Source: Thermoanaerobaculia bacterium (GTDB lineage: Bacteria; Acidobacteriota; Thermoanaerobaculia; Gp7-AA8). From it: a stretch of DNA of 64,000 nucleotides. The DNA is taken from the NCBI GenBank assembly GCA_036390755.1, contig DASWBH010000389.1, positions 7,269-71,268 of the forward strand, in the 5' to 3' direction. Below, piece after piece: positions 1 through 64,000 of the stretch (the first letter of the stretch is position 1; every line of letters begins with the position of its first letter). The position numbers and the translations under genes are program-made. The notes below the pieces were generated by a model. That model did not search any database and was not told the DNA's origin. It saw only the letters and a list, made by a program, of their open reading frames with translations.

Positions 1-388
1 CGTCATCGCCGTCCCGGGCGACACCGTGTCGATGATCGACAACCAGCTCCTCGTCAACGGCAAAGCCGCCAAGTGGTCCGGCATGATGCCGGCCGAGGAT
101 GAGGAGCAGGGGCTGACGCTGATCACGAACGAGACGCTGTTCGGCCGCACGCATCCGATGATGCTCACGCCGCACGTCGCCGCGGTCCGCTCCTTCGGTC
201 CCATCACCGTTCCCATCGGTCAATACTTCGTCCTCGGCGACAACCGGGACAACAGCAACGACAGCCGCTTCATCGGATTCATCTCGCGGAAGAGCATCAT
301 CGGGCGGGCCATGGCCGTTGCCTTCTCGCTCGACCGCGAGCATCATTTCGCCCCGCGTTTAGACCGTTTTTTCAAGAAGCTGCAGTAG
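1..388 (+). CDS. lepB: Signal peptidase I, C-terminal fragment (5' end lies outside the window)
   Basis: The translation contains the canonical SPase I box GDNRDNSNDSRFIGF. The ORF runs off the window start. Confidence 0.8.
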   Translation, partial: VIAVPGDTVSMIDNQLLVNGKAAKWSGMMPAEDEEQGLTLITNETLFGRTHPMMLTPHVAAVRSFGPITVPIGQYFVLGDNRDNSNDSRFIGFISRKSIIGRAMAVAFSLDREHHFAPRLDRFFKKLQ

Positions 389-401
389 ACCAGGAGGCTC
401 A

Positions 402-899
402 ATGCGCAGACTCGCAGTTCTAGGGATCTTCGCTGCGTTCGCTCTCACCGCGAGCGCGCAGAAGGTCATGATCCCGTCGCAGACGTCGAACCCGAACGTG
501 GTGCTGACGCCGGCGCAACCCCAGCAGAACGTCGACATGAACCTCGACAAAGCGCGCCGCATCTCGCGCGACGAGGCCATGAAGCTGGTCAAGGAGCACA
601 AGGCCGTCCTCGTCGACGTCCGCGGCAAAGAGGCGTACGACGCCGGCCACATCAAGGGAGCCGTCAGCATGCCGTGGAACGAGATCGTCTCCCGCGTGAA
701 GGAGCTCCCGCCGAGGAAGATGATCGTCACGTACTGTGCTTGACAGAACGAGCACACAAGCGCCCGTGCGGTGCTGGAACTCAATGCTCACGGAATCAAG
801 AACACGGCCGCGCTCCTCGGCGGCTGGAACCAGTGGACGGCTCTCGGACTGCCGACCGAAACGTCCTGGGACAAACAGGCCAAAGAGAAGAAGAAGTAG
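402..899 (+). CDS. Periplasmic single-domain rhodanese-like sulfurtransferase with an in-frame TGA at 741-743; candidate selenoprotein or pseudogene
   Basis: Signal peptide MRRLAVLGIFAAFALTASA, followed by a rhodanese fold (KAVLVDVR...GHIKGA..). The frame reaches IVTYCA-TGA and continues in the same frame as QNEHTSARAVLELNAHGIKNTAALLGGWNQWTALGLP up to TAG at 897-899. The TGA aligns with the catalytic Cys of the CX5(S/T) active-site loop (GlpE: C-YHGNS-S). Confidence 0.55.
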
Positions 900-956
900 A
901 TCGACGCGTCTCAAACGGTCCGAAAGGCAGGTCGCAAGGCCTGCCTTTTTTGTTAA

Positions 957-2243
<1,287 letters not shown>

Positions 2244-2306
2244 GGAACCCTAGTCCTCGCCCTTCTGCCTTTTGACTTCTGCCCTCTGCCTTTATCTGTC
2301 AACATA

Positions 2307-2735
2307 TTGACCATGGCCGAGGAGCGCGATGTCGTTGCCGGAGTGATCCAGCTCGGCAATCTGCTCGTGCGCCGGCTCGCTCCGCTGTTCGAGCACGCGA
2401 ACGTCACGCCGCAGCAGTGGGCGGTGCTCTCGGCGATCGGCGATCAGCCGACCAATCTGGCCGCTCTGGCGCGCAAGCTCGCGGTGTCGAAACAGAACAT
2501 GACCGGCATGATGGCGCGGCTCGAGCAGCTCGGGTTCATCGAGCGCTCCGAAAATCCGCAGGACCTCCGCGCATCGCGCGTTCAGCTCACGCGCCGCGGC
2601 CGCGCGCTGATCGAGAAGCTCCGCCCTGCGTACGAGGAGTGGAGGAAGACGCTCGGCCGCGCGTTGCCGGAGCGCGACCTGCAAACGCTCACGCGCGCGG
2701 TCAACCGCCTGATTGCGCAGCTCGAGGAACGATAG
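2307..2735 (+). CDS. MarR family transcriptional regulator
   Basis: 142-aa winged-helix MarR-like protein (..VTPQQWAVLSAIGDQP..LARKLAVSKQNMTGMMARLEQLGFIER..). Confidence 0.8.
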   Translation: MTMAEERDVVAGVIQLGNLLVRRLAPLFEHANVTPQQWAVLSAIGDQPTNLAALARKLAVSKQNMTGMMARLEQLGFIERSENPQDLRASRVQLTRRGRALIEKLRPAYEEWRKTLGRALPERDLQTLTRAVNRLIAQLEER

Positions 2736-3909
2736 GGCCGACGACCACACGGTTGCGTCCGAGACGCTTGGCTTCGTAGAGACGTTCGTCGGCGGTATGG
2801 AACAGCACGTCGGCGAGCTCGCCGTCGTCGGGGAAGATCGCCGCACCGATGCTGATCGTGACCTGCGTTCCGTCGGCCGCTGCGGGAAGCCCGGCGACGT
2901 TCGCGCGAATGCGTTCGGCGACGCGCGCGAGCGCTTCCGCGTCGGCGAGCGGGACGATCACCGCGAACTCCTCGCCGCCGTAACGCGCCGGGAAGTCGAC
3001 CGCGCGCACCGTCTCGCGGATCACCTGCGCGACGCGCTGAAGCGCCGCGTTCCCGGCGAGGTGCCCGAAGCGGTCGTTGTACATCTTGAATCGATCGAGA
3101 TCGAGGATGAGGACGCCGAAGCGCTCGGCGTATCGCATGGCGCGGGCGATCTCGACATCGCTCCGTTCGCGAAATGCCCGGAAGTTCGGGAGTCCGGTGA
3201 GGTCGTCGGTCCGGGCGCGTGCGTTGAGCTCGTCGGCCATGTGGTTGAAGGCAACGCCAAGCTTCGCGACGTCGAGGTCACCGCCCACCGGCGCACGCGC
3301 GGTCACGTCTCCGGCGGCGATCCTGTCCGCGGCTTCAGCAAGCTTCTCGATCGGACGGACCACGCGGTGGTGCGTGAGCGTGGCCAGCGCAAAGCTGAGG
3401 ATGACGATGATCCAGGCGACGCCGATGCCGGTCAGCATCATGCCGTTCGCGTCGTGCTCGAGGGTCGGGAGTTGCCGGGCGATCACGCTCTTGTGCGCCT
3501 CGATGAGGCGCTGAGCCTCGACCACGATGCGAACCGACTCGGCGTTGAGCTCGCCCTGCGGCGCGCGCGTAAGCAGCAGCATGCGATACGCGCGGACCCG
3601 CACGCGCAGGGCCGAAGTGTCGATGGATTGGACGGCGCGGGAGTCGAGGAGTTGCTCGACGGCGTCATAGCGGTCGACGGCGCTGGCGTCAGTTCCCTGC
3701 AGCTTTCCGCGAAATGCGTTCTGAGCGCGAATGAGCTCGTCGAGACGCCCGATCGCTTCGGTCTCGACCGAGATCAGGCGCGACCACCGCTCCTGCGACT
3801 GCCTGGCCCGCCAGCTCAGACCGAACGTGATCAGAAGGAGAGCGCACGCGAATGCGGCCGTCAGCCACGTCACCCGCGTTCGCAACCGGATCCTGGACAC
3901 TTGAAACAA
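2701..3909 (-). CDS. Membrane-anchored diguanylate cyclase (GGDEF domain)
   Basis: N-terminal TM helices and a C-terminal GGDEF domain with RYGGEEF and DRFKMYNDRFGHLAGN. Confidence 0.85.
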   Translation of the reverse strand: MFQVSRIRLRTRVTWLTAAFACALLLITFGLSWRARQSQERWSRLISVETEAIGRLDELIRAQNAFRGKLQGTDASAVDRYDAVEQLLDSRAVQSIDTSALRVRVRAYRMLLLTRAPQGELNAESVRIVVEAQRLIEAHKSVIARQLPTLEHDANGMMLTGIGVAWIIVILSFALATLTHHRVVRPIEKLAEAADRIAAGDVTARAPVGGDLDVAKLGVAFNHMADELNARARTDDLTGLPNFRAFRERSDVEIARAMRYAERFGVLILDLDRFKMYNDRFGHLAGNAALQRVAQVIRETVRAVDFPARYGGEEFAVIVPLADAEALARVAERIRANVAGLPAAADGTQVTISIGAAIFPDDGELADVLFHTADERLYEAKRLGRNRVVVGPIVPRAAQSGG

Positions 3910-5177
3910 GGATAATCCGCCGCGTGATCGATTTGGAATCGATCTACCTGCAGGCGCTCGGGCAGTGCTCGCCCGAAAGACTGATCGCAGTGCGCAGAGC
4001 GCGGAGCGCAGGCTTCAAGACGGTCGTTGCCATCGGCAAGTGCGCCGGGCGGCTGGTGGACGGCCTCGGCGACTTCGAGCGAGCGTTTGTGGCGATTCCG
4101 AAGGGGTATCCGCCACCCGTCATTCTGAGCGCCGAAGAGCGCGAAGAATCTGGGCGGGGGCAAGCGAGCCACCACCCGGATTCTTCGCCGTCTTCGCGGC
4201 TCAGGATGACACGCGGCGGCCACCCCGACATCGACGACGACAGCTTTCGCGCAGGCGACCAGCTCCTTCGTTTCATCGATGAAAGCGACGATGTTCTCTT
4301 CCTCATCTCCGGTGGTGGCTCGGCATGCGTCGAGGTTCCGCTCGATCCTTTCACGCGCGACGAGATCGTCACGACGAACCGGCAGCTCGTCGCATCCGCG
4401 CTGCCGATCGGCGACATCAACATCGTGCGGAAGCATCTCTCCGCCATCAAAGGAGGCCGCCTCGCCGCGCGCGTACGCGGACGCTCGCTGACGCTCGTCT
4501 ACTCCGATGTGTCGACCGGCGCGATCGGCGACGTCGCGTCCGGCCCGACCGTCGCCGACTCATCCACCAACGAGCACGCCGCGCAGCTCCTCGAACGGAT
4601 CGGCGGTTCCGCGCGCGTCGTCGAAAAACTTCGCGATCCGAAGTTGCCTGAGACGATCCGCGACGTCGCGAGCTCGCGTGCGGAGATCATCGCGGACAAC
4701 ATGACGCTGACCGCCACCGCGGCGCGTCTCGTCCGCGGCGCCGGATTCGAGCCGGTCCTCTGGCCGGATCAGATCGAGACACCGGTCGACGAGGCCGCGC
4801 AGTTTCTTGCGGATCGCTGCAGGTCGCTTCGGCGACGCGAAGTGCTCGTCGCCGGGGGCGAGCCGACCGTCGCGCGGCGCGGCAGCGGACGGGGCGGCCG
4901 CTGTTGTGAGCTCGCCGTCCGTTTCGCGCTGGGCAGTGACAATCCTGCACTTTTCGGCAGCTCCGACGGCCTCGACGGAAGCAGCGGCATCGCCGGCGTC
5001 GTCGTTCATGGCGGGGCGGGGCGGATCGCCGGCACACTTCGCAAACTTCTCGACACCTCTGATTCACTCGAGGCCGCGCACTTGATCGGGCGAGCCGTTA
5101 TCATTCCCCCGACGGGGAACAATCTCCGCGATCTCTTTCTCGTAGCGGCAGATAACGGCGTAATGGCTCAACCTTAG
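3852..5177 (+). CDS. Glycerate 2-kinase (MOFRL family) carrying an in-frame palindromic-repeat insertion
   Basis: Motifs VVAIGKCAGR, GGHP, VLFLISGGGSACVEVP and the MOFRL C-terminus are present. A loop insertion VILSAEEREESGRGQASHHPDSSPSSRLRMT is encoded by the repeat at 4119-4210. The start is uncertain: the first 58 nt overlap the GGDEF gene, and an alternative GTG lies near 3925. Confidence 0.75.
   Translation: MRPSATSPAFATGSWTLETRIIRRVIDLESIYLQALGQCSPERLIAVRRARSAGFKTVVAIGKCAGRLVDGLGDFERAFVAIPKGYPPPVILSAEEREESGRGQASHHPDSSPSSRLRMTRGGHPDIDDDSFRAGDQLLRFIDESDDVLFLISGGGSACVEVPLDPFTRDEIVTTNRQLVASALPIGDINIVRKHLSAIKGGRLAARVRGRSLTLVYSDVSTGAIGDVASGPTVADSSTNEHAAQLLERIGGSARVVEKLRDPKLPETIRDVASSRAEIIADNMTLTATAARLVRGAGFEPVLWPDQIETPVDEAAQFLADRCRSLRRREVLVAGGEPTVARRGSGRGGRCCELAVRFALGSDNPALFGSSDGLDGSSGIAGVVVHGGAGRIAGTLRKLLDTSDSLEAAHLIGRAVIIPPTGNNLRDLFLVAADNGVMAQP
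4119..4210. repeat. Imperfect palindromic repeat of about 92 bp, family 1 copy 1, in-frame inside the glycerate kinase CDS
   Basis: gtcattctgagcgccgaagagcgcgaagaatctggg ... cccggattcttcgccgtcttcgcggctcaggatgac. The two arms are reverse complements of each other. It is about 90 percent identical to the copy at 30223-30310. Confidence 0.8.
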
Positions 5178-5204
5178 CAAGCGCCGCCGTCGTCACCGGC
5201 AGCA

Positions 5205-8200
5205 ATGGACGAGAGCACACAGAACAGCCACACGCTGTTTCCGCACGAGACGGGTCCTGGACACCACCGCTCGGCACGCGAACGCCAGCGCCAGGGACCG
5301 ATGTGGGGCTGTCTCAAGGCGATCGTCATCGTCGGCGTCGTCGGCTTCGTCCTCCTCTTCCTCATCATCGGCGGCGGCTGGTGGTATCTCGGCTCGCGCA
5401 GTTTCGCGGACCTTGTCTCGCGACGGATCGCCGAGACGCTCAAGGCGCGCCTCGGCCGCGACGTCTCGATTGGACTCGTCACCATCGATCGCGAGCATCT
5501 GCGCCAGGTCGTTCTGAACGACGTCCGCATCGCCAACGCACCCGGCGCCCTGAATCCGTACTTCGCCACCGTCAAACAGGTCGTCATCACCGGCGGCGTC
5601 GATTCGTTCTGGGGACGGAAGATCAAAGTCGGCCGCATCGATGTGGTCGAGCCAAAACTCTGGTTCGAGATCTATCCGGCCGGCTCGACGCTCGTCCACA
5701 ACTTCCCGCGCTGGAACTCGGGGCCGCCCAGCCGTTACGAGATCGTCCACATCGAGATGGGCATGCTCTACGCGCGGAACGGCATGTTCACATTCCTCGA
5801 CCGCCGCCATCAGATCACCGCCGTCGCGACGAATCTCACCGCGCAGATGAAAGTCACCAGAGCCCAGGATTTGTATGCGGGGGTGGTGGTGAGCCCGCTG
5901 ATGACGGTGAGCATTCAGGACTACCTGCCCGTCAATGTCGATCTTCGCGGCGGATTCCGCTTCACGCCCGGCCGGCTCGAGCTGCAGTCGATCGCGATGA
6001 AAGGTCAGGGCATCCAGGCGTTCGTCTCCGGGAGCGTCGCGCCGCTGAGTGAAGCCGCATACAACCTGCGAGTGACTGCGCAGACGGATCTCGATCGCAT
6101 CCGCCAGATTTTCCGGGTCAACAAAACACTCCAGGGCGTCGTTGCCATCGACTCGCGTCTCGCCGGCAAAGCGGGCACGTTCACGCTCGACGGCGGCTGG
6201 GTGTCGGCCGACATCATCGCCGACGCGTACGAGCTGACGAAGGCAAAGGGACACCTGAACGTCACCGGCGACCGGACGATCGTCGACGTCGAATCGGCCC
6301 GCTACGGCGGCGGAACGATCGCTGCGCACTACATCCTCACCAAGTACGCGGAGCCGTATCCGATGAACGTCGAGCTACGCTACAAGGGCGTCTCGGTCGA
6401 GCAGCTCTTCAACGACTGGACAATTCGCGACACCGGATTGCGTGCGGGCGCCAGCGGAACGCTGACGTACCACTGGAACAAGGACAAGATCCTCGAAGGC
6501 GCCGGCAGCGGAACAGCGACGCTCGCGAAGAACGCCGTCGCGTTCTCCGGCGCGACGTATCCGATTCCCGTCGGCGGCTCGACCGACTTCGAGCTCGACA
6601 ACGGCGTCGTCACGTTCCGCCGCGCGGAGCTCGATACCGACGCGTCGCACATCAGCCTGACCGGCACGCTGCGCATCGCCGATGTCTACACGAACCTGCA
6701 GGCGAAGATTCACAGCTCGGATTTCAGCGAGCTCGATCGCGCCGGCTTCAACTTCGCCCACTCCGCTGGCAAGAAGACGTACACGCTCCTCGGCCTCGGC
6801 GGCGCCGGCGACATCACCGGCAGCGTGCGCGGAACGCTGAAGACGCCCGAAGTCGTCGCCCATGTCAGCGGCACCGGCACGAAGTACAACAACGTGCTCC
6901 TCGGCGCAGCGGACATCGATCTGCACTACGACGGAACGAAAAGCCTGCTGACGTTCGATCGCGCGATCTTCAGCGAAGCAGGCGGACGGCTCTCGCTCAC
7001 CGGCACGCTCGTGTTCCCCGATCGCGGACCGTCGCCGCAGTTCGACATCGCCGTCGACGCGACGAACTACCCGATCGACCGCGCGATGGCCGCGGTGAAT
7101 CTGAAGCTGAACGTCGGCGGCGGAGTGGGCACCGGGAAACTCATCGTGACCGGGACACCGGACGAGGGCAAAGTGACGTTCGTCAACATGACCGTCCAGC
7201 AGGGCGCATCGCAGCTGCGGCTCGCCGGCGACGTGAACTGGCTGCCGGGCAAAGGCAACGTCCGATTCAATCTCGACATCGCCGCGCGCGAGTTCCCGGT
7301 CAAGAGCATCCTCACGTTCCTCGACCTCGGCACGTTCCCTGTGACCGGCAATCTCACCGGCACGCTGCACCTCGAGGGGCCGAAGAGCGCGCTCCAGGGT
7401 GCCGGTGCGGTCACCGTTCGCAACGGCACGATCTACGGCGAGCCGGTGAACGCCGCCACCGCGGACATCAACTTCACGCAAGGCAAGCTGCGCGCAACGA
7501 ACATCAACGTCACCGCGCCGGCCGGGAACATCAAAGGCGAGGCGGAGCTGAACCTGACCACGAATCAGTTCAGCTACAACATCACGTCGAGCTCGATCGA
7601 CCTGTCGCGCATCACGCTGCTGCAATCGCTCAAGGGACTCCTCGGCGGCAACGTCGTGCTGACGTCGAGCGGCGGAGGCACGTTCGAGAATCCGGAGCTG
7701 GTCGTCGAGGCGACGCTCAACCAGACCACGCTGCGGGGGCTCAACTATCCCGCCGACGCGCCGCCGCCGTCGCTCTACATCGCCATCCGCGGCGGACGCC
7801 TCATCGTGCGCGGATCCGCCGCGAACGTGCTGACGATCGAAGGCGAGGGCGCAGTCGGTCAGGACATGACCGTCGACGGCACGGTGCGCGTGACGATCAC
7901 CGATATCGCGAAGGTCCTGGCGATGTCGCCGAACACCGCGACGATTCCCGCGGCGGGAAACGCCATCGTCGACCTGCACCTCGGCGGGAAGCTCACCTCA
8001 ATCGAGGCGCTGCGAATCGACGCGACCGTTCCTACGCTGAGCCTGCGCGTCTCCGAGCACGAGTTCACGCCGCGCGCGCCGCTGCGCATCGGCCTGCGCG
8101 ACGGCCGGGTCGTCTTCGACTCGTTCGATCTGCAGCGGACCGATTCCGTCTTCGCCGTCACCGGCTTCGCGGAAATTACGGGAGCGAAACGCCTCGGCGT

Positions 8201-11200
8201 CGATGTTCACGGCGACCTCGAAGCGGCGCTGCTGCAGCTGTTCATGAAAGACGTTCGCGCAGACGGCCACGTGGCGCTCGCGCTGTCGATCCGTGGAACG
8301 CTCGCGGCGCCCGCACTGCACGGCACCGCCGAGCTGCAGAACGCGCAGGTGAAGTTCGCCGGCTTCCCGCAGCTGATCGACAACATCAACGGCACGCTCG
8401 TCTTCAACGGCGAGCGCGTCGACATCGACTCGCTCCGCGCGATGGTCGGCGGCGGCACAGTCGTCGCGGGCGGTTTCGTCACCCTCGCCGGAATGACGCC
8501 GAGCCAGTTCGGAGTGACGCTGCAGGGAACGAACGTCTCGATCCGCTACTACGAAGGGCTGACGGTCGAAGGGACGTTCAACCTGCGCGTCGGCGGCGAT
8601 CTCGAGCGCATGACCGTGACCGGCGACGCGAACGTGACGCGCGCGCTCTACTTCAAGGACTTCAACTTCCAGCAGTCGCTGCTCAACGTCGTGCTGTCGC
8701 GCCGGGGAGTGACGCCGATCGTGGCGGCGTCGTGGCAGGATCGTGTGGGCCTTCGGCTTCACGTCGTCGCGCCGAACACGCTCGCGGTCCGGAACAACGT
8801 CGCGAACGTCACCGGCAGCGCTGAGGTCGATGTCACAGGCACCCTGGCGAATCCGGTCATCATCGGCGACGTCACGCTCAACGAAGGCGGCACGGTCACA
8901 TTCCAGAGTGTCGATTACCGTGTCATGCGCGGCACGATCAACTTCCAGAATCCGTTTCGCATCGATCCCTACTTCGACGTCACGCTCGAAGGCCGGGTCT
9001 CCGGCGGCATCTCGGAGATTGAGACGGGCCCGCTCGACGTCACCGTCAACATCACCGGCACGCTCGACCGCATTTCGCCGACGATCACGAGCGACCCCCC
9101 CGCCAGCGACATCACGTTGTTCTCCATCCTTGGCTTCGGCTCGCTGTCGCGCCAGGGCACCGGAACGGCCGGAGCGCAAAACATTCCGGGCGTCGGTCAG
9201 TCGCTGCTGATCCAGAGCCTCGCGTCCGCGCTCGGATCGCGCATCTTCCCGTTCGCTGACTCGTTCACCTACGACCCCGGCCAGCTCGACACGTCGCTCG
9301 GCGCGGGCCGCAAAGTCTCGTTCGAGAAACGTGTCTCGAACGCCGTGCGGCTGTTCGTCGTCTACAACCTCGATAACGCGAAGGCGCGCGAAGTTGTGGA
9401 GTGGGCGGCGAACCGCGACTGGACGATGCAGCTGACGAACGATCAGTCGGCGAACCAGTACCGCGTCGACGCCCGTTTCCGCAGGCTCTACGAAGGCCGC
9501 TGGTCCCTCGGCGGTCACGGACGCGGCGCCGAGATCTTTCCGCTCGCCTCGATCACGGCCGTGCTTTCGCCGACGACGATGACTCCGGCGGCACCCCCGC
9601 TTCCGACGACCGCAGTCGCCGGCGTTCCCACGGGTTCTCCCGTGACGAGCGTGCAGTTCCGGTTCGATAAGCCGCTGGCGACGACGACGCTCGCGCAGTA
9701 CGTCACGGTGAAAACCGGTCAGCCGCTTTCGCTGCGCGACGTGCAGAACACGATCAAGGCGCTGTTCGCCACCGGCAATTTCCGCGACGTTCGCGTCGAT
9801 GCGACACCCGCAGCGAACGGAGTTCAGGTCACCGTTTCGCTGTATCTCAACTATCGCGTCGGGAAGATCGTGTACGACGGGATCAGCGGCTCCGGGCGAA
9901 CCCGGGCGACGCGCGATCTTCGCGTCCACTCCGGCGACGTGCTCTCGCTCAACGCCCTCGACAACGGCGCGGCGTCGATTCAGGAAGAGCTGAACCGCGA
10001 CGGCTACCTCGAAGCTGCGGTCGATCCGGAGACGACATTCCTTCAGGACCGCAATATCGCCGACATCACGTTCCACGTGACGACCGGACCGCGTGCAAAG
10101 GTCGGCAGCGTGACCGTTGCCGGAAATCTCGCGCCGTTCTCGGAGCAGGAGCTGATCGGACGGATGAAGGAGAAGCCGGGTGCGATGTTCCGGCTGCTCG
10201 ACGCGCGATCCGACGCCGACCGGATGAAGAACTACGTCGTCCGGCGCGATTACCGGCGCGCAGACGTCGCCTTCGACTCCGATACGTACGACGCGGCGTC
10301 GAAGACCGTCGCGCTGCGCTATCACGCCACGATCGGACCGGTCGTGAAAGTCGAAGTCACCGGCGTGCCGCGCAGTGCGGTCCGCAAAGTCCTGCCGTTC
10401 GCGAGAAACCAGGAGTACAGCGAAGACGCCATCGACCGCGCCGCCGACAACATCGTCCAGCTCTATCAGGAGCGCGGCTACATCAACGCCGCGGTCGACA
10501 CGGAGAACCACCAGACCGACAACACGTGGGTGACCACGTTCAACGTGCGGCCGGGCCAGCGCTTTCACCTGACCGGGGTCACGTTCACGGGCAACATCAA
10601 AGTGTCGGACAAGAGCCTCGCGGCGCAGATTCAGACCGCGCCGAGCGGCGGGATCCGGAGCCTGCTTTCAACCATCTTCCGCCGCTCGACCGGCGTCACC
10701 CGGGCACAACTCAGCGCCGATCGGGACGCGATCGAGTCGTACTACCGAATGCAGGGATTCTCGATCGCGACGGTCGCCACTCCGGTCGCGAACACGCATC
10801 CGGACGGCACGTTGACGATCGACTTCCCCATCGACGAGGGGCCGCAGACGGTCGTGGCGGGGGTGATGATCGAAGGCACCGCGCAGGTCGATGCTGCGAA
10901 ACTGCCGCATCTGCAGGTCAAGCCCGGCGCACCGCTCAATCCGCAGCTCGTCCGCACCGACGTGCTCACGCTGCAATCGTTCTACGCCGATCGCGGCAAC
11001 GCCGAAGTGCAGATCACGCCGCGCATCGACGTGAGCGCCGACAAGACCGCGGCGCATGTGTCGTACGTGATCGCCGAAGGACCGCGCATCAAAGTCGACG
11101 AAGTGATCGTCCGCGGGAACACGTACACGGATTCGGATGTGATCCTGCGTCAGTCCGAGCTCGATAAGGGCGATCCGTTCAGCTACACGAACATCCTCGA

Positions 11201-12434
11201 GGCGCAGCGCAATCTCTATCGCCTCGGCATATTCAACCGCGTCGACATTCAGCCCGAGCAGGCCGGGACGTCGCTGGCTGAACGCAACATCCTCATTTCG
11301 GTCGAGGAGGGGAAGGACGTCACCGCGAGCGGATCGCTCGGTCTGCTGGCCGAAAGCGGCAGCCAGAATGGACATCGGATCGTCTCGCCGCGACTGGCCG
11401 GCGCTCTCGCCCATCGCAATCTCTTCGGCACGGGCCGGTATCTCGGGTTCGAGGGTGTCTACGCGCCCGGGACGGATCGCGAGGCATACCTGACTTATCG
11501 CGAGCCGTTCGTCGGGCGGCTGGACATCCCGGTGCAGGTCACCATCTTCCAGACCGACGACTTCACGCGGAAGGAGGCGCGCATCCAGCAGCGAGGAACG
11601 GCGATCGAAGCGTCGCGAGTGGTCTTCCTGCGCACGCGCTGGTCCGTGCAGTACCAGTACAAGATCTCCGACTGTAAAGAAGGGCTGATCTGCGCGTCGA
11701 TCAACAAGGATCCGAACGCGCCGGTCCTCGACCTGCCGCGCACGCTGCTGAACATCCAGATTTCGAGCGTCACGCCTACGTTCTTCTGGGATACGCGCGA
11801 CGACATCGTCGACCCGCACCATGGCTTCTTCACCAGCGCCTCAGCGACCTACGCGTTCCCGCTGTTCGCGGCGAAGAGCAACTTCACGAAGGAATTCGCG
11901 CAGGGCGCGTGGTATGTGCCGTTCACCACGCGAACGGTGCTCGCGCTGTCGGGGCGCCTCGGTCTCATTCAGCCGCGTGGCTTCGGCGACCAGCGAATCA
12001 TTCCGCTGTCGGAGCGTTTCCTCGGCGGCGGCGAGACTTCGCATCGCGCGTTCCCGCTCGATCTTCTCGGCGATCTCTGCACGGACCCGGATGAGACGCG
12101 CCGCGGCCGCACGTGCGTTCCGACGCTGGCCGATGTCGATCCCGATCCGAGGAAGGTTCGCCTTGCGCCGCTCGGCGGAAACGGACTGCTGATCGTCAAT
12201 GCCGAATACCGCTTCCCGATCTTCGGACCTGTCGGCGCAGCGGTGTTCACCGATGTCGGCAACGTGTTCGGCACGTCGACGATCCACTTCGACGACTTGC
12301 GCTACGGACTCGGTGTCGGTATGCGCTACATCTCGCCGGTCGGGCCGCTGCGCTTCGACGTCGGCTTCCCGATCATGCGCCGCACGTACGAGCGGCCGTT
12401 CTCGTTCTCGCTGTCGCTCGGCTACGCGTTCTAG
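5205..12434 (+). CDS. TamB/AsmA-like translocation-and-assembly-module protein fused in one ORF to a BamA/TamA-like Omp85 outer-membrane protein (POTRA repeats plus beta-barrel)
   Basis: N-terminal signal-anchor (LKAIVIVGVVGFVLLFLIIGGGWW). Then about 1400 aa of G/T/V/N-rich repeats typical of TamB, ending with a DUF490-like C-terminal motif (..VSFEKRVSNAVRLFVVYNL..VEWAANRDWTMQLTNDQSANQYRVDARFRRLYE). A Pro/Thr-rich linker follows, then POTRA-like repeats (VQFRFDKPLATTTLAQYVTVKTGQPLSLRDVQNTIKALFATGNFRDVRVD..). The C-terminus is an Omp85 barrel (..GNGLLIVNAEYRFPIFGPVGAAVFTDVGNVF.. and last residues LGYAF). No stop codon interrupts the frame. An alternative start lies at the internal Met (MWGCL..) near 5301. 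Confidence 0.85.
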   Translation: MDESTQNSHTLFPHETGPGHHRSARERQRQGPMWGCLKAIVIVGVVGFVLLFLIIGGGWWYLGSRSFADLVSRRIAETLKARLGRDVSIGLVTIDREHLRQVVLNDVRIANAPGALNPYFATVKQVVITGGVDSFWGRKIKVGRIDVVEPKLWFEIYPAGSTLVHNFPRWNSGPPSRYEIVHIEMGMLYARNGMFTFLDRRHQITAVATNLTAQMKVTRAQDLYAGVVVSPLMTVSIQDYLPVNVDLRGGFRFTPGRLELQSIAMKGQGIQAFVSGSVAPLSEAAYNLRVTAQTDLDRIRQIFRVNKTLQGVVAIDSRLAGKAGTFTLDGGWVSADIIADAYELTKAKGHLNVTGDRTIVDVESARYGGGTIAAHYILTKYAEPYPMNVELRYKGVSVEQLFNDWTIRDTGLRAGASGTLTYHWNKDKILEGAGSGTATLAKNAVAFSGATYPIPVGGSTDFELDNGVVTFRRAELDTDASHISLTGTLRIADVYTNLQAKIHSSDFSELDRAGFNFAHSAGKKTYTLLGLGGAGDITGSVRGTLKTPEVVAHVSGTGTKYNNVLLGAADIDLHYDGTKSLLTFDRAIFSEAGGRLSLTGTLVFPDRGPSPQFDIAVDATNYPIDRAMAAVNLKLNVGGGVGTGKLIVTGTPDEGKVTFVNMTVQQGASQLRLAGDVNWLPGKGNVRFNLDIAAREFPVKSILTFLDLGTFPVTGNLTGTLHLEGPKSALQGAGAVTVRNGTIYGEPVNAATADINFTQGKLRATNINVTAPAGNIKGEAELNLTTNQFSYNITSSSIDLSRITLLQSLKGLLGGNVVLTSSGGGTFENPELVVEATLNQTTLRGLNYPADAPPPSLYIAIRGGRLIVRGSAANVLTIEGEGAVGQDMTVDGTVRVTITDIAKVLAMSPNTATIPAAGNAIVDLHLGGKLTSIEALRIDATVPTLSLRVSEHEFTPRAPLRIGLRDGRVVFDSFDLQRTDSVFAVTGFAEITGAKRLGVDVHGDLEAALLQLFMKDVRADGHVALALSIRGTLAAPALHGTAELQNAQVKFAGFPQLIDNINGTLVFNGERVDIDSLRAMVGGGTVVAGGFVTLAGMTPSQFGVTLQGTNVSIRYYEGLTVEGTFNLRVGGDLERMTVTGDANVTRALYFKDFNFQQSLLNVVLSRRGVTPIVAASWQDRVGLRLHVVAPNTLAVRNNVANVTGSAEVDVTGTLANPVIIGDVTLNEGGTVTFQSVDYRVMRGTINFQNPFRIDPYFDVTLEGRVSGGISEIETGPLDVTVNITGTLDRISPTITSDPPASDITLFSILGFGSLSRQGTGTAGAQNIPGVGQSLLIQSLASALGSRIFPFADSFTYDPGQLDTSLGAGRKVSFEKRVSNAVRLFVVYNLDNAKAREVVEWAANRDWTMQLTNDQSANQYRVDARFRRLYEGRWSLGGHGRGAEIFPLASITAVLSPTTMTPAAPPLPTTAVAGVPTGSPVTSVQFRFDKPLATTTLAQYVTVKTGQPLSLRDVQNTIKALFATGNFRDVRVDATPAANGVQVTVSLYLNYRVGKIVYDGISGSGRTRATRDLRVHSGDVLSLNALDNGAASIQEELNRDGYLEAAVDPETTFLQDRNIADITFHVTTGPRAKVGSVTVAGNLAPFSEQELIGRMKEKPGAMFRLLDARSDADRMKNYVVRRDYRRADVAFDSDTYDAASKTVALRYHATIGPVVKVEVTGVPRSAVRKVLPFARNQEYSEDAIDRAADNIVQLYQERGYINAAVDTENHQTDNTWVTTFNVRPGQRFHLTGVTFTGNIKVSDKSLAAQIQTAPSGGIRSLLSTIFRRSTGVTRAQLSADRDAIESYYRMQGFSIATVATPVANTHPDGTLTIDFPIDEGPQTVVAGVMIEGTAQVDAAKLPHLQVKPGAPLNPQLVRTDVLTLQSFYADRGNAEVQITPRIDVSADKTAAHVSYVIAEGPRIKVDEVIVRGNTYTDSDVILRQSELDKGDPFSYTNILEAQRNLYRLGIFNRVDIQPEQAGTSLAERNILISVEEGKDVTASGSLGLLAESGSQNGHRIVSPRLAGALAHRNLFGTGRYLGFEGVYAPGTDREAYLTYREPFVGRLDIPVQVTIFQTDDFTRKEARIQQRGTAIEASRVVFLRTRWSVQYQYKISDCKEGLICASINKDPNAPVLDLPRTLLNIQISSVTPTFFWDTRDDIVDPHHGFFTSASATYAFPLFAAKSNFTKEFAQGAWYVPFTTRTVLALSGRLGLIQPRGFGDQRIIPLSERFLGGGETSHRAFPLDLLGDLCTDPDETRRGRTCVPTLADVDPDPRKVRLAPLGGNGLLIVNAEYRFPIFGPVGAAVFTDVGNVFGTSTIHFDDLRYGLGVGMRYISPVGPLRFDVGFPIMRRTYERPFSFSLSLGYAF

Positions 12435-12673
12435 AACGACGGCTGCACGCTGTCGGCCGCGGCCTGTGCGCGCTCGCTCTCGAGCCGGGCCACGCGAGCG
12501 CGCAGTTCACCGATCTCGTTGTGCAGCTTCGTGAGCTCGTCTTTGACCGCTTCGCGCGCCATCTCCTGCAGCTTCGCGTTGAGGCGCTGCATCTGCTCAG
12601 ACGAAAAAGTCGTCAGCCGGTTGAACGGCTCGCCAAAGATCTCGCGGAGGAACTGCTCGAAGTCCTGAGCCAT
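12431..12673 (-). CDS. Small coiled-coil hypothetical protein (80 aa)
   Basis: MAQDFEQFLREIFGEPF...LQEMAREAVKDELTKLHNEIGELRARVARLESERAQAA. Its stop codon overlaps the stop codon of the giant + strand gene (cTAg). There is no homology anchor. Confidence 0.35.
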   Translation of the reverse strand: MAQDFEQFLREIFGEPFNRLTTFSSEQMQRLNAKLQEMAREAVKDELTKLHNEIGELRARVARLESERAQAAADSVQPSF

Positions 12674-12710
12674 GATGCCGAACACGGCAGCAAGCAGAAT
12701 GCCTGAACGA

Positions 12711-14861
12711 CTAACCGTGTGGTTTCTGATCCGGCTTCCCTTGCGGATTCTCCGGCGCCTTTGCCTCTTCGTCGACGCGCTTGCCGGTCGAAGTGTCGAA
12801 TACGGCATTGCGCAGGAACGATTCGGTCGTCCACGGCGCCCCTCCACCACCCACGTACTTGTGGAACCACTCCAGATGCGCCGTGTAGTACAGCGCCATC
12901 TCGTACCAGTTCGGCCAGTGTCCCGACTCGGAGAAGACGATCAGGCGCGACGGCACGCCCATCTTCTGCAGCGACGTGAACATCTGCAGCCCCTGCGTGT
13001 ATGGAACGCGGAAGTCGAGCTCGCCCGTCAGCACCATGCACGGCGTCTTGAAGTTCTGTACGTAATTCGACGGCGACCACTTCTGGTACAGCTCCGAATT
13101 CCAGGGCTGTCCCTTCAGGTCCCACTCCGGAAACCACAGCTCCTCGGTCGCGCCATAGAACGACCGCAGATCGAAGAGGCCCATCATCGACGCGATCGCC
13201 TTGAATCGCGTGGTGTGTCCTTCGAACCAGTTCATCATGTAGCCGCCGTACGACCATCCCATCGCGGCCATCCGGTCGCGATCGACATACGGAAGCTTCT
13301 CCAGAGCGTCGGTGACGAGCATGAGGTCGTCGAACGGCTTCCCGCCCCAGTCGCCGGAGATCTCGGCCGTGAACTCCTGGCCGAAGCCGGTCGAGCCGTG
13401 CGGATTCGGGAACGCGACTACGTAACCGGCGCCCGGATAGACCTGCCAGTCGCCGCGGAACGAATCGGCCCATAGCGACTGCGGTCCGCCGTGCACGTTC
13501 AGAATCAACGGGTACTTCCTGTTCGGATCGAAGTCGTGCGGCTTGACGATGAAGACCTGGATCCGCGCGCCGTCCGTTCCGGTCACCCACATCACCTCGG
13601 CGGGCCGGATGTCGACTTCGTTCACGATCGCGTCGTTCAGATGCGAGATGCGGCTGCGCGCCGGCGTCGTCGTGAAATCGGAGCGGTAGACCTCGCTCGG
13701 CTCGCCGACCGAGCGGCCGATGTAGTAGATCGTTCGGCCGCCGCCGGCGATCCGGAATGCGTCGACGGTGCGATCGGAGAACACGCGCGTGCTCGTGCCG
13801 GTCGCGACGTCGACCCTGAAGAATGGATTGATGCCTTCGACCGCTCCGGTGAAGTAGATCGTTCGCGAGTCGTCGCTCCAGTCGAAGTCGTCGATCCAGT
13901 TGTTGAAGCCGGGCGTGACGATGCGCGACGTGCCCGCGCGCCGGTCGTACACGGCCAGCTGAAAGAGGCTCGACTCGTATCCGGGATCGCGCTGCCGCCG
14001 GTAGGCGATGTAGCGCCCGTCCGGCGAGTATTTCGGACTGCCGTCGAATGCCTTGTTGTCGGCCGTGATATCGCGCGGGGTGCCGGGATTGGTTACCGAG
14101 ATCAGATACAGATCGTTGTTGGTCGACGCCGCCGGGACCGGATCGGGATTTCCCGCGACCGCCAGCTCGGATCCATCAGGTGAAAAGTCGTATTGCAGAG
14201 GTCCTCCGAGCTGGAACGGCGGGAAGTCTTTCGATCCGGGAGTGAGATCGCGCGTCCTGCCGCTGTCGACTTCGACGATCCAGGTGTGCGTCACGGTCCC
14301 GTCTTTCCATGACTTCCAGTGACGATAGAGGAGCTGATCGGCTGTGTGCGCCTTCAGCTTCCCGTTGTTCCAGCGATCGGCAACGCGCTTGTTGCACGCG
14401 TCGTCGCCGTTGCACTCCGGATAGACGTCGGTCGAGAACGCGATCCGCTTTCCGTCGGGCGACCAGACCGGATCGGAGACACCGGTCGAGATGTTCGTCA
14501 GCTCGCGCGGCTCGCCGCCGCCGAGGGGCAGCAGATACAGATTTCCGAGGCCGTCCTTCGTGCGGACGAACGAGAGATACCGGTTGTCGGGCGAAAAGCC
14601 GGGCGATGAATCGAGATCGCCCGACGTGACCTGATGCGGATCGCTGCCGTCGGCTCCGGCCATCCAGATGCGCGTCGTGCGTTTGCCGTGCGGCAGATCG
14701 GTCGTGGCGACGGTGAACGCGACGCGGCGCTCGTCGTGCGAAAGCGCGAGCTCGGTCACTGAGCGGAGGCGGTAGAGGTCCTCGATCGTGAACGCGCGTT
14801 TCTGCGCGAACAGCGGCAGCGCGACGAGGAGAAGGGCGGCAGACAGAGCGAGTTTTCTCAT
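12711..14861 (-). CDS. S9 family serine peptidase (prolyl oligopeptidase / acylaminoacyl-peptidase type) with N-terminal beta-propeller; secreted
   Basis: Signal peptide MRKLALSAALLLVALPLFAQ. TolB/WD40-like propeller repeats (SPDG.., SPDGK..). C-terminal alpha/beta hydrolase with GWSYGGY (catalytic Ser) and ESGHW. Confidence 0.85.
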   Translation of the reverse strand: MRKLALSAALLLVALPLFAQKRAFTIEDLYRLRSVTELALSHDERRVAFTVATTDLPHGKRTTRIWMAGADGSDPHQVTSGDLDSSPGFSPDNRYLSFVRTKDGLGNLYLLPLGGGEPRELTNISTGVSDPVWSPDGKRIAFSTDVYPECNGDDACNKRVADRWNNGKLKAHTADQLLYRHWKSWKDGTVTHTWIVEVDSGRTRDLTPGSKDFPPFQLGGPLQYDFSPDGSELAVAGNPDPVPAASTNNDLYLISVTNPGTPRDITADNKAFDGSPKYSPDGRYIAYRRQRDPGYESSLFQLAVYDRRAGTSRIVTPGFNNWIDDFDWSDDSRTIYFTGAVEGINPFFRVDVATGTSTRVFSDRTVDAFRIAGGGRTIYYIGRSVGEPSEVYRSDFTTTPARSRISHLNDAIVNEVDIRPAEVMWVTGTDGARIQVFIVKPHDFDPNRKYPLILNVHGGPQSLWADSFRGDWQVYPGAGYVVAFPNPHGSTGFGQEFTAEISGDWGGKPFDDLMLVTDALEKLPYVDRDRMAAMGWSYGGYMMNWFEGHTTRFKAIASMMGLFDLRSFYGATEELWFPEWDLKGQPWNSELYQKWSPSNYVQNFKTPCMVLTGELDFRVPYTQGLQMFTSLQKMGVPSRLIVFSESGHWPNWYEMALYYTAHLEWFHKYVGGGGAPWTTESFLRNAVFDTSTGKRVDEEAKAPENPQGKPDQKPHG

Positions 14862-14919
14862 CGCGCGACGCCGCAGCAATTCGCAGGCCGTCAGGCAAGC
14901 TGGGCTATCATCCGCGCTC

Positions 14920-15693
14920 ATGCCGCTGCTGGAAGGCAAGACGGGCCTGATCTTCGGCGTCGCCAATAAGCGGTCCATCGCGTGGGCGATCGCCCAGGCG
15001 CTCTCGCGCGAAGGGATGCGGCTGGCATTCACGTATCAGGGCGAACGGCTGAAGGAAGGCGTCGAGAGTCTCACCACGACCCTGGATGGCTCCGTGCTTC
15101 TGCCGTGCGACGTCACGAACGATCAGGAGATCGAGACGGTTTACCGCGAAGTGGACGCGAAGTTCGGCCGTCTGGACGCGCTCGTCCACTCGGTTGCGTT
15201 CGCGCCGCGCGAGGATCTCGAGAATGAATTCGTGCGGACGTCGCGCGACGGCTTCAAGACCGCGCACGATATCTCCGCGTATTCACTCGTGGCGTTGACG
15301 CGCGCGGCGGTGCCGCTGATGGAGAAGAACGGCGGCGGCGCAGTGCTGGCGATGACGTACTACGGCGCCGAAAAAGCGGTGGAAGGCTACAACCTCATGG
15401 GCGTCGCCAAGGCGTCGCTCGAAGCATCCGTCCGCTACCTCGCCGCGAACCTCGGACCGAAGAACATCCGCGTCAACGCGATCTCCGCCGGGCCCGTGAA
15501 CACGCTCGCCGCGCGCGGCATCAAAGGATTCACGGGCATGCTCCATCATCACGCCGAGAGAGCGCCGCTGCGCCGCAACGTCGAGCTCGAAGAGATCGGC
15601 AACGCGGCGCTGTTCCTGGCTTCTCCGATGTCCTCCGGCATCACCGGCGAAGTGATGTTCGTCGACGCCGGCTACAACATCATCGGACTTTAG
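14920..15693 (+). CDS. fabI: Enoyl-[acyl-carrier-protein] reductase (NADH)
   Basis: MPLLEGKTGLIFGVANKRSIAWAIAQAL.., a full FabI signature including YYGAEKAV and MGVAKASLEASVRYLA. Confidence 0.93.
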   Translation: MPLLEGKTGLIFGVANKRSIAWAIAQALSREGMRLAFTYQGERLKEGVESLTTTLDGSVLLPCDVTNDQEIETVYREVDAKFGRLDALVHSVAFAPREDLENEFVRTSRDGFKTAHDISAYSLVALTRAAVPLMEKNGGGAVLAMTYYGAEKAVEGYNLMGVAKASLEASVRYLAANLGPKNIRVNAISAGPVNTLAARGIKGFTGMLHHHAERAPLRRNVELEEIGNAALFLASPMSSGITGEVMFVDAGYNIIGL

Positions 15694-15702
15694 GGAGAAG
15701 AG

Positions 15703-15900
15703 ATGGCCGTCAATCCGCGCGAGAATGTCAAAAGCAAAGGTTTCTGGGATGGCGGAGGCTCCGGCCACGGCACGAACAAAGAATCCTCAGGCCGGCCGAG
15801 CGGTCTGCCCGGCACGCGCAAACCAAAAGTCGCGGGCGTGAACACCGACGTTGAATTTCCGCCGGACGACCAGAGCAAACCTCAGGAACCGAAGAGCTAG
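15703..15900 (+). CDS. Small hydrophilic hypothetical protein (65 aa)
   Basis: Good SD (GGGAGAAGAG) 4 nt upstream of the ATG. Gly/Lys/Pro-rich with no recognisable domain. Confidence 0.35.
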   Translation: MAVNPRENVKSKGFWDGGGSGHGTNKESSGRPSGLPGTRKPKVAGVNTDVEFPPDDQSKPQEPKS

Positions 15901-16027
15901 TCGTCTTGCTCGTGGCACCTCGGCGACACTCTCAAGAAGGCAGGAATGGAGCGAGCAATCCGGGCGACGGATGACTCGATCGTGCCGCCCGCCTCCCAGA
16001 TCCCTCGCTCACGCTCGGGATGACAGA

Positions 16028-16453
16028 TCACTGCTCGTGGATCGTGTAGTCGATCTTCACCGACCCGCTCGCGTCGATTCTCCCCTGGACCTTCACGGTC
16101 GACTTCTGCTTCATCACGCCGATGGCCAGACCCTCGCCTTCGAGCAGGAAGTCGTTGCTGTTGCGTCTGAGCGTGCCGGTCATCGTTCCCTGGAAGTCGT
16201 TCGCGTTCACCGTCGCGTTGTTGCGGACGACGATCTGGAACGCGGCGAGCTCGGCGCCATTTTCCGCGAGCGCCTGCGCCACGACGTGAGCGCGGAACCG
16301 CTGCGCTTCCCCCAGCGCGCGCGACGAATCCATCAGCAGCAGCTCCATCAGCGCGAAGTAGAGCATCGCGAGAACGAGCGCTGTGATGAGCACGTAACCG
16401 CGCTCGCGGCGGTCAGTCGTGGGCGCGCGGCTGAAGATATTGATCGATCGCAA
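16028..16453 (-). CDS. Pseudopilin-like protein with N-terminal hydrophobic segment (third gene of a prepilin-type cluster)
   Basis: ..RERG|YVLITALVLAMLYFALMELLL.. resembles a GspK/minor-pilin N-terminus without Glu5. The start is uncertain: TTG at 16453, or GTG at 16393. Confidence 0.4.
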   Translation of the reverse strand: MRSINIFSRAPTTDRRERGYVLITALVLAMLYFALMELLLMDSSRALGEAQRFRAHVVAQALAENGAELAAFQIVVRNNATVNANDFQGTMTGTLRRNSNDFLLEGEGLAIGVMKQKSTVKVQGRIDASGSVKIDYTIHEQ

Positions 16454-16931
16454 GTTTTCCGTTGCCGTCCTTCGCTGTGAAGCGAACACCGAAAGGATGC
16501 CCCGGCGTCTCCACCGCATCGATGTTCGCGGCGAAGTCGGGAGGCAATCCGCGCGCGACCCACTCGGTCGCGACGCCCACGTTGTACGAGATTCGATGCA
16601 CTTCGCGCGGCGTGTTGAAATCCCACACCACCGTCTGCACGCCATTGCTGACGATCGTGTCGATGATCAGCGTCTTCGGCGATTGCGTGTACTTCCCGTT
16701 CCCGGCATTGTCGCGATAAGGGTTGCTGCCGAATGCGTCGAGCACATCGCGACGCATGCGCGACAGCACCGCGATCACCTGCGGGTGCTGCATGAAATTC
16801 ACGGGATACCTCCGCTCCTGCCTGCGCATCTCCAGCGACAGGACGCCGAGGATCATGAGGAACGTGCCGAAAATGGCGAGGGTGACGACGAGCTCCAGCA
16901 GTGTGAACCCGCGGCTTCGCCTTCTCACCAC
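16413..16931 (-). CDS. Prepilin-type N-terminal cleavage/methylation domain protein (type IV minor pilin / T2SS pseudopilin)
   Basis: A GTG start preceded by a GGAGGA SD. The leader MVRRRSRG|FTLLELVVTLAIFGTFLMILG has Phe1 and Glu5. Confidence 0.65.
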   Translation of the reverse strand: MVRRRSRGFTLLELVVTLAIFGTFLMILGVLSLEMRRQERRYPVNFMQHPQVIAVLSRMRRDVLDAFGSNPYRDNAGNGKYTQSPKTLIIDTIVSNGVQTVVWDFNTPREVHRISYNVGVATEWVARGLPPDFAANIDAVETPGHPFGVRFTAKDGNGKLAIDQYLQPRAHD

Positions 16932-17308
16932 AGGTTTCCTCCGCCGGTGTCGACGCGCATGATCGCGAGCTTCGCCTGCTTCTTGCCGTTGCGCCACTTG
17001 ATCATCATCGTGACCGTCTTCACGCCGGGACTCGTCGCGGTCACGTCGATGCTCGTGCTGTAGGGCTGCAGCGGCCGCAGCAGATCCGTCGACGTCGTGA
17101 ACGATCCCATCGGCAGGACGTCGGCGAACGGCACGCGCCGCTGCAACTCCACCTCGTTCGCCAACACCTGATACGCGAGAATCAGCTCCGAGGCCTGCTG
17201 CAGGCGGCGGTTGCGCTCGATGAAGACAGCCAGCGTGGTCGTGATGACGAGCGTGAGAATCAGCAGAGCAAACAACAGCTCGACGAGGGAAAAACCGCGC
17301 TGGCGCAT
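16925..17308 (-). CDS. Prepilin-type N-terminal cleavage/methylation domain protein (pseudopilin, GspG/I-like size)
   Basis: MRQRG|FSLVELLFALLILTLVITTTLAVF is a classic class III signal with Glu5. The stop overlaps the start of the next pseudopilin (GTGGTGA). Confidence 0.7.
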   Translation of the reverse strand: MRQRGFSLVELLFALLILTLVITTTLAVFIERNRRLQQASELILAYQVLANEVELQRRVPFADVLPMGSFTTSTDLLRPLQPYSTSIDVTATSPGVKTVTMMIKWRNGKKQAKLAIMRVDTGGGNLW

Positions 17309-17383
17309 GGGACCGTCTTCGATTGTACGCAATCGACCGCCCCGGCCACTGTTCAGCAGTCACTTTGTTAGACTGCGCGGCCG

Positions 17384-18793
17384 ATGAAGCTCCGCTTCGC
17401 CCCTTCGCCGACCGGCTTACTGCACGTCGGCGGCGCCCGCACGGCGATCTTCAATCTGCTGCACGCGCGGCGATATGGCGGCAACATGCTGCTGCGCATC
17501 GAAGACACGGACGTCGAGCGCTCGCGGCAGCATCACGCCGAGCAGATCGTCAGCTCGCTGCGGTGGCTCGGCATCGACTGGGACGAAGGTCCGGTCTACC
17601 AGAGCGATCGGCTGGCGCGATACCGCGAGCGCGCCGAAGAGCTCGTGCAGACGCGCAAGGCCTACCGCTGCTACTGCACGATCGAAGAGCTCGAGGCCGA
17701 GCGCGTCGCTGCGGAAAAAGCCGGCAAGGCGTATCGATACTCCGGGAAGTGCCGCGCGATCGCCGAAGCGGGCGAGGCGCCGCGCGAGATCCCGCACGTG
17801 ATCCGGTACAAAGTCGGCCACGGCTCGATCGATTTTCACGATCTCATTCGCGGCGACGTCCACTTCGACGCCGATCTGATCGACGACTTCGTGCTGCTTC
17901 GCTCGGATGAGAATCCCACGTACCACCTGTCGGTCGTGGTCGACGACATCGATATGGAGATCACGCACGTCGCGCGCGGCGACGACCACCTGTCGAACAC
18001 GCCGAAGCACATCCTGTTGTTCCGCGCGTTCGGCGCCGAGCCGCCTGCGTTCGCGCACCTCCCGCTGATCCTCGGACCCGACCGCAAGCGTCTCAGCAAG
18101 CGCACCGGCGCGACCTCGGCCGAGGAGTATCGGGAGATGGGGATTCTGCCGGCGGCGCTGTTCAACTTTCTCCTGCTCCTCGGCTGGGCGCCCGGCGACA
18201 ACCGCGAGATCCTCAGCCGCGACGAAGCGGCGGCGATGTTCGATCTGTCCGACGTCAATAAAGCGCCGGCGGTCTTCGATCAGGAGAAGCTGCTCTGGAT
18301 GAACGGACAGTACATGATGCGGACGAGCACCGAGGATCTTTATCTGTATGTCGCGCCGTTCCTCGGCTTCGATGCGCCGCCGCTGGAGAGCGTGCGCAAC
18401 GTGCTCGAGTTGAACAAGACGAGAGCGCGGACGTTGAAGGATCTCGCCGCGCTGATGAAACCGTATCTCGCGACCGATGACGCGGTGACGTACGACGAAG
18501 AGGCTGTGAAGAAGCACCTCAAGGGCGAGGATCTCGCGAGCAGGCTCGCGGAGTTGCGCGACGCGCTCTCGCGCACCGAGCCGTTCGACGTCACGACCAG
18601 CGAGCAGGCGCTGCGCGCGCTCGCGGAGTCGCGCGGCATCAGCGCCGGCAAATACATCCATCCGCTTCGCGTCGCCCTTCTCGGCGTCGCGGCATCGCCG
18701 CCGATTTTCGATGTCGCGGTCACGCTGGGAAAGGAGCGCTCGCTGCGCCGCCTTCAGCGCCTGATCGACCGTCTGCCGGAGCTGGCCGCCTGA
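17384..18793 (+). CDS. gltX: Glutamate--tRNA ligase
   Basis: MKLRFAPSPTGLLHVGGARTAIFN.. (HVGG variant of HIGH). A KLSKR-type motif (RLSKRTG) is present. Full length is 469 aa. Confidence 0.95.
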   Translation: MKLRFAPSPTGLLHVGGARTAIFNLLHARRYGGNMLLRIEDTDVERSRQHHAEQIVSSLRWLGIDWDEGPVYQSDRLARYRERAEELVQTRKAYRCYCTIEELEAERVAAEKAGKAYRYSGKCRAIAEAGEAPREIPHVIRYKVGHGSIDFHDLIRGDVHFDADLIDDFVLLRSDENPTYHLSVVVDDIDMEITHVARGDDHLSNTPKHILLFRAFGAEPPAFAHLPLILGPDRKRLSKRTGATSAEEYREMGILPAALFNFLLLLGWAPGDNREILSRDEAAAMFDLSDVNKAPAVFDQEKLLWMNGQYMMRTSTEDLYLYVAPFLGFDAPPLESVRNVLELNKTRARTLKDLAALMKPYLATDDAVTYDEEAVKKHLKGEDLASRLAELRDALSRTEPFDVTTSEQALRALAESRGISAGKYIHPLRVALLGVAASPPIFDVAVTLGKERSLRRLQRLIDRLPELAA

Positions 18794-19193
18794 TCAGGTG
18801 GACGACGTAGACGATCACGAACAGTGCTGACGTGATCCAGTGCGCGGCGGCCATCGTTTTGCGCGTTGCGTCGTTCGTCGAGATCTGCAGCAGATATGCG
18901 GACAGCGTCATCGGCGCGAGCGCCGCGAGCGACCAGATTCCGCTCGCTCGATTGCGCGGCTCGCCGAACGCGAGCTTGGGCCTGACGTGATTTGCAAACA
19001 CCCATCCGAAGCCGAAGACGAGAAGCGGCGCGACGACCACGTGCGTCGACAGCATGTAGGGCTGCAGCGGGTGGTTGACGACCGAGAACTCGTCGACCGG
19101 TTTCATGAAGTACTTCATCACGGCGAAAACAATGCCGGTAAGCGCCGTCAGCGCGACGCAAAGGTGCAGGTAGACGACCTGCACGCGCGTCAT
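18720..19193 (-). CDS. Four-TM His-rich membrane protein (possible b-type cytochrome-like electron-transfer subunit)
   Basis: Four predicted TM helices with conserved His residues in and near the helices. It overlaps the FMN-binding gene upstream by 4 nt. Its 3' end overlaps gltX by about 74 nt (convergent). Confidence 0.5.
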   Translation of the reverse strand: MTRVQVVYLHLCVALTALTGIVFAVMKYFMKPVDEFSVVNHPLQPYMLSTHVVVAPLLVFGFGWVFANHVRPKLAFGEPRNRASGIWSLAALAPMTLSAYLLQISTNDATRKTMAAAHWITSALFVIVYVVHLIRRPAPADGRSGAEGGAASAPFPA

Positions 19194-19732
19194 TGCGGCG
19201 CCGCTCCTCCGATGACGTGGTGCAGCGCGAGGACCTTGCGCGACGCGTTGACGATCGCCTGACCGCTGAGGCTCGCGCCGGACAGCGGCCTGATCGCGCC
19301 ATTCAGGGCGAGATCTTTGTCGAGCTTGCGGCCGTTGAGCTGATCGATCCAGCGTCGCTTCGGGAGGTAATCGGTCGGCTCGTCGAACGAGAGGATCTCG
19401 ATGCGGTCGACGCGTCCGTCGGGCGTCACGACGATCATGACGCTCTCAGGAAGCGTGCGCACGCGATGCGCGTCGAAGTACGCGTACCCGGTGACCTTGT
19501 CGCCGGCCGTGGCGACGTAGCGGATCACGAGCTGGTCATCGAACGCGATGCCGCTCTCCCGGCGCGCGTCCTCGGCCTGCTGTTTCGTCAGAAACACCGT
19601 CTGCCGCGTCACCTTCGCACCGGGGAACGCGAACGCGAGCGCCTGCTGCTGCGTCATGAAGACGCGTGCGTCCGCCGATGCCGCGAACAGCAGGACGGCG
19701 ATCAGAAGATGTAGCCGACGCCGATGTTCCAC
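19190..19732 (-). CDS. Secreted FMN-binding domain protein (predicted ApbE flavinylation target)
   Basis: Signal peptide MEHRRRLHLLIAVLLFAASADA. The FMN_bind-like motif ..IRPLSGASLSGQAIVNASRKVL matches the (D/S)GA(S/T) flavinylation site. Confidence 0.65.
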   Translation of the reverse strand: MEHRRRLHLLIAVLLFAASADARVFMTQQQALAFAFPGAKVTRQTVFLTKQQAEDARRESGIAFDDQLVIRYVATAGDKVTGYAYFDAHRVRTLPESVMIVVTPDGRVDRIEILSFDEPTDYLPKRRWIDQLNGRKLDKDLALNGAIRPLSGASLSGQAIVNASRKVLALHHVIGGAAPQ

Positions 19733-20943
19733 TGCTTCGCTCCCGTGCGCGCTTTGTTCGTTACATTCTCGTGATCTATTTTTATAACCGTTTGTGAGAT
19801 TGGTTTAATAGCCACACCGACCGTGAAGATATTCTGTGCATTCGCAAGGTTGCGCGAGAAGCCTGCCGGCACGCTACGCTGCGTATCCAGCTGCTCGTAT
19901 CGCGCATACGGCGTCAGCGACCAGCTCTTCGAGATCAGCGCGGCGAGGTCGTAGCCCGCTTCGCCGTACCAGCCGCCGAAGCTCTTGCCGATCGACGCGT
20001 CACCCTCAAGGCCGTTCACCGCGTTGATCTGTGCGGCGTCGCCGATCGTCCCTCTCGCGTACAGCCCGCGCAGCGACAGTCCGCGGAACTTCGAGTCGAA
20101 GTGCGCTTCGCCGAGGGTCACGCGGCCGGCGAAATTCTGCGTCTGGCCCGAGTTGCCCGAGTAGAGCGACGCGCCGACGAGCGTCCCCTCGATCGGATGC
20201 CAGTCCGCCCTCCCGACCACCGCCCAATCCTCGGCCAGCGCTTCGCCGCCGGCCTGCCGTCCCTCGCGAATGCCTTCCTCGCTGCCGAAATGCGCGGAGT
20301 TGAGTCCCGTGACGAGGTACGCCCGGTACGTGACGTTCTTCACGTCGCCGAAGACGCCGGCGCCGATCTCGCCCCACGTCGCCGGAATGATGACCTGCTC
20401 GACCTGCGGCCGCCGCGCGCCGAGGTATGCGGTGGGCTCGTGCTGCTCGTTGATCAGGCCGACCGGAAGCAGCATCACGCCGGCGCGATAGTTCAGCCAC
20501 GGCTTCTGCAGGAAATCGAGGTAGGCAAACTCGAGCGACACGGTGCCGCCGCTTTCGGTCGACGCGTGCTCGACCTCGAGCTCGGAGTTGAAGAGAACGC
20601 GATCGTTGAACTTGTAGCCGGTGTAAAGCACACCGCGCAGCAGGTCGGCGCGATCGGGCTCCGAGCGGTCGTGGTTCTCGTACAGCATTTCGCCGTAGCC
20701 GCCGAACGACGCACCCTGCTGCGCGCGATAGACCTTCGACGCTGCCGCGCCCAGGCCGTACTGCTGCGTGTCGGCGGCCACACTCTTCTCCGCCTGCGGC
20801 GCTTTCAGCGCCTCGATTTCCTGTGTGAGGATGTCGATCTGCCGCTGCAGCTCCTTGAGCTTCTGATCGGTTGCTGCGTCCTGCGCGACGAGCGATGTCG
20901 CGAGACACAGTGAGATCACGATGATTCCGATTTGCTTGAGCAT
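19702..20943 (-). CDS. Outer-membrane beta-barrel (porin-like) protein with N-terminal coiled coil
   Basis: Signal peptide, a coiled-coil segment (KLKELQRQIDILTQEIEALK), alternating amphipathic beta-strands, and a C-terminal aromatic ..NIGVGYIF. Confidence 0.6.
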   Translation of the reverse strand: MLKQIGIIVISLCLATSLVAQDAATDQKLKELQRQIDILTQEIEALKAPQAEKSVAADTQQYGLGAAASKVYRAQQGASFGGYGEMLYENHDRSEPDRADLLRGVLYTGYKFNDRVLFNSELEVEHASTESGGTVSLEFAYLDFLQKPWLNYRAGVMLLPVGLINEQHEPTAYLGARRPQVEQVIIPATWGEIGAGVFGDVKNVTYRAYLVTGLNSAHFGSEEGIREGRQAGGEALAEDWAVVGRADWHPIEGTLVGASLYSGNSGQTQNFAGRVTLGEAHFDSKFRGLSLRGLYARGTIGDAAQINAVNGLEGDASIGKSFGGWYGEAGYDLAALISKSWSLTPYARYEQLDTQRSVPAGFSRNLANAQNIFTVGVAIKPISQTVIKIDHENVTNKARTGAKQWNIGVGYIF

Positions 20944-20946
20944 GGT

Positions 20947-21810
20947 TCAGTCCTTCGGAAAGTCGTTGGATCGGACAATCTGGTGCGAGCTCGTGATGAA
21001 CAGCGCGGCGACGCCGTGAGCGTTCGCCCATCGCAGCCCTTCATCCGGCCCCATCACATACAACGCAGTGGAGAGCACGTCGGCGGTCAGTGCGTCGCGC
21101 GCGATGACCGACACGGAGCCGCGCGGCGGCAGCGCCTCTCCGGTGCGCGGATCGATGATGTGCGTGAAGCGGCGGCCGTTCACGACGAACGACTTCTCGG
21201 AGCCGGAGCTCGTCGAAAGCGAGGCGTCGCGCAAAGTGACGTTCACCGTCGCGACGTCGCGCTGCTCCGGATCGGCAATTGCGACGCGGTAATCGCCGCG
21301 AACGGCAATCTGTCCGCCGAAGTTGATCATCGCTCGCGGCGCGTCGACGACCGAGAGCATCCGATCGAGCGCGTAGCCCTTGCCGAAACCGCCCTCTTCG
21401 AACGCAGCACGACCGGAGCGGATCGACGCGAGCGCGCCCTCGATTGCATCGTGCGACGGCAGCGCGCCGTCAGCGCGAGTGCGCCACGCGTCGATGAGCG
21501 GCCGCACCTGCGGCTCGAACGCGCCGCCGGTTCGCTCACGCCACGCGATGACGGAGTCGAGCAACCCGCGCAATTCCGGCGAAGCAGCTTGGCCGCGGTT
21601 CACGCGCACGAGCTCGCTATCGTCGCGCCACGTGCTCAGCATCCGCTCGATGCGGGCCGCTTCTGCAAACGCAGCGTCGATCTGCTTCGCGTCGCCGTCG
21701 ACAGCAATTTCGCACACCGTTCCCATCAGGTACCGCGCCCTGGCGATTTCTGCTGACGCTGCAGTGATGGGAACGAGTGTGAGCGCGATGAGTGCCGTTG
21801 CGGCTCTCAT
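20947..21810 (-). CDS. apbE: FAD:protein FMN transferase (ApbE family)
   Basis: Signal peptide MRAATALIALTLVPITAASA. ApbE-like core (..RYLMGTVCEIAV.., ..GGFGKGYALD.., ..FGGQIAV..). 4-nt overlap with the FTR1 gene upstream. Confidence 0.8.
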   Translation of the reverse strand: MRAATALIALTLVPITAASAEIARARYLMGTVCEIAVDGDAKQIDAAFAEAARIERMLSTWRDDSELVRVNRGQAASPELRGLLDSVIAWRERTGGAFEPQVRPLIDAWRTRADGALPSHDAIEGALASIRSGRAAFEEGGFGKGYALDRMLSVVDAPRAMINFGGQIAVRGDYRVAIADPEQRDVATVNVTLRDASLSTSSGSEKSFVVNGRRFTHIIDPRTGEALPPRGSVSVIARDALTADVLSTALYVMGPDEGLRWANAHGVAALFITSSHQIVRSNDFPKD

Positions 21811-22574
21811 CGCGCTCCTAACGCCGCGCGGTTGTGTGCGCGTGCGCGATCGAGAATCGACGCCGCCGCAAGCCACGCCGCGCAGACGCCGACCATCGCC
21901 ACCGAGAACCAACGGCCGTACACGCCGACCGGAGAGTAGGGCTCCGTCGCCACATGAATCGCTTCGCTATGCGGCAGCAGCCCCGCCTCGGAGAATTCGT
22001 GGATCGAGTAGAAGACGATCTGGATGGTGAACAACAGGAGAAACAGTCCGGTCACCTGGAAGAACCGCTTGATGTTCACGCGATGGCCGAAGTGCGCCCA
22101 CAGCCACGACATCGTCGCGGCGGCCGCGATGCCGAGCGCGCAGCCGAGCCAGAAGCCGGCCTGGCGCACCTGAATCAGCATCAACGCCGCCTCCATGCCT
22201 TCGCGGGTGACCATCAGAACCGTGAATCCGAAGACGGCCGCGGTGGCGATGAGCGGCGACTCATGAGCCGAGTGTTGATCGAGCCGCGCTTCCATCTGCC
22301 GCTTCATGCGCGGCGCGGTGCGCCAGACGTGAATCACGAACGACGCGACGAGGATCGCCGCGACGAGTCCGAGGACGCCTTCCCACATCGGCTGGTTGAC
22401 GCTCTGCAGCACGTATCCGAGAGCGAAGCTTGCGACGACGGATACGGCGATGCCCCAATAAACAGCGGGCCGCAGCCAGTCGCGTCCGGTCTTGCGGAGG
22501 TACGCGAAGATGATCGCGACGGTGAGGAAGGCCTCGAAGCCTTCGCGGAAAACGATGATCAGGGCGTTGAGCAT
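21807..22574 (-). CDS. High-affinity iron permease, FTR1/EfeU family
   Basis: Two REXXE motifs (REGFEAFL and REGMEAAL) in a polytopic membrane protein. Confidence 0.85.
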   Translation of the reverse strand: MLNALIIVFREGFEAFLTVAIIFAYLRKTGRDWLRPAVYWGIAVSVVASFALGYVLQSVNQPMWEGVLGLVAAILVASFVIHVWRTAPRMKRQMEARLDQHSAHESPLIATAAVFGFTVLMVTREGMEAALMLIQVRQAGFWLGCALGIAAAATMSWLWAHFGHRVNIKRFFQVTGLFLLLFTIQIVFYSIHEFSEAGLLPHSEAIHVATEPYSPVGVYGRWFSVAMVGVCAAWLAAASILDRARAHNRAALGAR

Positions 22575-22585
22575 GGGTCCTCGGG

Positions 22586-23092
22586 TTACTTCCTCAATTG
22601 CATCGCGCCGGCCTGGATCATCTTCACGCGGTCGGGTGCGTCGGGAGTTTCGCCTTTGCGTTTGCACGCGTCGCACACGCCGAGGATCTGCAGGTTGTGA
22701 AAGGTCGGCGTGAAACGCTTTCTCGCGCAGATCTCGTGCTGGCGCTTTTCGAGCTCCGGGTCGTTGAACTCGATGACCGAGCCGCAGGTCGTGCAGATCA
22801 GATGGTCGTGGTGCGAGTTTCCGGTGACGTGCTCGTAGTGGTAGTGGTCCTCGCCGAGGTGGACGCGGCGGACCATTCCGGATTTCACGAGCAGCTCGAG
22901 CGTGCGATAGACGGTGGCGCGCGAGATCTTGAGGCCCTTCTCCTTCATCTTGAAGAGGAGCTCGTCGGCCTCGAAGTGGTAGTGGGTGGAGAAGATCTCG
23001 CGGACGAGGGCGGAGCGCTCGCCGGTGAGCTTCAGGTTCTGCTGCTGGAGGAATCCGGCGAAGCGATCAATTTCCTTCTGGACGTGAGGCAT
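22586..23092 (-). CDS. fur: Ferric uptake regulator (Fur family)
   Basis: ..ISRATVYRTLELLVKSGMV..HHDHLICTTCGSVIEF..CDAC.. covers the Fur DNA-binding and metal-site motifs. It sits 11 nt upstream of the FTR1 gene. Confidence 0.88.
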   Translation of the reverse strand: MPHVQKEIDRFAGFLQQQNLKLTGERSALVREIFSTHYHFEADELLFKMKEKGLKISRATVYRTLELLVKSGMVRRVHLGEDHYHYEHVTGNSHHDHLICTTCGSVIEFNDPELEKRQHEICARKRFTPTFHNLQILGVCDACKRKGETPDAPDRVKMIQAGAMQLRK

Positions 23093-23107
23093 GGCGTCGT
23101 TGCATCT

Positions 23108-23125
23108 TGAGACTGAGTCTCAGTA
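23108..23125. promoter_or_regulatory. Overlapping inverted repeats about 20-35 nt upstream of the fur start; candidate autoregulatory operator
   Basis: The 13-bp palindrome ACTGAGtCTCAGT overlaps GAGAC-N3-GTCTC, in the arrangement TGAGAC TGAGTC TCAGTA. It lies in the fur 5' region. Confidence 0.3.
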
Positions 23126-23223
23126 GCAAGTGGGATTTTATGACCGCGGCGCGGGAGCGTCAAGTGACGCCGCTCACCGGCTCGTGTGCGGAGCCCTCCA
23201 CCCTCCGCCCTCCGCGCTCCGTC

Positions 23224-25638
23224 TTACAGCCGCGTCCGTGCCGCGTCCGCCGCCGCCCGGATCTGCGGCTGCCGCGGATCGATCGTCAGCGACCGGTTCC
23301 AGAAGTCCAGCGCCCGGCCGTAGTCATTCTTCTTCGCGTAGAAGATGCCCAGGTTGTTCAGCGCGAGGGTGGACGACGGTTGCAGTCCGAGCGCCCGCTC
23401 GAGCTCCGGCAGCCCTTCGGTGTAGCGATCCGCCTGCGACAGCGCGGAGCCGAGGTTCGCCGCGATCAGATAGGACTGCGGGAAGATCTCCTTCCCTTTC
23501 TCCAGAAGCGCGATCGCTCGCGAGGTCATGTTCCGCTGCCGGTAGAGCGCCGCGAAATCGCAGAACCATTGATCGCCGTTCGGCAGCCCGCGCTTGATCG
23601 CTTCGAGGAAGACTTCGTCCGCCGCCGTGTACTGCTGGCGGTCGAACAGCGTCATCGCGAGGTTGAGATACGGCGTCGGTCGCGACGGATTCAGATCGAT
23701 CGCCTTCTGGAACGCGTCTGCGGCGTCTTTGAACTTGTTCTGCTTCCGCAGCTCGACACCGAGATTGTTGTCATACGCGTACGAGCCCCACTGCTGCGGC
23801 GGAATGGGGGCCGCCGCCGCTGCCGGCTGAACATCCTGGTCTTCGAACCGGGCCTGCATTCCGATGTTCGGATCCATCAGATGCCCGATCGCCTGCAGGT
23901 CGCGCTGATACACCTTCGCGTTCGTGCGCGCCGTTGTGCTCACGGGCCGCTCGCCGAAAAACTCGCTGTAGCTGACGACGCGCACCGACAGCACGGGCGT
24001 GATGTCCTTGAACGCCCAGGACGCGACTTTGCCCGACATCTCGCCCGATTGCGGAAGGCCGAGGATCGCGAGAACGGTGGGAGTGATGTCGTACAGAGAG
24101 ATCGCATGCGGAGCGCGTGACGGCAGAACGTGGTTGCCGTACGCGATGAACACGCCGGGATTGCGGTGATCGGAGAGCGCGGCGCGGCCGTTCGGAGGTG
24201 AATGCGGACGGTCCGTGCCCCAGCGGAAGCCGTACGCGGAAACGATCATCACGGTCGTGTCCTCCGGCAGGACCTGCATCCACTCGCCGATCATCCGGTC
24301 GACCTCGGCGTAGTAGTTCGAGACCGTCGGCCAGTACTTGCGGTAGCCGTCCTGACTCACTCCATCGCGCATCGGCGGGTGATACGGCGCGAACAGGTGA
24401 TTGACCGCGTCGGTGCCGTCGTACGTCAACGCGAGGAACAGCGGCGCCTGTTCGCGATACAGATTCAGCGCGGCGCGATGGTCGCTCCACGTTTTCGCGA
24501 GCACGTCGCGGAAGATCGCCACGGGATCGGCCGGGTTCTGCATGGCCGCCTCGAACTCGCCGGGCGCGAGGTTGATGAACCGCCGCACTTGATCTGCGCC
24601 GACCGTCGAGGGCGGCACTTCGACGCTCCTGACACGCTCTACGTCGCTGCCGGGATAGATCGCGTTGTCGAGGAACTCCACGGGTGCATCGAAGACCGCC
24701 GTCGATGACGGTGCCGGCGGCCAGGCGGTCCACCAGTTCACGACAACGGCGTGACGGCCGAAGCCTTCGGCGATGTCCCACAGGGCAGGCGTGCGGCGCG
24801 AATACGAGTCGACCGGCGCTCGTGTCGAGCGATCGAAGAAATCGATGACGCCATGGCGGTCGGGAGTCACTCCCGTCGCAAGCGTCGTCCAGACCAGCGG
24901 CGACACCGTCGGCTGAATCGTCTGCAGCGAGCCGGTCGTTCCGCCTTTCGCCAGCGCCTGGATGTTCGGAATGCGGCCGTCGTCGGACAGCTCCTGGATC
25001 AGGTCCCAGTCGGCGCCGTCGATCGCGAAGATCGCCACGCGGCCGGCGACCCCGCGCGCGCTGCGGCGCAGCTCGGACCGCTTGTACTTGAGCAGCGCTT
25101 CGCGGTCGGGCTCGAGGCGCGCGATTTCGAACGCGGTGACATTCAGGCCGCTTTGCGCGAGATGCGCCGCGACGATGCGCTTCAGCGGATCGCGGCGCGT
25201 CGAGAATTGCGACGTCGGCGAGAGCAGATCCTCGATCGGCACCTGCGCCGTCACCGCCGAAACCGCCTCGGACACTCGCGCGCGGATCCACGCGCTCCAG
25301 CCGTCGTTGACGAGACGTCGCGCGTCGGCGAGTCGTTCGCCGGCGATCCCGAACCGCAGCCGGTACGTCATCGTCACCGGCACCCCCTCTTTCGAGGTGA
25401 TCCGGATGACGCCGTCGCGCTGCGCGGCGCCCTCGCGCTTCTCGAACGACAAGCGGTAATAGCGGTGCGGCGGCAGGAACGTGACGTGACTTCCGACCGT
25501 GCGGACGCTGCCGTCGCTCTTGTCGACGCCGAAGATCAGACGCCGCGACGACGGCAGGAAGAGGCTGATCAGCACGTAGACCGTGACCGCCATGCAGGCC
25601 AGCCAGAACAGCGAGCGGAGGAAACGCGAGCGGACCAC
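23224..25638 (-). CDS. Membrane-anchored alkaline-phosphatase-superfamily (type I phosphodiesterase/nucleotide pyrophosphatase-like) protein with C-terminal TPR repeats
   Basis: N-terminal TM (LFWLACMAVTVYVLISLFL). AlkP-core motifs (VAIFAIDGADWD, ..TYDGTDAVNH.., ..SAYGF..). The last 200 aa carry TPR-like repeats (..NLAMTLFDRQQYTAADEVF.. and ..NLGIFYAKKNDYGRALDFW..). Confidence 0.65.
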   Translation of the reverse strand: MVRSRFLRSLFWLACMAVTVYVLISLFLPSSRRLIFGVDKSDGSVRTVGSHVTFLPPHRYYRLSFEKREGAAQRDGVIRITSKEGVPVTMTYRLRFGIAGERLADARRLVNDGWSAWIRARVSEAVSAVTAQVPIEDLLSPTSQFSTRRDPLKRIVAAHLAQSGLNVTAFEIARLEPDREALLKYKRSELRRSARGVAGRVAIFAIDGADWDLIQELSDDGRIPNIQALAKGGTTGSLQTIQPTVSPLVWTTLATGVTPDRHGVIDFFDRSTRAPVDSYSRRTPALWDIAEGFGRHAVVVNWWTAWPPAPSSTAVFDAPVEFLDNAIYPGSDVERVRSVEVPPSTVGADQVRRFINLAPGEFEAAMQNPADPVAIFRDVLAKTWSDHRAALNLYREQAPLFLALTYDGTDAVNHLFAPYHPPMRDGVSQDGYRKYWPTVSNYYAEVDRMIGEWMQVLPEDTTVMIVSAYGFRWGTDRPHSPPNGRAALSDHRNPGVFIAYGNHVLPSRAPHAISLYDITPTVLAILGLPQSGEMSGKVASWAFKDITPVLSVRVVSYSEFFGERPVSTTARTNAKVYQRDLQAIGHLMDPNIGMQARFEDQDVQPAAAAAPIPPQQWGSYAYDNNLGVELRKQNKFKDAADAFQKAIDLNPSRPTPYLNLAMTLFDRQQYTAADEVFLEAIKRGLPNGDQWFCDFAALYRQRNMTSRAIALLEKGKEIFPQSYLIAANLGSALSQADRYTEGLPELERALGLQPSSTLALNNLGIFYAKKNDYGRALDFWNRSLTIDPRQPQIRAAADAARTRL

Positions 25639-25678
25639 GTGCGTGCGTTATGGAAGATGTTTGCCAGCCGCAGCAGAT

Positions 25679-26377
25679 CTATTTCTTCTTCTTGACCAGC
25701 TGCTTGACCTCGTCGTTTCCGATCGTGCTCTGCGCCGAAATGATCACGGCGGCCGTCCCCTCGCGGAACGCCGGAATCGTGCAGCGGATCAGAGCTGTGC
25801 CGTCCGATGCCGTTTTCCCGCGGAAGACGACGCGCGGCGGCTCGACGGTCGATATCACCTTCACTTCGATCGACGCCGCGGCGATCGGGTTCTGAGACAG
25901 GCTCCGCCGCGTCACAACGCGCAACTCGACCGGCGCGCCGGCGAAAAAGTCCGCCTGATTCAGCAGCGAAAGCTCGAGGTGCTCGCTCTCCGCCTCCGAC
26001 GCCAGGTAGTCGATGATTACCTGGTCGAGCGTCTTCTCCTCGGCTCCCGGCGCCGCGGCCTTCCCGGTCGCCGTTCCGGCCGGCACCGACGGCTTCGGTG
26101 TCAGCCCGGTATGCGTCTCCTCGGCCGGTTGATCGAAGCGCCCGCGCTTGACCGCCGCGATCATCGTGCGGTGCTGCTGCTCCATCATCCCGCCGATCCA
26201 CTTCTCGTCGACGCCGTCCTTGATCTGCTCCGCGTACGGCGTCTTTTTCGACGCGAGAATCTCGCCGCCCACGTACACAAGCGACTCGATATAAGGGTTC
26301 TGCAGACCCTTATCCTCGGTCTGAATGTGGTAGACCTTGTCGTTGTGTCTGATGTCGGTGTTGAACCCGGTGATCAC
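25679..26377 (-). CDS. Conserved hypothetical protein with N-terminal GFNTD..YH(I/V)QTED motif
   Basis: MITGFNTDIRHNDKVYHIQTEDKG looks like a conserved N-terminal module. The rest is a low-complexity linker plus a C-terminal domain, and the protein ends KKKK. Confidence 0.45.
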   Translation of the reverse strand: MITGFNTDIRHNDKVYHIQTEDKGLQNPYIESLVYVGGEILASKKTPYAEQIKDGVDEKWIGGMMEQQHRTMIAAVKRGRFDQPAEETHTGLTPKPSVPAGTATGKAAAPGAEEKTLDQVIIDYLASEAESEHLELSLLNQADFFAGAPVELRVVTRRSLSQNPIAAASIEVKVISTVEPPRVVFRGKTASDGTALIRCTIPAFREGTAAVIISAQSTIGNDEVKQLVKKKK

Positions 26378-26437
26378 GGGCTAAACCCTTCCGGATGCGG
26401 CAACTTGAGTGGCGGTCGAGTGTATCAGATGTTCGCG

Positions 26438-27292
26438 TCAGTTCTGATCGAGCCACGCGCGCAGCCACGCGATCTGCTCGCGGATGCGGGCGGTGTCGTC
26501 CGCGTGCGGCATCAGCTCGAGATAGCGTTCGAAAAAGTCGATCGCCTGCGTGTACGCGTGCATCTGCATGGCGATGGCGGCGCGGTCGCGGATCTCGTAC
26601 GGGTCGCGATCGTCGAGGATCAGCAGCCGGTCGACCGATGCGGCGGCATGCTGCAGATCGTGCTGCGCGAGGTACGCCGCTTTCAGCTGGGCGAGCTCGC
26701 GTGCGAGGATCTCGCGGCGCGAGAAGGAGCGGAGATGGTGCTCGCGGAGCTTCACGCCGCCGCCGTACATCTCGTCGAGGATCTTCTGCAGCTCGAGCTT
26801 CGTGAGCACGCGGCCGCCGTCGAACGGATCGACCACGACCTGGCCGAATGCGCCGCTCAATTTCACGAGAAAGCGCCCCGGGAGCGAAATGCCCGCAGCG
26901 TCGACGCCGGCGCGCCGCGACAGCTCGATGTAGAGGATCGAAAGAGTGATCGGAAGGCCGGCGTGGCGATCGAGCGCTTCGTTGAGCATCGCGCTGCGCG
27001 GGTCGTAGTAGTCGTTGTTCTCGCCGCGAAAACCTTCTTCGTCGAACAGAATGCAGTTGATCGTGTCGAGGATCCGCTCGATGTCCTGCGAGCCTTCCAG
27101 TCGATCGTGCACGGTGCCGCTCCAGATTCCCACTTGTCCGAGGTAGTGGCCGACGTCGATGCGCGGGTTGTCCTCGACGGCGATGAAGAGCGAGGCCTCC
27201 ACGAGATCGAGCAGGGGCTCGGGACGCGCGGCAATCTCCCGGAAGCGCTGGCGCGCCAGAGCGGGATGCGTCAGTACTCGGCCGGGCTGCAT
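26438..27292 (-). CDS. Transglutaminase-like/TPR protein, SirB1 (UPF0162) family
   Basis: ..NNDYYDPRSAMLNEALDRHAGLPITLSILYIELSRRAGVDAAGISLPGRFLV.. matches the Transglut_core2 pattern, with a C-terminal TPR-like region. Confidence 0.65.
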   Translation of the reverse strand: MQPGRVLTHPALARQRFREIAARPEPLLDLVEASLFIAVEDNPRIDVGHYLGQVGIWSGTVHDRLEGSQDIERILDTINCILFDEEGFRGENNDYYDPRSAMLNEALDRHAGLPITLSILYIELSRRAGVDAAGISLPGRFLVKLSGAFGQVVVDPFDGGRVLTKLELQKILDEMYGGGVKLREHHLRSFSRREILARELAQLKAAYLAQHDLQHAAASVDRLLILDDRDPYEIRDRAAIAMQMHAYTQAIDFFERYLELMPHADDTARIREQIAWLRAWLDQN

Positions 27293-27295
27293 CGA

Positions 27296-27739
27296 TCAGG
27301 TCTCAGAACGCTGCACCGACAGGACCTTGCGGCGTAATTCGTCGGTAATTGCTACTTTAGACTGCGTTTCCCAGTCGAAAAGAACAACGACCACTTTTCC
27401 TTCAGCAGCAATTTGCTGGCCATTGTCTTTGCGTATCTCGTACAGGAAATCCATCGAGGTCGCACGCATGTCGCCGATCCGTACGCGGATTTCGATCGGC
27501 TCCATGCCGACCTGCAACTTGAAGTCGCATTCCGCACGCGCGACGATGAAGCCGACGTCGCGCGGCTCGCGGCCGCCTGTGAGCTCGAACCAGAGGAGGG
27601 TGCGCCCCCACTCGAAGTAGCTGAAATAGACCGCGTTGTTGAGGTGGCCGAACGCGTCGATGTCGCGAAGCATCACCTGGTACGGAACCACGTACCACCC
27701 ACCCTTCCAGCCACTGACGCCGATTGTCGGATAGGTCAT
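27296..27739 (-). CDS. Acyl-CoA thioesterase, hotdog fold (YbgC/4HBT family)
   Basis: MTYPTIGVSGW...RDIDAFGHLNNAVYFSYFEWGR..ARAECDFK.. is typical of 4HBT. 4-nt overlap with the HMG-CoA lyase gene. Confidence 0.7.
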   Translation of the reverse strand: MTYPTIGVSGWKGGWYVVPYQVMLRDIDAFGHLNNAVYFSYFEWGRTLLWFELTGGREPRDVGFIVARAECDFKLQVGMEPIEIRVRIGDMRATSMDFLYEIRKDNGQQIAAEGKVVVVLFDWETQSKVAITDELRRKVLSVQRSET

Positions 27740-28674
27740 TGTACCGCGGTGCTTTGCGGGACGACCGGCGCCTTCTGTCGCGTGCAGGCCTGCAGATACC
27801 GGCCGGGCAGCGGATGGTCGAGGAACGGCGCGATGACCTGCGACGCGGCGACGAGCTTCTTTAAATCGACGCCCGTTTCGATCGCCATCCCGTCCAGCAG
27901 GTAAATCAGATCCTCGGTCGCCATGTTGCCGGAGGCACCCGGTGCATACGGACAACCTCCGAGTCCGCCGGACGACGCGTCGAACGTGGCGATGCCCATT
28001 TCGAGTGCGGCGAGCGTGTTCGCCAGCGCGGTGCCGCGCGTGTCGTGGAAGTGCATGGCCAGCTTCGTTCGCGGAATGACCTGCAGCAGGACGCCGATGA
28101 CACCCTGCACCTGCATCGGCGTTCCGACGCCGATTGTGTCGCCGACCGAGACCTCGTAGCAGCCGAGGTCCAGGAGGCGCGCGGAGACTTCGAGGACTTT
28201 CTCCGGCGGGACGTCCCCTTCGTAGGGGCAGCCGAATGCCGTGGAGACGTAGCCGCGGACGCGCATCCCGTGCTCGAGCGCGCGCATCGCGACGGGAGCG
28301 TAGTTGTCGAACGACTCGTCGATCGACATGTTGATGTTCCGTTTGTTGAACGTCTCGGATGCCGCGGTGAAGATCGCGATCGACTGCACGCCCGCTTCGA
28401 TGGCGCGGTCGAGTCCTCTCATGTTCGGCACGAGCACCGGATACTCGACGCCGGGATCTTTCGGGATGTTGCGATACACGTCCCCGGTGTCGGCCATCTG
28501 CGGCACCCACTTCGGACTGACGAACGCACCCGCTTCGATGACGCGCAGCCCGGCGTCGCTGAGGGCGGTGATGTAGTCGATCTTCGTCTGCGTCGGAATG
28601 GTGACCTTCTCGTTCTGAAGGCCGTCGCGCGGACCCACCTCTACGACTTTCACTTCGTCAACTTGGATCTTCAT
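27736..28674 (-). CDS. Hydroxymethylglutaryl-CoA lyase
   Basis: ..VKVVEVGPRDGLQNEK.. with the full HMGL-like TIM barrel and ..HFHDTRGTALANTLAALEMG.. Confidence 0.9.
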   Translation of the reverse strand: MKIQVDEVKVVEVGPRDGLQNEKVTIPTQTKIDYITALSDAGLRVIEAGAFVSPKWVPQMADTGDVYRNIPKDPGVEYPVLVPNMRGLDRAIEAGVQSIAIFTAASETFNKRNINMSIDESFDNYAPVAMRALEHGMRVRGYVSTAFGCPYEGDVPPEKVLEVSARLLDLGCYEVSVGDTIGVGTPMQVQGVIGVLLQVIPRTKLAMHFHDTRGTALANTLAALEMGIATFDASSGGLGGCPYAPGASGNMATEDLIYLLDGMAIETGVDLKKLVAASQVIAPFLDHPLPGRYLQACTRQKAPVVPQSTAVQ

Positions 28675-29159
28675 TGCCTTCCATCGTTAACCGTTAACGA
28701 AACAAGTTCCACGCCCGGCTGCACCATTTCTCCTTCCGTGCAGTTCACAGATTCCACCACCCCATCGTACGGCGCCACGATCTGGTGCTCCATCTTCATC
28801 GCCTCGAGCACAACAAGCGCCGCGTTCTTCTTTACAACGTCGCCCGCCTTCACGAGTATTTTCAGCACCACGCCGGGCATCGGCGCGGCGGTCGAGTGGT
28901 CGCGGTGGTGCGTGTGCGCGCGCGAGCCCTTGTCGGAGACATCGGCCGTGTAGATCTCGCCGTCGAACGCAAAGCTGACCGTCGTCCCACGTACGACGAA
29001 CGGCACGACGTAGGACTTCCCGGCGGCGCGGATCTCCGCCTCGCTGCCCTTCGTGGCGACGAGCTCGATTTCGGCGTCGCCGCTTCGAAAGACACGGCCC
29101 TGGTGATCGACGGCGAGCTCGGTCTGCTTGCCGCCGATCGTGACGATCTTGTCGCTCAT
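28671..29159 (-). CDS. Biotin-requiring (biotinyl/lipoyl attachment) domain protein, BCCP-like
   Basis: C-terminal ..VLEAMKMEHQIVAPYDGVVESV.. contains the EAMKM biotinylation motif. The N-terminal roughly 90 aa are unassigned. Confidence 0.65.
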   Translation of the reverse strand: MSDKIVTIGGKQTELAVDHQGRVFRSGDAEIELVATKGSEAEIRAAGKSYVVPFVVRGTTVSFAFDGEIYTADVSDKGSRAHTHHRDHSTAAPMPGVVLKILVKAGDVVKKNAALVVLEAMKMEHQIVAPYDGVVESVNCTEGEMVQPGVELVSLTVNDGRQ

Positions 29160-29734
29160 CGCGCTCCCGAGTAACGGCTGCCGGGCGAATCGATTCCGAC
29201 GCCCGACGCGCAGAGCGGGCAATTCTGTTCCGCGTGCGTCTCGAGATCGAGCGAGAGGAGCGATTCGTAGGGAGCATCGAACGGCTTCGATTTTCCGCTG
29301 CGATTGAGAATCGACGCGAAGCCGACGACAACGCCGCCGTGCTCCGCGACCACGCGCGCCGCTTCGCGCGTCGACCTGCCGGTCGTCACCACGTCCTCGA
29401 CGATGACCACGCGCTCGCCCGGTTTGATTCTGAAGCCGCGGCGCAGCGTCATCTCGCCCTCTTTCCGTTCCGTGAACATCATCGGCACGCCGAGCGCCTC
29501 CGCCACGGTGTAGCCGATGATGAGGCCTCCCATCGCCGGCGCGACGATCTTCTGCGCGCGCATGGGTCGTACTTTCGCGGCCAGTGCCTCGCCGAGCGCC
29601 TTTGCGTTCCGCGGGTCCTGCAGGAGCAGCGCGCACTGCACGTAGCTCGGACTGTGCAATCCCGATGAGAGGCGGAAATGACCCTGAAGAAGCGCGCCCG
29701 TTTCGTGAAGAAGTGCGAGCACGTCGAGAGGCAT
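29156..29734 (-). CDS. pyrE: Orotate phosphoribosyltransferase
   Basis: ..LLQGHFRLSSGLHSPSYVQC.. and the PRPP motif VVIVEDVVTTGRS. Confidence 0.85.
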   Translation of the reverse strand: MPLDVLALLHETGALLQGHFRLSSGLHSPSYVQCALLLQDPRNAKALGEALAAKVRPMRAQKIVAPAMGGLIIGYTVAEALGVPMMFTERKEGEMTLRRGFRIKPGERVVIVEDVVTTGRSTREAARVVAEHGGVVVGFASILNRSGKSKPFDAPYESLLSLDLETHAEQNCPLCASGVGIDSPGSRYSGAR

Positions 29735-29774
29735 GGGCCGCGAGAATAGAATGGCGTCCGGAGAGAAGCAACCG

Positions 29775-30221
29775 ATGCCGAAGTTGACGGAACAGATCCG
29801 CGCCGACCTCACTGAGTCGATGAAAGCGCGGACGGCCGTGCGCACCTCGACGCTGCGCATGTTGCAGTCGGCGATGAAGTACCAGCAGATCGAGGCCGGT
29901 CACGAGCTGTCGGATGAAGAGGTGCTCGCCGTCATCCGCAAAGCGGTGAAGCAGCGCCTCGACTCGATCGAGCAATACACGAAAGGCAACCGTCCCGAGC
30001 TCGCGGCGAAAGAGCAATCGGAGCTCGATCTGTTGAAGACGTATCTGCCGGCCGAGTTGACCGACGCGGAGCTCGAGTCGGGACTGCGCGACATCATCTC
30101 CTCGACCGGCGCGCAATCGAAAAAGGACCTTGGCAAAGTGATGAAGGAAGCGACGGCAAAGTACAAAGGGCGCGCGGACGGGAAGAAGATTCAGGAGATT
30201 GTGAGCAGACTGCTGACATAG
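29775..30221 (+). CDS. GatB/YqeY domain protein
   Basis: MPKLTEQIRADLTESMKARTAVRTSTLRMLQSAMKY.. A GGAGAGAAG SD lies 6 nt upstream of the start. Confidence 0.85.
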   Translation: MPKLTEQIRADLTESMKARTAVRTSTLRMLQSAMKYQQIEAGHELSDEEVLAVIRKAVKQRLDSIEQYTKGNRPELAAKEQSELDLLKTYLPAELTDAELESGLRDIISSTGAQSKKDLGKVMKEATAKYKGRADGKKIQEIVSRLLT

Positions 30222-30222
30222 T

Positions 30223-30310
30223 GTCATTCTGAGCGCCGTAGAGCGCGAAGAATCTGGGCGGTGGATTGCCACCTCCCAGATTCTTCGCCGTCTTCGCGGC
30301 TCAGAATGAC
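30223..30310. repeat. Imperfect palindromic repeat of about 88 bp, family 1 copy 2, filling the yqeY-moeB spacer and contributing the moeB ATG
   Basis: gtcattctgagcgccgtagagcgcgaagaatctggg...cccagattcttcgccgtcttcgcggctcagaATGac. It begins 1 nt after the yqeY TAG stop. Confidence 0.8.
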
Positions 30311-31424
30311 TCTCACCGACCACGAACGCACTCGCTACTCGCGCCACTTGCTCCTTCCCGAGATCGGCGAAGAAGGACAGGAGAAGCTCAAGCGCGCCTC
30401 AGCGCTCATCGTCGGCGTCGGAGGCCTCGGCAGTCCGGTGGCGATGTACCTGACCGCCGCCGGCGTCGGCAGGCTCGGTCTCGTCGACTTCGATACCGTC
30501 GATGAGACGAATCTGCAGCGCCAGATCCTGTTCGGCGAATCGGCCGTCGGCGAGCGCAAGCTCGACGCGGCCTGGAAGCGCCTGCGCGACATGAACCGCA
30601 ACCTGCGCATCGAGACGTTCAACGACCGACTCACATCGCGCAACGCCATGCCGCTGATGGAGCCATACGACATCATCCTCGACGGCACCGACAACTTCGC
30701 GACGCGGTATCTCGTGAACGACGCCTGCGTCATGCTGGGCAAGCCGAATGTTTACGCGTCGATTTATCGATTTGAAGGACAGGTATCGGTCTTCGATGCG
30801 ACGAAGGGACCCTGCTATCGCTGCCTGTATCCTGATCCGCCGCCGCCGAATCTCGTCCCTTCCTGCGCGGAGGGCGGAGTTCTCGGCGTGCTGCCGGGAG
30901 TCGTCGGCTGCTTACAGGCGACCGAAGCGATCAAGATGATCACCGGAGCGGGAGAACCGCTGATCGGAAGGATGCTGCTCTTCGACGCGCTGCGCATGAG
31001 CTTCCGCTCGCTGCGCGTGCCCAAGAATCCGAATTGCAAAGTGTGCGGACCGGATCCCGAGATCCGGCAACTGATCGACTATGAGGAGTACTGCGGACCC
31101 TTGAACAACATGGAAATTACGGCGCGGGAACTGGCCGATCGCATCGCGCGCGGGGAGCGGCTGTTCCTTCTCGACGTGCGCGAGCCGATCGAGTGGGACG
31201 CCGGCCATCTCGAACACGCGACGCATATCCCGCTGCAGCAGGTGCCGCGCAGTCTGGACTCGCTGCCGCACGACACCGAGATCGTCGTCTACTGCCGGAG
31301 CGGCGGACGGAGCGGCCGCGCCCAGCAGTACATGCTCAGCAACGGCTTCAAGAGCGTGAAGAATCTCGCCGGCGGACTTATCGCCTGGGCGCGCGAAGTC
31401 GATCCTTCGGTGAAGGTTCGCTAG
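30306..31424 (+). CDS. moeB: Molybdopterin/thiamine-biosynthesis adenylyltransferase with C-terminal rhodanese domain (MoeZ/MoeB-like)
   Basis: ..RYSRHLLLPEIGEEGQEKLKRASALIVGVGGLGSP.. ThiF/MoeB fold with CxxC pairs, and a C-terminal rhodanese (..VVYCRSGGRSGRA..). The ATG lies inside the repeat arm. A longer GTG-initiated ORF from 30261 also reads through the repeat. Confidence 0.85.
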   Translation: MTLTDHERTRYSRHLLLPEIGEEGQEKLKRASALIVGVGGLGSPVAMYLTAAGVGRLGLVDFDTVDETNLQRQILFGESAVGERKLDAAWKRLRDMNRNLRIETFNDRLTSRNAMPLMEPYDIILDGTDNFATRYLVNDACVMLGKPNVYASIYRFEGQVSVFDATKGPCYRCLYPDPPPPNLVPSCAEGGVLGVLPGVVGCLQATEAIKMITGAGEPLIGRMLLFDALRMSFRSLRVPKNPNCKVCGPDPEIRQLIDYEEYCGPLNNMEITARELADRIARGERLFLLDVREPIEWDAGHLEHATHIPLQQVPRSLDSLPHDTEIVVYCRSGGRSGRAQQYMLSNGFKSVKNLAGGLIAWAREVDPSVKVR

Positions 31425-31926
31425 CTGCGCGCTGCGGCGCGACGCTCACGTCATGCCGGTCGCGGCCGAACAGGACCACGATCGATTTGCCGATGGCACG
31501 GCCGGTCGTCGACCCCTCGACGATCGCGACGCCGCAGTCCCGGTACATCGGCGAGAGGATGTTCTCCCGGTGTCCGTTCGACTCCATCCACGCGTCGACG
31601 AGGACCTCAGTCGTCTCGAAGCCCGCGGCGAGGTTCTCGCCCGCGAACTGGTAGTCGTAGCCGCGCGGGCGGAGGTACTCGAACGGCTCGCGGCCCTGCG
31701 GCGACACGTGATTCCAGTAGCTCTGGTCCTCCATGTCCTCTACGCGGTCGTCCGCAGCCTCGTCGAGGCGGGCGTCTTCGTGCAGCGGCGGCAAGCCGAA
31801 CGCTGCGCGGCGCACATTCATCTCCGACACCACGGACGCACGCGTGATGTCGGACGCGAACGCGCCCGTCGCGACAAGCGCGACGGCGAGGACGAGGAAC
31901 TTCCGCATGTTGCGATGAAAACGCAT
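31378..31926 (-). CDS. Secreted CAP/SCP/PR1-like domain protein
   Basis: Signal peptide MRKFLVLAVALVATGAFA. CAP motifs (..HVSPQGREP.., ..GENLAAGFETTEVLVDAWMESNGHRENILSPMYRDCGVA..). The 3' end overlaps moeB by 47 nt (convergent). Confidence 0.6.
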   Translation of the reverse strand: MRFHRNMRKFLVLAVALVATGAFASDITRASVVSEMNVRRAAFGLPPLHEDARLDEAADDRVEDMEDQSYWNHVSPQGREPFEYLRPRGYDYQFAGENLAAGFETTEVLVDAWMESNGHRENILSPMYRDCGVAIVEGSTTGRAIGKSIVVLFGRDRHDVSVAPQRAASEPSPKDRLRAPRR

Positions 31927-31946
31927 GAAATAGGGGACGTGCTTCC

Positions 31947-33134
31947 CTACCGGCTGTTGTCGGGACGAACGCGCAGGAAAAACGTGCAAGCCTTCCCGGT
32001 CTTCGACTCGGCCCAAACCGCCCCGCCGTGGTTCACCGCGAATTCGCGGCAGCGGAACAGACCGCGTCCGGTTCGCTCCGGCGCCGCGGCATTCCAGACA
32101 AACGACGGCTCGAAGATGACATGGCGCAGGCTCTCCGGAACGAGCGGACCGTTGTCCATGACGAAGAACAGGAGGAGCGGCTTCTGCTTGTGCTCCATCC
32201 AGCGAACGCCGATGACGACCTGGCCGCCTGCCGGAACGTAGTGCAGCGCGTTGTCCATCAGAATCGCCAACGCCTCGCCGAGCTGATCGTGATCGGCGAG
32301 CCGCGCGTCGAGGTCCTGCACGTCGACCTGGAGCCGGATGGCTTTGAGGTCCGCGTGGGGGATGAAGCGATCGGCGACGCGGCGCACGACTTCGGTCACG
32401 GTCGGAACAGGCCGCGCGCTCGTCGAACGTTCCGAGATGCCCGGCGCGAGCTCGAGTGACGAGAGGATCTGCTCCAGTGTCCCCGCGGAGTCATCGAGCA
32501 GCGGATCCGATGGCCGCGTTTGTGAGGCTGCGAGCAGCGACTCGCGCATCGAGCGCAGCGGCCCGAACACCGTCTCGCGAACGTACGTGATGAACGACGC
32601 GTGCGACTCGTCGATCGGATCGGTGGGGCGAAAAACGAGCACCGCGCCACCCGCGCCGCCGGACATCGGGACGAGCGAGTAGAGGATGTTGCGATCGCGG
32701 ATCCGCATGCCGGCGGACGTCGGCACCGACAAGTCGCCGATGCGCAATCCCGTCTTCTCTTCGATGAACCGGACGCTCGCCAGATCCGCCAGCGAAGCTT
32801 CGAACAGCGCCTTCGCTTCGTCCGAAATGAACTTCACGCTTTTGTCAGGTCCGAGAAGGATCGACGGAACGCCCGCGGCGACGAGAACATTGACGACGCT
32901 CGTGATCGCGGGCGATGCCGCTTCGACCGGGAACGGAACGATGGGCGCTTTCGGGAACGGGTCGAGCGCGTGTGCGTTCTCTGTCCGGGCGACCGAGGGT
33001 TCAGAAGCAGCTGCGCGCGTTGCCGGCTGTGCTGCCGCGCCCCCGTCAGCCCTCGGCTTGCGCGGCTTGTCGCATTTTTCGCAGAGGATCCCCGAAGGGA
33101 TCTCAGTGCCGCACATGAAGCATTTCCGAGCCAT
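31947..33134 (-). CDS. Histidine-kinase-like ATPase (HATPase_c) domain protein with N-terminal zinc ribbon; no recognisable HisKA/H-box
   Basis: N-terminal CFMCGTEIPSGILCEKC. C-terminal N-, G1- and G2-box-like motifs (..MDNGPLVPE.., ..FEPSF.., ..TGRGLFRCREFAVNHGGAVWAES..). Confidence 0.55.
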   Translation of the reverse strand: MARKCFMCGTEIPSGILCEKCDKPRKPRADGGAAAQPATRAAASEPSVARTENAHALDPFPKAPIVPFPVEAASPAITSVVNVLVAAGVPSILLGPDKSVKFISDEAKALFEASLADLASVRFIEEKTGLRIGDLSVPTSAGMRIRDRNILYSLVPMSGGAGGAVLVFRPTDPIDESHASFITYVRETVFGPLRSMRESLLAASQTRPSDPLLDDSAGTLEQILSSLELAPGISERSTSARPVPTVTEVVRRVADRFIPHADLKAIRLQVDVQDLDARLADHDQLGEALAILMDNALHYVPAGGQVVIGVRWMEHKQKPLLLFFVMDNGPLVPESLRHVIFEPSFVWNAAAPERTGRGLFRCREFAVNHGGAVWAESKTGKACTFFLRVRPDNSR

Positions 33135-33194
33135 CTTTTGGAGCGAACCCAGGACCGTAAAGTTTACGCCCGAAGTGGGATAGAGTCACGGCCG

Positions 33195-34055
33195 ATGAAG
33201 CACATCGTTGTGATCGGCAGCGGCACGATGGGAAACGGAATCGCTCACACCGCCGCGGCCGCCGGTTTCGACGTGACGCTCGTCGATGTGGAGCAGGGCA
33301 TCCTCGACCGGGCCCTGTCGACGATTGCGGCCAATCTTCAGCGCGGAGTCGACAAAGGGCGCATGACGGCCGAGGAGAAACAGGCGGTGCTGGGGCGGAT
33401 CAAATCGACGACCGGGGACCGCGCGGTCGCCGGCGCAGACATCGTCATCGAGGCGATCATCGAGAACCTCGCCGCAAAGATCCAGATGTTCCAGAAGCTC
33501 GACAAGATCACCCCGCCGGACTGTATTCTCGCTTCGAATACGTCATCAATATCGATCACGAAAATGGCGGCTGTTACGAGCCGGCCGGACAAAGTCATCG
33601 GCATGCATTTCATGAATCCGGTGCCCGTCATGACGTTGGTCGAAGTGATCCGCGGCATCGCGACCTCGGACGAGACGTATCGCCAGGTCGAAGAGCTGGC
33701 CAGGCGGATGGGCAAGACGGCCATCGAGGTAAACGATTACCCCGGCTTCATATCCAATCGGGTATTGATGCCGATGATCAACGAGGCGATCTTCGCGCTG
33801 TACGAAGGCGTCGCTACAGCGGACAGCATCGACGGGGTGATGAAGCTGGGGATGAATCACCCCATGGGCCCGTTGACGCTCGCCGACTTCATCGGCCTCG
33901 ACGTCTGCCTCGCCATCCTGCGCGTGCTCGAAGACGGATTCGGCGATCCCAAATACCGTCCATGTCCTCTGCTCGTCAAAATGGTCGATGCCGGATGGCT
34001 CGGAAAGAAAAGCGGCAGAGGGTTTTACGACTACAGGAAGGCCGCGGCCGGATAA
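33195..34055 (+). CDS. hbd: 3-hydroxybutyryl-CoA dehydrogenase / 3-hydroxyacyl-CoA dehydrogenase
   Basis: MKHIVVIGSGTMGNGIAHTAAAAGFDVTLVDV.. The full-length match includes ..PGFISNRVLMPMINEA.. Confidence 0.9.
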   Translation: MKHIVVIGSGTMGNGIAHTAAAAGFDVTLVDVEQGILDRALSTIAANLQRGVDKGRMTAEEKQAVLGRIKSTTGDRAVAGADIVIEAIIENLAAKIQMFQKLDKITPPDCILASNTSSISITKMAAVTSRPDKVIGMHFMNPVPVMTLVEVIRGIATSDETYRQVEELARRMGKTAIEVNDYPGFISNRVLMPMINEAIFALYEGVATADSIDGVMKLGMNHPMGPLTLADFIGLDVCLAILRVLEDGFGDPKYRPCPLLVKMVDAGWLGKKSGRGFYDYRKAAAG

Positions 34056-34080
34056 CGTGTTTTAATCCGCGCACAAACCC

Positions 34081-35934
34081 ATGCTTTGTCAAACCTGCAG
34101 CGCCTACAACGAAGACGATCGCGAGTATTGCTACCGGTGCCAGAACAAGCTTCTCGTGCTTTCCGGCCCCGTTTCTTTCGAAGAAGACGAGGTTGAGGAT
34201 TACGAGGACGAAGGCGATCTTTCGCTCGATGAGCACCTGCTCGAGCGCGTCTCGGCCATCGAAGAAATCGTCAAGCGCTCCGCCGAGACGATCCGCACGC
34301 TCGTCGATGCCATCCAGAAGCACGAGCGCGCCATCTTCATCAACCAGACCGGTCTTCTCTCGGTCAAGGAAATCCTGGAGAAGAAGAACGTCCTCTCCAG
34401 CGACGAAGTCGTCGAGCTGTGGGAATCGAAGATGGGCGAGCAGATGCTCGCTCTGGAGAAGAAGCAGCGCTTCACCGAGCGGAAGGACCGGATCATGTCG
34501 CTCTTCCGCGGCGAGAAGCGCGACCGCTTCCTCCAGCTCCTCGCTGACGCCGAATCGGCGATCGATGCGTTCGATCCCGACCGCGGGATGAAGGCGCTGG
34601 AAGAAGCGTTCAAGCTCGACCGCGACAACTACGAGCTCTCCTTCTTCCTCGGCGAGATGTTCTTCAACGACGGCAATCTCGACCGCGCGAAGTCGTACCT
34701 CGAGCGAACGCTCGAAGTGCAGCCCGATCACTTCGACGCCGCCGTGTTCTACGGCGTGCTGCTTCACGAGCGTCAGGACCTCAAAGGCGCCGAGCGCTGG
34801 CTGCGCCGCGCCATCCAGATCTCACAGGAGTCGTTCCTCCCGTACTTCTCGCTCGGCGCGATCTACGCGCGCAAGGGAAAGCTGCTCCGCGCGCAGAAGT
34901 TCCTCGAGAAGGCGATTCAGCTCGAAGCGATCCCGCAGGCGTTCTTCCTTCTCGGCACGATCTTCTACGAGAAGGGGCAGCTCGAGCGCGCGATCCGCTC
35001 GTTCCAGGGTGCGCTGAAGCTCGACCCCGATTACGAGGAAGCGATTTACCACCTCGGCCTCTGCTATCTCGATCGCAACTGGAACCGCAAGGCGATCGAC
35101 TGCTTCCAGGAAGCGCTCGAGCTCAATCCCAACAAGATGGAGTACCAGCAGGCCGTCAAGATCTATGAGGGCATCTCCGGCCACGTTCCGCTGGAAGGTC
35201 CTGCCGCCGCGGAGTTCGGCGAGGCCGAGACGCTCGTCAACCAGGGGAACTACAACGAAGCGCTCGATCATTACCGCCGCGCGTCGCAGGAAGATCCCGA
35301 GAACGTCAACATCCTGATGCCGTACGCGCTTCTCTGCTCGCACCTCGACATGAACAGCGAGGCCATCGCCGTGGCGCGGCGCATTCTCAAGCAACAGCCG
35401 ACCGAGGTCGTCGCCGCCGCCGCATACACGACGCTCGTCGAAGCGTTGCGCGCGGAAGGGAACTTCAAGGACGCGAATCGCGCGCTGGAAGACATGCTGC
35501 GCGATTACAACTCGAATTACGCGAAGTCGATCGCGTACTACGAGAGGGCGTACAACCTCGCCGAGATGGAAGAGAACCTCGACGAAGCGCTCGAAAGCGC
35601 GCAACTCGCGCTCCGTTACTCGCCGAAGGAGCTCCGCCAGTTTCCGTTGGCCGCACTCGGCTGGGTGTACTTCAAACGGCGCGACTTCAAGAGCGCGGTC
35701 GACTTCCTCACCAAGTCTGCCGACATCGGCCCGACGTCGACGAACCTCATGCACCTCGGCATGGCACTGCTCGAGAGCGGCGACAAGGATCGCGCCCGCG
35801 CCGTCTTCCGCAAGGCCAAGACGTTCAAGACGAAGGGCGCGGGCCTCGAAGAGAAGATCCTCGAGCAGGTGCGCTCGACGACCAAGCTCATCGACCGCCT
35901 GCATCAGCGGCGGCGGCGGGCGACGTCGAAGTGA
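34081..35934 (+). CDS. Tetratricopeptide-repeat protein with N-terminal zinc ribbon
   Basis: N-terminal CQTCSAYNEDDREYCYRCQNK, followed by multiple TPR units (..AIYHLGLCYLDRNWNRKAIDCFQEALELNP..). Confidence 0.7.
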   Translation: MLCQTCSAYNEDDREYCYRCQNKLLVLSGPVSFEEDEVEDYEDEGDLSLDEHLLERVSAIEEIVKRSAETIRTLVDAIQKHERAIFINQTGLLSVKEILEKKNVLSSDEVVELWESKMGEQMLALEKKQRFTERKDRIMSLFRGEKRDRFLQLLADAESAIDAFDPDRGMKALEEAFKLDRDNYELSFFLGEMFFNDGNLDRAKSYLERTLEVQPDHFDAAVFYGVLLHERQDLKGAERWLRRAIQISQESFLPYFSLGAIYARKGKLLRAQKFLEKAIQLEAIPQAFFLLGTIFYEKGQLERAIRSFQGALKLDPDYEEAIYHLGLCYLDRNWNRKAIDCFQEALELNPNKMEYQQAVKIYEGISGHVPLEGPAAAEFGEAETLVNQGNYNEALDHYRRASQEDPENVNILMPYALLCSHLDMNSEAIAVARRILKQQPTEVVAAAAYTTLVEALRAEGNFKDANRALEDMLRDYNSNYAKSIAYYERAYNLAEMEENLDEALESAQLALRYSPKELRQFPLAALGWVYFKRRDFKSAVDFLTKSADIGPTSTNLMHLGMALLESGDKDRARAVFRKAKTFKTKGAGLEEKILEQVRSTTKLIDRLHQRRRRATSK

Positions 35935-35956
35935 CCGCGCGCGGAGACGCGCGTGA

Positions 35957-38206
<2,250 letters not shown>

Positions 38207-38302
38207 CTCGCGTCGCGCATCTTAGCAACGCCGGGAACGCTTATTTGATTCGGAGTGTTGTTCACGTTACTCTTTGCTCTTGCCGCAAGCTTGGGAGGCT
38301 TC

Positions 38303-38503
38303 ATGTTTGGTCTAGGTGTCCCGGAACTTCTTCTCATCCTCGTCATCATCATCGTCATTTTCGGCGCCGGGAAGCTGCCTCAGCTCGGCAAGGGTCTCGG
38401 CGAAGGGATCTCGAATTTCCGCGAAGGTCTGAGCAAGGGAAAGAACGAGCCGGCGCCGAAGAAGCCGGTCGACGACAACAACCGTCCGCCACTCGGTTCC
38501 TAA
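38303..38503 (+). CDS. tatA: Twin-arginine translocase subunit TatA/E
   Basis: [52 protein letters not shown] lies upstream. Confidence 0.85.
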
Positions 38504-38509
38504 CGGGGG

Positions 38510-39298
38510 ATGGCTGCGCCCGACGAGCCGTCCAAATCGTCTCGCCCCGTCTACCAGACGGATCTCGCCCAGACTCCGCTTCCTGAAATCCTCGCGACCG
38601 TTCACCGGTACAAGGCACCAGGCACGATCGAGTGCCGCCGTGGGAATGAGCTGAAGGAGATCTACCTCGATCAGGGGCAGATCATCTTCGCCACTTCCAA
38701 CCAGATCCGCGACTCCCTCGGCGACAAGCTTCTCCGCGACGGAAAGATCACACAGGAGCAGTACGACGAGAGCGTCCGCCGTCTCGTCAGCACGCGCAAA
38801 CGGCAGGGGACGATCCTCACGGAGATGAATGTCATCGCCGCCGGCGATCTGTTTGCCGCGCTGCGCGAGCAGATCCTCGAGATCGTCTGGTCCGTATTCG
38901 CCTGGGACGCCGGCACGGTCGCGTTCACGCCCGGCCGCCACAAGCAGCAGGAGTTCGTGAAGATCGACATTCCGATTCCGCAGGCGGTTCTGCAGGGCGC
39001 CCGGCGGATTCCTGACGCCAAGCCGCTCATGGGCCGCCTCGGCTCGAAGTCGACGCTGCTGACGCGCACGGACAAGCCGGCTGACGGACTGACGCTCGAC
39101 CTCGACGAGCAACGCCTGCTCGACGCCGCGAACGGGAAGACCGCGCTGTACGACATCGTCAACCTGCCGCCGCTCGGGGCCGGCATGAACGCGCGAATCC
39201 TCTACGCGTTTGTGGTGATGCAGCTGCTGACGGCGAAGGCGACCGAACGGGTCACGGTCAAGGTTGGCACGGACGGCGACTCCTACACCGGCGGATGA
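38510..39298 (+). CDS. DUF4388 domain-containing protein
   Basis: ..LAQTPLPEILATVHRYKAPGTIECRRGNELKEIYLDQGQIIFATSNQIRDSLGDKLLRDGKITQEQYDESV.. matches the DUF4388 pattern. Confidence 0.55.
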   Translation: MAAPDEPSKSSRPVYQTDLAQTPLPEILATVHRYKAPGTIECRRGNELKEIYLDQGQIIFATSNQIRDSLGDKLLRDGKITQEQYDESVRRLVSTRKRQGTILTEMNVIAAGDLFAALREQILEIVWSVFAWDAGTVAFTPGRHKQQEFVKIDIPIPQAVLQGARRIPDAKPLMGRLGSKSTLLTRTDKPADGLTLDLDEQRLLDAANGKTALYDIVNLPPLGAGMNARILYAFVVMQLLTAKATERVTVKVGTDGDSYTGG

Positions 39299-40143
39299 CG
39301 CGCTGGCTGATCACTGGCGGGTCCGGGATGGTTGCCACCGACCTTCGCGCCGAACTCGAGTCGCGCGACATCGACGTCGTCAGCGTCTCGAGGAATGACC
39401 TCGATCTGACCGACGCGCACGCGGTGTCGGCGGTCGTAGCGGATGTGAAGCCGTCAGTCATCGCGAACTGCGCCGCGTATACGAAGGTCGACGAATCCGA
39501 GGCGAATGAGGGGCTCGCAACGGCGGTGAACGGATCGGCTGTCGAAGCGCTCGTCGGCGCCGCGAATGAAGCGGACGCCGTGCTGATCCAGCTGTCGACG
39601 GATTTCGTGTTCGACGGCAGGAAGCGCGAGCCGTACGAGGTGAACGACGCGACCGCACCGCTGTCGGCGTACGGCCGGTCGAAGCTGGCGGGCGAGCACG
39701 CAGCCGGACGCGCGAAGCATCACCTCATCCTGCGAACGGCATGGCTGTTCGGCGTGCACGGCTACAACTTCGTCGAAGCGATCCGGAACCAGATCAGGAA
39801 GGGCACGAATCCGCTGCGCGTCGTCAACGATCAGCGCGGACGGCCGACGTACACGCCACATCTCGCGCGCGCGATCATCCGCCTCGCGCAAAACGAGCAG
39901 GCACGCGGCATCGTTCACTACGCCGACGAAGGCGAATGCACGTGGTACGAGTTCGCCTGCGCGATCGTCGCGGAGCTCGGCGCGCCGGCCCGCGTCGTTC
40001 CGGTGTCGACATCCAAATTTCCCCGTCCCGCTACGCGGCCGGCGTATTCGGTGCTGTCAACAGAGCGCTACGAGCGGCTCACGGGCGTGCGTCCGGAGTT
40101 GTGGCGCGACGGTCTGCGCGAGTATTTGTCGCTGCGTGCATGA
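39295..40143 (+). CDS. rfbD: dTDP-4-dehydrorhamnose reductase
   Basis: MTRWLITGGSGMVATDL.. with a YxxxK (YGRSK) Rossmann-fold reductase. 4-nt overlap with the upstream gene. Confidence 0.85.
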   Translation: MTRWLITGGSGMVATDLRAELESRDIDVVSVSRNDLDLTDAHAVSAVVADVKPSVIANCAAYTKVDESEANEGLATAVNGSAVEALVGAANEADAVLIQLSTDFVFDGRKREPYEVNDATAPLSAYGRSKLAGEHAAGRAKHHLILRTAWLFGVHGYNFVEAIRNQIRKGTNPLRVVNDQRGRPTYTPHLARAIIRLAQNEQARGIVHYADEGECTWYEFACAIVAELGAPARVVPVSTSKFPRPATRPAYSVLSTERYERLTGVRPELWRDGLREYLSLRA

Positions 40144-40885
40144 GGTACTCGATGTTTCCCTCGGCGCCTTTCACCGGGCTTTCGATGACGCCGCGAACGT
40201 CGAACCCGTTCTGGCGTGCAAAGTGAACGACTCCGTCGACCGCCTCTGCTCTCTTCGCCTCGTCGCGAACGATGCCGCCCTTGCCGACGTCCCCTTTGCC
40301 GACCTCGAACTGAGGTTTGATGAGCGCGACGAGCTCGCCCTCGAGAAACGTCGCCACCGCTGGCAGGATCAGCCTGAGCGGGATGAATGAGACGTCGATC
40401 GAGACGAAGTCGATCGGCTCATCGAAATCCGCAGCGCTGAGAAATCGCGCGTTCACTTTCTCGCGATTCACCACGCGCGGATCGTTGCGCAGCGACTGAT
40501 CGAGCTGCCCGTAACCGACGTCGATCGCGTAAACCTTCCTCGCGCCGTTCTTCAGCATCACGTCGGTGAAGCCGCCGGTCGAGGCGCCGATGTCGGCGCA
40601 GGTCTTCCCCGTGACGTCGATTGCAAACTCGCGGAGCGCGTGCGCGAGCTTCATCCCGCCGCGGCCGACCCAGGGATGTTCGAGCTCGACGACGCGCAGG
40701 TCATCGTCAGCGGAGACGGAAGCACCGGGCTTGTCGACGTACTGGTCGTTGACCATGACGCGGCGCGCCATGATCAGTGATTGCGCTTTGGAGCGGGTCT
40801 CGACGAGGCCGCGCTCGACGAGCGCGACATCGAGCCGTTGTTTAGGCGCGGAACGAGACGGCACGCGGCATCTGCTCGCCTTCAT
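40079..40885 (-). CDS. tlyA: TlyA family rRNA (cytidine-2'-O)-methyltransferase
   Basis: ..KQRLDVALVERGLVETRSKAQSLI.. (S4 domain) plus an FtsJ-like methyltransferase (..DIGASTGGFTDVML..). The true start is probably an internal GTG near 40864. The gene overlaps the dxs 3' end. Confidence 0.82.
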   Translation of the reverse strand: MKASRCRVPSRSAPKQRLDVALVERGLVETRSKAQSLIMARRVMVNDQYVDKPGASVSADDDLRVVELEHPWVGRGGMKLAHALREFAIDVTGKTCADIGASTGGFTDVMLKNGARKVYAIDVGYGQLDQSLRNDPRVVNREKVNARFLSAADFDEPIDFVSIDVSFIPLRLILPAVATFLEGELVALIKPQFEVGKGDVGKGGIVRDEAKRAEAVDGVVHFARQNGFDVRGVIESPVKGAEGNIEYLMHAATNTRADRRATTPDARP

Positions 40886-42767
40886 GCTCGCCGGCCAGGA
40901 ACTCGCGCACGCGCCGCGCGATGCCTTCGCCGTGAAGGTCGTACTGCGCCCGCAGAACGTCCTGCGAGCCGTGGTGCACGTATTCGTCGGGGATGCCGAT
41001 GCGATGGAACTTCACGGCTTCGATGCCGAGGTGCTGCACGCGCTCCATCACCGCCGATCCGAATCCACCAGCCAGCGCGCCTTCCTCGACCGTGATGACT
41101 TTCGCGCCCGCTTTGCAGAAACGCGCGACCAGTTGGTCGTCGATCGGCTTGATGAAGCGGGCGTTGATCACGGCGATGTTCACGCCTTCCTTCGCAAGGA
41201 TCTCCGCCGCGTTCACCGCGGGCCACACTTCGTTGCCGATCGCGAAGATCACCGCGTCGCTGCCCTCGCGCATCACTTCGCCTTTGCCGACCGGCAGCGA
41301 CTTCAGCTCCGGCTCGAGCACAACTCCGAACCCGTTGCCGCGCGGATAGCGCAGCGACGTCGGATGTCCGGTCTCGAACGCGGTCTTCAGCATGTGCCGA
41401 AGCTCGTTCTCGTCCTTCGGCGCCATGCAGATCATGTTCGGGAAGAGCCGCAGGTAGGCCATGTCGTAGATACCGTGATGCGTCGGGCCGTCCTGGCCGG
41501 CGATGCCGGCACGGTCCAGCGCGAACACGACCGGCAGATCCATGATCGCGACGTCGTGGAAAACCTGATCGAACGCGCGCTGCAGGAACGTCGAGTAGAT
41601 CGCGGCGATCGGCTTCATGCCCTGCGTCGTCATGCCGCCGCTGAACGTGACCGCGTGCTCCTCGGCGATGCCGACGTCGAACATGCGGTCCGGGAAGACT
41701 TTCGCAAATTTATCGAGGCCCGTTCCTTCCGGCATCGCCGCGGTGATCGCGACGATCTTCGGCTCATGCCTGGCGAGCTCGATCAGCGCGTCTGAAAAAA
41801 TCGAGGTGTAAGACGGTGGCGCCGGCTTGTCCGACTTCTTCACGACGCCGGACGCGATATCGAACGGCGTCACTCCGTGCGACCAGATCGGCTTGTCCTC
41901 GGCCGGAACGTAGCCTTTCCCCTTCTTCGTGATGACGTGGATGAGGACCGGGCCGTCGTAATCCTTGTTCTCTTCGAAGATGTCGATGAGCGACAGCAGG
42001 TCGTGCCCGTCGTACGGTCCGAGGTACTTGAAGCCGAGCTCCTCGAAGAGCGTGCCCGGAACGATCATCTGCTTGAACAGCTGCTCCATGTCGGACGCGA
42101 GACCGTGCAGTTTGCCGCCGATCAGCGGGATGCGATCCATCACGCCCTTCGCGAGATCCTTCGCCTGGTTGTAGCGCTGGCCCTTGATGATCGAGTTGAG
42201 ATAGCCCGACATCGCGCCGACGTTCGTCGAGATCGACATGTCGTTGTCGTTCAGGACGATCATCAGCTTCCGTTTGAGGTGTCCGGCCTGATTGAGTCCT
42301 TCGAGAGCCAGTCCGCCGGACAGCGCGCCATCGCCGATGACGGCGACCACGTTGTAGTCCTCTTTGCGGAAGTCGCGCGCGACGGCGATGCCGAGCGCGG
42401 CGGAGATCGACGTCGACGCATGCCCGGCGTTGAAGACGTCGTACTCCGACTCTTCGCGCTTGCAGAATCCGGAAATGCCGTCGTGCTGGCGGATCGTCGG
42501 GAACGTCTCGCGACGTCCGGTGATCAACTTGTGCGGATAGCTCTGATGGCCGGTGTCAAAGACGATCTGATCGCGCGGCGTGTTGAAGACGTAGTGCAGC
42601 GCGAGGGTCAGCTCGACGATGCCGAGGTTGCCGCCAAAGTGCCCGCCGACGCGGGAGACGACGTCGATGATCGTGTCGCGGATCTCCTGCGCCACCTGCG
42701 GCAACTGCTTGCGATCGAGCTTCCGGAGGTCGGCTGGAGTGTTGATGCTGTCGAGAAGTCGGCCCAT
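40842..42767 (-). CDS. dxs: 1-deoxy-D-xylulose-5-phosphate synthase
   Basis: MGRLLDSINTPADLRKL.., a TPP-binding GDGALSGG motif, and full length of 641 aa. Confidence 0.95.
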   Translation of the reverse strand: MGRLLDSINTPADLRKLDRKQLPQVAQEIRDTIIDVVSRVGGHFGGNLGIVELTLALHYVFNTPRDQIVFDTGHQSYPHKLITGRRETFPTIRQHDGISGFCKREESEYDVFNAGHASTSISAALGIAVARDFRKEDYNVVAVIGDGALSGGLALEGLNQAGHLKRKLMIVLNDNDMSISTNVGAMSGYLNSIIKGQRYNQAKDLAKGVMDRIPLIGGKLHGLASDMEQLFKQMIVPGTLFEELGFKYLGPYDGHDLLSLIDIFEENKDYDGPVLIHVITKKGKGYVPAEDKPIWSHGVTPFDIASGVVKKSDKPAPPSYTSIFSDALIELARHEPKIVAITAAMPEGTGLDKFAKVFPDRMFDVGIAEEHAVTFSGGMTTQGMKPIAAIYSTFLQRAFDQVFHDVAIMDLPVVFALDRAGIAGQDGPTHHGIYDMAYLRLFPNMICMAPKDENELRHMLKTAFETGHPTSLRYPRGNGFGVVLEPELKSLPVGKGEVMREGSDAVIFAIGNEVWPAVNAAEILAKEGVNIAVINARFIKPIDDQLVARFCKAGAKVITVEEGALAGGFGSAVMERVQHLGIEAVKFHRIGIPDEYVHHGSQDVLRAQYDLHGEGIARRVREFLAGEHEGEQMPRAVSFRA

Positions 42768-42769
42768 GG

Positions 42770-43690
42770 CTATGAACGGCGGTCGCAGATAAAACGCGCG
42801 ATGTCCGCCAGATAGTTCACAGGGCCGGCGATCATATCAGCGTTCTCTACGGCCGTCCGGAGGAGGGCCGCGACCTCGGCCCGTGCCGCTTCCGCACCAA
42901 CGACGGCCGGATACGTCAGCTTCCCCTGCGCCGCGTCCTTCCCGGCAGTCTTGCCGAGCGTGGCGGAGGACTGCTCCCGATCGAGGAGATCGTCGACGAT
43001 CTGGAAGGCGAGACCGAGCGAGCTGCCGTAGTGGGCGAGGCGTACGAGCTGGTCATCGCTGCCCCCGCCGAGGATCCCGCCGAGCAGGACGGACGCGGTG
43101 ATGAGCTTGCCGGTCTTGTTGCGGTGGATGAACCGGACGCGCCGCAGTCCTCCCTCTCCCGCGTACGGGAGAGGGTGGCGCGAAGCGCCGAGTGAGGGCG
43201 TTTCCTCCAGATCCGCGACCTGCCCACCGATCATCCCGGTCGAGTCGACCGCCTGAGCGATGGTCGTGATCGCGCGCAGCTGCCGCTCCGCGGGGATGCC
43301 CGCAACCGGCCGCGCAAGCCACGAGAACGCCTCGGTCAGCAGCGCATCGCCCGTGAGGATGCCGATCGCCTCGCCGTAGACCACGTGCGTCGTCTTGCGC
43401 CCGCGGCGGAGATCGTCGTTGTCGAGCGCCGGCAGGTCGTCATGGACGAGCGAGTACGTGTGGATCAGCTCGAGCGCGGCGAACGGAACGAGCAGCGGCT
43501 GCACGGCGGCGCCAACCGACTCGGCCGCCGCAATCGCGAGGATCGGCCGGATCCTCTTGCCGCCGCCGAGGACGGCGTAACGCATCGCCTCGTGAATGAC
43601 GGCAGGCTCGGTGTCCGGCTCTGGCAGGTTCCCGGTCAGCGTCTGTTCGACCAGCGCGCGACGATCCTGGAGAAAGGATTCGAGTCGCAT
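42770..43690 (-). CDS. ispA: Farnesyl/geranyl diphosphate synthase, with an in-frame family-2 repeat insertion
   Basis: LIHTYSLVHDDLP and FQIVDDLLD. The repeat at 43145-43198 inserts ..TPSLGASRHPLPYAGEGG.. between the DLEE and IHRNKTG motifs. Confidence 0.9.
   Translation of the reverse strand: MRLESFLQDRRALVEQTLTGNLPEPDTEPAVIHEAMRYAVLGGGKRIRPILAIAAAESVGAAVQPLLVPFAALELIHTYSLVHDDLPALDNDDLRRGRKTTHVVYGEAIGILTGDALLTEAFSWLARPVAGIPAERQLRAITTIAQAVDSTGMIGGQVADLEETPSLGASRHPLPYAGEGGLRRVRFIHRNKTGKLITASVLLGGILGGGSDDQLVRLAHYGSSLGLAFQIVDDLLDREQSSATLGKTAGKDAAQGKLTYPAVVGAEAARAEVAALLRTAVENADMIAGPVNYLADIARFICDRRS
43145..43198. repeat. Short repeat with internal palindrome, family 2 copy B, in-frame inside ispA
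   Basis: cagtcctCCCTCTCCCGCGTACGGGAGAGGGtggcgcgaagcgccgagtgaggg. It is inverted relative to copy A, although both host genes are on the minus strand. Confidence 0.75.
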
Positions 43691-43951
43691 CTAGCGGTCG
43701 TCATCGTCGTCGTCAAGATCCGCTACGGGCTCGAACGGCTCGATCTGCGGCTGCCCCTTGGCGTCGGCGAGGATCAGCTCGATGCGTTTCTCGACCTCTT
43801 CGAGCCGCTGATGACAGAAGCGGGAGAGGTTGATGCCCTGCTCGAACAAACGGAGCGACTCATCGAGCGGCAGCTCCTCGGTCTCGAGCCGCTGCACGAT
43901 CGTCTCGAGCTCCTTGAACGCCTTCTCGAAATCGTTGCGACGGACCGCCAC
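43691..43951 (-). CDS. xseB: Exodeoxyribonuclease VII small subunit
   Basis: ..FEKAFKELETIVQRLETEELPLDESLRLFEQGINLSRFCHQRLEEVE.. Conserved position between xseA and ispA. Confidence 0.85.
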   Translation of the reverse strand: MAVRRNDFEKAFKELETIVQRLETEELPLDESLRLFEQGINLSRFCHQRLEEVEKRIELILADAKGQPQIEPFEPVADLDDDDDDR

Positions 43952-43970
43952 GGGCGCAGGTTATAGCACG

Positions 43971-45281
43971 CTACTGTCGCTCGGACTTCACTTCGGGCCA
44001 GACGCTCTCGATGCCCAGGGTCTTCGCGTCGACGGTGCAGTTGAGCGCACCTTTCTTCAGCTGGACTTCGATCGCGTCGCCGGCCTGCACGGCGGCCGAG
44101 TCGAGGATCGGTTTGCGTCGATTGCGCACGCGCGAGAACGCGATCGCGTAGCCGCGCGAGAGCACCGAGAGCGGCGACACTGCAGCGAGTTTTCCGGCGA
44201 TCGCTTCGAGGCGATGCCGTTCCGTCTCGATCAGCCGCGGATAACGCGCGAGCGGCTGGTCCGCACTCTCGAGGCGTCGCCGCAGCAGGCGCGCGCGCGC
44301 CTCGAGCAATCGATAGAGGCCGAGACGGCAACGCTGCAGCTTCTCGCGCTGCATCGCGATCCGCCGCGGCACGATGCCCAGCCGATCGGAGGACGCGAGG
44401 TGGCGCAACTCGTGCCGGTAGTTCCGCACGCGCGACTCGATGATCTGGCGGACGCGGCGCACCGACGTCTCGATCTGGCTGCAGATCTCGCTCTTCGCGC
44501 GCACGACGATCTCCGCGGCCGCTGACGGCGTCGGCGCGCGCAAGTCGGCGACGAGATCTGCGATCGTGAAGTCGGTCTCGTGGCCGATGCCGGAGATCGT
44601 CGGGATCGTGCACGCCGCGATCGCGCGCGCGACGACTTCTTCGTTGAACGGCCACAGGTCCTCGAGTGATCCTCCACCGCGGCAGATCAGCACCACGTCG
44701 TGCAGCTGCCAACGCGAAAGATGCCGGATCGCTGTCGCGATCTCGCGTGCGGCCGCGGTGCCCTGCACGCGCACCGGGTAGATCTGCAGCGACAGGCCTT
44801 CGAACCGGCGGCCGAGGACGTTGAGGATGTCGCGGATCGCGGCGCCGGTCGGACTGGTGACGACGGCGAGCCGCTGCGGGAGCATCGGAATCGCTTTCTT
44901 CCGGGCGGCGTCGAACAAGCCTTCTTCGGCGAGCCGTTTCTTCAACTGCTCGAACGCGAGCTGCAGCGCGCCGAGGCCCGCCGGCTCAACAGCGACGGCG
45001 TTGAGCTGGAACTCGCCGCGCTGTTCGTACACAGACAATCGGCCGCGCACCACGAGCTGCAGTCCGTTCTCGATCCGGAACTTCAGGAAACGTGCATTCG
45101 TAGCGAATAAAACGATTCGTAATTGTGCGCGATTATCCTTGAGCGAAAAGTAGTGATGACCGGCGGTCGACTTCGTATAGTTGGAGACTTCCCCTTCGAC
45201 GGCCACGTCGTTGTAGCGAAACAGATCCAAATTGATCTGACGGATCAGCTCGGATGGCGAGTAAACGTCCTTATCGGCCAT
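43971..45281 (-). CDS. xseA: Exodeoxyribonuclease VII large subunit
   Basis: N-terminal OB fold (..YSPSELIRQINLDLFRYNDVAVEGEVSNY..) and a catalytic core (..RGGGSLEDLW..). Confidence 0.9.
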   Translation of the reverse strand: MADKDVYSPSELIRQINLDLFRYNDVAVEGEVSNYTKSTAGHHYFSLKDNRAQLRIVLFATNARFLKFRIENGLQLVVRGRLSVYEQRGEFQLNAVAVEPAGLGALQLAFEQLKKRLAEEGLFDAARKKAIPMLPQRLAVVTSPTGAAIRDILNVLGRRFEGLSLQIYPVRVQGTAAAREIATAIRHLSRWQLHDVVLICRGGGSLEDLWPFNEEVVARAIAACTIPTISGIGHETDFTIADLVADLRAPTPSAAAEIVVRAKSEICSQIETSVRRVRQIIESRVRNYRHELRHLASSDRLGIVPRRIAMQREKLQRCRLGLYRLLEARARLLRRRLESADQPLARYPRLIETERHRLEAIAGKLAAVSPLSVLSRGYAIAFSRVRNRRKPILDSAAVQAGDAIEVQLKKGALNCTVDAKTLGIESVWPEVKSERQ

Positions 45282-45363
45282 TTCCGGAGTGTAAGTCAGG
45301 CAAGCGCATTGCTCTAGTCATTGCCAGCCGGCGCGAGCCGGTATGAAAGACAGAGGAACGGAT

Positions 45364-45948
45364 ATGAAGAATCTGAAAGCGACCTGTGCCTTGATCGCAC
45401 TCACAATGGTCCCCTTTCTCGGCGCTTGCGCGCACCACAATGCCGCGACGAACGACAACGATATCGTCCAGGTGACGAACTCGAACAATAGCGGCGGCAC
45501 CGCCGTCGTCCCGGGCCCGGCGAAAGTCGACAGCAAGGGCGGCGTTTATACGAGCAGCTCCGCTCCCGGCACCGGTAACTCGGACAACGTCGGCACGAAC
45601 ACGAACGTCAACCTCGTTCCGAAGCAGTCGACCTCGACCGTGACGGTCACGCAGAGCCCGATGGAAACGCCGGCTCCTACGGCGATCATCCAGACGCCGG
45701 TTACGTCCGGCAGCGAGACCACGATCACCACCACGACCGAGACGGTCACCACGCCGCTTCCGGCCCCGGTGGTCGCAGAAGTTCCGCCTGCTCCGGCTCC
45801 CGCGCCGATCGTCGAGACGCCCGCGCCTGCGCCCGAGCCGACGATGACCAGCTCTTCAACGACTGAGGAGACAGTGACCACTCCGGCCCCGGAGGAGAAG
45901 ACGACGAAGACGACCCATCGTCATCACCGCAGAATGGCCAAAGAGTAA
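45364..45948 (+). CDS. Thr/Pro-rich lipoprotein
   Basis: Signal peptide with lipobox (..LTMVPFLGAC). A long T/P/V low-complexity region and a basic C-terminus (HRHHRRMAKE). Confidence 0.5.
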   Translation: MKNLKATCALIALTMVPFLGACAHHNAATNDNDIVQVTNSNNSGGTAVVPGPAKVDSKGGVYTSSSAPGTGNSDNVGTNTNVNLVPKQSTSTVTVTQSPMETPAPTAIIQTPVTSGSETTITTTTETVTTPLPAPVVAEVPPAPAPAPIVETPAPAPEPTMTSSSTTEETVTTPAPEEKTTKTTHRHHRRMAKE

Positions 45949-45978
45949 GCTCGACCCGATCGCAACAACTGTGAGACA

Positions 45979-46010
45979 AGGGCCTCCACAGCGAGGCCCT
46001 TTTTCTTTTT
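45979..46010. terminator. Rho-independent terminator, bidirectional (lipoprotein gene on + and mlaF on -)
   Basis: The stem AGGGCCTC...GAGGCCCT is followed by TTTTCTTTTT. On the other strand an A-run precedes it. Confidence 0.6.
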
Positions 46011-46821
46011 ATTCGCTCCGCTCGAATTCCTCGGCGTCGTACGGCAGCGGCGCCACCGGCTCCATTTCCGTCAACGGACCTGACGCGCGTCCCTCGATGA
46101 ACTGCTGCACGATCGGGTTCTTCGACTCCTGGAACTGCTCCGGCGAGCCCTGTTCGATGATGTGCCCGCGATGCAGCATCGCCACGCGATCGGCGATCTT
46201 GAACGCGACCTTCATGTCGTGAGTGATCGTGACCGTGGTCGTGTTCAGGTTCGTATCCATCTCCAGAATCAGATCGGCGATGACGTCGCTGATGACGGGA
46301 TCGAGGCCCGTGGTCGGCTCATCGAACAGCAGAATCGCCGGCTGCAGCGAGATCGCACGCGCGAATCCGACGCGCCGGCGCATGCCACCTGACAACTCGG
46401 AAGGTCGCTTGGTCTCCACGGCGACGAGGTGAACCTGATCGAGGCACTCCTGCACCCGGCGGCGAACCTGCTCCTCGGTCATCTGCGTGTGGCGGCGCAG
46501 CGGAAAAGCGATGTTCTCGAAGACCGACATGGAGTCGAACAGCGCGCCTTCCTGAAACGCCATTCCGAAGCGCTGGCGGAATCGATTCAGCTCGACCGGG
46601 CGCATGCAACAGAGGTCCTGGCCGTCGACGTACACGTGACCTTTGTCCGGCTGCAGCAGGCCGATGATGTGCTTGAGCGTGACGCTCTTCCCGGTGCCCG
46701 ATCCGCCGACGATGACGAACGACTCGCCTTTCTCGACGTCGATCGACATGTCGCGCAGCACTTCTTTTCCCGCGAAGGATTTGTAGATGTGCTGCAGGGA
46801 GATGGTCGGGTCTTCGCGCAT
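46009..46821 (-). CDS. mlaF: ABC transporter ATP-binding protein (MlaF/Ttg2A family)
   Basis: Walker A GGSGTGKS, signature LSGGMRRRVGFARA, and Walker B LLFDEPTTGLD. Confidence 0.85.
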   Translation of the reverse strand: MREDPTISLQHIYKSFAGKEVLRDMSIDVEKGESFVIVGGSGTGKSVTLKHIIGLLQPDKGHVYVDGQDLCCMRPVELNRFRQRFGMAFQEGALFDSMSVFENIAFPLRRHTQMTEEQVRRRVQECLDQVHLVAVETKRPSELSGGMRRRVGFARAISLQPAILLFDEPTTGLDPVISDVIADLILEMDTNLNTTTVTITHDMKVAFKIADRVAMLHRGHIIEQGSPEQFQESKNPIVQQFIEGRASGPLTEMEPVAPLPYDAEEFERSE

Positions 46822-46822
46822 G

Positions 46823-47593
46823 TCAGAAGAGGATCTTCGTGAGAAAGAAATCGCTGAGCAGGATGATGAGCGACGCGCTGACTACCGCATTGGTCGTGGC
46901 CCGCCCGACCCCTTCAGCTCCACCGCTCGTGTAGTAGCCGCGCACGCAGCCAGTGTGGGTCAGGATCAATCCGAAGACGGCTGCTTTGATCGCGCCGCTC
47001 CAGACGTCTTTCATTTGCAGATATTGAAACGTGTTCTGCTCGTAGAGGATCGGATTCGCGTGCATCAGTTTCACACCGACGAGATAGCCGCCGCCGATGC
47101 CGAGCGCATCGCCCAGGATCACGAGGAACGGCAGCATGATGATGCCGGCGATGACGCGCGGCACGAAGAGATAATGCACGGGCTCGGTTGCCAGCGCCTT
47201 CAGCGCATCGATCTGCTCGGTCACGCGCATCGTGCCGATCTCCGCAGCCATCGAGGATCCGACGCGGCCCGTCACCATGAGGCCGACGAGAACCGGTGAC
47301 AGCTCGCGCAGCATCGCCAGTGCGACAACACTGCCGACGAAGTTCTCGGCGTGTACGCGCTGGAAGCCGTTGTACGTCTGCAGCGCGAGCACCATTCCGG
47401 TGAACATCGCCGTCAGGAAGACGACCGGGATCGACTCGACGCCGAGGCGGACCATCTGCCGGAGCCACTCATGAACCTCGAACGGCGGGCGGACGGACCA
47501 CGTCATCGTCCGCCACAACATGCGGAACCACAGTCCGGTCTGCTCGAACAGACGGATGAAAACGTGTCCGACGCGATCGAACAGACGATTCAT
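46823..47593 (-). CDS. mlaE: ABC transporter permease (MlaE family)
   Basis: Polytopic permease with MlaE-like conserved segments (..ELSPVLVGLMVTGRVGSSMAAEIGTMRVTEQIDAL..). Confidence 0.85.
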   Translation of the reverse strand: MNRLFDRVGHVFIRLFEQTGLWFRMLWRTMTWSVRPPFEVHEWLRQMVRLGVESIPVVFLTAMFTGMVLALQTYNGFQRVHAENFVGSVVALAMLRELSPVLVGLMVTGRVGSSMAAEIGTMRVTEQIDALKALATEPVHYLFVPRVIAGIIMLPFLVILGDALGIGGGYLVGVKLMHANPILYEQNTFQYLQMKDVWSGAIKAAVFGLILTHTGCVRGYYTSGGAEGVGRATTNAVVSASLIILLSDFFLTKILF

Positions 47594-48750
47594 GCGAAGC
47601 GAGAACGGATGGTCACGCGGCTGCCATCGCGATAGATGCGCGGCACGCGCGCGCTGACGCTGCAGAAGACTTCGTACGCGATTGTACCGAGCTTCCTCGC
47701 GATCTCCTCGACGGGAATCGTCTCGCCATCCTGACTGCCCAGAAGAACCACCTCGTCGCCGAGCGATGCTCCGGGAATCGCGGTGACGTCGATCGTGATC
47801 AGGTCCATCGACACTCGGCCGACGATGGGCGCGCGGCGTCCGCGCACGATGACGTCGGCTCGATTCGAGAGCAGCCGGTTGTAACCGTCCGCATAGCCGA
47901 CCGGCAGCGTCGCGATCCGGCTCGGCACGATCGTGTGGAACGTCTCGCCGTAGCCGACCGGATGACCTTGCGGCAACGTCTTCAGCCGCGCGATCTCGGT
48001 GCGCCAGCGCATCACCGGCTCGAGGCGCGTGCCGCCGGTGTCGACCGCGTCCGCTCCGTAGAGCGCGATGCCGACGCGCGCGTACTCGCCGGGGCGGACG
48101 AGACCGCGCATCGTCGCGCCGCTGTTCGCGCGATGCTGCAGTGGCGCGCTGATGCCTGCGTCGCGGAGCACGTGAACGAGCCGGTCGAAATTGGCCGTTT
48201 GCACATCGGTGTAAGGATCGTCCGGATCGCTCGAATTCGCGAAGTGCGTGTAGATCGCGTCGAGCTTCAGCCGCGGCGCCGAGCGCAGGAGCTCGATCAC
48301 GCGCGGCAGCTCCGGCTCGGTCGAGCCCATGCGGCCCATCCCTGAGTCGATCTTCAGGTGAATGTGCACGTCGCGATCGCGCGCGACCTTCGCCGCGGCC
48401 TCGAGCTCCTCCGGGCCGGGAATCCCGACGGTCATGTCGTTCCCGGCCGCAACGGCGATCTGCCTCTCGTTCAGCGGGCCGAGGATGAGGATGGGCAGAG
48501 TGACGCCGGCGCGCCGGAGCTCGAGCGCTTCCTCGAGCATGATGATCGCGATCATCGCCACATGTTTCGCTGTGAGGCGCCTGGCGAGATCCGCGGCGCC
48601 GTGACCGTACGCGTTCGCCTTCATCACCGCCACGAGGCGGGCGCCTTCCGGCAGGCGGCGGCCGGCCGCTTCGACGTTGCGCACGAATGCGGCAGCGTCG
48701 ATGTCGACCCAGGTCGGCCGCATGGCCGTGAGATCAAGCGCTGTAGACAT
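47590..48750 (-). CDS. alr: Alanine racemase
   Basis: ..LVAVMKANAYGHGA.. (PLP lysine) and the C-terminal beta-domain. Confidence 0.9.
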   Translation of the reverse strand: MSTALDLTAMRPTWVDIDAAAFVRNVEAAGRRLPEGARLVAVMKANAYGHGAADLARRLTAKHVAMIAIIMLEEALELRRAGVTLPILILGPLNERQIAVAAGNDMTVGIPGPEELEAAAKVARDRDVHIHLKIDSGMGRMGSTEPELPRVIELLRSAPRLKLDAIYTHFANSSDPDDPYTDVQTANFDRLVHVLRDAGISAPLQHRANSGATMRGLVRPGEYARVGIALYGADAVDTGGTRLEPVMRWRTEIARLKTLPQGHPVGYGETFHTIVPSRIATLPVGYADGYNRLLSNRADVIVRGRRAPIVGRVSMDLITIDVTAIPGASLGDEVVLLGSQDGETIPVEEIARKLGTIAYEVFCSVSARVPRIYRDGSRVTIRSRFA

Positions 48751-49426
48751 TCAGGTTCTGCCCGTTCATCGGTCGCGACTCGTCCGAAGCGAGAAAGCGA
48801 ATCGTCCGCGCGATCTCCTCAGGGGTCATGTCGGCGGGCGCTCCGCCGCTCGCCTTCGCCCACATCGCGGTGTCGACCGATCCCGGGCTGACGCAGTTCA
48901 CGCGAATCCCATGCTCTTTCACTTCAACTGCCAACGCCTCGGTCAAGCCGATCACGGCGGCCTTGCTGGCGCAGTAGGAAACGAAGCCGGGGAACTTTTC
49001 CGGGCCGATGACGCCGGAGATCGAGGCCACGTTCACGATCACGCCACCGCGGCGCTCGATCATCGACGGCAGCGCACGGCGGCAGGTCAGAAACATCGAC
49101 CGGACGTTGACGGCGAACATACGATCCCAGCGGTCGGGAGTCGTCTTGACGAGCCGCTCGGGGTCGATCATGCCCGCGCAATTGACGAGAATGTCGCAGA
49201 CGCCGAGTCTGGTCGTCGCGTCGGCGAAGAGGCGCTCGACGTCCCGCTCGTCCGCGGCGTCGCCGCCGATCGCGACGACGCCGGCGATCGATTCGAGCTT
49301 CTCGCGCCTGCGCGCGAACGCCGCCACGCGGGCGCCGCTCGCCGCAAACAACTCTGCAGAGGCGCGTCCGATGCCGCTCGATGCGCCGGTCACGATCACG
49401 ACTCTGCCTTTGAACTCCGCGCTCAT
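48734..49426 (-). CDS. SDR family NAD(P)-dependent oxidoreductase
   Basis: VTGASSGIGRA, NCAG, and a YxxxK (YCASK) triad. Confidence 0.85.
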   Translation of the reverse strand: MSAEFKGRVVIVTGASSGIGRASAELFAASGARVAAFARRREKLESIAGVVAIGGDAADERDVERLFADATTRLGVCDILVNCAGMIDPERLVKTTPDRWDRMFAVNVRSMFLTCRRALPSMIERRGGVIVNVASISGVIGPEKFPGFVSYCASKAAVIGLTEALAVEVKEHGIRVNCVSPGSVDTAMWAKASGGAPADMTPEEIARTIRFLASDESRPMNGQNLNVYSA

Positions 49427-49489
49427 CGCGTGGACTTATAATCCGCCGCTGGTTACCCGACAAATGAAATCCGAGGGGAGCAACAGCCG

Positions 49490-50275
49490 ATGAATCAGGA
49501 TTTGAATACGTTGATCCAGGTCTTCCTGCGATGGGCTCACGTCGTCGCCGGCATCGCGTGGATCGGTCATCTCTACTTCTTCAACTGGGTCAACGGGCCG
49601 TTCCAGGCGAAGATCGACGGACCGACGAAGCGCGCCGTGAACCCCGAGCTGATGCCGCGCGCGCTCTACTGGTTCCGCTGGGGGGCCGCGTGGACGTGGA
49701 TCACCGGCATTCTCCTGGCGGGGCTCATCTACTATTCGGCGAAGACGGTGCTGTTCGAGCAGGATCTCGTCGGCAATCCGTGGCTCTGGCTGGCCATCGT
49801 GCTGATCACGCTGGCCGTGGGCTTCGTCGTCTACAACGCGATCATGAAAGCGGTCGCGAACAAAGTAGCCGGCGCCGCGATCTGCATCGTGCTCTTTGCG
49901 GGCGTGTGGCTGTTCCTCGAGTACGTCGGACACTTCAGCGGCCGCGCGCTCTACATTCACGGCGGTGCAATTTTCGGCACGATGATGGCGCTCAACGTCT
50001 GGATGGTCATCTGGCCGATGCAGCAAAAGATCATCTCTGCGACGAAAGCGGGCTCGCCGCTGCCGGCCGACTCGCCCGAAGTGAAGATCGCCGGACTGCG
50101 ATCGCGGCACAACACGTACATGTCCGTTCCGCTGATCTTCTTCATGATCAGCAATCACTATCCGACGATGTACGGCCAGCCGTTCCGCGACTGGTGCGCC
50201 GGCGGCGTCATCGTCATCGGTTTCTTCGTCACGTGGCTTCTGTACAAGCAGGCCGGAAAGGTTCAGGGGTTCTAG
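49490..50275 (+). CDS. Polytopic membrane protein with conserved His/Trp-rich helices (DUF989/PuuD N-terminal-like)
   Basis: ..FLRWAHVVAGIAWIGHLYFFNWVN.. and ..HFSGRALYIHGGAIFGTMMALNVWMVIWP.. The assignment is by remembered pattern only. Confidence 0.45.
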   Translation: MNQDLNTLIQVFLRWAHVVAGIAWIGHLYFFNWVNGPFQAKIDGPTKRAVNPELMPRALYWFRWGAAWTWITGILLAGLIYYSAKTVLFEQDLVGNPWLWLAIVLITLAVGFVVYNAIMKAVANKVAGAAICIVLFAGVWLFLEYVGHFSGRALYIHGGAIFGTMMALNVWMVIWPMQQKIISATKAGSPLPADSPEVKIAGLRSRHNTYMSVPLIFFMISNHYPTMYGQPFRDWCAGGVIVIGFFVTWLLYKQAGKVQGF

Positions 50276-50281
50276 AAAGCG

Positions 50282-51070
50282 GTGCGGCTCCTTCAGATCG
50301 ACGCGTTCACCGACCAGCCGTTTCGCGGCAATCCGGCAGCGGTCTGTCTGCTCGAGCGCGAGCGGGACGCAACCTGGATGCAGCAGGTGGGAGCGGAGAT
50401 GAATCTCTCCGAGACCGCATTCCTGCTGCCGCGCGCGGACGGCTGGTCGCTGCGATGGTTCACGCCGACCGTGGAGGTCGACCTCTGCGGCCACGCGACG
50501 CTCGCCAGCGCGCACGCGCTCTGGTCCGAACAGTTGCTCAATCCGGATGAGACGGCGCACTTCCATACGCGCAGCGGCCTTTTGACGGCATCGCTGAACG
50601 GCGACTGGATCGAGCTCGACTTCCCGGTGACGCGCGAATCGAAATCCGACGCGCCGCCTGGACTGCTCGAAGCGCTCGGCGTCCCCAAGCCGCTCTACGT
50701 CGGGAAGAACAAGTTCGACTACCTCGTCGAAGTCGAATCGGAAGAGGCCGTACGCGCGATCAATCCGGATTACGCGCGTCTCCGCCAGATCCCCGTGCGA
50801 GGCGTCATCGTGACGAGCCGGGCCGCGAACGGCCAGCACGACTTCGTCTCCCGCTTCTTCGCTCCGGCATCAGGCGTCAACGAGGATCCGGTAACCGGAT
50901 CGGCCCACTGCTGCCTGACGCCGTACTGGGCGGCGAAGCTCGGGAAGGCTGAGATGGTCGCGTATCAGGCGTCCAAACGCGGCGGCATTCTTCGCGTGCG
51001 ACTCAACGGCGATCGCGTCCGCCTCGGCGGGCGAGCCGTCACCATCTTCCGCGGCCGGCTGAACGTGTAG
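50282..51070 (+). CDS. PhzF family phenazine-biosynthesis-like isomerase
   Basis: MRLLQIDAFTDQPFRGNPAAVC.. and ..PVTGSAHCCLTPYWA.. Confidence 0.85.
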   Translation: MRLLQIDAFTDQPFRGNPAAVCLLERERDATWMQQVGAEMNLSETAFLLPRADGWSLRWFTPTVEVDLCGHATLASAHALWSEQLLNPDETAHFHTRSGLLTASLNGDWIELDFPVTRESKSDAPPGLLEALGVPKPLYVGKNKFDYLVEVESEEAVRAINPDYARLRQIPVRGVIVTSRAANGQHDFVSRFFAPASGVNEDPVTGSAHCCLTPYWAAKLGKAEMVAYQASKRGGILRVRLNGDRVRLGGRAVTIFRGRLNV

Positions 51071-51072
51071 CG

Positions 51073-51525
51073 ATGCTCCGCATCGAGCGTGCGACCGATA
51101 TGTCGCTCGTACGCGAACTGCTCGAGGAGTACGGCCGCTCGACGCACGTCGATCTCTCGTTTCAGAACTTCGACCACGAGCTGCGCACGCTGCCTCACGA
51201 ATACGATCCGATTCTCGTCGCCTGGCTTGACGACGCGCTCGCGGGATGTGTCGCGTTGCGGCGGATCGATGGCGAGACGTGCGAGATGAAGCGCCTGTAC
51301 GTGCGGCCGGCCTTTCGCGGAAGAGCCCTCGGGCGGACGCTCGCTGACGCAATCATCGCGGAGGCCAGACAGCGCGGCTTCGCGCGCATGCGTCTCGATA
51401 CGCTACCGTCGATGCGCGAAGCGATGTCGCTCTACGAGTCGCTCGGCTTCGTCGACATCGACGCCTATCGCTTCAACCCGATCGCTGGATCGCGCTACAT
51501 GGAGCTCGATCTCCACCGCGCGTAG
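51073..51525 (+). CDS. GNAT family N-acetyltransferase
   Basis: ..CEMKRLYVRPAFRGRALGRTLADAIIAEARQRGFARMRLDT.. (motif A). Confidence 0.8.
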   Translation: MLRIERATDMSLVRELLEEYGRSTHVDLSFQNFDHELRTLPHEYDPILVAWLDDALAGCVALRRIDGETCEMKRLYVRPAFRGRALGRTLADAIIAEARQRGFARMRLDTLPSMREAMSLYESLGFVDIDAYRFNPIAGSRYMELDLHRA

Positions 51526-51610
51526 ACGAATTTGACGGCGCGCCACAAGTCGTGGTGCACGCCGGACGCGCGCACCACAAGCGCCGGATCCGTGTCGCTA
51601 GAATGCCCGC

Positions 51611-52636
51611 ATGAATATCCGGGAGACGCTTGAACGCATCGAGCACGACACCCTCGTGCCTCAGGCCGCACTGAGCGCGAACACGCGCGGCCGCGATCGC
51701 GAAGAGCCGGAAGACGACATCCGCCCGTCGTATCAGCGCGACCGCGACCGCATCGTGCACTGCAAGGCGTTCCGCCGGCTCAAGCACAAAACGCAGGTGT
51801 TCCTGGCACCGGAAGGCGATCACTACCGAACGCGGCTGACGCACGTGCTCGAAGTGACGCAGATCGCGCGCACGATCGCGAAGTCCCTCCTCCTCAACGA
51901 AATCCTCACCGAAGCCATCGGCCTCGGCCACGACCTCGGTCACTCCGCATTCGGCCACGCCGGCGAAGCCGCGCTCAACAAGCTCGTCAAAGGCGGCTTC
52001 GATCACTACCGCCAGTCCGTGCGCGTCGTCGAGAAACTCGAGAATGACGGCCGCGGACTCAACCTCACGATCGAAGTTCGCGACGGAATCCTGAAGCACT
52101 CGAAAGGTCAGAAAGGCGAGCTGCTGCGGTCACGGCCGAAATCGCGGGCCATGACGCTCGAAGGAGACATCGTCCGCATCTCCGACATCATCGCGTACGT
52201 CAACCACGACATCGACGACGGCATCCGCGCCGGCATCATCAGCGCGGCCGACATACCCGCCGACATCCGCCGGACCCTCGGCGACACCGCGGGTGAGCGC
52301 ATCGATCGCATGGTGCGCAACGTCATCAACGCCACGCTTGCGTGCGACTACGAAGCGATTTCGATGTCTCCCGAAATCTACGAAGCGCTCGAAGCGCTGC
52401 GCACGTACATGTTCGAGAACATGTACCTCACACCCGCAGTGCGCGGCGAATTCGAGAAAGCGCAGAAGATCCTGATCGCACTCTTCGAATACGTCACGTC
52501 ACATCCAGATGAGTTTCTGGGTCCGGTGCTCGACGAGCCCGTTGAACGGCTGGCCATCGACTTCGTCGCCGGAATGACCGACCGCTACGCCATGAATCTC
52601 TACGCCAGACTCTTCCTTCCACGGCCGTGGAACTGA
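51611..52636 (+). CDS. dGTP triphosphohydrolase-like HD-domain phosphohydrolase
   Basis: ..DRDRIVHCKAFRRLKHKTQVF..RTRLTHVLEVTQIARTIA..GHDLGHSAFGHAGE.. (HD motif). Confidence 0.82.
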   Translation: MNIRETLERIEHDTLVPQAALSANTRGRDREEPEDDIRPSYQRDRDRIVHCKAFRRLKHKTQVFLAPEGDHYRTRLTHVLEVTQIARTIAKSLLLNEILTEAIGLGHDLGHSAFGHAGEAALNKLVKGGFDHYRQSVRVVEKLENDGRGLNLTIEVRDGILKHSKGQKGELLRSRPKSRAMTLEGDIVRISDIIAYVNHDIDDGIRAGIISAADIPADIRRTLGDTAGERIDRMVRNVINATLACDYEAISMSPEIYEALEALRTYMFENMYLTPAVRGEFEKAQKILIALFEYVTSHPDEFLGPVLDEPVERLAIDFVAGMTDRYAMNLYARLFLPRPWN

Positions 52637-52644
52637 CAGAAAAC

Positions 52645-52677
52645 AAAAAGCGTCCGACGTACACCGGACGCTTTTTC
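52645..52677. terminator. Rho-independent terminator, bidirectional (dgt-like gene on + and hup on -)
   Basis: AAAAAGCGTCCG-acgtacac-CGGACGCTTTTT: a perfect 11-bp stem flanked by an A-run and a T-run. Confidence 0.65.
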
Positions 52678-52700
52678 AGCAGCTCCGAACTGTGATTGGA

Positions 52701-53012
52701 TCAGCGCCGCGCGCGCGACGCACCGCCGCGCCGGGCCGCGTTCAGGGAGTCACGAAGATCTTTCCCGGCTTTGAATCGAACGTTCTTCGACGCCGGGATG
52801 TTGATCTTCTCCTTCGTCCGCGGATTGCGACCCTCACGCGCTTTCCGCTGGCTCACCGAGAAGCTTCCGAGACCAGGGATCGCGCAGCGCTCACCACGCT
52901 GGCACGAGTCGGAGATGTAACCGACGAACGCATCAAACGCAGCCGAGGCCTCCTTTTTGGATATGCCGGCCTGCTCGGCGATGGCGGTGATGACGTCACC
53001 CTTACCTGCCAT
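52701..53012 (-). CDS. hup: HU family DNA-binding protein with basic C-terminal tail
   Basis: MAGKGDVITAIAEQAGISKKEASAAFDAFVGYISDS..GLGSFSVSQRKAREGRNPRT.., with an Arg-rich tail. Confidence 0.85.
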   Translation of the reverse strand: MAGKGDVITAIAEQAGISKKEASAAFDAFVGYISDSCQRGERCAIPGLGSFSVSQRKAREGRNPRTKEKINIPASKNVRFKAGKDLRDSLNAARRGGASRARR

Positions 53013-53087
53013 GTTGTTCCTCCTGTTGTGTTGCGGGGAAAAAGAGATTTGATTGCTGCGAGGTCGCTCGACAATCTAGGAAAAGAG

Positions 53088-55115
53088 TCAGGGATTGTCA
53101 ACGGGATTCTCCCGCTGAATTTCTGCTTCATTTCGCGCACGTTGATCTGCATCACTGCGCCGCACGCGTCGAAGTGCATCAAGGTAACCGCGTAACACAG
53201 AAATCACCTGCGCGTGACTCCATGTGAGCGGCGCAACCGAGAGGGGCTGACCGTCATACGGGTCGATCTGCTCCGGTAAGACGAGAGATGGGAGCGCTTT
53301 CGATTGCGCCCAGCGGACGAGGTCGAGGGCCGATTGCAGCTCGGCCACCGTCGTCGCGCGGGAAATCGTGTGTTCAGCCAGCCACAACGTGCAAATCAGC
53401 CAGGGATTGCCGGGAACGCGGGTCACCTCCTCGGAGATGCGGTGGTAAGAGTCGCCTTCGTAACGTGCGACGCCGCCGACTTCCGTCTGCACCCACAGAT
53501 GCTCGCGAATTGCTTCCATCGTTCCGCCTACAACCGCGCTCGTCGGAGGAAACACGTCGAGATACGCGACTGCGAACGTCGACGCATCGACCGTTTTGTC
53601 GAGATCGAGCTCGTCGCCGCGGACGATGAGTCCGCGGGCGAAGCGCCTCTCATCCTCGAGCCACAGGTGACGCATCATCGCTTCGCGCACCTCGGTCGCA
53701 GCGGACGAGTACGTGTGCCGCCGCTCCTGATCGTTGAAGATGTTCGCGATCTCCGCCGCAGCCGTGAGTCCGGCGCAGACAGCGGCGCACGTGAACGTGA
53801 AGACGCCCTGTCGCTCCTCCCACATGTCGAAACTCGGCAGCGGCAGATGCGTCTCCGGATCGCGGTATCGCATCATGAACTCCGCCGGCTGAACGACGAG
53901 CCGCCGGTACACGGACCGAAGCAGCTCGAGGTCGCGCGTGCGCTCATAGTGGCGGCGGACGAGTCGGACCACGAGCGCCGTCTCGTCCTCCTGAATCGGC
54001 AGCTGCGGCTTGCCGTTACGCACCCACGGATGCCATAGCGAGGCGAGCGAGCCGTCAGGGTTGTACTTGTGCAGCAGGTAACCGTCTTCCTTGATGATGC
54101 TGTGCACGAACTGCAGAAAGCGGCGCGTGATCTCGGGAAACCCGGCGCGATCCAGAGCGTCGCAGATGAACGCGCCGTCCCGGGCCCACATGTAGGAGTA
54201 GTGGTCGTTGTGACCCCACTGGATGTCGGAGTCGTTCGCCGCTAGAACCGCGCCGCCGTTGTCGCATTGCGTTCGGATGATCAGCAGCGAACGGCGATAG
54301 AAGTTGATGACCTCGTCGGGAAGGTCGCTGAGGTCGTCGTCGGGCTTGTGAACCCAGGTATACCAGTACGAGGCGGTGCGGGCGAGCACGCGCGAGGCGC
54401 CCTCGTCGCGGACGGCGCGATCGAGTTTCCTCACGTCGTCGTAGCGTTTGCCTGCGCAGATCCAGTACATCACCGTCGAGCTCCCGAACGGCTCCAGGTG
54501 CACGGGAATCGCCACGGTCGAATCGACCGAGCCCTGCGCGATCGGCGTCATGGACAGCTCGCCGTCCTCGGCATCGCGCCATGTGCCTTCCGTTCCACCG
54601 ATGCCGCTGCGGCCGCAGGCGTATTCGGGGATGCCGACCTGGCCGTCCGTCGACGCGTTGATCAGGAAATAGCGTCGCGCTTTGTAGTGAATGATGCTGC
54701 GCGAGTCCGGATCGAACATCGCCGTGTCGCCGATCGCGGTGCCGTAGAGGTTCAGGTCCTGATGGAGGAAGAGCTTGACGTCGCGCTTCTCGTTCCGGGT
54801 GTTGCGCACGACGATCTTGCGCACGTAGACGTTCGCGTCAGCATCGACGGCGTCGTAGCAATTGAGGCGCAGCCCGAGCTCTTCGTTTTCGCAGACGACG
54901 TCGGTCACCAGCGTGTCGCGCAGGTAGCCGAGGGTCCTGCGCCATTGCGGCTGCTCGATCCAGCGGAGCGCGTCGTCGGCCCAGACACCGAACCGGAACC
55001 GCGCCGCCGCGTGGTTCTCCATCCCGACGTGCGGGAAGTAGAAGTCGGCAAGACGGTACTGCGAATCGAACGCGATCAGGAGTGAGCCGTTGCCGATTGG
55101 TAAGTCGCGGGGCAT
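53088..55115 (-). CDS. Glycoside hydrolase family 15 protein (glucoamylase/trehalase-like)
   Basis: N-terminal beta-sandwich plus an (alpha/alpha)6 catalytic domain (..WVRNGKPQLPIQEDETALVV.., ..GHNDHYSYMWARDGAF..). Confidence 0.78.
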   Translation of the reverse strand: MPRDLPIGNGSLLIAFDSQYRLADFYFPHVGMENHAAARFRFGVWADDALRWIEQPQWRRTLGYLRDTLVTDVVCENEELGLRLNCYDAVDADANVYVRKIVVRNTRNEKRDVKLFLHQDLNLYGTAIGDTAMFDPDSRSIIHYKARRYFLINASTDGQVGIPEYACGRSGIGGTEGTWRDAEDGELSMTPIAQGSVDSTVAIPVHLEPFGSSTVMYWICAGKRYDDVRKLDRAVRDEGASRVLARTASYWYTWVHKPDDDLSDLPDEVINFYRRSLLIIRTQCDNGGAVLAANDSDIQWGHNDHYSYMWARDGAFICDALDRAGFPEITRRFLQFVHSIIKEDGYLLHKYNPDGSLASLWHPWVRNGKPQLPIQEDETALVVRLVRRHYERTRDLELLRSVYRRLVVQPAEFMMRYRDPETHLPLPSFDMWEERQGVFTFTCAAVCAGLTAAAEIANIFNDQERRHTYSSAATEVREAMMRHLWLEDERRFARGLIVRGDELDLDKTVDASTFAVAYLDVFPPTSAVVGGTMEAIREHLWVQTEVGGVARYEGDSYHRISEEVTRVPGNPWLICTLWLAEHTISRATTVAELQSALDLVRWAQSKALPSLVLPEQIDPYDGQPLSVAPLTWSHAQVISVLRGYLDALRRVRRSDADQRARNEAEIQRENPVDNP

Positions 55116-55138
55116 CGTCAGGTTGCGGGTGCGTCAGT

Positions 55139-56311
55139 TTATCGCGATCGCCGCAGCGCGAATGCCGTAAAGCCGTCCGCGCCGCTCTCCGGCGTGAGGC
55201 GTAATACACCGTTTTCTACCCATCGCAGCGCGGCTCCGTCGACAAAACGCGCAACGTCATCGCGGACGAAATCCGACCGCTCGCGCAGGACGAAGTCGAT
55301 GACCTCATCGTTCTCTTCCGGCTCGAGCGAGCAGGTCGAGTAGACGACCTCGTTCTCCGCGAGCTCGAGCGCCGATGCCAGCAACGATTTCTGCAGCTCC
55401 GCGAACGCGGGGAGATCGGATTCGCGCAGGCGCCACTTGATCTCGGGATTCTTGCGGATCGTACCGGTCGCGCTGCACGGAGCGTCGAGCAGCACGACCG
55501 AAAACCGCCTGCGAAACGGAGGCTGCCGCCCGTCCGCGACAAGCAGGCGTGCTTGACGTCCGACGAGCGGTTGAAGGCGCCTCATCGACACGTCGCTGCT
55601 CGTCACCTTCAGTCCGCGGCTCTGCATGAACAGCGTCTTGCCGCCCGGCGCGGCCGCCATGTCGAGCACTTCGTTGCCGGCGTGCGACGCGATCGAGGCG
55701 ATCAGCGCGCTGCCTTCATCCATCGGATAGAACTGCTCGCGATCCAGATCCGCCGACGATCCGCGAAGTTTGAAGACATCCGGGGCAAGCGCCGAACGCT
55801 CCGCATCCGCCGGCACGGCGCCTTCGAGCGCCAGAACGTCCGGATACGACAACTGCTGGTTTGCCTCGGCGATCGCCGCCGCGCGAGCCTCGCCGTACAT
55901 TTTCGACCAGCGATCGAGCAGCCACTGCGGATGCGCGACTCGCGTGGCGAGGTCCGGCGGATCGGGCAGGCCTCTCGTCGCGCGGCGAAGGACGGCGTTG
56001 ACGAACCCGCGGGCGCGCTTCGGCGCGAGCTCCACGCTTTCCGACACCGCGGCGTACGAAGCGACTTCCATGAAGTGAAGCTGATACAGGCCGACACGGA
56101 GGACGTCGACGACCAGCGCGTCGAGCTTGTTGATGCGCCGGTCCGCGAACGTCTCGATCGCGTGGTCGAGCATCGATCGCCAACGAAGGACGCCGAGCAC
56201 AAGCGAACGGACAAAACCGGGCTCGCCGATCAGCGCGATCGTCGCGTAGAGGTTCTCGTTCTGGATCCGGCGCAGCACCTCGAGCGCACGCTGCCGCTCC
56301 GTCACGGCCAC
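55139..56311 (-). CDS. rsmB: 16S rRNA (cytosine-C5)-methyltransferase RsmB/Sun family
   Basis: N-terminal NusB-like domain and a methyltransferase core (..DMAAAPGGKT.., ..LLDAPCSATGTIRKNPE..). Confidence 0.85.
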   Translation of the reverse strand: MAVTERQRALEVLRRIQNENLYATIALIGEPGFVRSLVLGVLRWRSMLDHAIETFADRRINKLDALVVDVLRVGLYQLHFMEVASYAAVSESVELAPKRARGFVNAVLRRATRGLPDPPDLATRVAHPQWLLDRWSKMYGEARAAAIAEANQQLSYPDVLALEGAVPADAERSALAPDVFKLRGSSADLDREQFYPMDEGSALIASIASHAGNEVLDMAAAPGGKTLFMQSRGLKVTSSDVSMRRLQPLVGRQARLLVADGRQPPFRRRFSVVLLDAPCSATGTIRKNPEIKWRLRESDLPAFAELQKSLLASALELAENEVVYSTCSLEPEENDEVIDFVLRERSDFVRDDVARFVDGAALRWVENGVLRLTPESGADGFTAFALRRSR

Positions 56312-57159
56312 CCGATTCCTCTCGCCACATCCTCGGCGGGTGCCTTCGGTTTGCCGGGACGCTGAAGCGTAATGAGTCGAAGTCCGTTGACGACCAGAGT
56401 GCCGTGCGCCGGCGCGTTGCGATCGGCGGGCAGCAGGTCGATGATCTTGATGCTCTCGCCGTTCACGTCGAAGCAGACTCCGGGCCAGGGATCAAATGCG
56501 CGGAACTTGTTGTAGATCGTCTGGGGAGGCTCGGAAAACGTGATCAGCCCTTCGTGCTTTTCGATTTTCGGCGCGAGCGTCGCCCGAGAGTGATCCTGCG
56601 GCGTGCCGGGCGAGAGCTCGCGCAGCGTTCGCACGAGCAGATCACCGCCGAGCTTCGACAGGCGCGCGAAGAGCGACGGCGCGCGCTCGTCCGGACCGAT
56701 CTGCGCCGGCTCGATCGCCAGGATCGGGCCGTGGTCGAGCTCCTCGTCGACGCGCATGATGGTGACGCCAGTGGTCGTCTCGCCTGCTTCGATCGCGCGC
56801 TGGACCGGCGCGGCGCCGCGGTACTCCGGAAGAACGGATGCGTGGACGTTGAAGAAACCTTCGCGCGGGATGTCCAGCAAGTGCTTCGGCAGGATCTTGC
56901 CGTACGCGATGACGACCGCAGCGTCAGGTGCGATCGCCTCGACGCGCCGCAGGAACTCGGGATCGCGGATCTTCGGCGGTTGCGCGACGTCGAGTCCAAG
57001 CTGGCGCGCTCTCGAGACGAGTGGCGGCTCGTGCATCTTCATGCCACGGCCGGCCGGCCGGTCCGGCTGCGCGACGACGAGCGCGATCTCGTGCTCGCGC
57101 GCAACCGCCTCGAGCGTTGGGATCGCAAACTCCGGAGTGCCGAAGAAGACCACGCGCAC
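56302..57159 (-). CDS. fmt: Methionyl-tRNA formyltransferase
   Basis: MRVVFFGTPEFAIPTLEAV.. and ..NVHASVLPEYRGAAPVQRAIEAG.. Confidence 0.9.
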   Translation of the reverse strand: MRVVFFGTPEFAIPTLEAVAREHEIALVVAQPDRPAGRGMKMHEPPLVSRARQLGLDVAQPPKIRDPEFLRRVEAIAPDAAVVIAYGKILPKHLLDIPREGFFNVHASVLPEYRGAAPVQRAIEAGETTTGVTIMRVDEELDHGPILAIEPAQIGPDERAPSLFARLSKLGGDLLVRTLRELSPGTPQDHSRATLAPKIEKHEGLITFSEPPQTIYNKFRAFDPWPGVCFDVNGESIKIIDLLPADRNAPAHGTLVVNGLRLITLQRPGKPKAPAEDVARGIGWP

Positions 57160-57173
57160 GGCCGCGCATCATG

Positions 57174-57464
57174 TCACGTGGTCGTTTTCGTCGCCGGCGC
57201 CTGATCCTTCACCCCGGTCGTGGTCGGCAGTGGCGGCGTCACTTCCTTCCGCGTGATGTTATTCCCCTCGGCTCCCGTGCTCGGCTCCGGCGCAGCGGCC
57301 GGCATGCCGTGCGCTGACGGCGTCTGAGACTTCTTCTGCGGGGGGTGCATCATCGCCGGCGGGGCGTTCTGGTAGTCGCGCGGCACGGGCTCGCCGCGGC
57401 ACGCGGCAATTGCGAGGAGAAACAGGATCAGCGATGCGCGTCGCACGGCTGGGGATGAGTTCAA
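57174..57464 (-). CDS. Small Pro/Thr-rich lipoprotein (hypothetical)
   Basis: Lipobox LLAIAAC, followed by a low-complexity P/A/T-rich tail. Confidence 0.4.
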   Translation of the reverse strand: MNSSPAVRRASLILFLLAIAACRGEPVPRDYQNAPPAMMHPPQKKSQTPSAHGMPAAAPEPSTGAEGNNITRKEVTPPLPTTTGVKDQAPATKTTT

Positions 57465-57490
57465 ATAGAATGCCGGGCACAGGAGGCCTC

Positions 57491-58345
57491 ATGAAACGCG
57501 TGTTCGCAACGATCCTCGTGCTCCTGACCGCGACGGCCGCGCTGGCGCAGATTGCCGACGGTGATCAGCATTGGAACGCGAGAGCGGAGGGAAGCCAGAA
57601 CGGGCACGCGAAAGCCGACCACATCAACGCGGCGATTGCGGCGTACCAGCGAGCGATCGCGTCGGATCCGACGGATCTCGAAGCCCGATGGAAACTCCTG
57701 CGCGCCATGCGCTTCAAAGGCGCGTATGTCGCCTTTTCGAACGACGAGAAGCGCCAGATCTACGGCGAGGGGAAGAAGGCCGGCGAGGAGACGCTCTCGG
57801 TTCTCGACAAGCGGCTCGCGGCAAAGGGCATCAACTCCGTGTCCAAAGCCACCGAGACGCAGGTCGCCGACGTGGCGAAAACGATCCCGGGAGCGGCGGA
57901 GATCTTTCTGTGGGACGCGATCAACTGGGGCGAGTGGGCGCTGGCGTACGGTAAGTTCGCCGCGGCGCGCGAAGGCGCGGCCGATCGCATCCGGCGCGAG
58001 GCCACGATCGCGAACATCATCGATCCCAAACTCGAAGGCGGCGCCCCCTCCCGCGTCCTGGGGCGCCTGCACGATCAGACGCCGCGAATTCCGTTCCTCA
58101 CCGGCTGGGCATCGAGCCGTCAGGCGGTGAAGTTCCTCAACGACTCGCTGAAGATCGATCCGAACAACAAGATCACGATCGTTTTCCTGGCCGAGGCGAT
58201 GGTGAACAATGACGCGGACACGAGGCCGCAGGCGGTTCAGATGCTGAAGAGCGCGGTGACCGCGCCGGTCGACACGAGCTTCGTCGTCGAGCAGAGCGCC
58301 GCGCTAAACGACGCGAAGACGCTGCTCAGGAAGTGGGGCGCGTAA
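57491..58345 (+). CDS. Secreted hypothetical protein
   Basis: An AGGAGG SD 4 nt upstream of the ATG. Signal peptide MKRVFATILVLLTATAALA. Helical repeat-like body. Confidence 0.5.
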   Translation: MKRVFATILVLLTATAALAQIADGDQHWNARAEGSQNGHAKADHINAAIAAYQRAIASDPTDLEARWKLLRAMRFKGAYVAFSNDEKRQIYGEGKKAGEETLSVLDKRLAAKGINSVSKATETQVADVAKTIPGAAEIFLWDAINWGEWALAYGKFAAAREGAADRIRREATIANIIDPKLEGGAPSRVLGRLHDQTPRIPFLTGWASSRQAVKFLNDSLKIDPNNKITIVFLAEAMVNNDADTRPQAVQMLKSAVTAPVDTSFVVEQSAALNDAKTLLRKWGA

Positions 58346-58928
58346 GCGCGACGACGATCTCGCCGGTCGCGAACGTCTCCACTTCCGCGAAGCGAAGGCC
58401 GCTGGCGGTTTCCGCTTCGAAATGAAGCGGCACGCGCTTGAGCGTCTCGATCGCGCCGCCGTGCTGCTTCCACACAGCTTCTTTCGCGGACCAGAAGTGA
58501 AGCATCGGGTCGGCGATCCTGTGTTCGCGCATCACCGCCGCTTCGTCATCAGTCAGAAACAGATGCGCGGCCGTTTCGCGCACGTGCCGGCGTCGCTCGA
58601 CATCGATTCCGACCGGCGCGGCGTCGATGGCCGCGGCCGCAAATCCGCCGGAGTGTGCGATCGACACAAATCTTTTCGCATCGACTCCGCCGACCATCAG
58701 CCGCTGTCGATCGGACACGCAGTCGCGCGCCGACCGGCAGAGACCGAGCTCGATCGCCAACAGCTTGACCGCCAGCCGGCCGTGCCTCCACTCGGTCCGG
58801 CGCTTTTGCAGCCGGAAGGACTGGCTCATCGCCAGCTCGTCCGGGGTAAACCAGCCGTCGGAGAACAGCGCGTCGCCGATCACGAGCGCGCGGCCACGCC
58901 ACGACTCCGGCAGTGCGATGCGCGTCAT
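58326..58928 (-). CDS. 4'-phosphopantetheinyl transferase (Sfp/EntD type)
   Basis: ..VGIDVERRRHV.. and ..FWSAKEAVWK.. motifs. Confidence 0.75.
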   Translation of the reverse strand: MTRIALPESWRGRALVIGDALFSDGWFTPDELAMSQSFRLQKRRTEWRHGRLAVKLLAIELGLCRSARDCVSDRQRLMVGGVDAKRFVSIAHSGGFAAAAIDAAPVGIDVERRRHVRETAAHLFLTDDEAAVMREHRIADPMLHFWSAKEAVWKQHGGAIETLKRVPLHFEAETASGLRFAEVETFATGEIVVALTRPTS

Positions 58929-61900
58929 GGCTTCGGCGACGGCACCGCGGCGACGAACTGGCTCGAGCCGTCGCCGCCGACGACGGTCGCGTAACCGATG
59001 CAGGTTCCGGCGATCATCGTGATGTCGACGATATCGTTCTCGTCGATCACGACGCCAAGGCGTTGCTCCGCGTCGGTCAAATGAAACGACTCATCTTCGG
59101 CGAGGCCTTCGGAGTAAGGCCGCCCGATCTCGCGGCCGCTCGGCGTTCGCACGGAGATCCGAAACGTTGCCGGGATCTCGCCGACATTCACGAGTCCGAC
59201 GTTGATGCGCCGGACGGACGGACCGCCGCCAGGCAGGCCGACGATGGTGAGGTCGTTCGATTCCGATCCGGCGCGCGCGGCGTCGCGCGTCGACAGCGGG
59301 CTCTCGAGCGAGCCGCTCGAGCGCCGGTTCGCGTCGTACGTGTCGATCCGCGCGACCGGGCCCTGCCCGCGGCGATACTCGATCAACAGGATGCCGAGGC
59401 TGTCGGGAGCGGCGAAGAGGGTCTTGACGACGTCGCGCCAGCGCAGCGTCTGCTGCGGCGCGAGCGTGACCCGCCGGTCGATGCGCGTGTCGCCGGCGAC
59501 GTAGCGCATGCGAAGGGCGAGCTCGCCGCTCAGCGGATTTCGCAGCGTCAGATCGGAGCGCCAGAAGGCGCCGTTCGCGCCGGGTGTGCTTCCCACCGAC
59601 GGAAAGATCAGCCGCGACGGTGCGCCGCTCTCCCCGAGCTCTTTCATCGACGGCACGCGAATCAGCCGCAGATAGCTGCTGATCGACGGCGTTCGTACAG
59701 CCGCCTTGCGCGTCCACAACTCCACGCCGCGAACCGAGCGCGCGTACGCGTAGTGATCATCGATGTATGCCGCGACAGCCTGCGCACGTACCGAGTTCTC
59801 CACGCCGTCGAACACGTCGAAGCCCTGAGGCGAGCGGCGGATGACGACTTGAGGCCGGCTGCGCTCGAGCGCTTCGATCGTCTCTCGCTGGTACGCAGCC
59901 GGCGAGAGGATCGGCACCTGGTAGAACCGCGTGGGGTTCGGCCGGTTCAGGAAAAAGTAGAACGCCGGCTGATTCGAAAAGTCGAAGATCGGACTTCCCT
60001 TCGGACTGAGGGCGAACACGTGAAAGCGAACCGCCTCGATGCGGCTGTTCACCTCGCCGGCGAGCGCCTCATGAATGACTCCGTTCGCGCGCGGCTGGTA
60101 GTGCACGAGATCGTCGAGCCGCATGTTCATCACGTCAGGAACCCACAGCGCCGTGGCGACGAGTGGCGCGATCGCGACGGCGGCGAGCACGAGAAACGCC
60201 GGACCGTTCGCTTCCCGCTCACGCCAGAGCGCCGCTGCGCTGCGAACCGCGAGGACGAGGAGCGCGAGGATCAGCGGGCCGATCAGAAACGCCGAGAAGT
60301 ACTGATGCGCGAAGTCGGCGCGGCCGAGCGCGCTCCGTTGCGTCAGCACTGCGAAGCACGTCAGCGCAAGGGCCGCGACGTCGATCCACTCGCTCTTCCG
60401 CCGGATCGCGCGCTGGGCGAGGCAGGCGATCGCCATACCGATGACCAGCGGGTTGAGCACGTAGCGGAAGTTCTCAGTGATCAGGAAATCGGTGACCGTC
60501 CGCAGGCTGAGATTGTTGCGGAACGTCGCCGCCAGGTCGGGAAACGGCAGCGACCAGATCGCATCGATGATGCTGGGCACCGCAACGAACGACGTGTCAG
60601 CAAACGCGCCGAGGGCACCGCGTGAGCCGAGGTAGACGAGAAACGGCACCGCACCGGCGATGACGCCGGCGATGAACGACGCGATGCCGCGCAACCGGCC
60701 GGCGAAGGCCAGAAAGATCAGCGCTCCGCCGACGGAGTAAAGGCCGATGTCGAAGCTGAAGAACAGCGCGACGCCGGCGAACACGCCGCCGAGAAAAATC
60801 AGCAGCGGGCGTACCCGGCCGCGAACGCCGGCGATCACGAACGCAAGCACCGCGATCTCGAAGAAGATGCGCTCGTTGTCGAGCGTCGTCACGGCGCCGA
60901 GAAACATGGTGGCGATCGCGAGCGGAATCGAGTCGAAGATCGCCATGCCGACGTACCAGAGCGCCGGCGAGGCGAATGCGCCGAGGACGACGGGACGGGC
61001 CAGGCAGACTTCGAGCTTGCGTCCGAAGATCTGCATCAGCCACGCGTCGAGCTGACCGTCGTGCATCAGTCCGTGCAGCACGAAGACATCGCGGTACGGA
61101 ACTTTGCCGCGCAGGTAGTCGGAGGCGGGCCCGAGCGACTCGCCGCGATGAAAGAGGTCGAGCCACTGCGTCACGTTCGCGCTCGACGCGTAGCTGAAGC
61201 AGTAGAGGAGCAGCGGAATCGCGGCGTACGCGACGATGCTGCGCACTCGATGCGCGGGCTCGATCGCGCCGCCGTTGAGCGCAACGACCACTCCAATGAG
61301 CAGCTCGACGAGCACGATCGAGATGGCGATCCACGAGGGCACGAACATGAGGCCGAACAGCGGAAGAACCGTCAGCGGCAGAGTTGCCACGGCGAGCCGC
61401 TTCAGCGCCGTCTCGAAGTCGATGTCGATCAGCAGCGACGCGACGCGCGCAATGAACGCGAAGACGATCCAGAACAGCAGAAGGAAGAACAGGACGAAGA
61501 CGACTTCGAGGAAGAGCGTCGGCACATGCGCGATGCGCTTCGCGGCGGCGATGTAGCGGAAGAGAATCCAGGCGAACGCGCTCGTCAGGATCATCGCGTG
61601 ATACGCCGCGAAGTCGGCGCGGAACAGCTCGCGCAGCCAGCGCGTCCGCTGCACGACGATGATTGCAGCAGGAAGTGCCAGGCCGGCTGCGATCGGGATC
61701 AACAGCGGCCATCCCCACTTCGATGTCGTCAGGTACAGAAACGGCGCGATGAAGAAAGGCGTGAGAAAAAGCAGCGAAATCAGATTGTGTTGCCCGGCGG
61801 CACGCCGCCGTAACGCTGCATCGGCGCGAACGCCGTACCGGTGCAGAAGAAGCGTGAGCGCCGGCACCAGCACGAAGAACAATCCTTCCGTCGCGTAGTC

Positions 61901-62077
61901 GCGGAGCTTCGATACGTTCTCGATCGTGACGATGCCGACGGCAATGTGTGCGGTCGGCGGCAGGGCGCGCAACAGGAGCGTCGACGCCAGGAAAATGCCG
62001 CACGCGTAGCAGAAAGCCGCGACCCAGATCAGAGCGGCGATGACCCGCTGCGGCAGATCACGCCCGGCGTCAAGCAC
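58925..62077 (-). CDS. Very large polytopic membrane protein (about 20 TM helices) with a roughly 330-aa C-terminal extracytoplasmic domain; possible GT-C-like glycosyl/arabinosyltransferase
   Basis: 1050 aa. The first two thirds are dominated by hydrophobic helices. The C-terminal third is soluble and beta-rich (..TLRNPLSGELALRMRYVAGDTRIDRRVTLAPQQTLRW..). 4-nt overlap with the PPTase gene. Confidence 0.55.
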   Translation of the reverse strand: MLDAGRDLPQRVIAALIWVAAFCYACGIFLASTLLLRALPPTAHIAVGIVTIENVSKLRDYATEGLFFVLVPALTLLLHRYGVRADAALRRRAAGQHNLISLLFLTPFFIAPFLYLTTSKWGWPLLIPIAAGLALPAAIIVVQRTRWLRELFRADFAAYHAMILTSAFAWILFRYIAAAKRIAHVPTLFLEVVFVLFFLLLFWIVFAFIARVASLLIDIDFETALKRLAVATLPLTVLPLFGLMFVPSWIAISIVLVELLIGVVVALNGGAIEPAHRVRSIVAYAAIPLLLYCFSYASSANVTQWLDLFHRGESLGPASDYLRGKVPYRDVFVLHGLMHDGQLDAWLMQIFGRKLEVCLARPVVLGAFASPALWYVGMAIFDSIPLAIATMFLGAVTTLDNERIFFEIAVLAFVIAGVRGRVRPLLIFLGGVFAGVALFFSFDIGLYSVGGALIFLAFAGRLRGIASFIAGVIAGAVPFLVYLGSRGALGAFADTSFVAVPSIIDAIWSLPFPDLAATFRNNLSLRTVTDFLITENFRYVLNPLVIGMAIACLAQRAIRRKSEWIDVAALALTCFAVLTQRSALGRADFAHQYFSAFLIGPLILALLVLAVRSAAALWREREANGPAFLVLAAVAIAPLVATALWVPDVMNMRLDDLVHYQPRANGVIHEALAGEVNSRIEAVRFHVFALSPKGSPIFDFSNQPAFYFFLNRPNPTRFYQVPILSPAAYQRETIEALERSRPQVVIRRSPQGFDVFDGVENSVRAQAVAAYIDDHYAYARSVRGVELWTRKAAVRTPSISSYLRLIRVPSMKELGESGAPSRLIFPSVGSTPGANGAFWRSDLTLRNPLSGELALRMRYVAGDTRIDRRVTLAPQQTLRWRDVVKTLFAAPDSLGILLIEYRRGQGPVARIDTYDANRRSSGSLESPLSTRDAARAGSESNDLTIVGLPGGGPSVRRINVGLVNVGEIPATFRISVRTPSGREIGRPYSEGLAEDESFHLTDAEQRLGVVIDENDIVDITMIAGTCIGYATVVGGDGSSQFVAAVPSPKP

Positions 62078-62089
62078 GGGCCGAGTGTA

Positions 62090-63631
62090 CTAGACGGTTG
62101 CAGTCTGCTTGTTGACGGCCAGCGAAATCACCGCGTCGCACAAGGCCTGGATGCTGGCGCTCTTCGACTCCGCATCCGGGCCGCGGCCGTAGCGGCGAAT
62201 CGCTTCGCTCGTCACGGGACCGATCGACGCGACCAGCGCTCGGTTCAGGAGGCGCTTCCGCTCGTCGGGTGTGAGCATGTCGAAGAAGTTCGATACGGTC
62301 GAACCGCTCGTGAACGTGACGATGTCGATGGCGTCGTTGGCGATCAGCTCGCGCACCGATGCGAGGTCCTCGTCGACGGCCACCGTGCGATACGCGACGC
62401 CGAGGTCAACTTCGCCGCCGCGGCGGCGAAGCTCGTCGATGAGGTCGTCGCTTCCTTCGGCGGCGCGAATCACCGCTGTCCGGACGCCGCGCTGGTCGTT
62501 CCCGAGAAGAGGAAGCAGCGCGATCGACTGGAACTTGTCAGGAACGAGATCGGGGACGATGCCGCGCACGCGGAGGTCAGCGGCCGTCGTATCGCCGACC
62601 GCCGCGATCCGCGTTCCGGCGAGAGAGCGCGCGTCCTTCCCCTTCTCCATCAGACGGTCGAAGTACGAACGTACGCCGTTGACGGAAGTGAAGACGATCA
62701 GGTCGTACTTGCCGCCGATCACTCGATCGAGCGAGTCGAACGACTCCGGAGCGGCTGTCTGAATGGTCGGGAACTGCAGCACGTTCGCGCCCGCGTCGGT
62801 CAGAAGCTGCACGAGCTGCGATGCCTGCTCGCGCGCTCGTGTAACGACAACTCGCTTGCCGAAGAGCGGCTTTGATTCGAACCAGTCGATCACGTCGTGG
62901 AGCTTCACGACTTCGCCCACGACGATCAGCGCCGGCGTCGGCAGCTTCGCCTCGGCCACACGCTGCTCGATCGTCCGCAGCGTGCCCGTTACGGTGCGCT
63001 GTTCCGGCCGCGTGCCGTTCGAGATCACCGCGACCGGGCGATCGGCCGACATGCCGTTCTCGATCAACTTCTGCGAGATCACCGGCAGGTTCGCGAAACC
63101 CATCATGAAGACGATCGTTCCGTCGAGCTGCGCGAGCGCACCCCACTTGATGCCGGTCGAGCCGTCATCGGCTTCATGGCCTGTCACGAGCGTCACCGAC
63201 GTCGCGTGCGAGCGATGCGTGACCGGAATGCCGGCGTACGCCGGTCCGGCAATCGCCGACGAGATTCCCGGCACGATCTCGACCGGCACACCTGCTGCGA
63301 TCAACTCTTCCGCTTCCTCGCCGCCGCGGCCGAACACGAACGGATCGCCGCCCTTGAGCCGCACGACCTTGCGGCCCTTCTTCGCTTCGTCGACGAGCAG
63401 CTGGTTGATCTTGTCCTGCGGGAGCGTGTGCGCGCTCGATCGTTTGCCGACATAGACGATTTGCGCCGTCGGCGGAATCCGCGCGGCAATGTCCTTCGAG
63501 ACAAGGGCGTCGAGCGCGACGAGATCTGCCGACGCGATCAGCTCGGCGGCGCGCAGCGTCAGCAACCGCGCGTCTCCGGGACCGGCGCCGACGAGGTAGA
63601 CGGTTCCGAGTTTTTCACCTGGTCGTTGCAC
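62090..63631 (-). CDS. cobA: Uroporphyrinogen-III C-methyltransferase fused to uroporphyrinogen-III synthase (CobA/HemD)
   Basis: N-terminal ..VYLVGAGPGDARLLTLRA..VVRLKGGDPFVFGRGGEE.. (SUMT). C-terminal HemD-like repeats (..GKRVVVTRAREQAS..). Confidence 0.88.
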   Translation of the reverse strand: MQRPGEKLGTVYLVGAGPGDARLLTLRAAELIASADLVALDALVSKDIAARIPPTAQIVYVGKRSSAHTLPQDKINQLLVDEAKKGRKVVRLKGGDPFVFGRGGEEAEELIAAGVPVEIVPGISSAIAGPAYAGIPVTHRSHATSVTLVTGHEADDGSTGIKWGALAQLDGTIVFMMGFANLPVISQKLIENGMSADRPVAVISNGTRPEQRTVTGTLRTIEQRVAEAKLPTPALIVVGEVVKLHDVIDWFESKPLFGKRVVVTRAREQASQLVQLLTDAGANVLQFPTIQTAAPESFDSLDRVIGGKYDLIVFTSVNGVRSYFDRLMEKGKDARSLAGTRIAAVGDTTAADLRVRGIVPDLVPDKFQSIALLPLLGNDQRGVRTAVIRAAEGSDDLIDELRRRGGEVDLGVAYRTVAVDEDLASVRELIANDAIDIVTFTSGSTVSNFFDMLTPDERKRLLNRALVASIGPVTSEAIRRYGRGPDAESKSASIQALCDAVISLAVNKQTATV

Positions 63632-64000
63632 AGAGCAGCTCCATCGCGCCGTTTGCGATCAATTCGTCGTAAACCGCGCCGATCACTTCCTGAGGGTCGC
63701 GTCCGCTGCGGCGCACGCGCACCGTTCGTTTGCCGTCGTAGTCGGCGGCGAAGGCGCGGATCGTCAGTCCGTTGTTCTCGCTCGTCGTGTGAACGGCGAC
63801 GGCCGAGTAGCAGTCGAGCCGTTCGCCGAAGCGCTGCAGGACGCCGCGTTCGGACAGCGCCGCCAGTTCGCTGGCCTTCACGTTGATCGCAGCCGCCGCC
63901 TCGCGGCCGAGCGCGTTGTTCGCGAGCGTCTCGATCGCAACGATGCCCTGCCCGGCGGCCGGGATCATGTCGTCGACGGAGAAGTAGCTCGTGATCTCGG
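63615..64000 (-). CDS. hemC: Hydroxymethylbilane synthase (porphobilinogen deaminase), 3' portion; the gene continues beyond the window end
   Basis: ..PAAGQGIVAIE.. and the C-terminal domain ..LDCYSAVAVHTTSENNGLTIRAFAADYDGKR.. The stop overlaps the cobA start. Confidence 0.8.
   Translation of the reverse strand, partial: EITSYFSVDDMIPAAGQGIVAIETLANNALGREAAAAINVKASELAALSERGVLQRFGERLDCYSAVAVHTTSENNGLTIRAFAADYDGKRTVRVRRSGRDPQEVIGAVYDELIANGAMELLCATTR

Follow-up and report, generated by a model that had tools for sequence, protein, structure and literature searches.

A UGA-containing rhodanese gene of Thermoanaerobaculia as a probable exported C-x-U selenoprotein shared across soil Acidobacteriota

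Positions 402-899 of the DNA presented here very probably constitute a real selenoprotein gene, encoding one exported rhodanese-domain protein of 165 residues in which the UGA at 741-743 is read as selenocysteine (Sec). The window, by which we mean the whole 64-kb stretch that was analysed, is part of a 96.8-kb contig, and the original prediction was that 402-899 is a candidate Sec rhodanese gene rather than a pseudogene or the product of a sequencing error. That reading is now strongly supported by the alternation of TGA with Cys codons among relatives, by a conserved SECIS-like structure behind the UGA and by the presence of SelB in related genomes. The features to which we refer are as follows.

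392..397, + strand: Shine-Dalgarno-like AGGAGG, read directly, 4 nt 5' of ATG 402
402..899, + strand: complete coding sequence of the probable selenoprotein, 165 codons with Sec as codon 114, then TAG
402..458, + strand: signal peptide of the Sec type as predicted by a heuristic (MRRLAVLGIFAAFALTASA, aa 1-19), with the cleavage site behind A-S-A
567..842, + strand: rhodanese homology domain, aa 56-147, Pfam PF00581, running across the TGA
735..737, + strand: TGT codon of Cys112, the first residue of C-x-U, nearly invariant in the family and probably the canonical rhodanese Cys
741..743, + strand: UGA probably read as Sec residue 114; the family column holds TGA 87, TGC 8, TGT 1, TAA/TAG 0
759..775, + strand: SECIS-like hairpin, stem 759/760-764 with 770-774/775, loop 765-769 CGUGC
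922..949, + strand: intrinsic-terminator-like hairpin with T-tail, 23 nt 3' of the TAG

Translation from ATG 402 gives MRRLAVLGIFAAFALTASAQK...IVTYCA up to TGA 741-743, after which the same frame continues as QNEHTSARAVLELNAHGIKNTAALLGGWNQWTALGLPTETSWDKQAKEKKK, 51 sense codons closed by the TAG at 897-899. Its neighbours, in a window of 64% GC, are a signal peptidase I gene upstream, present by its 3' end (2-388), and an enolase gene downstream (969-2243). An open reading frame ending at the TGA, with the C-terminal half of a rhodanese lying beyond it, had been proposed, and a single Pfam domain does span the codon: the read-through product matches PF00581 over aa 56-147 with 65 bits (cut-off 22.2; E 9e-18), uninterrupted across codon 114. 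The Cys two residues before the TGA, which would make the motif C-A-U, is likewise present. When all six frames of the 64 kb were scanned for codon usage, TGA 741 alone proved to lie between two stretches of coding-type usage (0.35 on its 5' side and 0.39 on its 3' side), and the same scan for in-frame TGA codons returned no further selenoprotein gene within the window. In GenBank the product is recorded as HEX9163318.1, a "rhodanese-like domain-containing protein" from a Thermoanaerobaculia MAG, which a protein search showed to be the exact 113-residue fragment.

The codon at this position was compared using one genome per GTDB species, giving 80 loci in addition to the window, all from Acidobacteriota and belonging to Thermoanaerobaculia and to Pyrinomonadaceae/Blastocatellia. 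Some of these genomes carry more than one copy, and across the 96 gene copies (80 species genomes and the window) the column is TGA in 87, TGC in eight and TGT in one; neither TAA nor TAG occurs in any of the 96, and TGG is likewise never found. A regular expression applied to the DNA accounted for 84 of the TGA copies and all of the TGC and TGT copies, the three remaining TGA copies being added by the hairpin scan described below. Apart from the window's own gene, then, 86 copies from other genomes have TGA in the same column. The actual terminators of 84 of these genes are TAA (37), TAG (28) and TGA (19), and every copy has an open frame of 39-84 codons 3' of the TGA. In protein databases the same family is represented by dozens of homologues, 40-70% identical, every one of which stops at ...TYC(A/S), and full-length homologues carry Cys in the Sec column, in the form ...TYC(A/S)C-x-x-E-(H/Q)-(T/S).... 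Alignment with Cys-containing orthologues places the codon in a column of TGA or Cys, with the frame open beyond it, and orthologues that genuinely terminate at this point, which would have told against the original prediction, were not what the comparison showed. One locus (L019) shares the lepB-rhodanese-eno-marR context of the window but reads TGC at the column, and is the positional, syntenic orthologue of the window gene with Cys, and several genomes carry tandem paralogues, either Sec with Cys or Sec with Sec.

An RNA element appears to be written over the codons that follow the UGA. Third positions are nearly frozen at nucleotides +19 to +33, the five codons showing 0.17, 0, 0.33, 0 and 0 bits against 1.2-1.9 bits at similar four-fold sites in the rest of the gene, and RNAalifold run on 81 distinct sequences returned a single helix, in which alignment columns 23-27 pair with 33-37. 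In the window this helix joins 760-764 (GCGCC) to 770-774 (GGUGC) around the loop 765-769 (CGUGC), starting 16 nt after the UGA and leaving 21 nt between the UGA and the loop. The five pairs are formed in 99.8% of alignment cells, compared with 25-65% when the register is shifted by 1-3 columns. At pair 23-37, 57 sequences have G-C and 22 have C-G, a compensatory swap whose double change needs both a switch of Ser codon family (AGC to UCC) and an altered partner codon, while pair 25-35 is G-U in 69 sequences and G-C in 11. A full compensatory swap is seen at one pair only and probably reflects few evolutionary events. Within the loop, position 2 is G in 84 of 84 copies and position 3 is U in 79 of 84. 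An extra pair in the window, A759-U775, extends the stem to 6 bp (-8.7 kcal/mol), and three further outer pairs form in about half (~55%) of the sequences.

The hairpin tracks the UGA both within the family and beyond it. All five pairs are present in 83 of 84 TGA copies and in three of nine Cys copies, and just one of those nine keeps the loop motif. In 1.29 Mb of Acidobacteriota DNA we counted 5,170 TGA codons with the frame open on both sides, of which 82 are followed by the hairpin; 81 of the 82 are this rhodanese gene, always at the 16-nt spacing, and the remaining match is off-frame and due to chance. The published model of the bacterial SECIS (bSECIS) describes a stem of 4-16 bp that carries a loop of 3-9 nt, the loop lying 16-37 nt behind the UGA and having a G among its first two nucleotides, in most cases with G or U next after it, and a minimum free energy of -7.5 kcal/mol or lower (PMC13188914); the window hairpin agrees with it on each point, having a 5-nt loop, 5-6 bp, G-U, 21 nt and -8.7 kcal/mol. 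Its folding energy is not exceptional for DNA of 64% GC (z of -0.2 to -1.0 for segments of 23-60 nt and -2.9 for the 19-mer), and there is no Rfam match at either gathering or permissive thresholds, so the case for the hairpin is a comparative one.

The SECIS had originally been placed differently, at 751-755/771-775. The complementarity of AGCAC and GTGCT there is real and begins 7 nt after the UGA, but it is not the conserved element, being 77% paired with no compensatory change and with pair 15-37 formed in only 33 of 80 sequences; the conserved SECIS-like structure is the one at 760-764/770-774. The two share their 3' arm. Two other foldings were tried and rejected, namely an alternative register (23-26/31-34), which is 80% paired without covariation, and a lower stem seen in the minimum-energy fold (750-754/785-789), which is 33% paired across the family and at most clade-specific.

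We searched for the machinery of Sec insertion at the window and around the related loci. Within the 64 kb there is no selA, selB, selD or tRNA-Sec, and indeed no tRNA and no Rfam match of any kind. Queried by tblastn with E. coli SelB, three related genomes (L007, L008 and L009) proved to have a full-length homologue some 2 kb downstream of the TGA-containing rhodanese, and SelB probably also lies on the contig that carries the gene in a fourth (L014). The homologue in L007, a complete 6.6-Mb chromosome, spans L007:12388-14274 and scores 350.6 bits against TIGR00475 selB, for which the cut-off is 242.25; used as a query it has at least 8000 relatives at E <= 1e-50, and among the 120 matches listed, all at least 82% identical to it, those with names are selenocysteine-specific elongation factors, several of them from Thermoanaerobaculia. 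In the roughly 20 kb sampled per genome, none of the 80 loci (L001-L080) has a tRNA-Sec, tblastn with the E. coli proteins gave no true match to SelA or SelD, a weak 'SelD' match in L038 being PurM, and no Sec machinery was seen in the Pyrinomonadaceae loci. Acidobacteriota are recorded as Sec users (PMC12013277, PMC13582414), and the window's own genome would, judging from its relatives, be competent for Sec.

That this competence is read from relatives only leaves some room for a UGA that is translated as something other than Sec, either by near-cognate insertion of Trp or Cys or under a reassigned code, and certain JGI-called proteins do show Trp ('W') in the Sec column. The DNA beneath each such W is TGA, however, with the same hairpin behind it, and a family that truly used Trp here might have shown the TGG that the column never contains. 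True stops in the window are also most often TGA, which ends 27 of the 49 predicted genes, so the code is not reassigned, and no second gene with an in-frame TGA is found there. Neither explanation deals readily with a SelB-type hairpin that is conserved at fixed spacing, in a group whose members encode SelB. Although it survives better than the other alternatives, we consider non-Sec read-through highly improbable.

Sec insertion also requires that the codons after the UGA be translated as part of the same protein, and here the pattern of variation is informative. In 83 distinct sequences the entropy at first, second and third codon positions is 0.75, 0.55 and 1.51 bits for codons +13 to +37 after the TGA and 1.01, 0.74 and 1.42 bits for the 30 codons before it, a third-position-dominated variation on both sides which is that of a downstream frame under purifying selection as protein. 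Codons +1 to +9 are conserved too, as xxEH(T/S)SA. These observations bear directly on the idea that the TGA is a genuine stop, leaving a 113-residue half-domain with the downstream part translated separately or not at all. Such a reading would be in keeping with the frequency of TGA as a terminator in the window, and a GTG-initiated open reading frame of 42 codons does exist at 771-899. Yet the coding constraint runs in one frame continuously across the TGA, codons +1 to +9 are conserved although they lie 5' of GTG 771, and the column alternates with Cys only. Judged on the structural model, stopping here would cut the domain after its fourth strand and deprive it of the active-site loop and two helices. 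The terminator, moreover, lies 3' of 899, nothing comparable to the 922-949 hairpin being found 3' of TGA 741. We give a genuine stop an even smaller chance than non-Sec read-through.

Inactivation of the gene in this lineage by a nonsense mutation of the Cys codon is less probable again. It would need a single base change from TGC or TGT to TGA, and GenBank lists only the 113-aa fragment (HEX9163318.1), but the TGA is shared by 87 copies in two Acidobacteriota classes whose proteins are 40-70% identical, the 39-84 downstream codons stay open under purifying selection with no frameshifts or stops in close relatives, the hairpin is conserved, and the other two stop codons never take the place of TGA. 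Least probable of all, to the point of being negligible, is a sequencing or assembly error for a true TGC or TGT, since, although the window comes from a short-read metagenome assembly, independent assemblies made in many different projects all have TGA, including the long-read complete chromosomes OY970284.1 (L007) and OY969111.1 (L050), and an error would not bring with it an RNA hairpin and frozen synonymous sites. Coding periodicity downstream of the TGA together with a terminator placed after the TAG leads us to exclude pseudogene, genuine stop and sequencing error alike, and what follows takes the gene as encoding a Sec-containing rhodanese.

The fold of this protein can be judged from a Cys homologue, P0002, which is 61% identical to it and for which the AF2 model has pLDDT above 90 within the domain. 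The top Foldseek matches of the model in the PDB are all rhodanese domains (among them 3tp9, 6mxv, 3fnj, 3ilm and 1yt8), and lp_1913, BH2092 and Alr3790 are among the proteins matched. In the model a strand, MLITY, leads into the loop C-A-C-V-E-E and then a helix, and a profile alignment makes this strand-to-helix loop two residues longer than the C-YHGNS of GlpE, with both C112 and U114 inside it. Cys112 and Sec114 stand two residues apart in one active-site loop, forming a C-x-U motif. A profile search of 1.84 billion representatives returned mostly multi-domain rhodanese repeats, and it is the combination of a C-x-C loop with a signal peptide that marks the family.

Which of the two residues corresponds to the catalytic Cys of other rhodaneses is less clear-cut than first proposed. 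The original prediction put the TGA at that Cys, and it is right that the codon falls in the active-site loop, but the longer loop also holds C112, and in the alignment to GlpE inserting "C-A" or "A-U" scores equally, with the hhalign output pairing C112 with GlpE Cys65. By phmmer, U114 stands ungapped opposite the catalytic Cys of 6mxv and C112 opposite that of 1yt8 and 3tp9. From the sequences we favour C112 over U114 as the canonical position, by a modest lean, because (I/V)-T-Y-C is the usual hydrophobic-aromatic-Cys end of the strand, because the only distant single-Cys homologues, P0083 and P0084, keep the first Cys (LVYCHTDPPST), and because Asp stands at 112 in the few variants from which both residues are missing (TYDAA, TYDSS). 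Inactive rhodanese modules usually carry Asp in place of the Cys, which makes these variants a lead.

The protein is predicted to be exported, as had been proposed from its signal peptide, and a heuristic scan of N-termini bears this out. The window sequence, MRRLAVLGIFAAFALTASA followed after the predicted cleavage site by QK, combines a charged n-region with a hydrophobic core, whose Kyte-Doolittle mean over 10-11 residues reaches 2.7, and with the A-S-A site. By the same heuristic, of the 74 family members whose N-termini are complete, 73 begin with a hydrophobic segment, which leads into an A-x-A-type (SPI-like) site in 57 and into a lipobox in at least 12. The lipobox form occurs in Pyrinomonadaceae and the signal peptide in the window's clade. 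Relatives do not conserve the RR of the window protein, so that the Sec export pathway is more likely than Tat. The linker ahead of the rhodanese domain has low confidence in the AF2 model of P0002.

In bacteria, SelB, an elongation factor specific for Sec, is tethered together with its Sec-tRNA(Sec) to the ribosome by SECIS hairpins. For the present gene, SelB with its Sec-tRNA(Sec) would bind the 760-774 hairpin as the ribosome meets UGA 741-743, Sec would be inserted, and the 165-residue precursor would then be exported by the Sec pathway and cut after A-S-A, leaving some 146 residues in the mature form. In the periplasm the Cys112/Sec114 pair probably serves in sulfane-sulfur transfer or in thiol/selenol redox reactions, a role suggested by the family and the motif, and the selenol and the neighbouring thiol might cooperate through selenenylsulfide or (seleno)persulfide chemistry. 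A possible partner comes from the neighbourhood of the gene in other genomes, where 11 related loci have, within 4 kb, a gene for a SorA-like molybdoenzyme of the sulfite-oxidase family (PF00174+PF03404); such a gene is absent from the neighbourhood of the window's own rhodanese. Sulfite is both a product of thiosulfate sulfurtransferases and a substrate of the sulfite-oxidase family, and any functional link between rhodanese and SorA-like enzyme is speculative. What the sequences show directly is the gene structure, the Sec/Cys alternation, the constrained downstream frame, the covarying hairpin, SelB in relatives and the rhodanese fold; selenium incorporation itself, like export, the C-x-U chemistry and the SorA-like link, is something that we infer, with the recoding step taken from the known bacterial mechanism. 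Going further, one could picture the Acidobacteriota TYC(A/S)U proteins as a distinct exported subfamily, periplasmic or lipid-anchored and overlooked as selenoproteins by present annotation pipelines, with near-obligate Sec (87 copies to 9), in which Sec is a second redox residue rather than the nucleophile and which works with the SorA-like molybdoenzyme in thiosulfate/sulfite oxidation in soil bacteria; taken as a whole this picture is tentative, and we think it rather unlikely to hold in full.

The most immediate consequence of a Sec-containing product is a correction to annotation. HEX9163318.1 and dozens of its relatives are recorded as "rhodanese-like" fragments of about 110 residues, the Trp that JGI records of the same family show in the Sec column is spurious, and the Acidobacteriota clade as a whole escapes the curated selenoprotein model NF041203. 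More broadly, a very widespread, probably exported selenoprotein would be added to two abundant soil classes of Acidobacteriota, implying a selenium need for periplasmic sulfur or redox chemistry in these organisms. The tandem paralogues and the syntenic Cys orthologue, with a minimal SECIS, also make up a natural Sec/Cys series in which the preference for Sec could be studied.

These proteins do not form a new category of selenoprotein. Rhodanese selenoproteins were already predicted in a survey of the Sargasso Sea (PMC1088965), and the CxU type is catalogued as form 3, NF041203, credited to Zhang & Gladyshev 2005 (PMC13188914), the same family being listed elsewhere as "COG0607 form 2, CxU" (PMC9312934). 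Exported selenoproteins, known or predicted, have been tabulated as well, among DsbA-like, thiol:disulfide interchange, TonB-dependent receptor, outer-membrane and multihaem cytochrome families (PMC13188914). The precedent of predicted Sec rhodaneses, to which the original prediction had appealed, is a sound one, but the CxU family is already catalogued and many exported bacterial selenoproteins are known or predicted, which leaves the gene less novel than had been implied.

Among known families the closest is NF041203 ('rhodanese_LYCAU', rhodanese-related (seleno)protein), by a wide margin the best NCBIfam match of the window protein at 86 bits (U scored as C; E 1.6e-24); the family ranked second reaches 51 bits. 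Shared features are a single rhodanese domain and, where the central strand ends, the motif x-Y-C-A-U, which is T-Y-C-A-U in the window and TYC(A/S)(U/C) across its family. The score is nevertheless below the equivalog cut-off of 115, and ten diverse relatives reach 63-81 bits, so that on sequence grounds the Acidobacteriota 'TYC(A/S)(C/U)xxEH(T/S)' clade appears to be a sub-threshold sister group to NF041203. The other rhodanese selenoprotein forms (1, 2 and 4, with UxxS and UxxG; PMC13188914) also place Sec within or close to the active-site loop, in a different motif and architecture, and TsoB, a rhodanese/DsbD fusion with UxxxxU (PMC13188914), is more remote still, the window protein scoring 28 bits against a cut-off of 805.

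Outside the selenoproteins, E. coli GlpE and PspE have the same fold and size as the window protein (hhalign probability 97% for GlpE), although they have one catalytic Cys in a loop of six residues (C-YHGNS in GlpE) where the window protein has a loop of eight with Cys and, probably, Sec. GlpE and PspE are single-domain thiosulfate sulfurtransferases, PspE being periplasmic in E. coli and exported through a signal peptide. The window protein scores 37 bits against the GlpE model NF001195 and 25 bits against the PspE model NF007627, both with cut-offs of 102. For the recoding signal, the nearest known system is the SECIS of the E. coli fdhF type, which is likewise a hairpin within the coding sequence, set just behind the UGA and presenting G-U in its small apical loop; compared with it, the conserved part in the window's family is much shorter, at 5-6 bp, its outer pairs are variable and its spacing from the UGA is fixed at 16 nt.

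Around the exported, predicted selenocysteine-containing rhodanese (Sec-rhodanese), in the window and in the Acidobacteriota loci sampled around its homologues (L-numbers), several neighbouring genes were noted, with positions as follows.

Window 402-899, + strand: Sec-rhodanese
Window 2-388: signal peptidase I gene (lepB), directly beside the rhodanese
L007 8004-9137: sulfite-oxidase-family molybdoenzyme, found also in L006, L008, L009, L012-L014, L023, L026, L028 and L070
L007 12388-14274, L008 and L009 about 12400-14290: selB

The molybdoenzyme gene, which encodes PF00174 and PF03404 domains and scores 290 bits as SorA-like against a cut-off of 600, lies at most 4 kb from the Sec-rhodanese in these 11 loci, and this proximity hints that the rhodanese is functionally linked to periplasmic sulfite or thiosulfate oxidation; near the window's own copy there is no molybdoenzyme gene. 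In 18 loci (the window and 17 others) lepB adjoins the exported rhodanese gene, mostly upstream and co-directional, sometimes convergent. A bona fide selB (TIGR00475, 350.6 bits) is found only about 2 kb downstream of the Sec-rhodanese in L007, L008 and L009, separated from it by tmk and holB, and no selA is adjacent.

Rhodanese paralogues are also duplicated in tandem, at a spacing of 500-850 bp. In Thermoanaerobaculia one member of the pair carries TGA and the other a Cys codon, and in Pyrinomonadaceae both copies often carry TGA; Sec and Cys copies are paired in L021, L022, L024 and L026, and two Sec copies in L030, L032, L038, L039, L045, L049, L050, L051, L053, L059 and L074. Two copies with a TGC codon nevertheless retain parts of the SECIS-like hairpin, namely the complete helix in L019 (copy at 2724) and the Sec-type loop CGUGC in L046 (copy at 10196), and these remnants look like fossil SECIS elements left after recent Sec-to-Cys conversions. 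In three protein homologues (P0024, P0035 and P0244) both redox residues have been lost together (TYDAA, TYDSS and TYDAS), with the remaining loop, EH(T/I)SAR, intact; they form a small branch of the family and are probably non-catalytic paralogues or ones with a different function.

Gene calls from JGI render the Sec TGA as Trp, as confirmed on DNA for P0005 and seen in the following calls.

L083 186-677 (Ga0683369_0432638): Trp in the Sec column
P0040, P0041, P0044, P0047, P0268 and P0294: Trp in the Sec column

Public protein sets therefore hold the family in two forms, as truncated fragments and as full-length proteins with a spurious W.

Elsewhere in the window, two further features were noted.

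2307-2735 (+) and 2701-3909 (-): predicted MarR-family gene and HAMP-GGDEF diguanylate cyclase gene, a convergent pair
5205-12434 (+): TamB/POTRA/Omp85 ORF, 2409 residues, single ORF

The 3' ends of the convergent pair overlap by about 35 nt, which may be an artefact of start/stop calls. The long ORF carries a TamB domain (residues 1077-1418), several POTRA repeats (about 1719-2036) and a C-terminal Omp85 barrel (2072-2409), such that TamB-like and TamA/BamA-like parts, as a rule separate proteins, appear to be fused in one polypeptide.

Follow-up and report, generated by a model that had tools for sequence, protein, structure and literature searches.

How does a palindromic repeat come to lie inside the coding sequence of a conserved glycerate kinase without breaking its frame, and what kind of element is it? 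The question is raised by one locus of a Thermoanaerobaculia bacterium, whose genome was sampled as a single 64-kb window (64,000 nucleotides, the whole stretch of DNA analysed here) that holds two copies of the repeat. The original prediction described the kinase copy as a 92-bp in-frame insertion that behaves like the Rickettsia palindromic elements (RPEs). We consider it probable that the element is a REP-type dimer (REPIN/BIME-like) with a CGTC/TGTC tag, that is, a non-autonomous dispersed repeat tolerated in frame, and that it is a younger copy at an old REP-derived site.

A palindromic repeat in an intact glycerate kinase gene

The two copies and the genes around them are as follows.

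3924 to 5177, forward strand: DUF4147/MOFRL glycerate 2-kinase gene, intact ORF (HEX9163323.1), 417 aa from the start annotated by NCBI
4119 to 4210, no strand assigned: REP dimer (two inverted REP-like arms flanking a central palindrome), in frame in the kinase gene, encoding V66-T96 of the 417-aa product
4119 to 4178, forward strand: exact 60-nt surplus (20 codons, V66-P85) over the closest orthologues, from a codon-level comparison
29733 to 30221, forward strand: YqeY-family gene, whose stop codon abuts the second copy
30223 to 30310, no strand assigned: second copy, same subfamily, intergenic, filling the gap between two genes; arms 30223-30254 (forward) and 30279-30310 (reverse)
30306 to 31424, forward strand: ThiF/MoeB plus rhodanese gene, with its likely start codon inside the right arm of the second copy

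The open frame that contains the element runs from 3852 to 5177 (441 codons) and matches the Pfam families DUF4147 (2.6e-42) and MOFRL (5.7e-16) as well as the glycerate kinase 2b8n. Within it, the element-encoded peptide VILSAEEREESGRGQASHHPDSSPSSRLRMT lies between AIGKCAGR and GGHP, just where it had been placed. The 92-nt sequence is as originally quoted, and the second copy predicted at 30223-30310 is also real: a repeat search joins the two through matches of 42 nt at 95% (D15) and 56 nt at 86% (D5) and through 45-nt arms that are 84% complementary (I3). The first 36 nt of the element occur twice in the window (at 4119 with no mismatch, at 30223 with one) and in none of 100 shuffles. The second copy starts 2 nt past the TAG of the YqeY gene, with a TGTC tag at 30222-30225, and its last 5 nt include the ATG (30306) of the ThiF/MoeB-rhodanese gene. 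On either strand both copies fold into long hairpins, the RNA folds reaching −63 to −67 kcal/mol (z about −10, equalled by none of 200 shuffles); the DNA fold of the kinase copy has −34.8 kcal/mol (z −7.5).

A conserved hairpin in each arm

Specifically, the kinase copy consists of three parts.

4119 to 4150, forward strand: left arm, GTCATTCTGAGCGCCGAAGAGCGCGAAGAATC; preceded by C4118, which gives a CGTC tag; arm HMM E 8.8e-9
4151 to 4178, no strand assigned: central imperfect palindrome or spacer, TGGGCGGGGGC AAGCGA GCCACCACCCG; subfamily-specific, resembling the spacer of the second copy
4179 to 4210, reverse strand: right arm, reverse complement GTCATCCTGAGCCGCGAAGACGGCGAAGAATC; followed by A4211, which gives a TGTC tag; arm HMM E 5.2e-12

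Taken alone, the left arm forms 5 bp, a tandem G•A and 4 bp beneath the hexaloop CGAAGA, a structure that the DNA fold of 4116-4154 reproduces exactly at −7.6 kcal/mol; its inner stem is a rare GC..GC variant shared with the second copy. The right arm encodes DSSPSSRLRMT and has one C•A mismatch in its own outer stem. Across the family, 237 arms in 74 sequences give the consensus YGTC-ATYCT-GA-GCNN-CGNAGA-N'N'GC-GA-AGRAT-C: each arm of about 32 nt has a YGTC tag, a 5-bp stem opening with A-T and T-A, the tandem G•A, a 4-bp stem and a CGNAGA loop. There is also a second, shorter arm type of 25 nt, and long arms are combined with it as well. The base 5′ of GTCAT is a pyrimidine in 232 of 236 arms (T in 175, C in 57, another base in 4), and the three bases past the arm are TCC (93), CGT (45) or CCC (23), among others.

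Covariation was measured in 71 distinct arms from 70 related loci, among the matches listed, a sample partly picked by a pattern that fixes much of one arm per locus and in which related copies are not independent. In this set the nine pairs of the within-arm stem are paired in 96.2% of cases, compared with 84.2% in shuffles, and controls in which the pairing was slid all fall to 29-46%. Changes on both sides of the stem affect six pairs and 69 cells (18.8 expected; none of 500 shuffles as high). The opening pairs are nearly invariant, with A-U at 4-31 in 66 of the 71 arms and U-A at 5-30 in all 71. The single-arm hairpins are modestly stable (DNA −4 to −7.6 kcal/mol, z 0.2 to −2).

Pairing between arms behaves differently. 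The 237 arms include 101 dimers, and among 53 non-redundant ones the variable positions 6, 12, 14, 21 and 29 form Watson-Crick pairs between arms in only 14-34, whereas the pairs within arms hold in 98-104 of the 106 arms. Because pairing between arms fails at variable positions while the stem within each arm covaries, the unit is a dimer of REP hairpins. The long hairpin of the original prediction does form in both window copies, but the conserved structure is the hairpin of each arm; 4119-4210 is a dimer of two inverted REP-like hairpins of about 32 nt with a small palindrome between them, not a single long hairpin unit.

Genomic setting of the family

The repeat extends well beyond the kinase locus: many copies occur in related genomes, at least 70 loci mostly in Thermoanaerobaculia and Acidobacteriota, and the family is abundant in the metagenome-assembled genomes (MAGs) of Thermoanaerobaculia and other Acidobacteriota. 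Viral contigs contained no match to the element. A literature search with strings of the arm sequence returned no relevant paper, nor was the sequence found in the supplements of PMC3733652. Elements measure 63-100 nt, are found in both orientations and also form tandem or head-to-tail arrays. Regularly spaced matches in the MAG CP_BM_RX_49 were considered as a CRISPR-like array; they recur every 135-202 nt, lack unique spacers, and are tandem whole dimers with repeated linkers. Among 61 isolated elements, 41 lie 2-30 nt from the end of an ORF of 150 codons or more, compared with about 5 at random positions.

This position raises an alternative, namely that the element is primarily a functional RNA, a 3′-end stabiliser or attenuator hairpin, and that the kinase copy is kept to control translation or decay of the mRNA. 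The very stable hairpins and the placement of most copies 2-30 nt past ORF ends fit this idea, as do the burial of a downstream gene's start codon by the second window copy and proposals that REPs act in this way (PMC3733652). However, there is no wobble asymmetry in the arm stems, where G•T and A•C mismatches are about equally frequent (12 and 14), and the occurrence of both orientations also argues against it. The sequences that follow the two window copies, acgcggcggcca after 4210 and tctcaccgacca after 30310, lack the U-tract or T-run that follows the GC-rich hairpin of an intrinsic terminator. None of 4227 Rfam models matched anywhere in the window at the gathering threshold, and around the element matches up to E 10 were at chance level (E 2-8). 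At the kinase gene itself, orthologues work without the left arm. We therefore regard a primarily RNA-level role as unlikely for the element as a whole, and as compatible with a REP-type dimer where intergenic copies are concerned.

Copies inside genes are rare, about 2-3 of the 101 sampled, and include the kinase gene and a PMT_2 glycosyltransferase gene at another locus (L048). In the latter, the element splits the PMT_2 domain; once it is removed in silico, profile positions 1-159 of 160 are matched in a single stretch, and the score goes up from 45.5 to 54.3 bits. Element-spanning ORFs at six further loci (L004, L015, L049, L063, L013 and L022) look like off-frame artefacts of GC-rich sequence and were not counted; those at L033 and L011 had no Pfam match. 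A query of 63 aa made by concatenating element peptides found 20 word-sharing candidates in the protein database, none at E≤1. Separately, two other housekeeping genes of the window, those for UvrD and a polyprenyl synthase, carry in-frame segments of another repeat family.

The encoded peptide and the history of its site

Most homologues of the kinase have no insert, and the 20 N-terminal residues of the insert are absent from all 119 others examined. The closest orthologues (L001 and L002) keep, at the same codons, only a lone decayed right arm (arm HMM E 1e-9 to 1e-10) that is orthologous to 4179-4210, so that the window gene is longer than theirs by exactly 60 nt. The predicted in-frame insertion of 92 bp is correct in that the ORF is intact, but the insertion is not clean: the right arm is present in the nearest orthologues as well, and since 92 is not a multiple of 3 the 92-nt unit cannot itself be the in-frame insert. 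Likewise, the roughly 30 residues said to be added are indeed encoded by the element, yet the net gain is 20 codons relative to the nearest orthologues and 22-24 relative to typical homologues.

With the 60 nt removed in silico, the match to DUF4147 scores 149.0 bits instead of 145.5. In an AF2 model of the kinase (pTM 0.85, TM 0.76 to 2b8n) the insert is a low-confidence loop (pLDDT 55-58), and the fold is otherwise intact. The last element-encoded residues, RLRMTR, are modelled as a β-strand before GGHP in a block with pLDDT of about 88. As modelled, then, RLRMT(R) takes the place of a native β-strand, and the peptide is not purely additive. The kinase is most likely still functional, and the extra residues, about 26, are most likely a passenger loop. 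A multi-copy family, 20 residues absent from 119 homologues and a low-confidence excursion on an intact fold together make the behaviour RPE-like, as had been proposed for this palindrome in frame in a conserved enzyme.

Peptide remnants of the right arm are found throughout the sister clade, and synteny around the kinase gene is conserved in the orthologues. One could suppose from these remnants that the full dimer was ancestral to the whole clade and kept only in this lineage, with the left arm and spacer lost elsewhere, and in the REPIN literature (PMC3337134) a lone REP is viewed as a decayed REPIN. The same P|D boundary, however, is shared by at least five deep lineages, so that this history needs either the same 60-nt deletion several times over or a single early one, with the window lineage as outgroup. 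The window arms are moreover pristine, agreeing with the family consensus and belonging to the same rare GC..GC subfamily as the second copy, while elsewhere the protein shares just 61-64% identity with its relatives (BLASTP). A simple route from the dimer to the orthologue state, slippage between short CCACCC direct repeats in the region, was rejected; with a distance of 59 nt between these repeats and an actual difference of 60 nt, such slippage would shift the frame. An ancestral dimer thus seems to us rather improbable.

A younger dimer at an old REP-derived site accommodates these observations better. The clade ancestor would have gained a REP arm at this site, whose last codons (RLRMT) now appear to replace the native β-strand, and the present full dimer would most likely be a more recent re-formation at, or re-invasion of, that site, as far as a shallow neighbor-joining tree can order these events. 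In another lineage, an unrelated repeat family is inserted in the same loop. The single site presents a clear evolutionary series: a native loop, a decayed single arm giving a strand, a fresh dimer and, in one lineage, a different repeat family.

Comparison with known repeats

The closest published counterparts are the REPs with a CGTC tag and the dimers that they form (Di Nocera, De Gregorio and Rocco 2013, PMC3733652). The Rickettsia elements RPE-4 and RPE-6 and Neisseria dRS3 belong to this class, for which no transposase has been identified. Like the family described here, they have an unpaired CGTC/TGTC tag at one end (published variants are TGTC and CCTC; the window has CGTC at 4118-4121 and TGTC at 30222-30225 and, as reverse complement, at 4208-4211) and a stem that opens with A-T and then T-A. 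They too occur mostly as inverted pairs with structured spacers, form heterodimers, lie close behind the 3′ ends of ORFs and are sometimes intragenic. Despite these similarities, their stem of 8-9 bp and loop of 4-5 nt differ from the 5 bp, tandem G•A, 4 bp and 6-nt loop (or the 25-nt form) found here, their 3-nt tail is near CCA whereas the tail here is not, and the five phyla from which CGTC repeats are listed do not include Acidobacteriota (PMC3733652). Judged by the published description, the element resembles the CGTC/TGTC-tagged class in form.

REPINs were described by Bertels and Rainey in 2011, and the REP doublets of E. coli and Pseudomonas are reportedly mobilised by RAYT. RAYT is a Y1 HUH transposase, present in single copy and flanked by REPs in the same genome. 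Like REPINs and BIMEs, the family here consists of two inverted REP hairpins with a short spacer that can form a larger hairpin, in many copies, with clusters or arrays and no target-site duplication. Classical REPINs carry a GTAG tag and accompany a cognate RAYT gene, whereas the tag here is YGTC, and a tblastn search with an approximate E. coli RayT sequence, a weak test, gave nothing at E<1 in the window and some 600 kb of other loci.

The RPEs (RPE-1 and others; Ogata et al. 2000, summarised in PMC10969869) share with the kinase copy a palindromic repeat in frame in conserved housekeeping genes, about 30 residues long and in a place compatible with the fold. They differ in organism and probably in sequence family, in the small intragenic fraction found here and in that part of the kinase peptide appears to replace a native strand. 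The original prediction held such behaviour to be unusual outside Rickettsia, which overstates the case: intragenic REPs or REP dimers encoding 20-30 aa are known in Opitutus terrae, Thauera and others (PMC3733652). The GTAG-tagged dimers of Opitutus terrae, another tag class in another phylum, are found within known genes of this free-living soil bacterium, among them DNA-repair genes such as uvrA and a UvrD/REP helicase (PMC3733652). An in-frame REP in a conserved gene is thus a known kind of event, in Rickettsia and Opitutus; what is new here is the family and the phylum.

Small, multi-copy elements with terminal inverted repeats also call to mind a classical MITE, an IS deletion derivative whose ends, GTCATTCTGAGC...GCTCAGAATGAC, would be recognised by a DDE transposase, and in-frame MITE fusions are described as "not unusual" (PMC10969869). 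Yet direct repeats of 3-9 nt, the expected target-site duplication, flank 0 of 101 elements, each arm is itself a covarying hairpin, arms also join the 25-nt type and head-to-tail arrays, elements cluster tightly just past stop codons, and a non-systematic look at the retrieved loci noticed no transposase beside the copies; a MITE origin is very unlikely. Least credible of all, to the point of being hardly tenable, is that the segment is native to the protein and under selection, or that the palindrome arose in assembling a repeat-rich short-read MAG, despite the intact ORF annotated by NCBI as one protein: the arms are 31/32 and 31/32 identical in DNA to the non-coding second copy, the insert is modelled with low confidence, a single gene continues in frame on either side of it with synteny conserved, and orthologues from independent assemblies bear a homologous arm at the same codons.

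Persistence, spread and significance

How a REP-type dimer would survive in the kinase gene can be proposed from the features above. The copy is predicted to sit in a variable surface loop before the GGHP motif, and it may persist because this loop tolerates extra residues, because the net change is in frame and because the 92-nt copy has no stops in two of the three frames of each strand. The family would most likely spread through single-stranded hairpin intermediates and an enzyme acting in trans, and intergenic copies, if they act at all, would by analogy with REPs most likely do so as 3′-end hairpins. A broader claim, that REP-type repeats of Thermoanaerobaculia systematically remodel conserved proteins in the manner of RPEs, with an ancestral arm supplying a core β-strand and the same loop later receiving a fresh dimer in this lineage and an unrelated repeat in another, is possible but seems doubtful to us.

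Intragenic REP-type repeats are among the few known routes to new peptide segments inside conserved bacterial enzymes. To our knowledge, most of the well-documented cases come from Rickettsia and a few other genomes, and the kinase locus extends this type of insertion to Acidobacteriota. Taken alone the finding is modest and reveals no new kind of system. For annotation, recognising the family guards against taking its inserts for novel domains, frameshifts or spurious small ORFs. The family also shows unusually clear covariation of the hairpin in each arm, without a known transposase. If these relationships held genome-wide, they would provide an example of protein evolution driven by repeats in a free-living bacterium of soil or sediment, and a tractable class of YGTC-tagged REPs in which to seek the mobilising enzyme.

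Two copies of a palindromic element in the window

The original prediction described a palindromic repeat lying in frame within the glycerate kinase (gck) ORF, with a second copy (copy 2) at 30223, and this observation is real: the 92-nt sequence is present as quoted. Its first 36 nt match exactly at 4119 and with a single mismatch at 30223, a result reached in 0 of 100 dinucleotide-preserving shuffles. A repeat search identified direct repeats between the copies (42 nt at 95%, 56 nt at 86%) and, within copy 2, an inverted repeat whose 45-nt arms are 84% complementary. Folded as RNA, each copy is predicted to form a long hairpin on either strand (-62.8 to -66.9 kcal/mol; z -9.2 to -10.5). A profile search of the 64 kb with the ~32-nt hairpin unit, or arm, found exactly four arms, making up the two elements, each with two inverted arms around a central palindrome.

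Features of the window
3852-5177: open frame around the element; the NCBI product (HEX9163323.1, 417 aa, Thermoanaerobaculia MAG) starts at 3924
4119-4210: the 92-nt element in gck
4119-4178: 60-nt surplus over the closest orthologues, encoding V66-P85
30223-30310: copy 2, starting 2 nt past the TAG of a YqeY-family gene and ending ...CAGAATGAC
30306: likely ATG start, in frame, of a ThiF/MoeB-rhodanese gene (giving MTLTDHERTRYSRHLLLPEIG)
36204-36260: copy of a second repeat family, in frame within a UvrD helicase ORF (35957-38206, minus strand), encoding LSPPSPARGRGWREAPGEGV in the linker between the UvrD_C and Tudor domains
43145-43201: copy of the second family, in frame within a polyprenyl synthetase ORF (42770-43690, minus strand), encoding SLGASRHPLPYAGEGGL

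The gck copy has two stop-free frames per strand because its only stop triplets (TGA in GTCATTCTGA and TGA in AATGAC/GGATGAC) share one frame, which follows from an element length of 2 mod 3; family-wide, the number of open frames per element is 0-4. In copy 2, the terminal ATGAC (30306-30310) supplies or coincides with the likely ATG of the downstream ThiF/MoeB gene, and the same overlap occurs at another locus (L011, ~3675-3751) at a gene for a membrane protein, MTLGAAVVLIV.... At both genes, a highly stable hairpin would then hold the start codon in its stem; upstream of 30306 there is no obvious Shine-Dalgarno-like motif.

A family of arms, dimers and arrays

Scanning species-representative genomes with the pattern CTGAGCNNCGNAGANNGCGAAGAATC yielded at least 70 loci. 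Thermoanaerobaculia or Acidobacteriota MAGs account for most of the matches listed, one MAG alone contributing at least 24 contigs, and a few matches come from Chthoniobacterales, Verrucomicrobiota or Omnitrophica; viral contigs contained no match to the family. The listed loci and the window together hold 237 arms (186 of the 32-nt form and 25 of a 25-nt short form, GTCATCCTGAGCGAAGCGAAGGATC), which assemble into 101 inverted dimers of 63-100 nt. Many of the dimers outside the window are heterodimers (for example in L005, L011, L013, L018 and L020, among L004-L073), in which a 32-nt arm may be combined with a 25-nt arm. The centre of the 25-nt arm is GCGAAGC, which is also present in the second repeat family and, according to Hirao et al., is reportedly an unusually stable DNA mini-hairpin. 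The Acidobacteriota MAG CP_BM_RX_49 has BIME-like arrays, in which 4-9 dimers follow one another head to tail every ~97-202 nt, long-long alternating with long-short dimers and the linkers between them repeated as well.

Array sites in CP_BM_RX_49
L017: 1624-2468
L032: 2989-3800
L039: 4188-4972
L060: 3446-4525
L062: 6026-6537

The base 5′ of GTCAT is T in 175 arms and C in 57, so that 232 of 236 arms carry a TGTC or CGTC tag. Flanking direct repeats of at least 3 nt were found at the ends of 0 of 101 elements. Of 61 isolated elements, 41 have an end that lies 2-30 nt past an ORF of 150 codons or more, against about 5 for random positions, and nine of the 61 have such an ORF on both sides. Copy 2 is therefore typical, the gck copy exceptional. 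Among the sampled loci, one other element is clearly intragenic in a real gene: at L048 598-693 (MAG SMAG_U9006), it interrupts, in frame, the PMT_2 domain of a glycosyltransferase of ArnT/GT39 type. In a Pfam search with the element taken out, one continuous PMT_2 match spans positions 1-159 of the 160 in the profile and scores 54.3 bits, up from 45.5 with the element present. In CP_BM_RX_49, a multi-pass membrane protein with no Pfam match may hold a further in-frame element (L033 258-353).

The arm is the conserved structural unit

The four positions left free in the scan pattern are complementary within each arm (GC..GC, CG..CG, CC..GG, TC..GA), and arms unconstrained by the scan are also internally complementary (ACAG..CTGT, CTCG..CGAG, T/C at position 6 with A/G at 29). 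We tested the structure ...(((((..((((......))))..))))). on 71 distinct arms. The scan pattern itself had selected one arm at each locus, and the copies share descent, for which one of the controls corrects in part. In this sample 96.2% of stem cells are paired versus 84.2% in shuffles, two-sided changes occur in six of nine pairs (69 cells versus 18.8 expected), and the covariation score is 0.341 versus 0.114; 0 of 500 shuffles match any of these values. When the partner is shifted by 1-3 columns, pairing falls to 29-46%.

The original prediction noted that the element can fold into a long hairpin, but this is not the structure that is conserved. Across 53 non-redundant long-long dimers, intra-arm pairs are intact in 98-104 of 106 arms, but inter-arm pairing breaks exactly at the variable positions; at positions 6 and 14, for instance, 18 and 28 of the 53 dimers, respectively, have Watson-Crick pairs. 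Position 6 is mismatched or wobble in 35 of the 53; a 'T-type' arm (ATTCT..AGAAT) may partner a 'C-type' arm (ATCCT..AGGAT) within one dimer. G.T and A.C mispairs are about equally common (12 and 14), and thus give no sign of selection on one transcribed strand. Under DNA parameters, three of the four arms in the window fold into this hairpin in ViennaRNA, at modest energies (-6.1 to -7.6 kcal/mol); in the gck right arm, which has a C.A mismatch, the inner stem alone is retained.

Probable history of the kinase site

The host ORF matches Pfam DUF4147 and MOFRL as well as the Thermotoga glycerate kinase 2b8n. In most of the 120 best homologues, 21 residues make up the stretch from IPxGY to GGHPD, against 45 in the window protein only. 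An AlphaFold2 model from a 23-sequence alignment (mean pLDDT 86, pTM 0.85) superposes on 2b8n with a TM of 0.76. In this model a short helix spans A70-S76 and confidence is low over residues 71-90 (pLDDT 55-58), whereas L93-G98 (LRMTRG) is a beta-strand in a block with pLDDT of about 88. With V66-P85 deleted in silico, the DUF4147 match scores slightly higher (149.0 bits, against 145.5 for the full protein).

The nearest relatives (61-64% identity by BLASTP) share the gene order GGDEF - kinase - TamB/Omp85, and in them the stretch is 23-28 residues long, with readings such as PDPSPSPRLRMT, PGPSPSTRLRMT and PDSEPSSRLGMT; this is the right-arm peptide of the element, which reads PDSSPSSRLRMT in the window protein. 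At the same codons, L001 and L002 have CCCGGATCCCTCGCCGTCTCCGCGGCTCAGGATGAC and similar DNA, which the family arm profile detects as the sole arms in those loci (E 1e-9 and 1.3e-10). The window gene is therefore the orthologue state plus exactly 60 nt.

Neither the sister clade (with YPEPRWRGNVIVAHGGHP) nor more distant homologues show any trace of the arm; they keep a native strand, xxAxVxx, before GGHP; the window gene and the remnant-bearing clade lack this strand and have RLRMT(x) in its place. As the remnant occurs throughout the clade sister to the native-strand clade, we infer that a REP arm was already at the site in the clade ancestor and is now part of the kinase protein. The window dimer could be a retained ancestral dimer; however, its arms match the family consensus, the left arm being of the rare GC..GC type, and it has the same central stem (TCTGGGCGG) as intergenic copy 2, whereas the relatives' remnants have diverged from one another. 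Read against a shallow neighbour-joining tree and relatives of at most 64% identity, this tentatively favours a younger re-formation or re-invasion at an old REP-derived site.

A kinase subclade (P0027, P0028, P0032, P0035, P0038, P0041) has a 36-residue loop reading PHLRMRSTAGSHPRDRRRHARIARGGHP and beginning with LRM, which may be a further old repeat-derived insertion.

Comparison with known repeats

REPs split into GTAG- and CGTC-tagged superfamilies; the latter often have TGTC as the tag, a stem beginning with complementary A-T residues, mainly inverted dimers with structured spacers, positions close behind ORFs and no associated transposase (Di Nocera et al. 2013, PMC3733652). Compared by these described features, the present family resembles CGTC REPs in tag, A-T start, dimer form and location, but departs from them in stem size, loop size and tail. 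Its architecture is that of a REPIN or BIME (Bertels and Rainey). A tblastn search of the sampled loci and the window with an approximate RayT query gave no match, and a literature search found no paper containing the arm sequence. Acidobacteria are absent from the phyla named for CGTC repeats (PMC3733652).

The proposed likeness to Rickettsia palindromic elements (RPEs) was right in kind, but the anatomy, history and rarity need correction. RPE-4 and RPE-6 are counted among CGTC REPs, and R. conorii has intragenic CGTC dimers encoding 20-30 aa; such insertions are not peculiar to Rickettsia, as Opitutus terrae has intragenic GTAG equivalents (PMC3733652) and in-frame MITE-ORF fusions are 'not unusual', RPEs standing out chiefly by frequency (2024 review, PMC10969869). 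The element is a new family, or a new member, of a known repeat class, not a new kind of system.

A second repeat family in conserved enzymes

The window also contains a second, unrelated repeat family with the core TCCCTCTCCCGCGYRCGGGAGAGGGTGGCGCGAAGCGCCGRGTGAGGGCG, whose two copies are in inverted orientation at 95% identity. At the repeat site, the polyprenyl synthetase has ~10 residues more than PDB 5xn5. The same kinase loop in the gck orthologue P0013 (L003 10190-10240) carries ~47 nt nearly identical to this family and, after it, another palindrome of the GGGGAGAAGG type; the encoded peptide is SGRGWREAPGEGLPLIRPAATFSRGEKG. The kinase loop has thus been entered by two repeat families in different Thermoanaerobaculia lineages, and with the inserts in gck, UvrD and polyprenyl synthetase, three conserved enzymes have repeat-derived segments within 64 kb.

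Follow-up and report, generated by a model that had tools for sequence, protein, structure and literature searches.

An FTR1 iron-permease operon of soil Acidobacteria with a predicted flavinylation cassette, a porin and a candidate four-helix electron carrier

FTR1 clusters with an FMN-binding protein have already been published as part of the Ftr1-P19/FetMP-FetABCDEF family (PMC6083913, PMC8238504, PMC5449479). Its members (C. jejuni cj1658-65, FetMP of Y. pestis and E. coli, and B. breve bfeUO-sifABCDE) are iron-uptake clusters headed by an FTR1-family permease and depend on an accessory periplasmic redox protein (PMC6083913, PMC10783030, PMC5449479, PMC8238504). Liu (2018) described FTR1 operons with an FMN-binding accessory redox protein (PMC6083913) and Meheust (2021) reported 260 P19 clusters (PMC8238504); in the Fet/P19 clusters, the seventh gene codes for an FMN-binding protein or a thioredoxin, whose proposed role is to supply the periplasm with reducing power (PMC6083913, PMC8238504). 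Under iron chelation, B. breve needed both apbE and the FMN-binding cluster, and the apbE mutant was sensitive to the chelator (Lanigan 2017, PMC5449479). The C. jejuni thioredoxins FetE and FetF behaved in extracts more like oxidases (PMC10783030). EfeUOB and FtrABCD likewise couple an FTR1/EfeU permease, which carries REXXE motifs, to periplasmic redox chemistry, and FtrD is a proposed membrane electron carrier. In FTR1 systems, the classical coupling is to oxidation of Fe(II), and in those that have been characterised the permease works with a partner that oxidises Fe(II).

Two flavin-based systems are also related. The flavinylation-associated assimilatory iron reductases combine MsrQ-like, PepSY-like or DUF4405 proteins with ApbE and its FMN_bind or DUF2271 substrate, and many include VIT1. 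Electrons go from a di-haem His4 membrane protein to a periplasmic protein flavinylated by ApbE, next to an iron transporter, and some of these systems are Fur-regulated (PMC8238504, PMC10979944). His4 cytochromes have been linked to flavinylation, and DUF4405 has been shown to bind haem b (PMC10979944). In the Gram-positive FLEET chain (FmnB/PplA/EetAB/Ndh2/DmkAB), an ApbE-flavinylated exported FMN_bind protein serves extracytosolic electron transfer, and Fe(III) is one of the acceptors.

Here we analysed an operon in a 64,000-nucleotide stretch of DNA from a Thermoanaerobaculia bacterium (hereafter the window). All six co-directional minus-strand genes of the initial annotation were confirmed as open reading frames: fur, an FTR1 gene, apbE, a porin gene, an FMN_bind gene and a gene for a protein with four transmembrane helices (4-TM). 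The tight spacing described there was also found: fur and the FTR1 gene are separated by 11 nt, the widest gap in the operon, and apbE and the porin gene by 3 nt; the FTR1 gene overlaps apbE by 4 nt, the porin gene overlaps the FMN_bind gene by 31 nt, and the FMN_bind gene overlaps the 4-TM gene by 4 nt. The flanking genes are unrelated housekeeping genes. The same six genes are colinear in 27 of the 34 loci from close relatives (Thermoanaerobaculia MAGs), a conservation that is far beyond chance; six of the remaining loci are truncated by contig ends. The last one (L012) keeps the cassette from apbE to the 4-TM gene in the absence of FTR1, which counts against the iron-uptake reading. The operon is conserved in soil Acidobacteria.

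The first gene (22586..23092, minus strand) encodes a 168-residue Fur-family metalloregulator (Pfam FUR, 1.1e-32). Its top NCBIfam matches are Fur models, all below their equivalog cut-offs, with PerR next, and a motif H95-D96-H97 and two CxxC pairs are at least 95% conserved in the homologue alignment. Judged by these matches, the regulator could be PerR-like or another member of the Fur family instead of Fur. Upstream, a putative sigma-70-like promoter (23135..23163, minus strand; -35 TTGACG, 17-nt spacer, -10 TAAAAT) agrees with the consensus at 10 of 12 positions and was the only such site found by a consensus scan of 18500-23400; comparable TTGAC-type -35 boxes precede fur in related loci. 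A perfect 7-1-7 palindrome, TGAGACT-N-AGTCTCA (23108..23122), follows the -10 box and precedes the fur start codon. In 61 of 64 related loci its core, TGAGA-N5-TCTCA, was present no more than 200 nt ahead of fur; no copy was found in the 837,720 nt that make up the remainder of these loci, and the 64-kb window contains a single one. The B. subtilis Fur box, TGATAAT-N-ATTATCA, has the 7-1-7 layout typical of Fur-family boxes; the palindrome shares this layout and the positions TGA, A5 and T7 of the half-site. A Fur-box-like element, for which the initial annotation proposed to look, stands upstream of fur, and both features of a Fur-regulated operon, a Fur-family regulator and a conserved palindrome at the promoter, are present. 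The palindrome is a candidate operator for the operon's own regulator, which would then be autoregulated.

The second gene (21807..22574, minus strand) encodes a short, EfeU-like permease of 255 residues, for which the FTR1 assignment was confirmed by Pfam (PF03239; 1.3e-28, 100.6 bits against a gathering score of 25.3). The two expected REXXE motifs are REGFE (residues 10-14) and REGME (124-128), and R10-E11-G12-E14 and R124-E125-G126-E128 are at least 95% conserved in 79 sequences. The NCBIfam EfeU model matched with 7.4e-37, but its score of 127 did not reach the equivalog cut-off of 255, and we therefore regard the permease as a member of the FTR1 family and not as an EfeU ortholog.

The next gene (20947..21810, minus strand) encodes ApbE, an FAD:protein FMN transferase; the identity holds by Pfam (PF02424; 2.6e-55, 188.2 bits, gathering score 25.6) and by a Sec signal peptide, read from the sequence, that ends in AASA before E and has no lipobox Cys. 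Residues at least 95% conserved across 75 homologues were identified in the alignment. By family and signal peptide, the protein is a predicted exported flavin transferase. Its presumed substrate is encoded by the fifth gene (19190..19732, minus strand), an RnfG/NqrC-like FMN_bind protein. Its Pfam score for PF04205 is 20.8 bits and so falls just short of the gathering score (22), which counts against the assignment; PF04205 is annotated in many close homologues, and a search of PDB with the family profile found RnfG (9eri_G, E 0.01), in which the Thr of TGST, which we take to be the RnfG flavinylation site, is aligned with S154. The window protein has SGAS (RPLSGASLS) and the 88 homologues have SGAS or TGAT, with AGAT in three, so that position 154 is Ser or Thr in all the variants listed; G152, A153 and L155 are at least 95% conserved in these sequences. 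The family alignment also displays a conserved A-x-A signal-peptidase site followed by R. The product is a probable exported FMN_bind protein with a flavinylation-like motif, and S154 is its predicted flavinylation site.

The fourth gene (19702..20943, minus strand) had been read as an outer-membrane beta-barrel, and its product was indeed modelled as a 16-strand OprP/DcaP-like barrel. It has an N-terminal signal peptide, a coiled-coil helix of about 25 residues and the C-terminus GYIF; the 16-strand barrel, constriction loop and C-terminal aromatic residue of trimeric 16-strand porins are all found. Identity to the trimeric substrate porins OprP/OprO and DcaP is only about 12%, and Pfam Porin_O_P was not matched. 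Whereas OprP, OprO and DcaP have an Arg/Lys ladder, the conserved lumen residues appear mainly acidic here by a crude estimate (about 11 acidic and 5 basic conserved residues, with an N119/E121/E123/E125 ladder). A net acidic lumen would suit Fe2+. The 31-nt overlap of the porin and flavoprotein genes suggests translational coupling.

The last gene (18720..19193, minus strand) encodes a protein of about 140 residues from an unannotated family of about 930 representative clusters. The initial annotation called it His-rich: six His were found, of which H51 and H69 in TM2 and H118 and H132 in TM4 are invariant in 106-150 diverse family members, and these four are the sole invariant side chains among 106 of them. 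According to the positive-inside rule, the pairs sit near opposite membrane faces, H51/H118 at the periplasmic and H69/H132 at the cytoplasmic side. Eight of ten long family members are fused directly to ApbE, and the fusions carry a fifth TM helix ahead of ApbE, consistent with this orientation. The suggested likeness to DUF4405 or other b-type cytochromes is reasonable, as DUF4405 and Ni_hydr_CYTB are the commonest weak Pfam matches of the family and the His pairs are invariant. The protein of the window stays under every Pfam family threshold (DUF4405, 18 bits against 26.7); Ni_hydr_CYTB was weakly matched by 10 of 40 family members, at best with 6e-5; the family profile gave no significant match to PDB sequences, and a fold search was non-specific, with no particular cytochrome matched. 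The His in TM2 are spaced by 18 residues, compared with the usual 13-14 in di-haem b proteins; this spacing and the missing PDB match speak against a di-haem protein. On its His pattern, the protein is a candidate di-haem b transmembrane electron carrier.

In distant Acidobacterial loci, a second layout was found: fur-FTR1 is followed by an FtrD-like gene (PF10080; FetA-like) and FtsX-FtsX-ABC, and then, optionally, by the apbE-porin-FMN_bind-4TM cassette. Fur directly precedes FTR1 in both operon types. Two of the loci (L033 and L155) are otherwise syntenic and differ by the cassette as a clean four-gene indel. The same cassette occurs in two FTR1 operon layouts, and it is therefore tied to FTR1. 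In one relative devoid of the cassette (L130), a cupredoxin gene adjoins the locus. The gene order of the distant relatives is the published Fet/P19 order minus P19, and the distance from FTR1 to the next gene is only about 90 nt. Using the verified P19 of a canonical Fet/P19 cluster that we recovered (L160) in tblastn, we found no P19/FetP (PF10634) in the window or in any of the Acidobacterial loci. The window operon also lacks FetA (DUF2318/FtrD-like) and FtsX-FtsX-ABC (FetBCD), which are present in the distant relatives. It does have an accessory redox protein of the Fet type, the FMN_bind protein, although of another subfamily than the lipoprotein of the canonical clusters, to which it had no BLAST similarity. 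The window operon is thus a minimal form, in which the cassette is present and P19 and FetABCD are missing.

Compared with Ftr1-P19/Fet systems, then, the window operon is without P19 and FetA-D, begins with fur, has a short 255-aa permease and includes apbE; its FMN_bind protein is RnfG-like, and it also encodes a porin and the 4-TM His4 protein. Published models of that family are without an outer-membrane component, whereas here there is a porin. EfeO, EfeB, P19, a cupredoxin and a polyferredoxin are likewise missing, and where EfeUOB and FtrABCD have copper, haem peroxidase or Fe-S centres, this operon has flavin and putative haem b. The logic of the flavinylation-associated iron reductases is the same, but the membrane protein of this operon is a four-helix protein of about 140 residues, in contrast to the 6-TM topology described for DUF4405; iron transport is assigned to FTR1 and not to VIT1, and a porin is included. 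The proposed analogy with FLEET is loose: the ApbE/FMN_bind logic is shared, but a scan of the six operon genes and immediate neighbours revealed no EetA/EetB, Ndh2 or Dmk genes, the host is diderm, a single FMN site and domain replaces the two domains of PplA, and the context (Fur, FTR1) is assimilatory. The initial annotation overstated its case in presenting the pairing of FTR1 with a flavinylated protein and its partners as undescribed (PMC6083913, PMC8238504, PMC5449479, PMC10979944). What is new is the architecture, with no P19/FetABCD, apbE in cis, a porin of its own and a membrane protein from a new family of 4-TM His4 proteins. The gene assignments of the initial annotation and its functional logic of ApbE, FMN_bind protein, His conduit, outer-membrane channel and FTR1 under a Fur-family regulator were upheld and strengthened.

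An iron-linked flavin relay is well supported, and it seems reasonably probable that this is an FTR1 iron-uptake operon, probably iron-regulated and with its own envelope-spanning support, which represents a streamlined Acidobacterial derivative of Ftr1-P19/FetMP-FetABCDEF. Fur-family-controlled FTR1 uptake with a quinol-haem-flavin periplasmic relay is the most likely mechanism. Under iron-replete conditions, the Fur-family protein would bind TGAGACT-N-AGTCTCA over the promoter and repress the operon. After derepression, the modelled OprP/DcaP-like trimeric porin may let iron species into the periplasm, where ApbE would attach FMN covalently to S154 of the FMN_bind protein, as family and motif predict. 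The 4-TM His4 protein would use two b-haems to pass electrons from the membrane quinol pool to the flavoprotein, a role we propose because four His are invariant, some family members are fused to ApbE and DUF4405 offers a precedent. The flavoprotein would then act on iron in the periplasm as a redox partner, most likely by reducing Fe(III) or an Fe(III)-chelate to Fe(II), and the short EfeU-like FTR1, with its pair of REGxE motifs, would import the iron.

Least secure in this scheme is the direction in which electrons flow. Fe(II) might instead enter through the acidic porin and be oxidised at or near FTR1, with electrons passing to the flavoprotein, the di-haem 4-TM protein and the quinone pool, which would resemble Fet3-Ftr1, EfeUOB or the proposed path from FtrB to FtrD. 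The Fe(II)-oxidising partners of other FTR1 systems speak for such a reversal, as do the net acidic lumen, although that estimate is crude, and the cupredoxin gene that adjoins the cassette-less L130. Against it, the midpoint potential of FMN is low when the flavin is covalently bound, and Fe(II) should therefore be able to reduce it only in an uphill reaction, except where Fe(III) is very tightly bound. The oxidase-like behaviour of C. jejuni FetE/F in extracts (PMC10783030) also fits the reversed flow, but the literature on flavinylated systems favours iron reduction (PMC8238504, PMC6083913), and we consider the reversal unlikely.

It is still less probable that the 4-TM protein is no cytochrome but a helper of ApbE, exporting FAD to the periplasm or anchoring ApbE, with the electrons for the flavoprotein coming from components encoded elsewhere. 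The direct fusion to ApbE in eight of the ten long family members and the lack of a specific cytochrome match by fold or sequence search would agree with this; moreover, ApbE in the periplasm has to be supplied with FAD, and FLEET is known to have dedicated exporters of flavin, as cited in PMC10979944. Against it stand the four His, the only invariant side chains in 106 members and paired near both faces on two helices, an arrangement that has been described in cytochromes of the PepSY-like, MsrQ-like and DUF4405 types (PMC10979944). A four-helix core of 135 residues would also be small for a nucleotide-cofactor exporter, and cytochrome b families are the commonest weak Pfam matches. Finally, it is very improbable that the cassette is a porin-cytochrome- or FLEET-like conduit for respiratory extracellular electron transfer and dissimilatory Fe(III) reduction, in which the adjacency to FTR1 would be secondary; the FLEET analogy drawn earlier and the 31-nt overlap between the barrel gene and the redox-protein gene point in that direction.

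Returning to FTR1 uptake with a quinol-haem-flavin relay, we tentatively suggest, as a possibility with somewhat less than even chances, that the 4-TM His4 proteins are a new minimal class of di-haem transmembrane cytochromes dedicated to charging periplasmic proteins flavinylated by ApbE, and that, together with a cation-selective OprP-fold porin, they would make up a self-contained reductive route, independent of TonB and P19, by which iron crosses the whole envelope into the cytoplasm with a bare FTR1 as permease. If this is true, the operon would be the smallest natural FTR1 system, in which a redox relay and a permease are sufficient, and the porin would be the outer-membrane component missing from Fet/P19 models.

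All six minus-strand open reading frames described in the initial annotation were recovered with the same boundaries. In 5' to 3' order, the operon encodes a Fur-family regulator (22586-23092; Pfam FUR, 1.1e-32), an FTR1 permease (21807-22574; Pfam FTR1, 1.3e-28; NCBIfam EfeU, 7e-37, under the equivalog cut-off), ApbE (20947-21810; Pfam ApbE, 2.6e-55), a 413-aa protein that matches no Pfam or NCBIfam family and is referred to here as the porin (19702-20943), an FMN_bind protein whose Pfam FMN_bind score of 20.8 bits is slightly below the gathering score of 22 (19190-19732), and a 4-TM protein with weak matches only (18720-19193). Fur and FTR1 genes are 11 nt apart, FTR1 and apbE overlap by 4 nt, apbE and the porin gene are separated by 3 nt, the porin and FMN_bind genes overlap by 31 nt, and the FMN_bind and 4-TM genes by 4 nt. 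The flanking genes are of the housekeeping kind and unrelated to the operon; a phosphodiesterase/TPR gene lies upstream, and the convergent gltX shares 74 nt with the 3' end of the operon. Tight junctions and unrelated neighbours thus mark the six genes off as a unit of their own, with a single promoter-like site 5' of fur. In the overlap (18720-18793) the 3' ends of the 4-TM gene and gltX coincide, and the C-terminal tail encoded there is weakly conserved and of low model confidence. Beside gltX, small minus-strand genes (16028-17363), at least one of them with a prepilin N_methyl motif (2.6e-07), resemble pseudopilin genes, as in type II secretion or in a type IV pilus system. An Rfam search of positions 17000-25000 (E <= 1) revealed no relevant riboswitch or other RNA element and no FMN riboswitch.

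Species-representative genomes were scanned with the FMN_bind alignment; 129 genomes were found and 80 loci were kept, nearly all from Thermoanaerobaculia or other Acidobacteriota MAGs. When the six window proteins were run against these loci by tblastn, two groups emerged: 34 close relatives, in which the FMN_bind protein was at least 58% identical, and distant relatives with 42-52% identity. Synteny, left for checking in the initial annotation, was evident: the six genes are colinear in 27 of the 34 close loci, and contig ends truncate 6 others. One close locus (L012) has fur followed directly by apbE-porin-FMN_bind-4TM (143-1570); FTR1 was absent both between fur and these four genes and upstream on this 3.7-kb contig.

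The distant relatives retain the four-gene cassette apbE-porin-FMN_bind-4TM, and fur-FTR1 does not lie immediately 5' of it. Their operon, resolved from Pfam matches on three loci (L036, L033 and L071) and from a metagenome scan with 10-kb flanks, runs fur, FTR1, FtrD-like/DUF2318 (PF10080), FtsX/MacB_PCD, FtsX, an ABC ATPase that carries a fused DtxR-type metal-binding domain, and then the cassette. The C-terminus of this FetD-like ATPase (L036:2252-3262; also L033, L037, L039 and others) is a DtxR/IdeR-type domain for metal binding and dimerisation (Fe_dep_repr_C, 1.4e-09), and its presence suggests that the ATPase of the distant operons senses metal directly. The cassette is present in about 14 of the long loci and absent from about 16. 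L033, which carries it, and L155, which does not, have downstream genes identical in kind, namely a convergent second apbE 3' of the operon (L033:6963-8006 and L155:13115-14089, both on the minus strand) with a TetR regulator gene and tyrS beyond it; the four genes of the cassette thus represent a clean indel. The MAG JBIOUG01 holds a minimal six-gene operon (L011) as well as a long FetA-D operon with the cassette (L043), so the two types are paralogous systems able to coexist. In several loci (L036:7741-9651, L043, L072 and L073) genes for a DUF6689 protein and an FHA+GAF protein lie 3' of the cassette. In a cassette-less locus (L130:13305-14735, minus strand) the gene convergent with the ABC gene encodes a 476-aa protein with cupredoxin (Copper-bind), Calx-beta and fn3 domains; like FtrB or EfeO, this protein could serve as a redox partner based on copper, as an alternative.

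The promoter-like site 5' of fur (TTGACG-17-TAAAAT) is followed by a perfect palindrome, TGAGACT-N-AGTCTCA, at 23108-23122. A Fur box upstream of fur had been suggested for inspection, and TGAGA-N5-TCTCA was indeed found within 200 nt upstream in 61 of 64 loci, comprising both operon types; it occurs 0 times in the other 837,720 nt of these loci and once in the window. Palindrome matches with three mismatches at 23114 and 30301 were considered as further operator copies in the window and rejected as being at chance level. The 7-1-7 layout is that of Fur-family boxes, and the B. subtilis Fur box has TGA, A5 and T7 in common with the palindrome. The regulator scores best with Fur models, under their equivalog cut-offs, with PerR close behind. 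For Thermoanaerobaculia, a soil lineage that is abundant and uncultured and in which iron acquisition appears to have been little studied, the palindrome is thus a candidate operator of the Fur-family type.

The FTR1 permease carries the motifs REGFE (residues 10-14) and REGME (124-128), each at least 95% conserved among 79 homologues. Sec-type signal peptides were read at the start of ApbE, the porin and the FMN_bind protein. The last has 675 homologues, of which those bearing a name are from Thermoanaerobaculia; the family profile matches RnfG (9eri_G, E 0.01), with S154 aligned to the last Thr of RnfG TGST, the RnfG flavinylation site. The flavinylation-site-like motif noticed earlier held up on alignment: it is SGAS or TGAT in 88 homologues, with AGAT in three, and all the variants listed have Ser or Thr at position 154, the predicted flavinylation position. 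This family motif agrees with the published ApbE target motif [S/T]GA[S/T] (PMC8238504).

A PDB sequence search with the porin returned coiled-coil proteins only, matched via its N-terminal helix. Its lumen-facing residues were estimated from residue alternation along the strands, a crude procedure because it uses no model coordinates; by this estimate the lumen has about 11 conserved acidic residues against 5 basic ones, with a ladder formed by N119/E121/E123/E125 and with a conserved NEQHEP loop. The acidic lumen thus estimated hints at cation selectivity. Four database entries of 656-674 aa (P0255, P0256, P0259 and P0335) contain ApbE and porin in one product; they may have arisen from run-through gene calling rather than from true fusion, since the ApbE/porin junction in the window is only 3 nt.

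For the 4-TM protein, 452 close homologues were found, all of them unannotated and lacking a Pfam domain, and the family has 930 representatives in a 50%-identity library. Only G20, H51, H69, H118 and H132 are invariant among 106 diverse members (28% mean column identity), and H41 is 98% conserved by hmmalign of 150 members. The positive-inside rule predicts a cytoplasmic N-terminus, loop 2 and C-terminus, which would place H51 (TM2) and H118 (TM4) close to the periplasmic side of the membrane and H69 and H132 close to its cytoplasmic side. In 8 of 10 long family members (P0375, P0376, P0383, P0391, P0417, P0418, P0457 and P0471; about 475-530 aa) a fifth hydrophobic helix connects the 4-TM domain to a full ApbE domain. 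The proposed topology would require such an extra helix for a periplasmic ApbE, and the fusions also give the family a link with flavinylation that does not depend on gene order. In P0468 a signal peptide and an outer-membrane barrel of the Phenol_MetA_deg type come after the 4-TM domain, possibly through a gene-call fusion. Narrow and broad family profiles gave no match or noise against PDB sequences, with CP43 His-x13-His helices at E > 0.1. The initial guess of a DUF4405- or cytochrome-like protein is reasonable; the DUF4405 match is weak (0.0043), and the protein passes no family threshold. A 2024 preprint (PMC10979944) showed DUF4405 to be a membrane protein associated with flavinylation that has four centrally placed His and binds haem b; the analogy makes a small electron carrier with two b haems the most likely role of the 4-TM protein.

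The initial interpretation was thus partly supported: its observation stands, and its claim that the pairing of FTR1 with an ApbE-dependent flavoprotein was undescribed was overstated, because published Fet/P19 and B. breve clusters have this pairing. Liu et al. (2018) described the system of the C. jejuni cj1658-65/FetMP-FetABCDEF type in 33 species of 6 phyla, with a seventh gene for a thioredoxin in Proteobacteria and for an FMN-binding protein in Actinobacteria, Firmicutes, Spirochaetes and Synergistetes; its product was proposed as the source of reducing power, and no outer-membrane component is encoded (PMC6083913). An FMN-binding gene was found in 260 P19 clusters (Meheust et al., 2021; PMC8238504), and B. 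breve under iron chelation needs bfeUO-sifABCDE, in which SifE is FMN-binding, together with an unlinked apbE (PMC5449479). Genes fetA-D and fetEF are important under iron limitation (Richardson-Sanchez et al., 2023; PMC10783030).

The distant operon resembles cj1658-65/FetMP-FetABCDEF in gene order but is without P19. A canonical example was recovered in L160 (FTR1-P19-FtrD-like-FtsX-FtsX-ABC-FMN_bind), whose FMN_bind lipoprotein has no BLAST similarity to the RnfG-like FMN_bind protein of the window. With the verified L160 P19 as a single, distant query, tblastn matched neither the window nor any of the Acidobacterial loci. Judged by the literature searched, what is new is the loss of P19 and, in the window, of FetA-D too, the cis-encoded ApbE, the dedicated porin, the 4-TM His4 family and fur as the first gene. 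The operon is a minimal P19-less form of the Fet/Ftr1 type that combines a cis flavinylation cassette with a porin and a new His4 family, and this minimal type is so far confined to Acidobacteriota.

It seems likely that the operon is an FTR1 uptake system under Fur-family control, with a porin, an ApbE-flavinylated protein and a His4 link to quinol, in which flavin sets the redox state of iron. The Fur-family protein would control the operon, the porin would let iron in, ApbE would flavinylate the periplasmic FMN_bind protein, the His4 protein would link the quinol pool to the flavin, and the flavoprotein would set the iron redox state for the permease, most likely via Fe(III) reduction. The same parts might work in the oxidase-permease direction, which we hold to be unlikely; FetE/F were found to act more like oxidases (Richardson-Sanchez et al., 2023; PMC10783030). 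We give still less weight to the idea that the 4-TM protein assists ApbE or exports FAD instead of being a cytochrome. A respiratory conduit for extracellular electron transfer, as in the earlier comparison with FLEET, is highly improbable: the porin fold and the Fur/FTR1 context speak against it, and FLEET and multihaem genes are absent from the operon and its immediate neighbours.

An FTR1 uptake system with a flavin-based redox step bears on a wider question, since the reason for which bacterial FTR1 permeases need a redox partner, and the direction of their electrons, are unsettled for EfeUOB, FtrABCD and FetMP-FetABCDEF (discussed in PMC10783030). The operon cuts this problem down to the permease and a three-part relay of ApbE, flavoprotein and His4 membrane protein, and it provides a genetically linked porin where published models leave the outer-membrane route unidentified; it is therefore a compact candidate for reconstitution. 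Its unannotated His4 membrane family also extends the known range of flavinylation-associated electron carriers. Unsurprising as it will be to flavinylation specialists, the operon offers a compact test system for the redox step of FTR1 transport.

Follow-up and report, generated by a model that had tools for sequence, protein, structure and literature searches.

A REP-type palindromic repeat between yqeY and moeB of a Thermoanaerobaculia genome supplies the moeB start codon

The window, by which we mean the whole 64,000-nt stretch of Thermoanaerobaculia DNA that was analysed, contains a yqeY gene followed on the same strand by a moeB/moeZ-type gene, with a palindromic repeat lying between them (Table 1). 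The likely start of yqeY is the ATG at 29775, which has a GGAGA upstream (anti-SD duplex of -6.6 kcal/mol), and the YqeY proteins of relatives are also 148 aa long. The only promoter-like site found upstream of the element in a scan of positions 29500-30600 was located at 29724-29752, where it precedes yqeY. For MoeB, both the Pfam and the NCBIfam matches begin at the residue corresponding to ATG 30306, and the MoeB equivalog model scored 457 bits, above its cut-off, with the ORF full length and all conserved motifs present. The NCBI gene call for the source MAG (P0001) is a protein of 372 aa, 100% identical to ours, for which ATG 30306 was likewise chosen. The next in-frame start downstream is a TTG at codon 15, and its use would lose the conserved RYSRH segment. 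The gene order pyrE (reverse), yqeY and moeB (both forward), CAP and HATPase (both reverse) was conserved in relatives, and the wider neighbourhood (4HBT, HMGL, biotin-lipoyl, pyrE, yqeY, moeB, CAP, HATPase) was common to the window and its relatives. A misassembly at the repeat is unlikely, since the gene order of the window equals that of the relatives.

Table 1. Genes, repeat copies and parts of the yqeY-moeB repeat, in window coordinates.
Feature	Position	Strand	Description
yqeY (GatB/YqeY-domain protein, 148 aa)	29775-30221	+	Pfam YqeY E = 1.6e-48; stop TAG 30219-30221
Palindromic repeat GTCATTCTGAGC...GCTCAGAATGAC	30223-30310		88 bp, imperfect palindrome; 1 nt 3' of yqeY TAG
Left arm, REP-like unit	30223-30254	+	(T)GTC-ATTCT-GA-GCGC-CGTAGA-GCGC-GA-AGAAT-C; fits pan-bacterial arm motif
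Apical spacer between arms, TGGGCGGTGGATTGCCACCTCCCA	30255-30278		24 nt, self-complementary, contains GTG 30261
Right arm, REP-like unit	30279-30310	-	(A)GTC-ATTCT-GA-GCCG-CGAAGA-CGGC-GA-AGAAT-C
moeB/moeZ-type adenylyltransferase-sulfurtransferase (ThiF + rhodanese, 372 aa)	30306-31424	+	start ATG 30306-30308
Other full copy of the palindromic repeat	4119-4210		in frame within glycerate-kinase-like ORF 3852-5177
Degenerate third copy	~15940-16024		right arm (- strand) reads GTCATCCCGAGCGTGAGCGAGGGATC; left arm decayed

Across the junction the window reads ...ctgctgacaTAGt GTCATTCTGAGCGCCGTAGAGCGCGAAGAATC TGGGCGGTGGATTGCCACCTCCCA GATTCTTCGCCGTCTTCGCGGCTCAGAATGAC tctcaccgac..., the plus-strand end of the right arm being ...GCTCAGAATGAC. 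An earlier sequence-only reading of this DNA had delimited the element, the yqeY stop and the moeB ATG within the right arm, and its coordinates and reading frames were all correct (Table 1). An inverted repeat search returned arms at 30220-30264 and 30269-30313, each of 45 nt and 84% complementary, around a loop of 4 nt. RNA structure prediction gave a strong hairpin, with a stem of 12 + 14 + 5 base pairs separated by small internal loops and a folding energy of -66.4 kcal/mol, compared to -31.7 +/- 3.6 kcal/mol for 200 dinucleotide shuffles (z = -9.7), none of which (0 of 200) folded as stably. The arms also fold by themselves. The left arm alone forms a 5-bp stem, a 2x2 GA/GA internal loop, a 4-bp stem and a 6-nt loop (-6.3 kcal/mol as DNA), and the right arm adopts the same type of fold (-6.1 kcal/mol as DNA). 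The inner stems of the two arms differ (GCGC/GCGC on the left, GCCG/CGGC on the right), each arm being self-consistent.

The junction element had been described as the second copy of a repeat family in the window, and this was confirmed by the full copy translated inside the glycerate-kinase-like ORF. The two full copies have their terminal 12-mers and inner GCGAAGAATCTGGG blocks in common, and over 56 nt their right halves share 86% identity. Homologues of the glycerate-kinase-like protein are without the 20 aa that the left arm and loop add to it in that copy. An ORF opened by GTG 30261 at the junction does read the right arm as PDSSPSSRLRMT, in the frame matching that of the glycerate-kinase-like ORF, as had been proposed. 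In the third, degenerate copy the outer stem is compensated (ATCCC/GGGAT). No direct repeat that could be the target-site duplication of a MITE (miniature inverted-repeat transposable element) was found at the flanks of the 4119-4210 copy (cccacccG...Cacgcgg) or of the 30223-30310 copy (catagtG...Ctctcac). Searching Pfam with the element-encoded peptides matched no family, and a literature search with the terminal 12-mers returned just primer and chance matches.

To compare moeB 5' regions, orthologous loci were gathered from contigs encoding MoeB relatives and from one metagenome scan. Most of the MoeB loci from the metagenome scan were set aside (53-60% identity, yqeY no longer upstream), and 13 loci were retained in which yqeY lies directly upstream of moeB. 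That the element fills the yqeY-moeB spacer, as the sequence-only reading had it, was borne out by the closest relative (L130, MoeB 89% identical), which has zero spacer, its genes overlapping by 4 nt at a TGATG. Two further loci overlap by 1 nt at a TAATG (L005, L006), one has a spacer of 0 nt (L128, TAGATG), another a short spacer of 13 nt (L004), and the gene coordinates of a further locus (P0051) give a spacer of 1 nt. The window, with its 88-bp element, has a spacer of 84 nt. Longer spacers were also observed in relatives, containing a small GC hairpin (L003, 43 nt), tandem AGCAACC units (L129, 48 nt), tandem CTCCAAT units (L126, 52 nt) or long palindromes that begin GGGGTCAG and belong to an unrelated family (L001, L002 and L127, 82-90 nt). 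Inserts of 43-90 nt were thus found at 7 of the 13 junctions, and 4 of these are long hairpins.

Because the genes of the closest relatives overlap or abut (TGATG, TAATG, TAGATG), the ancestral yqeY-moeB junction was a stop/start overlap. The empty junctions of the relatives exposed both the insertion and the replacement of the start, and by this comparison the element is shown to be a lineage-specific insertion into a coupled yqeY-moeB junction. The precise breakpoints of the insertion are not reconstructable, the protein encoded at the nearest empty site being no more than 89% identical. To judge from the variety of inserts, no fewer than five kinds of repeat settled at the junction independently, at least four of them in sister lineages. 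Empty and filled orthologous sites together offer a before-and-after case of a REP-type repeat rewriting a gene start, in which an ancestral overlap of 4 nt or 1 nt was replaced by an 84-nt hairpin and moeB now begins on the ATG of the repeat.

In all 8 orthologous loci for which the junction DNA was read, out of 10 listed, MoeB begins with M-L-T-D/P, while the window protein begins M-T-L-T-D; full-length orthologues have 371 aa compared to 372 aa in the window. In the alignment of the junctions (A1), an ACT of the window stands opposite the ATG or GTG of the relatives, and a new ATG lies 3 nt upstream, within GAATGAC, the terminal motif conserved across the element family. The last residue of YqeY is Thr in the window and Pro in most relatives. 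Since the relatives read M-L-T-D and the window M-T-L-T-D, the ATG and the extra Thr derive from the element. As judged from these alignments, the end of the element is shown to contribute the moeB ATG and the Thr at codon 2 (ACT), the ancestral start having been replaced. The proposal that the element supplies the moeB start therefore stands, on the position of the ATG within the terminal GAATGAC, on alignment A1, on the lengths of 371 and 372 aa and on the agreeing NCBI call.

An alternative is that moeB truly starts at GTG 30261, with the right arm translated as a 15-aa N-terminal extension (MDCHLPDSSPSSRLR-MT...). The frame is open from 30261, a matching peptide frame is tolerated within the glycerate-kinase-like protein, and no part of the hairpin is more accessible than its apical region. 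However, homologues have 371 aa, the family models align from the ATG, and no homologue has 15 extra residues. The GTG itself sits in the 5-bp apical stem rather than in the loop, there is no SD upstream of it, and the NCBI annotation takes the ATG. We thus regard GTG 30261 as a disfavoured and very improbable start for moeB.

Start donation was also examined in other genomes, among the repeat arms listed in the scan described below. In 13 of the 131 arms among the matches listed, an outward ATG begins an ORF of 100 codons or more; by composition these ORFs mostly resemble spurious antisense frames. One other seemingly real gene among the matches listed starts on an arm ATG (L055, an ORF with a transpeptidase domain), and a TPR ORF is ambiguous (L075). 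With just one or two other candidates among the 131 arms listed, donation of a start is an accident and not a property of the repeat family.

The distribution of the arm was determined by scanning a genome collection of 596 Gb with the query GTCATYCTGAGC-N6-14-GCGAAGRATC, which has 22 specified bases. At least 119 stretches matched, whereas arithmetic gives about 2 matches expected by chance. Among the matches listed, more than 15 bacterial phyla are represented, including Acidobacteriota, Chloroflexota, Planctomycetota, Verrucomicrobiota and Firmicutes as well as Bacteroidota, Fibrobacterota, Cyanobacteria, Omnitrophota, Proteobacteria and others. The arms are conserved between the genomes among these matches, and the sequence between the arms is variable; the conserved unit is the arm and not the whole palindrome. 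Each arm has the form of a small imperfect hairpin, YGTC-ATYCT-GA-(GC-rich stem/loop)-GA-AGRAT. In all matched arms the outer stem (ATYCT/AGRAT) opens with an A-T pair followed by a T-A pair, the inner segment measures 6-14 nt in the arms of other genomes, and after AGRAT the arms continue with C and then TCG, TCA, TCC, CCG or TGG, the window having C-TGG. Of 130 arms among the matches listed, 121 have a pyrimidine before GTCAT (T in 89 arms and C in 32), 5 have A and 4 have G, and the tags of the window arms are CGTC (4118), TGTC (4211, minus strand), TGTC (30222) and AGTC (30311, minus strand).

Covariation of the Y and R positions was observed in 103 of the 105 unique arms among the matches listed, with 53 arms having T/A, 50 having C/G and 2 being mismatched. 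The inner stems of the arms among these matches averaged 1.34 pairs compared to 0.51 +/- 0.07 in shuffles. Some dimers, for example those of L034 and L077, pair one T/A arm with one C/G arm, so the constraint acts within an arm and not between arms. At the 119 loci among the matches listed the arms were arranged as 58 head-head, 17 tail-tail and 10 tandem dimers and as 65 single units; both full window copies are head-head. No autonomous or cargo-bearing copy was found among the loci listed (at least 119). Distant arm pairs (~1 kb apart) in other genomes enclose no transposase and, as judged by eye, only ordinary genes rather than a cargo gene, the enclosed genes encoding a DeoD-like phosphorylase (deoD), ribosomal protein L5 (rplE) and membrane proteins. 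The whole window gave 0 Rfam matches at the gathering threshold, and a permissive search of 30150-30400 (E <= 10) returned over the element only sub-threshold microRNA-precursor models, that is, generic hairpins. A hammerhead core or a K-turn, considered for the CUGA...GAA beside GUC, was rejected on inspection, the NGA of CUGANGA, the three stems and the 3-nt bulge all being missing.

Taken together with its arms, the element is best read from its sequence as a non-coding mobile palindromic repeat of REP type, consisting of two inverted 32-nt units with YGTC tags outward, that is, a REPIN-like head-head dimer. The nearest known group appears to be that of the CGTC/TGTC-tagged REPs, which have a tetranucleotide tag of CGTC, TGTC or CCTC and a stem starting with A-T pairs and occur mostly as head-head dimers (Di Nocera, De Gregorio & Rocco 2013, BMC Genomics 14:522, PMC3733652). 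This superfamily has no associated transposase and includes dRS3 of Neisseria and RPE-4 and RPE-6 of Rickettsia; some of its members lie inside ORFs and are translated, and REP termini donate TAG stop codons (PMC3733652). The repeats described here agree with that group in having a (C/T)GTC tag at the end of the unit, a stem starting with complementary A-T pairs, a predominance of head-head dimers with the tags outside, and copies beside ORFs or inside them, where they are translated in frame; for neither is a transposase gene flanked by the units known. They differ in several respects. CGTC-1 to -4 have a continuous 8-9-bp stem closed by a loop of 4-5 nt, whereas the present family has 5 bp, GA/GA and a further 2-6 bp with loops of 3-8 nt; the short unpaired tail of CGTC REPs is mostly CCA, whereas the arms here continue as C-TC or C-TG. 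The bulged and longer stem, the other loop sizes and the non-CCA tail therefore suggest that the element is a variant of this group and not a strict member of CGTC-1 to -4. CGTC REPs were reported from five phyla, and the arm motif here is spread more widely (Acidobacteriota, Chloroflexota, Planctomycetota, Firmicutes, Cyanobacteria and others). The REPs of Di Nocera et al. donate stop codons, while the element at moeB donates a start codon.

Three other repeat types resemble the element in part. REPINs are reportedly inverted REP pairs mobilised by RAYT transposases (Bertels & Rainey 2011), which are IS200-like Y1 enzymes whose gene is flanked by the REPs of its own genome. Like the element they combine two inverted REP units and a short spacer into one long hairpin of ~90-110 nt, and presence and absence at orthologous sites was observed here as it is for them. 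However, the head of a REPIN or REP is GTAG and the head here is YGTC, and each REPIN family is confined to a lineage and inherited along with a single-copy RAYT gene, whereas the arm motif is common to many phyla. In the Neisseria REP2 and Borrelia IR repeats, the end of the repeat is fused to the downstream ORF and gives its ATG (Delihas 2011, PMC3184786). REP2 is thus alike in being a dispersed repeat that provides the ATG of a downstream ORF, but it also supplies a promoter and a ribosome-binding site and serves as a portable expression signal. The element at moeB has neither, and its ATG is concealed within a hairpin. Mycobacterial MIRUs (Supply et al. 1997) also lie within operons, with ends overlapping the flanking stop and start and with sites either filled or empty. 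They consist of direct tandem units and carry a small ORF that bridges stop and start and keeps the coupling, whereas the element here is a palindrome; the only ORF overlapping the yqeY TAG is GTG-TCA-TTC-TGA (30221-30232), and a bridging ORF of the MIRU type was not found. REP dimers or REPINs are also known from the spacers of operons. Each ingredient of the moeB junction has a precedent, while the combination is new. What is new is that in Acidobacteriota a REP dimer of the YGTC type has taken the place of a start codon where a stop and a start once overlapped, that one junction was repeatedly colonised by unrelated repeat families, and that the arm motif has a very broad phylogenetic spread. 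With more than 15 phyla among the matches listed and no Rfam entry, the motif extends the CGTC-type REP superfamily.

The element had also been suggested to act as a hairpin terminator or attenuator between yqeY and moeB. In favour of this, the hairpin comes straight after a stop codon and combines high stability with GC richness. However, no U tract follows the stem (...GAAUGACUCUCACCGAC; then UCUCACCGAC) and 0 terminator-like sites were found in 29500-30600, and because the U tract is missing the element is not an intrinsic terminator. The same scan found no plus-strand promoter-like site in the element or between the hairpin and moeB, so termination at this point would silence a conserved and intact gene, and the 3' half of the stem is itself coding sequence. 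Termination or attenuation at the hairpin is thus extremely unlikely, and this part of the earlier proposal was not supported.

The further suggestion, that the element forms the translation-initiation region of moeB, is right only in a loose sense. The element does give the AUG, but it provides no SD and the AUG is sequestered. An SD before moeB is absent in the window (anti-SD duplex of -1.7 kcal/mol, compared to -6.6 kcal/mol for yqeY) and in all the relatives compared (no better than -3.3 kcal/mol), which fits an ancestral dependence on stop/start coupling. The absence of a plus-strand promoter, an SD and a U tract leads us to infer that moeB is still transcribed with yqeY.

We consider it reasonably probable, though well short of certain, that a selfish REP-type insertion replaced the moeB start and that moeB translation stays coupled to that of yqeY by unmasking. 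According to this model, the element inserted into the ancestral stop/start overlap in the lineage of the window alone, the original moeB start was lost, and the outward ATG of the terminal GAATGAC took over, adding one Thr codon. It is unlikely that any function of the element was selected, and it would have survived as a selfish insertion because a usable start codon was preserved. In the transcript, the moeB AUG would be locked in the base of the -66 kcal/mol hairpin. The first base pair of the hairpin lies within 1-2 nt of the yqeY stop, and in the predicted structure of minimum free energy every base of the AUG is paired. With the foot of the hairpin this close to the stop, a terminating ribosome must by this model melt the outer ~12 bp, and melting would free the AUG while the remaining helix holds it beside the ribosome. 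In predicted folds with the ribosome-covered mRNA held single-stranded (to +9, +12 and +15 nt), the AUG was unpaired with P = 0.5-1.0, and an inner hairpin of -50 to -55 kcal/mol was predicted to persist. Translation of moeB may thus be coupled to that of yqeY by unmasking, with or without re-initiation. Both the co-transcription and the coupling mechanism are inferred, and a regulatory role of the element at moeB is putative.

In classical operon coupling, translation of an upstream ORF unmasks a structured downstream start, and ribosome shunting across the base of a hairpin is known from the CaMV 35S leader, a eukaryotic system. The junction resembles both in having the end of the upstream ORF and the downstream start at opposite feet of a stable hairpin, so that translation of the upstream ORF would be needed to reach that start. 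The bacterial precedents of coupling involve no inserted repeat, and the likeness to the moeB junction is one of putative mechanism only. In reporter work, termination-reinitiation collapses beyond ~20 nt (PMC10666635), and a linear spacer of 84 nt would therefore otherwise break coupling; yet 7 of the 13 loci carry junction inserts of 43-90 nt. A bolder version, which we consider fairly unlikely, is that the hairpin acts as a structural bridge for re-initiation on moeB across the 84 nt, as a bacterial counterpart of ribosome shunting. If true, this would explain why unrelated long palindromes (the YGTC type and the GGGGTCAG type of L001, L002 and L127) repeatedly colonised the TGATG/TAATG overlap, and it would mean that REP-type dimers could invade tightly coupled junctions with stoichiometric expression unbroken. 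Any palindrome in a zero-length spacer places the stop and the start at its base, so the geometry is not evidence of selection. Inserts at the junction in three sister lineages (the tandem repeats of L126 and L129 and the small hairpin of L003, with spacers of 43-52 nt) are not long hairpins; the geometry of the hairpin may therefore be irrelevant, and tight coupling is not indispensable for moeB.

The latter observation also bears on the main rival to coupling by unmasking, namely that the long stem is a processing site for RNase III or another endonuclease and that the insertion uncouples the yqeY and moeB messages. Cleavage would leave yqeY with a protective 3' stem and give moeB a short, unstructured leader without an SD. 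The stem of 12 + 14 + 5 bp with small internal loops is within the substrate range of RNase III, and the Correia elements of Neisseria provide a precedent, being cut by RNase III at their inverted repeats when transcribed (PMC10969869). Sister lineages tolerate inserts other than long hairpins, which suggests that uncoupled expression of moeB is viable. Against this, no sequence motif allows such cleavage to be predicted, and after it moeB would still be without an SD, on a leader of doubtful efficiency in initiation. We regard processing as improbable.

The insertion may instead be deleterious or neutral, with the hairpin nearly blocking moeB translation, the gene poorly expressed or redundant, and the element without any mechanism. 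The fully paired AUG and the missing SD are consistent with such a block, REP-type repeats are generally viewed as selfish (PMC3733652), and an intact MoeB ORF does not by itself show expression. However, moeB is full length, has kept its conserved motifs and scores 457 bits against the equivalog model, and without selection for expression it would be surprising to find a new in-frame ATG placed exactly one codon away from the ancestral start. A blocked or redundant moeB is thus unlikely in our estimation, and we retain coupling by unmasking as the preferred explanation.

The junction is a clear but fairly ordinary example of repeats reshaping operons. For annotation, it indicates that in uncultured lineages rich in repeats, mobile elements may be the origin of start codons and of N-terminal residues.

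Repeats of several kinds were observed at the yqeY-moeB junction of Thermoanaerobaculia relatives. Long palindromes were found at this junction in three loci of sister lineages (L001, L002 and L127), opening with GGGGTCAGGTC or GGGGTCAGATC, and in L127 the end of the hairpin was flush with the ATG. Their starts fit GGGGWSAS, a motif described by Di Nocera et al. (PMC3733652) for inverted repeats on either side of tyrosine-transposase (TIRYT) genes, some of them in Acidobacteria. Tandem heptamer arrays occupied the junction in two further relatives, L126 and L129, so the junction also tolerates, and perhaps even attracts, repeats that are not palindromic. The spacer of another relative (L003) contained a small hairpin, CCCTCTCCCGCGCGCGGGGAGAAGG, very similar to a second repeat family, which forms the 57-nt pair in the window, has the core CCCTCTCCCGCGCGCGGGAGAGGG and is unrelated to the 88-bp element at 30223-30310.

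Features at the element, its further copies and other repeats in the window and in related loci
Feature	Sequence	Position	Details
Second full copy of the element	Window	4119-4210	Inside ORF 3852-5177; in-frame translation
Decayed third copy of the element	Window	15940-16024	
57-nt repeat pair	Window	36204-36260 and 43145-43201	Inverted orientation, 95% complementary
Sigma-70-like promoter match	Window, - strand	30227..30198	ATGACA, 18-nt spacer, CACAAT
558-aa ORF	Window, - strand	28671-30347	Antisense across yqeY and the element; Arg/His-rich
Long palindromes	L001; L002; L127	145-216; 2925-2998; 1015-1113	yqeY-moeB junction, sister lineages
Tandem heptamer array	L126	1446-1497	yqeY-moeB junction; CTCCAAT x5, preceded by an inverted copy
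Tandem heptamer array	L129		yqeY-moeB junction; AGCAACC-like units
Tandem arrays of head-head dimers	L048; L069; L088 (SMAG_U15922)	about 1560-2034; 6750-7151; 5972-6448	

The second full copy lies within a glycerate-kinase-like protein (DUF4147 and MOFRL), where the repeat-encoded segment immediately precedes the conserved GGHPD motif, an RPE-like situation. The 20 aa encoded by its left arm and loop (PVILSAEEREESGRGQASHH) were absent in homologues, and a right-arm-like PDPSPSPRLRMT was retained at the corresponding position in several of them (P0123, P0125, P0129). Another kind of repeat-like insert was observed in the corresponding loop of homologue P0133; this site seems to be a second hot spot for insertions. 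The third copy appears to sit at the ends of a convergent gene pair. Its left arm is decayed, and the outer stem of its right arm reads ATCCC/GGGAT versus ATTCT/AGAAT, a compensated double change with both sides altered.

The single arm, a REP-like hairpin unit, was searched across genomes as GTCATYCTGAGC-N6-14-GCGAAGRATC. The matches listed (L007-L125), whose true number is larger, came from MAGs or genomes assigned to more than 15 phyla, with Firmicutes, Cyanobacteria and Omnitrophota among them. No Rfam family corresponded to this motif, and we found no paper naming it by sequence. In the Thermoanaerobaculia MAG SMAG_U15922, head-head dimers were arranged in tandem with a period of 146-152 bp and an identical flank (gtcgttgttcac...) on every copy, forming BIME-like clusters.

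The longest yqeY ORF, from 29733, encodes 162 aa, and the YqeY of relatives has 148 aa. An ATG at 29775 is probably the true start, as a promoter-like site (29724-29752) and a Shine-Dalgarno sequence, GGAGA, closely precede it. Because yqeY and moeB (29733-31424) are in one frame, and beyond the TAG no further in-frame stop interrupts the 84-nt spacer, read-through of this codon would give a YqeY-28 aa-MoeB fusion. Two antisense features were also observed. The left end of the element supplies the -35 hexamer of the sigma-70-like match, which is directed back into yqeY and is probably a chance match. The long minus-strand ORF looks like an artefact of high GC rather than a gene.
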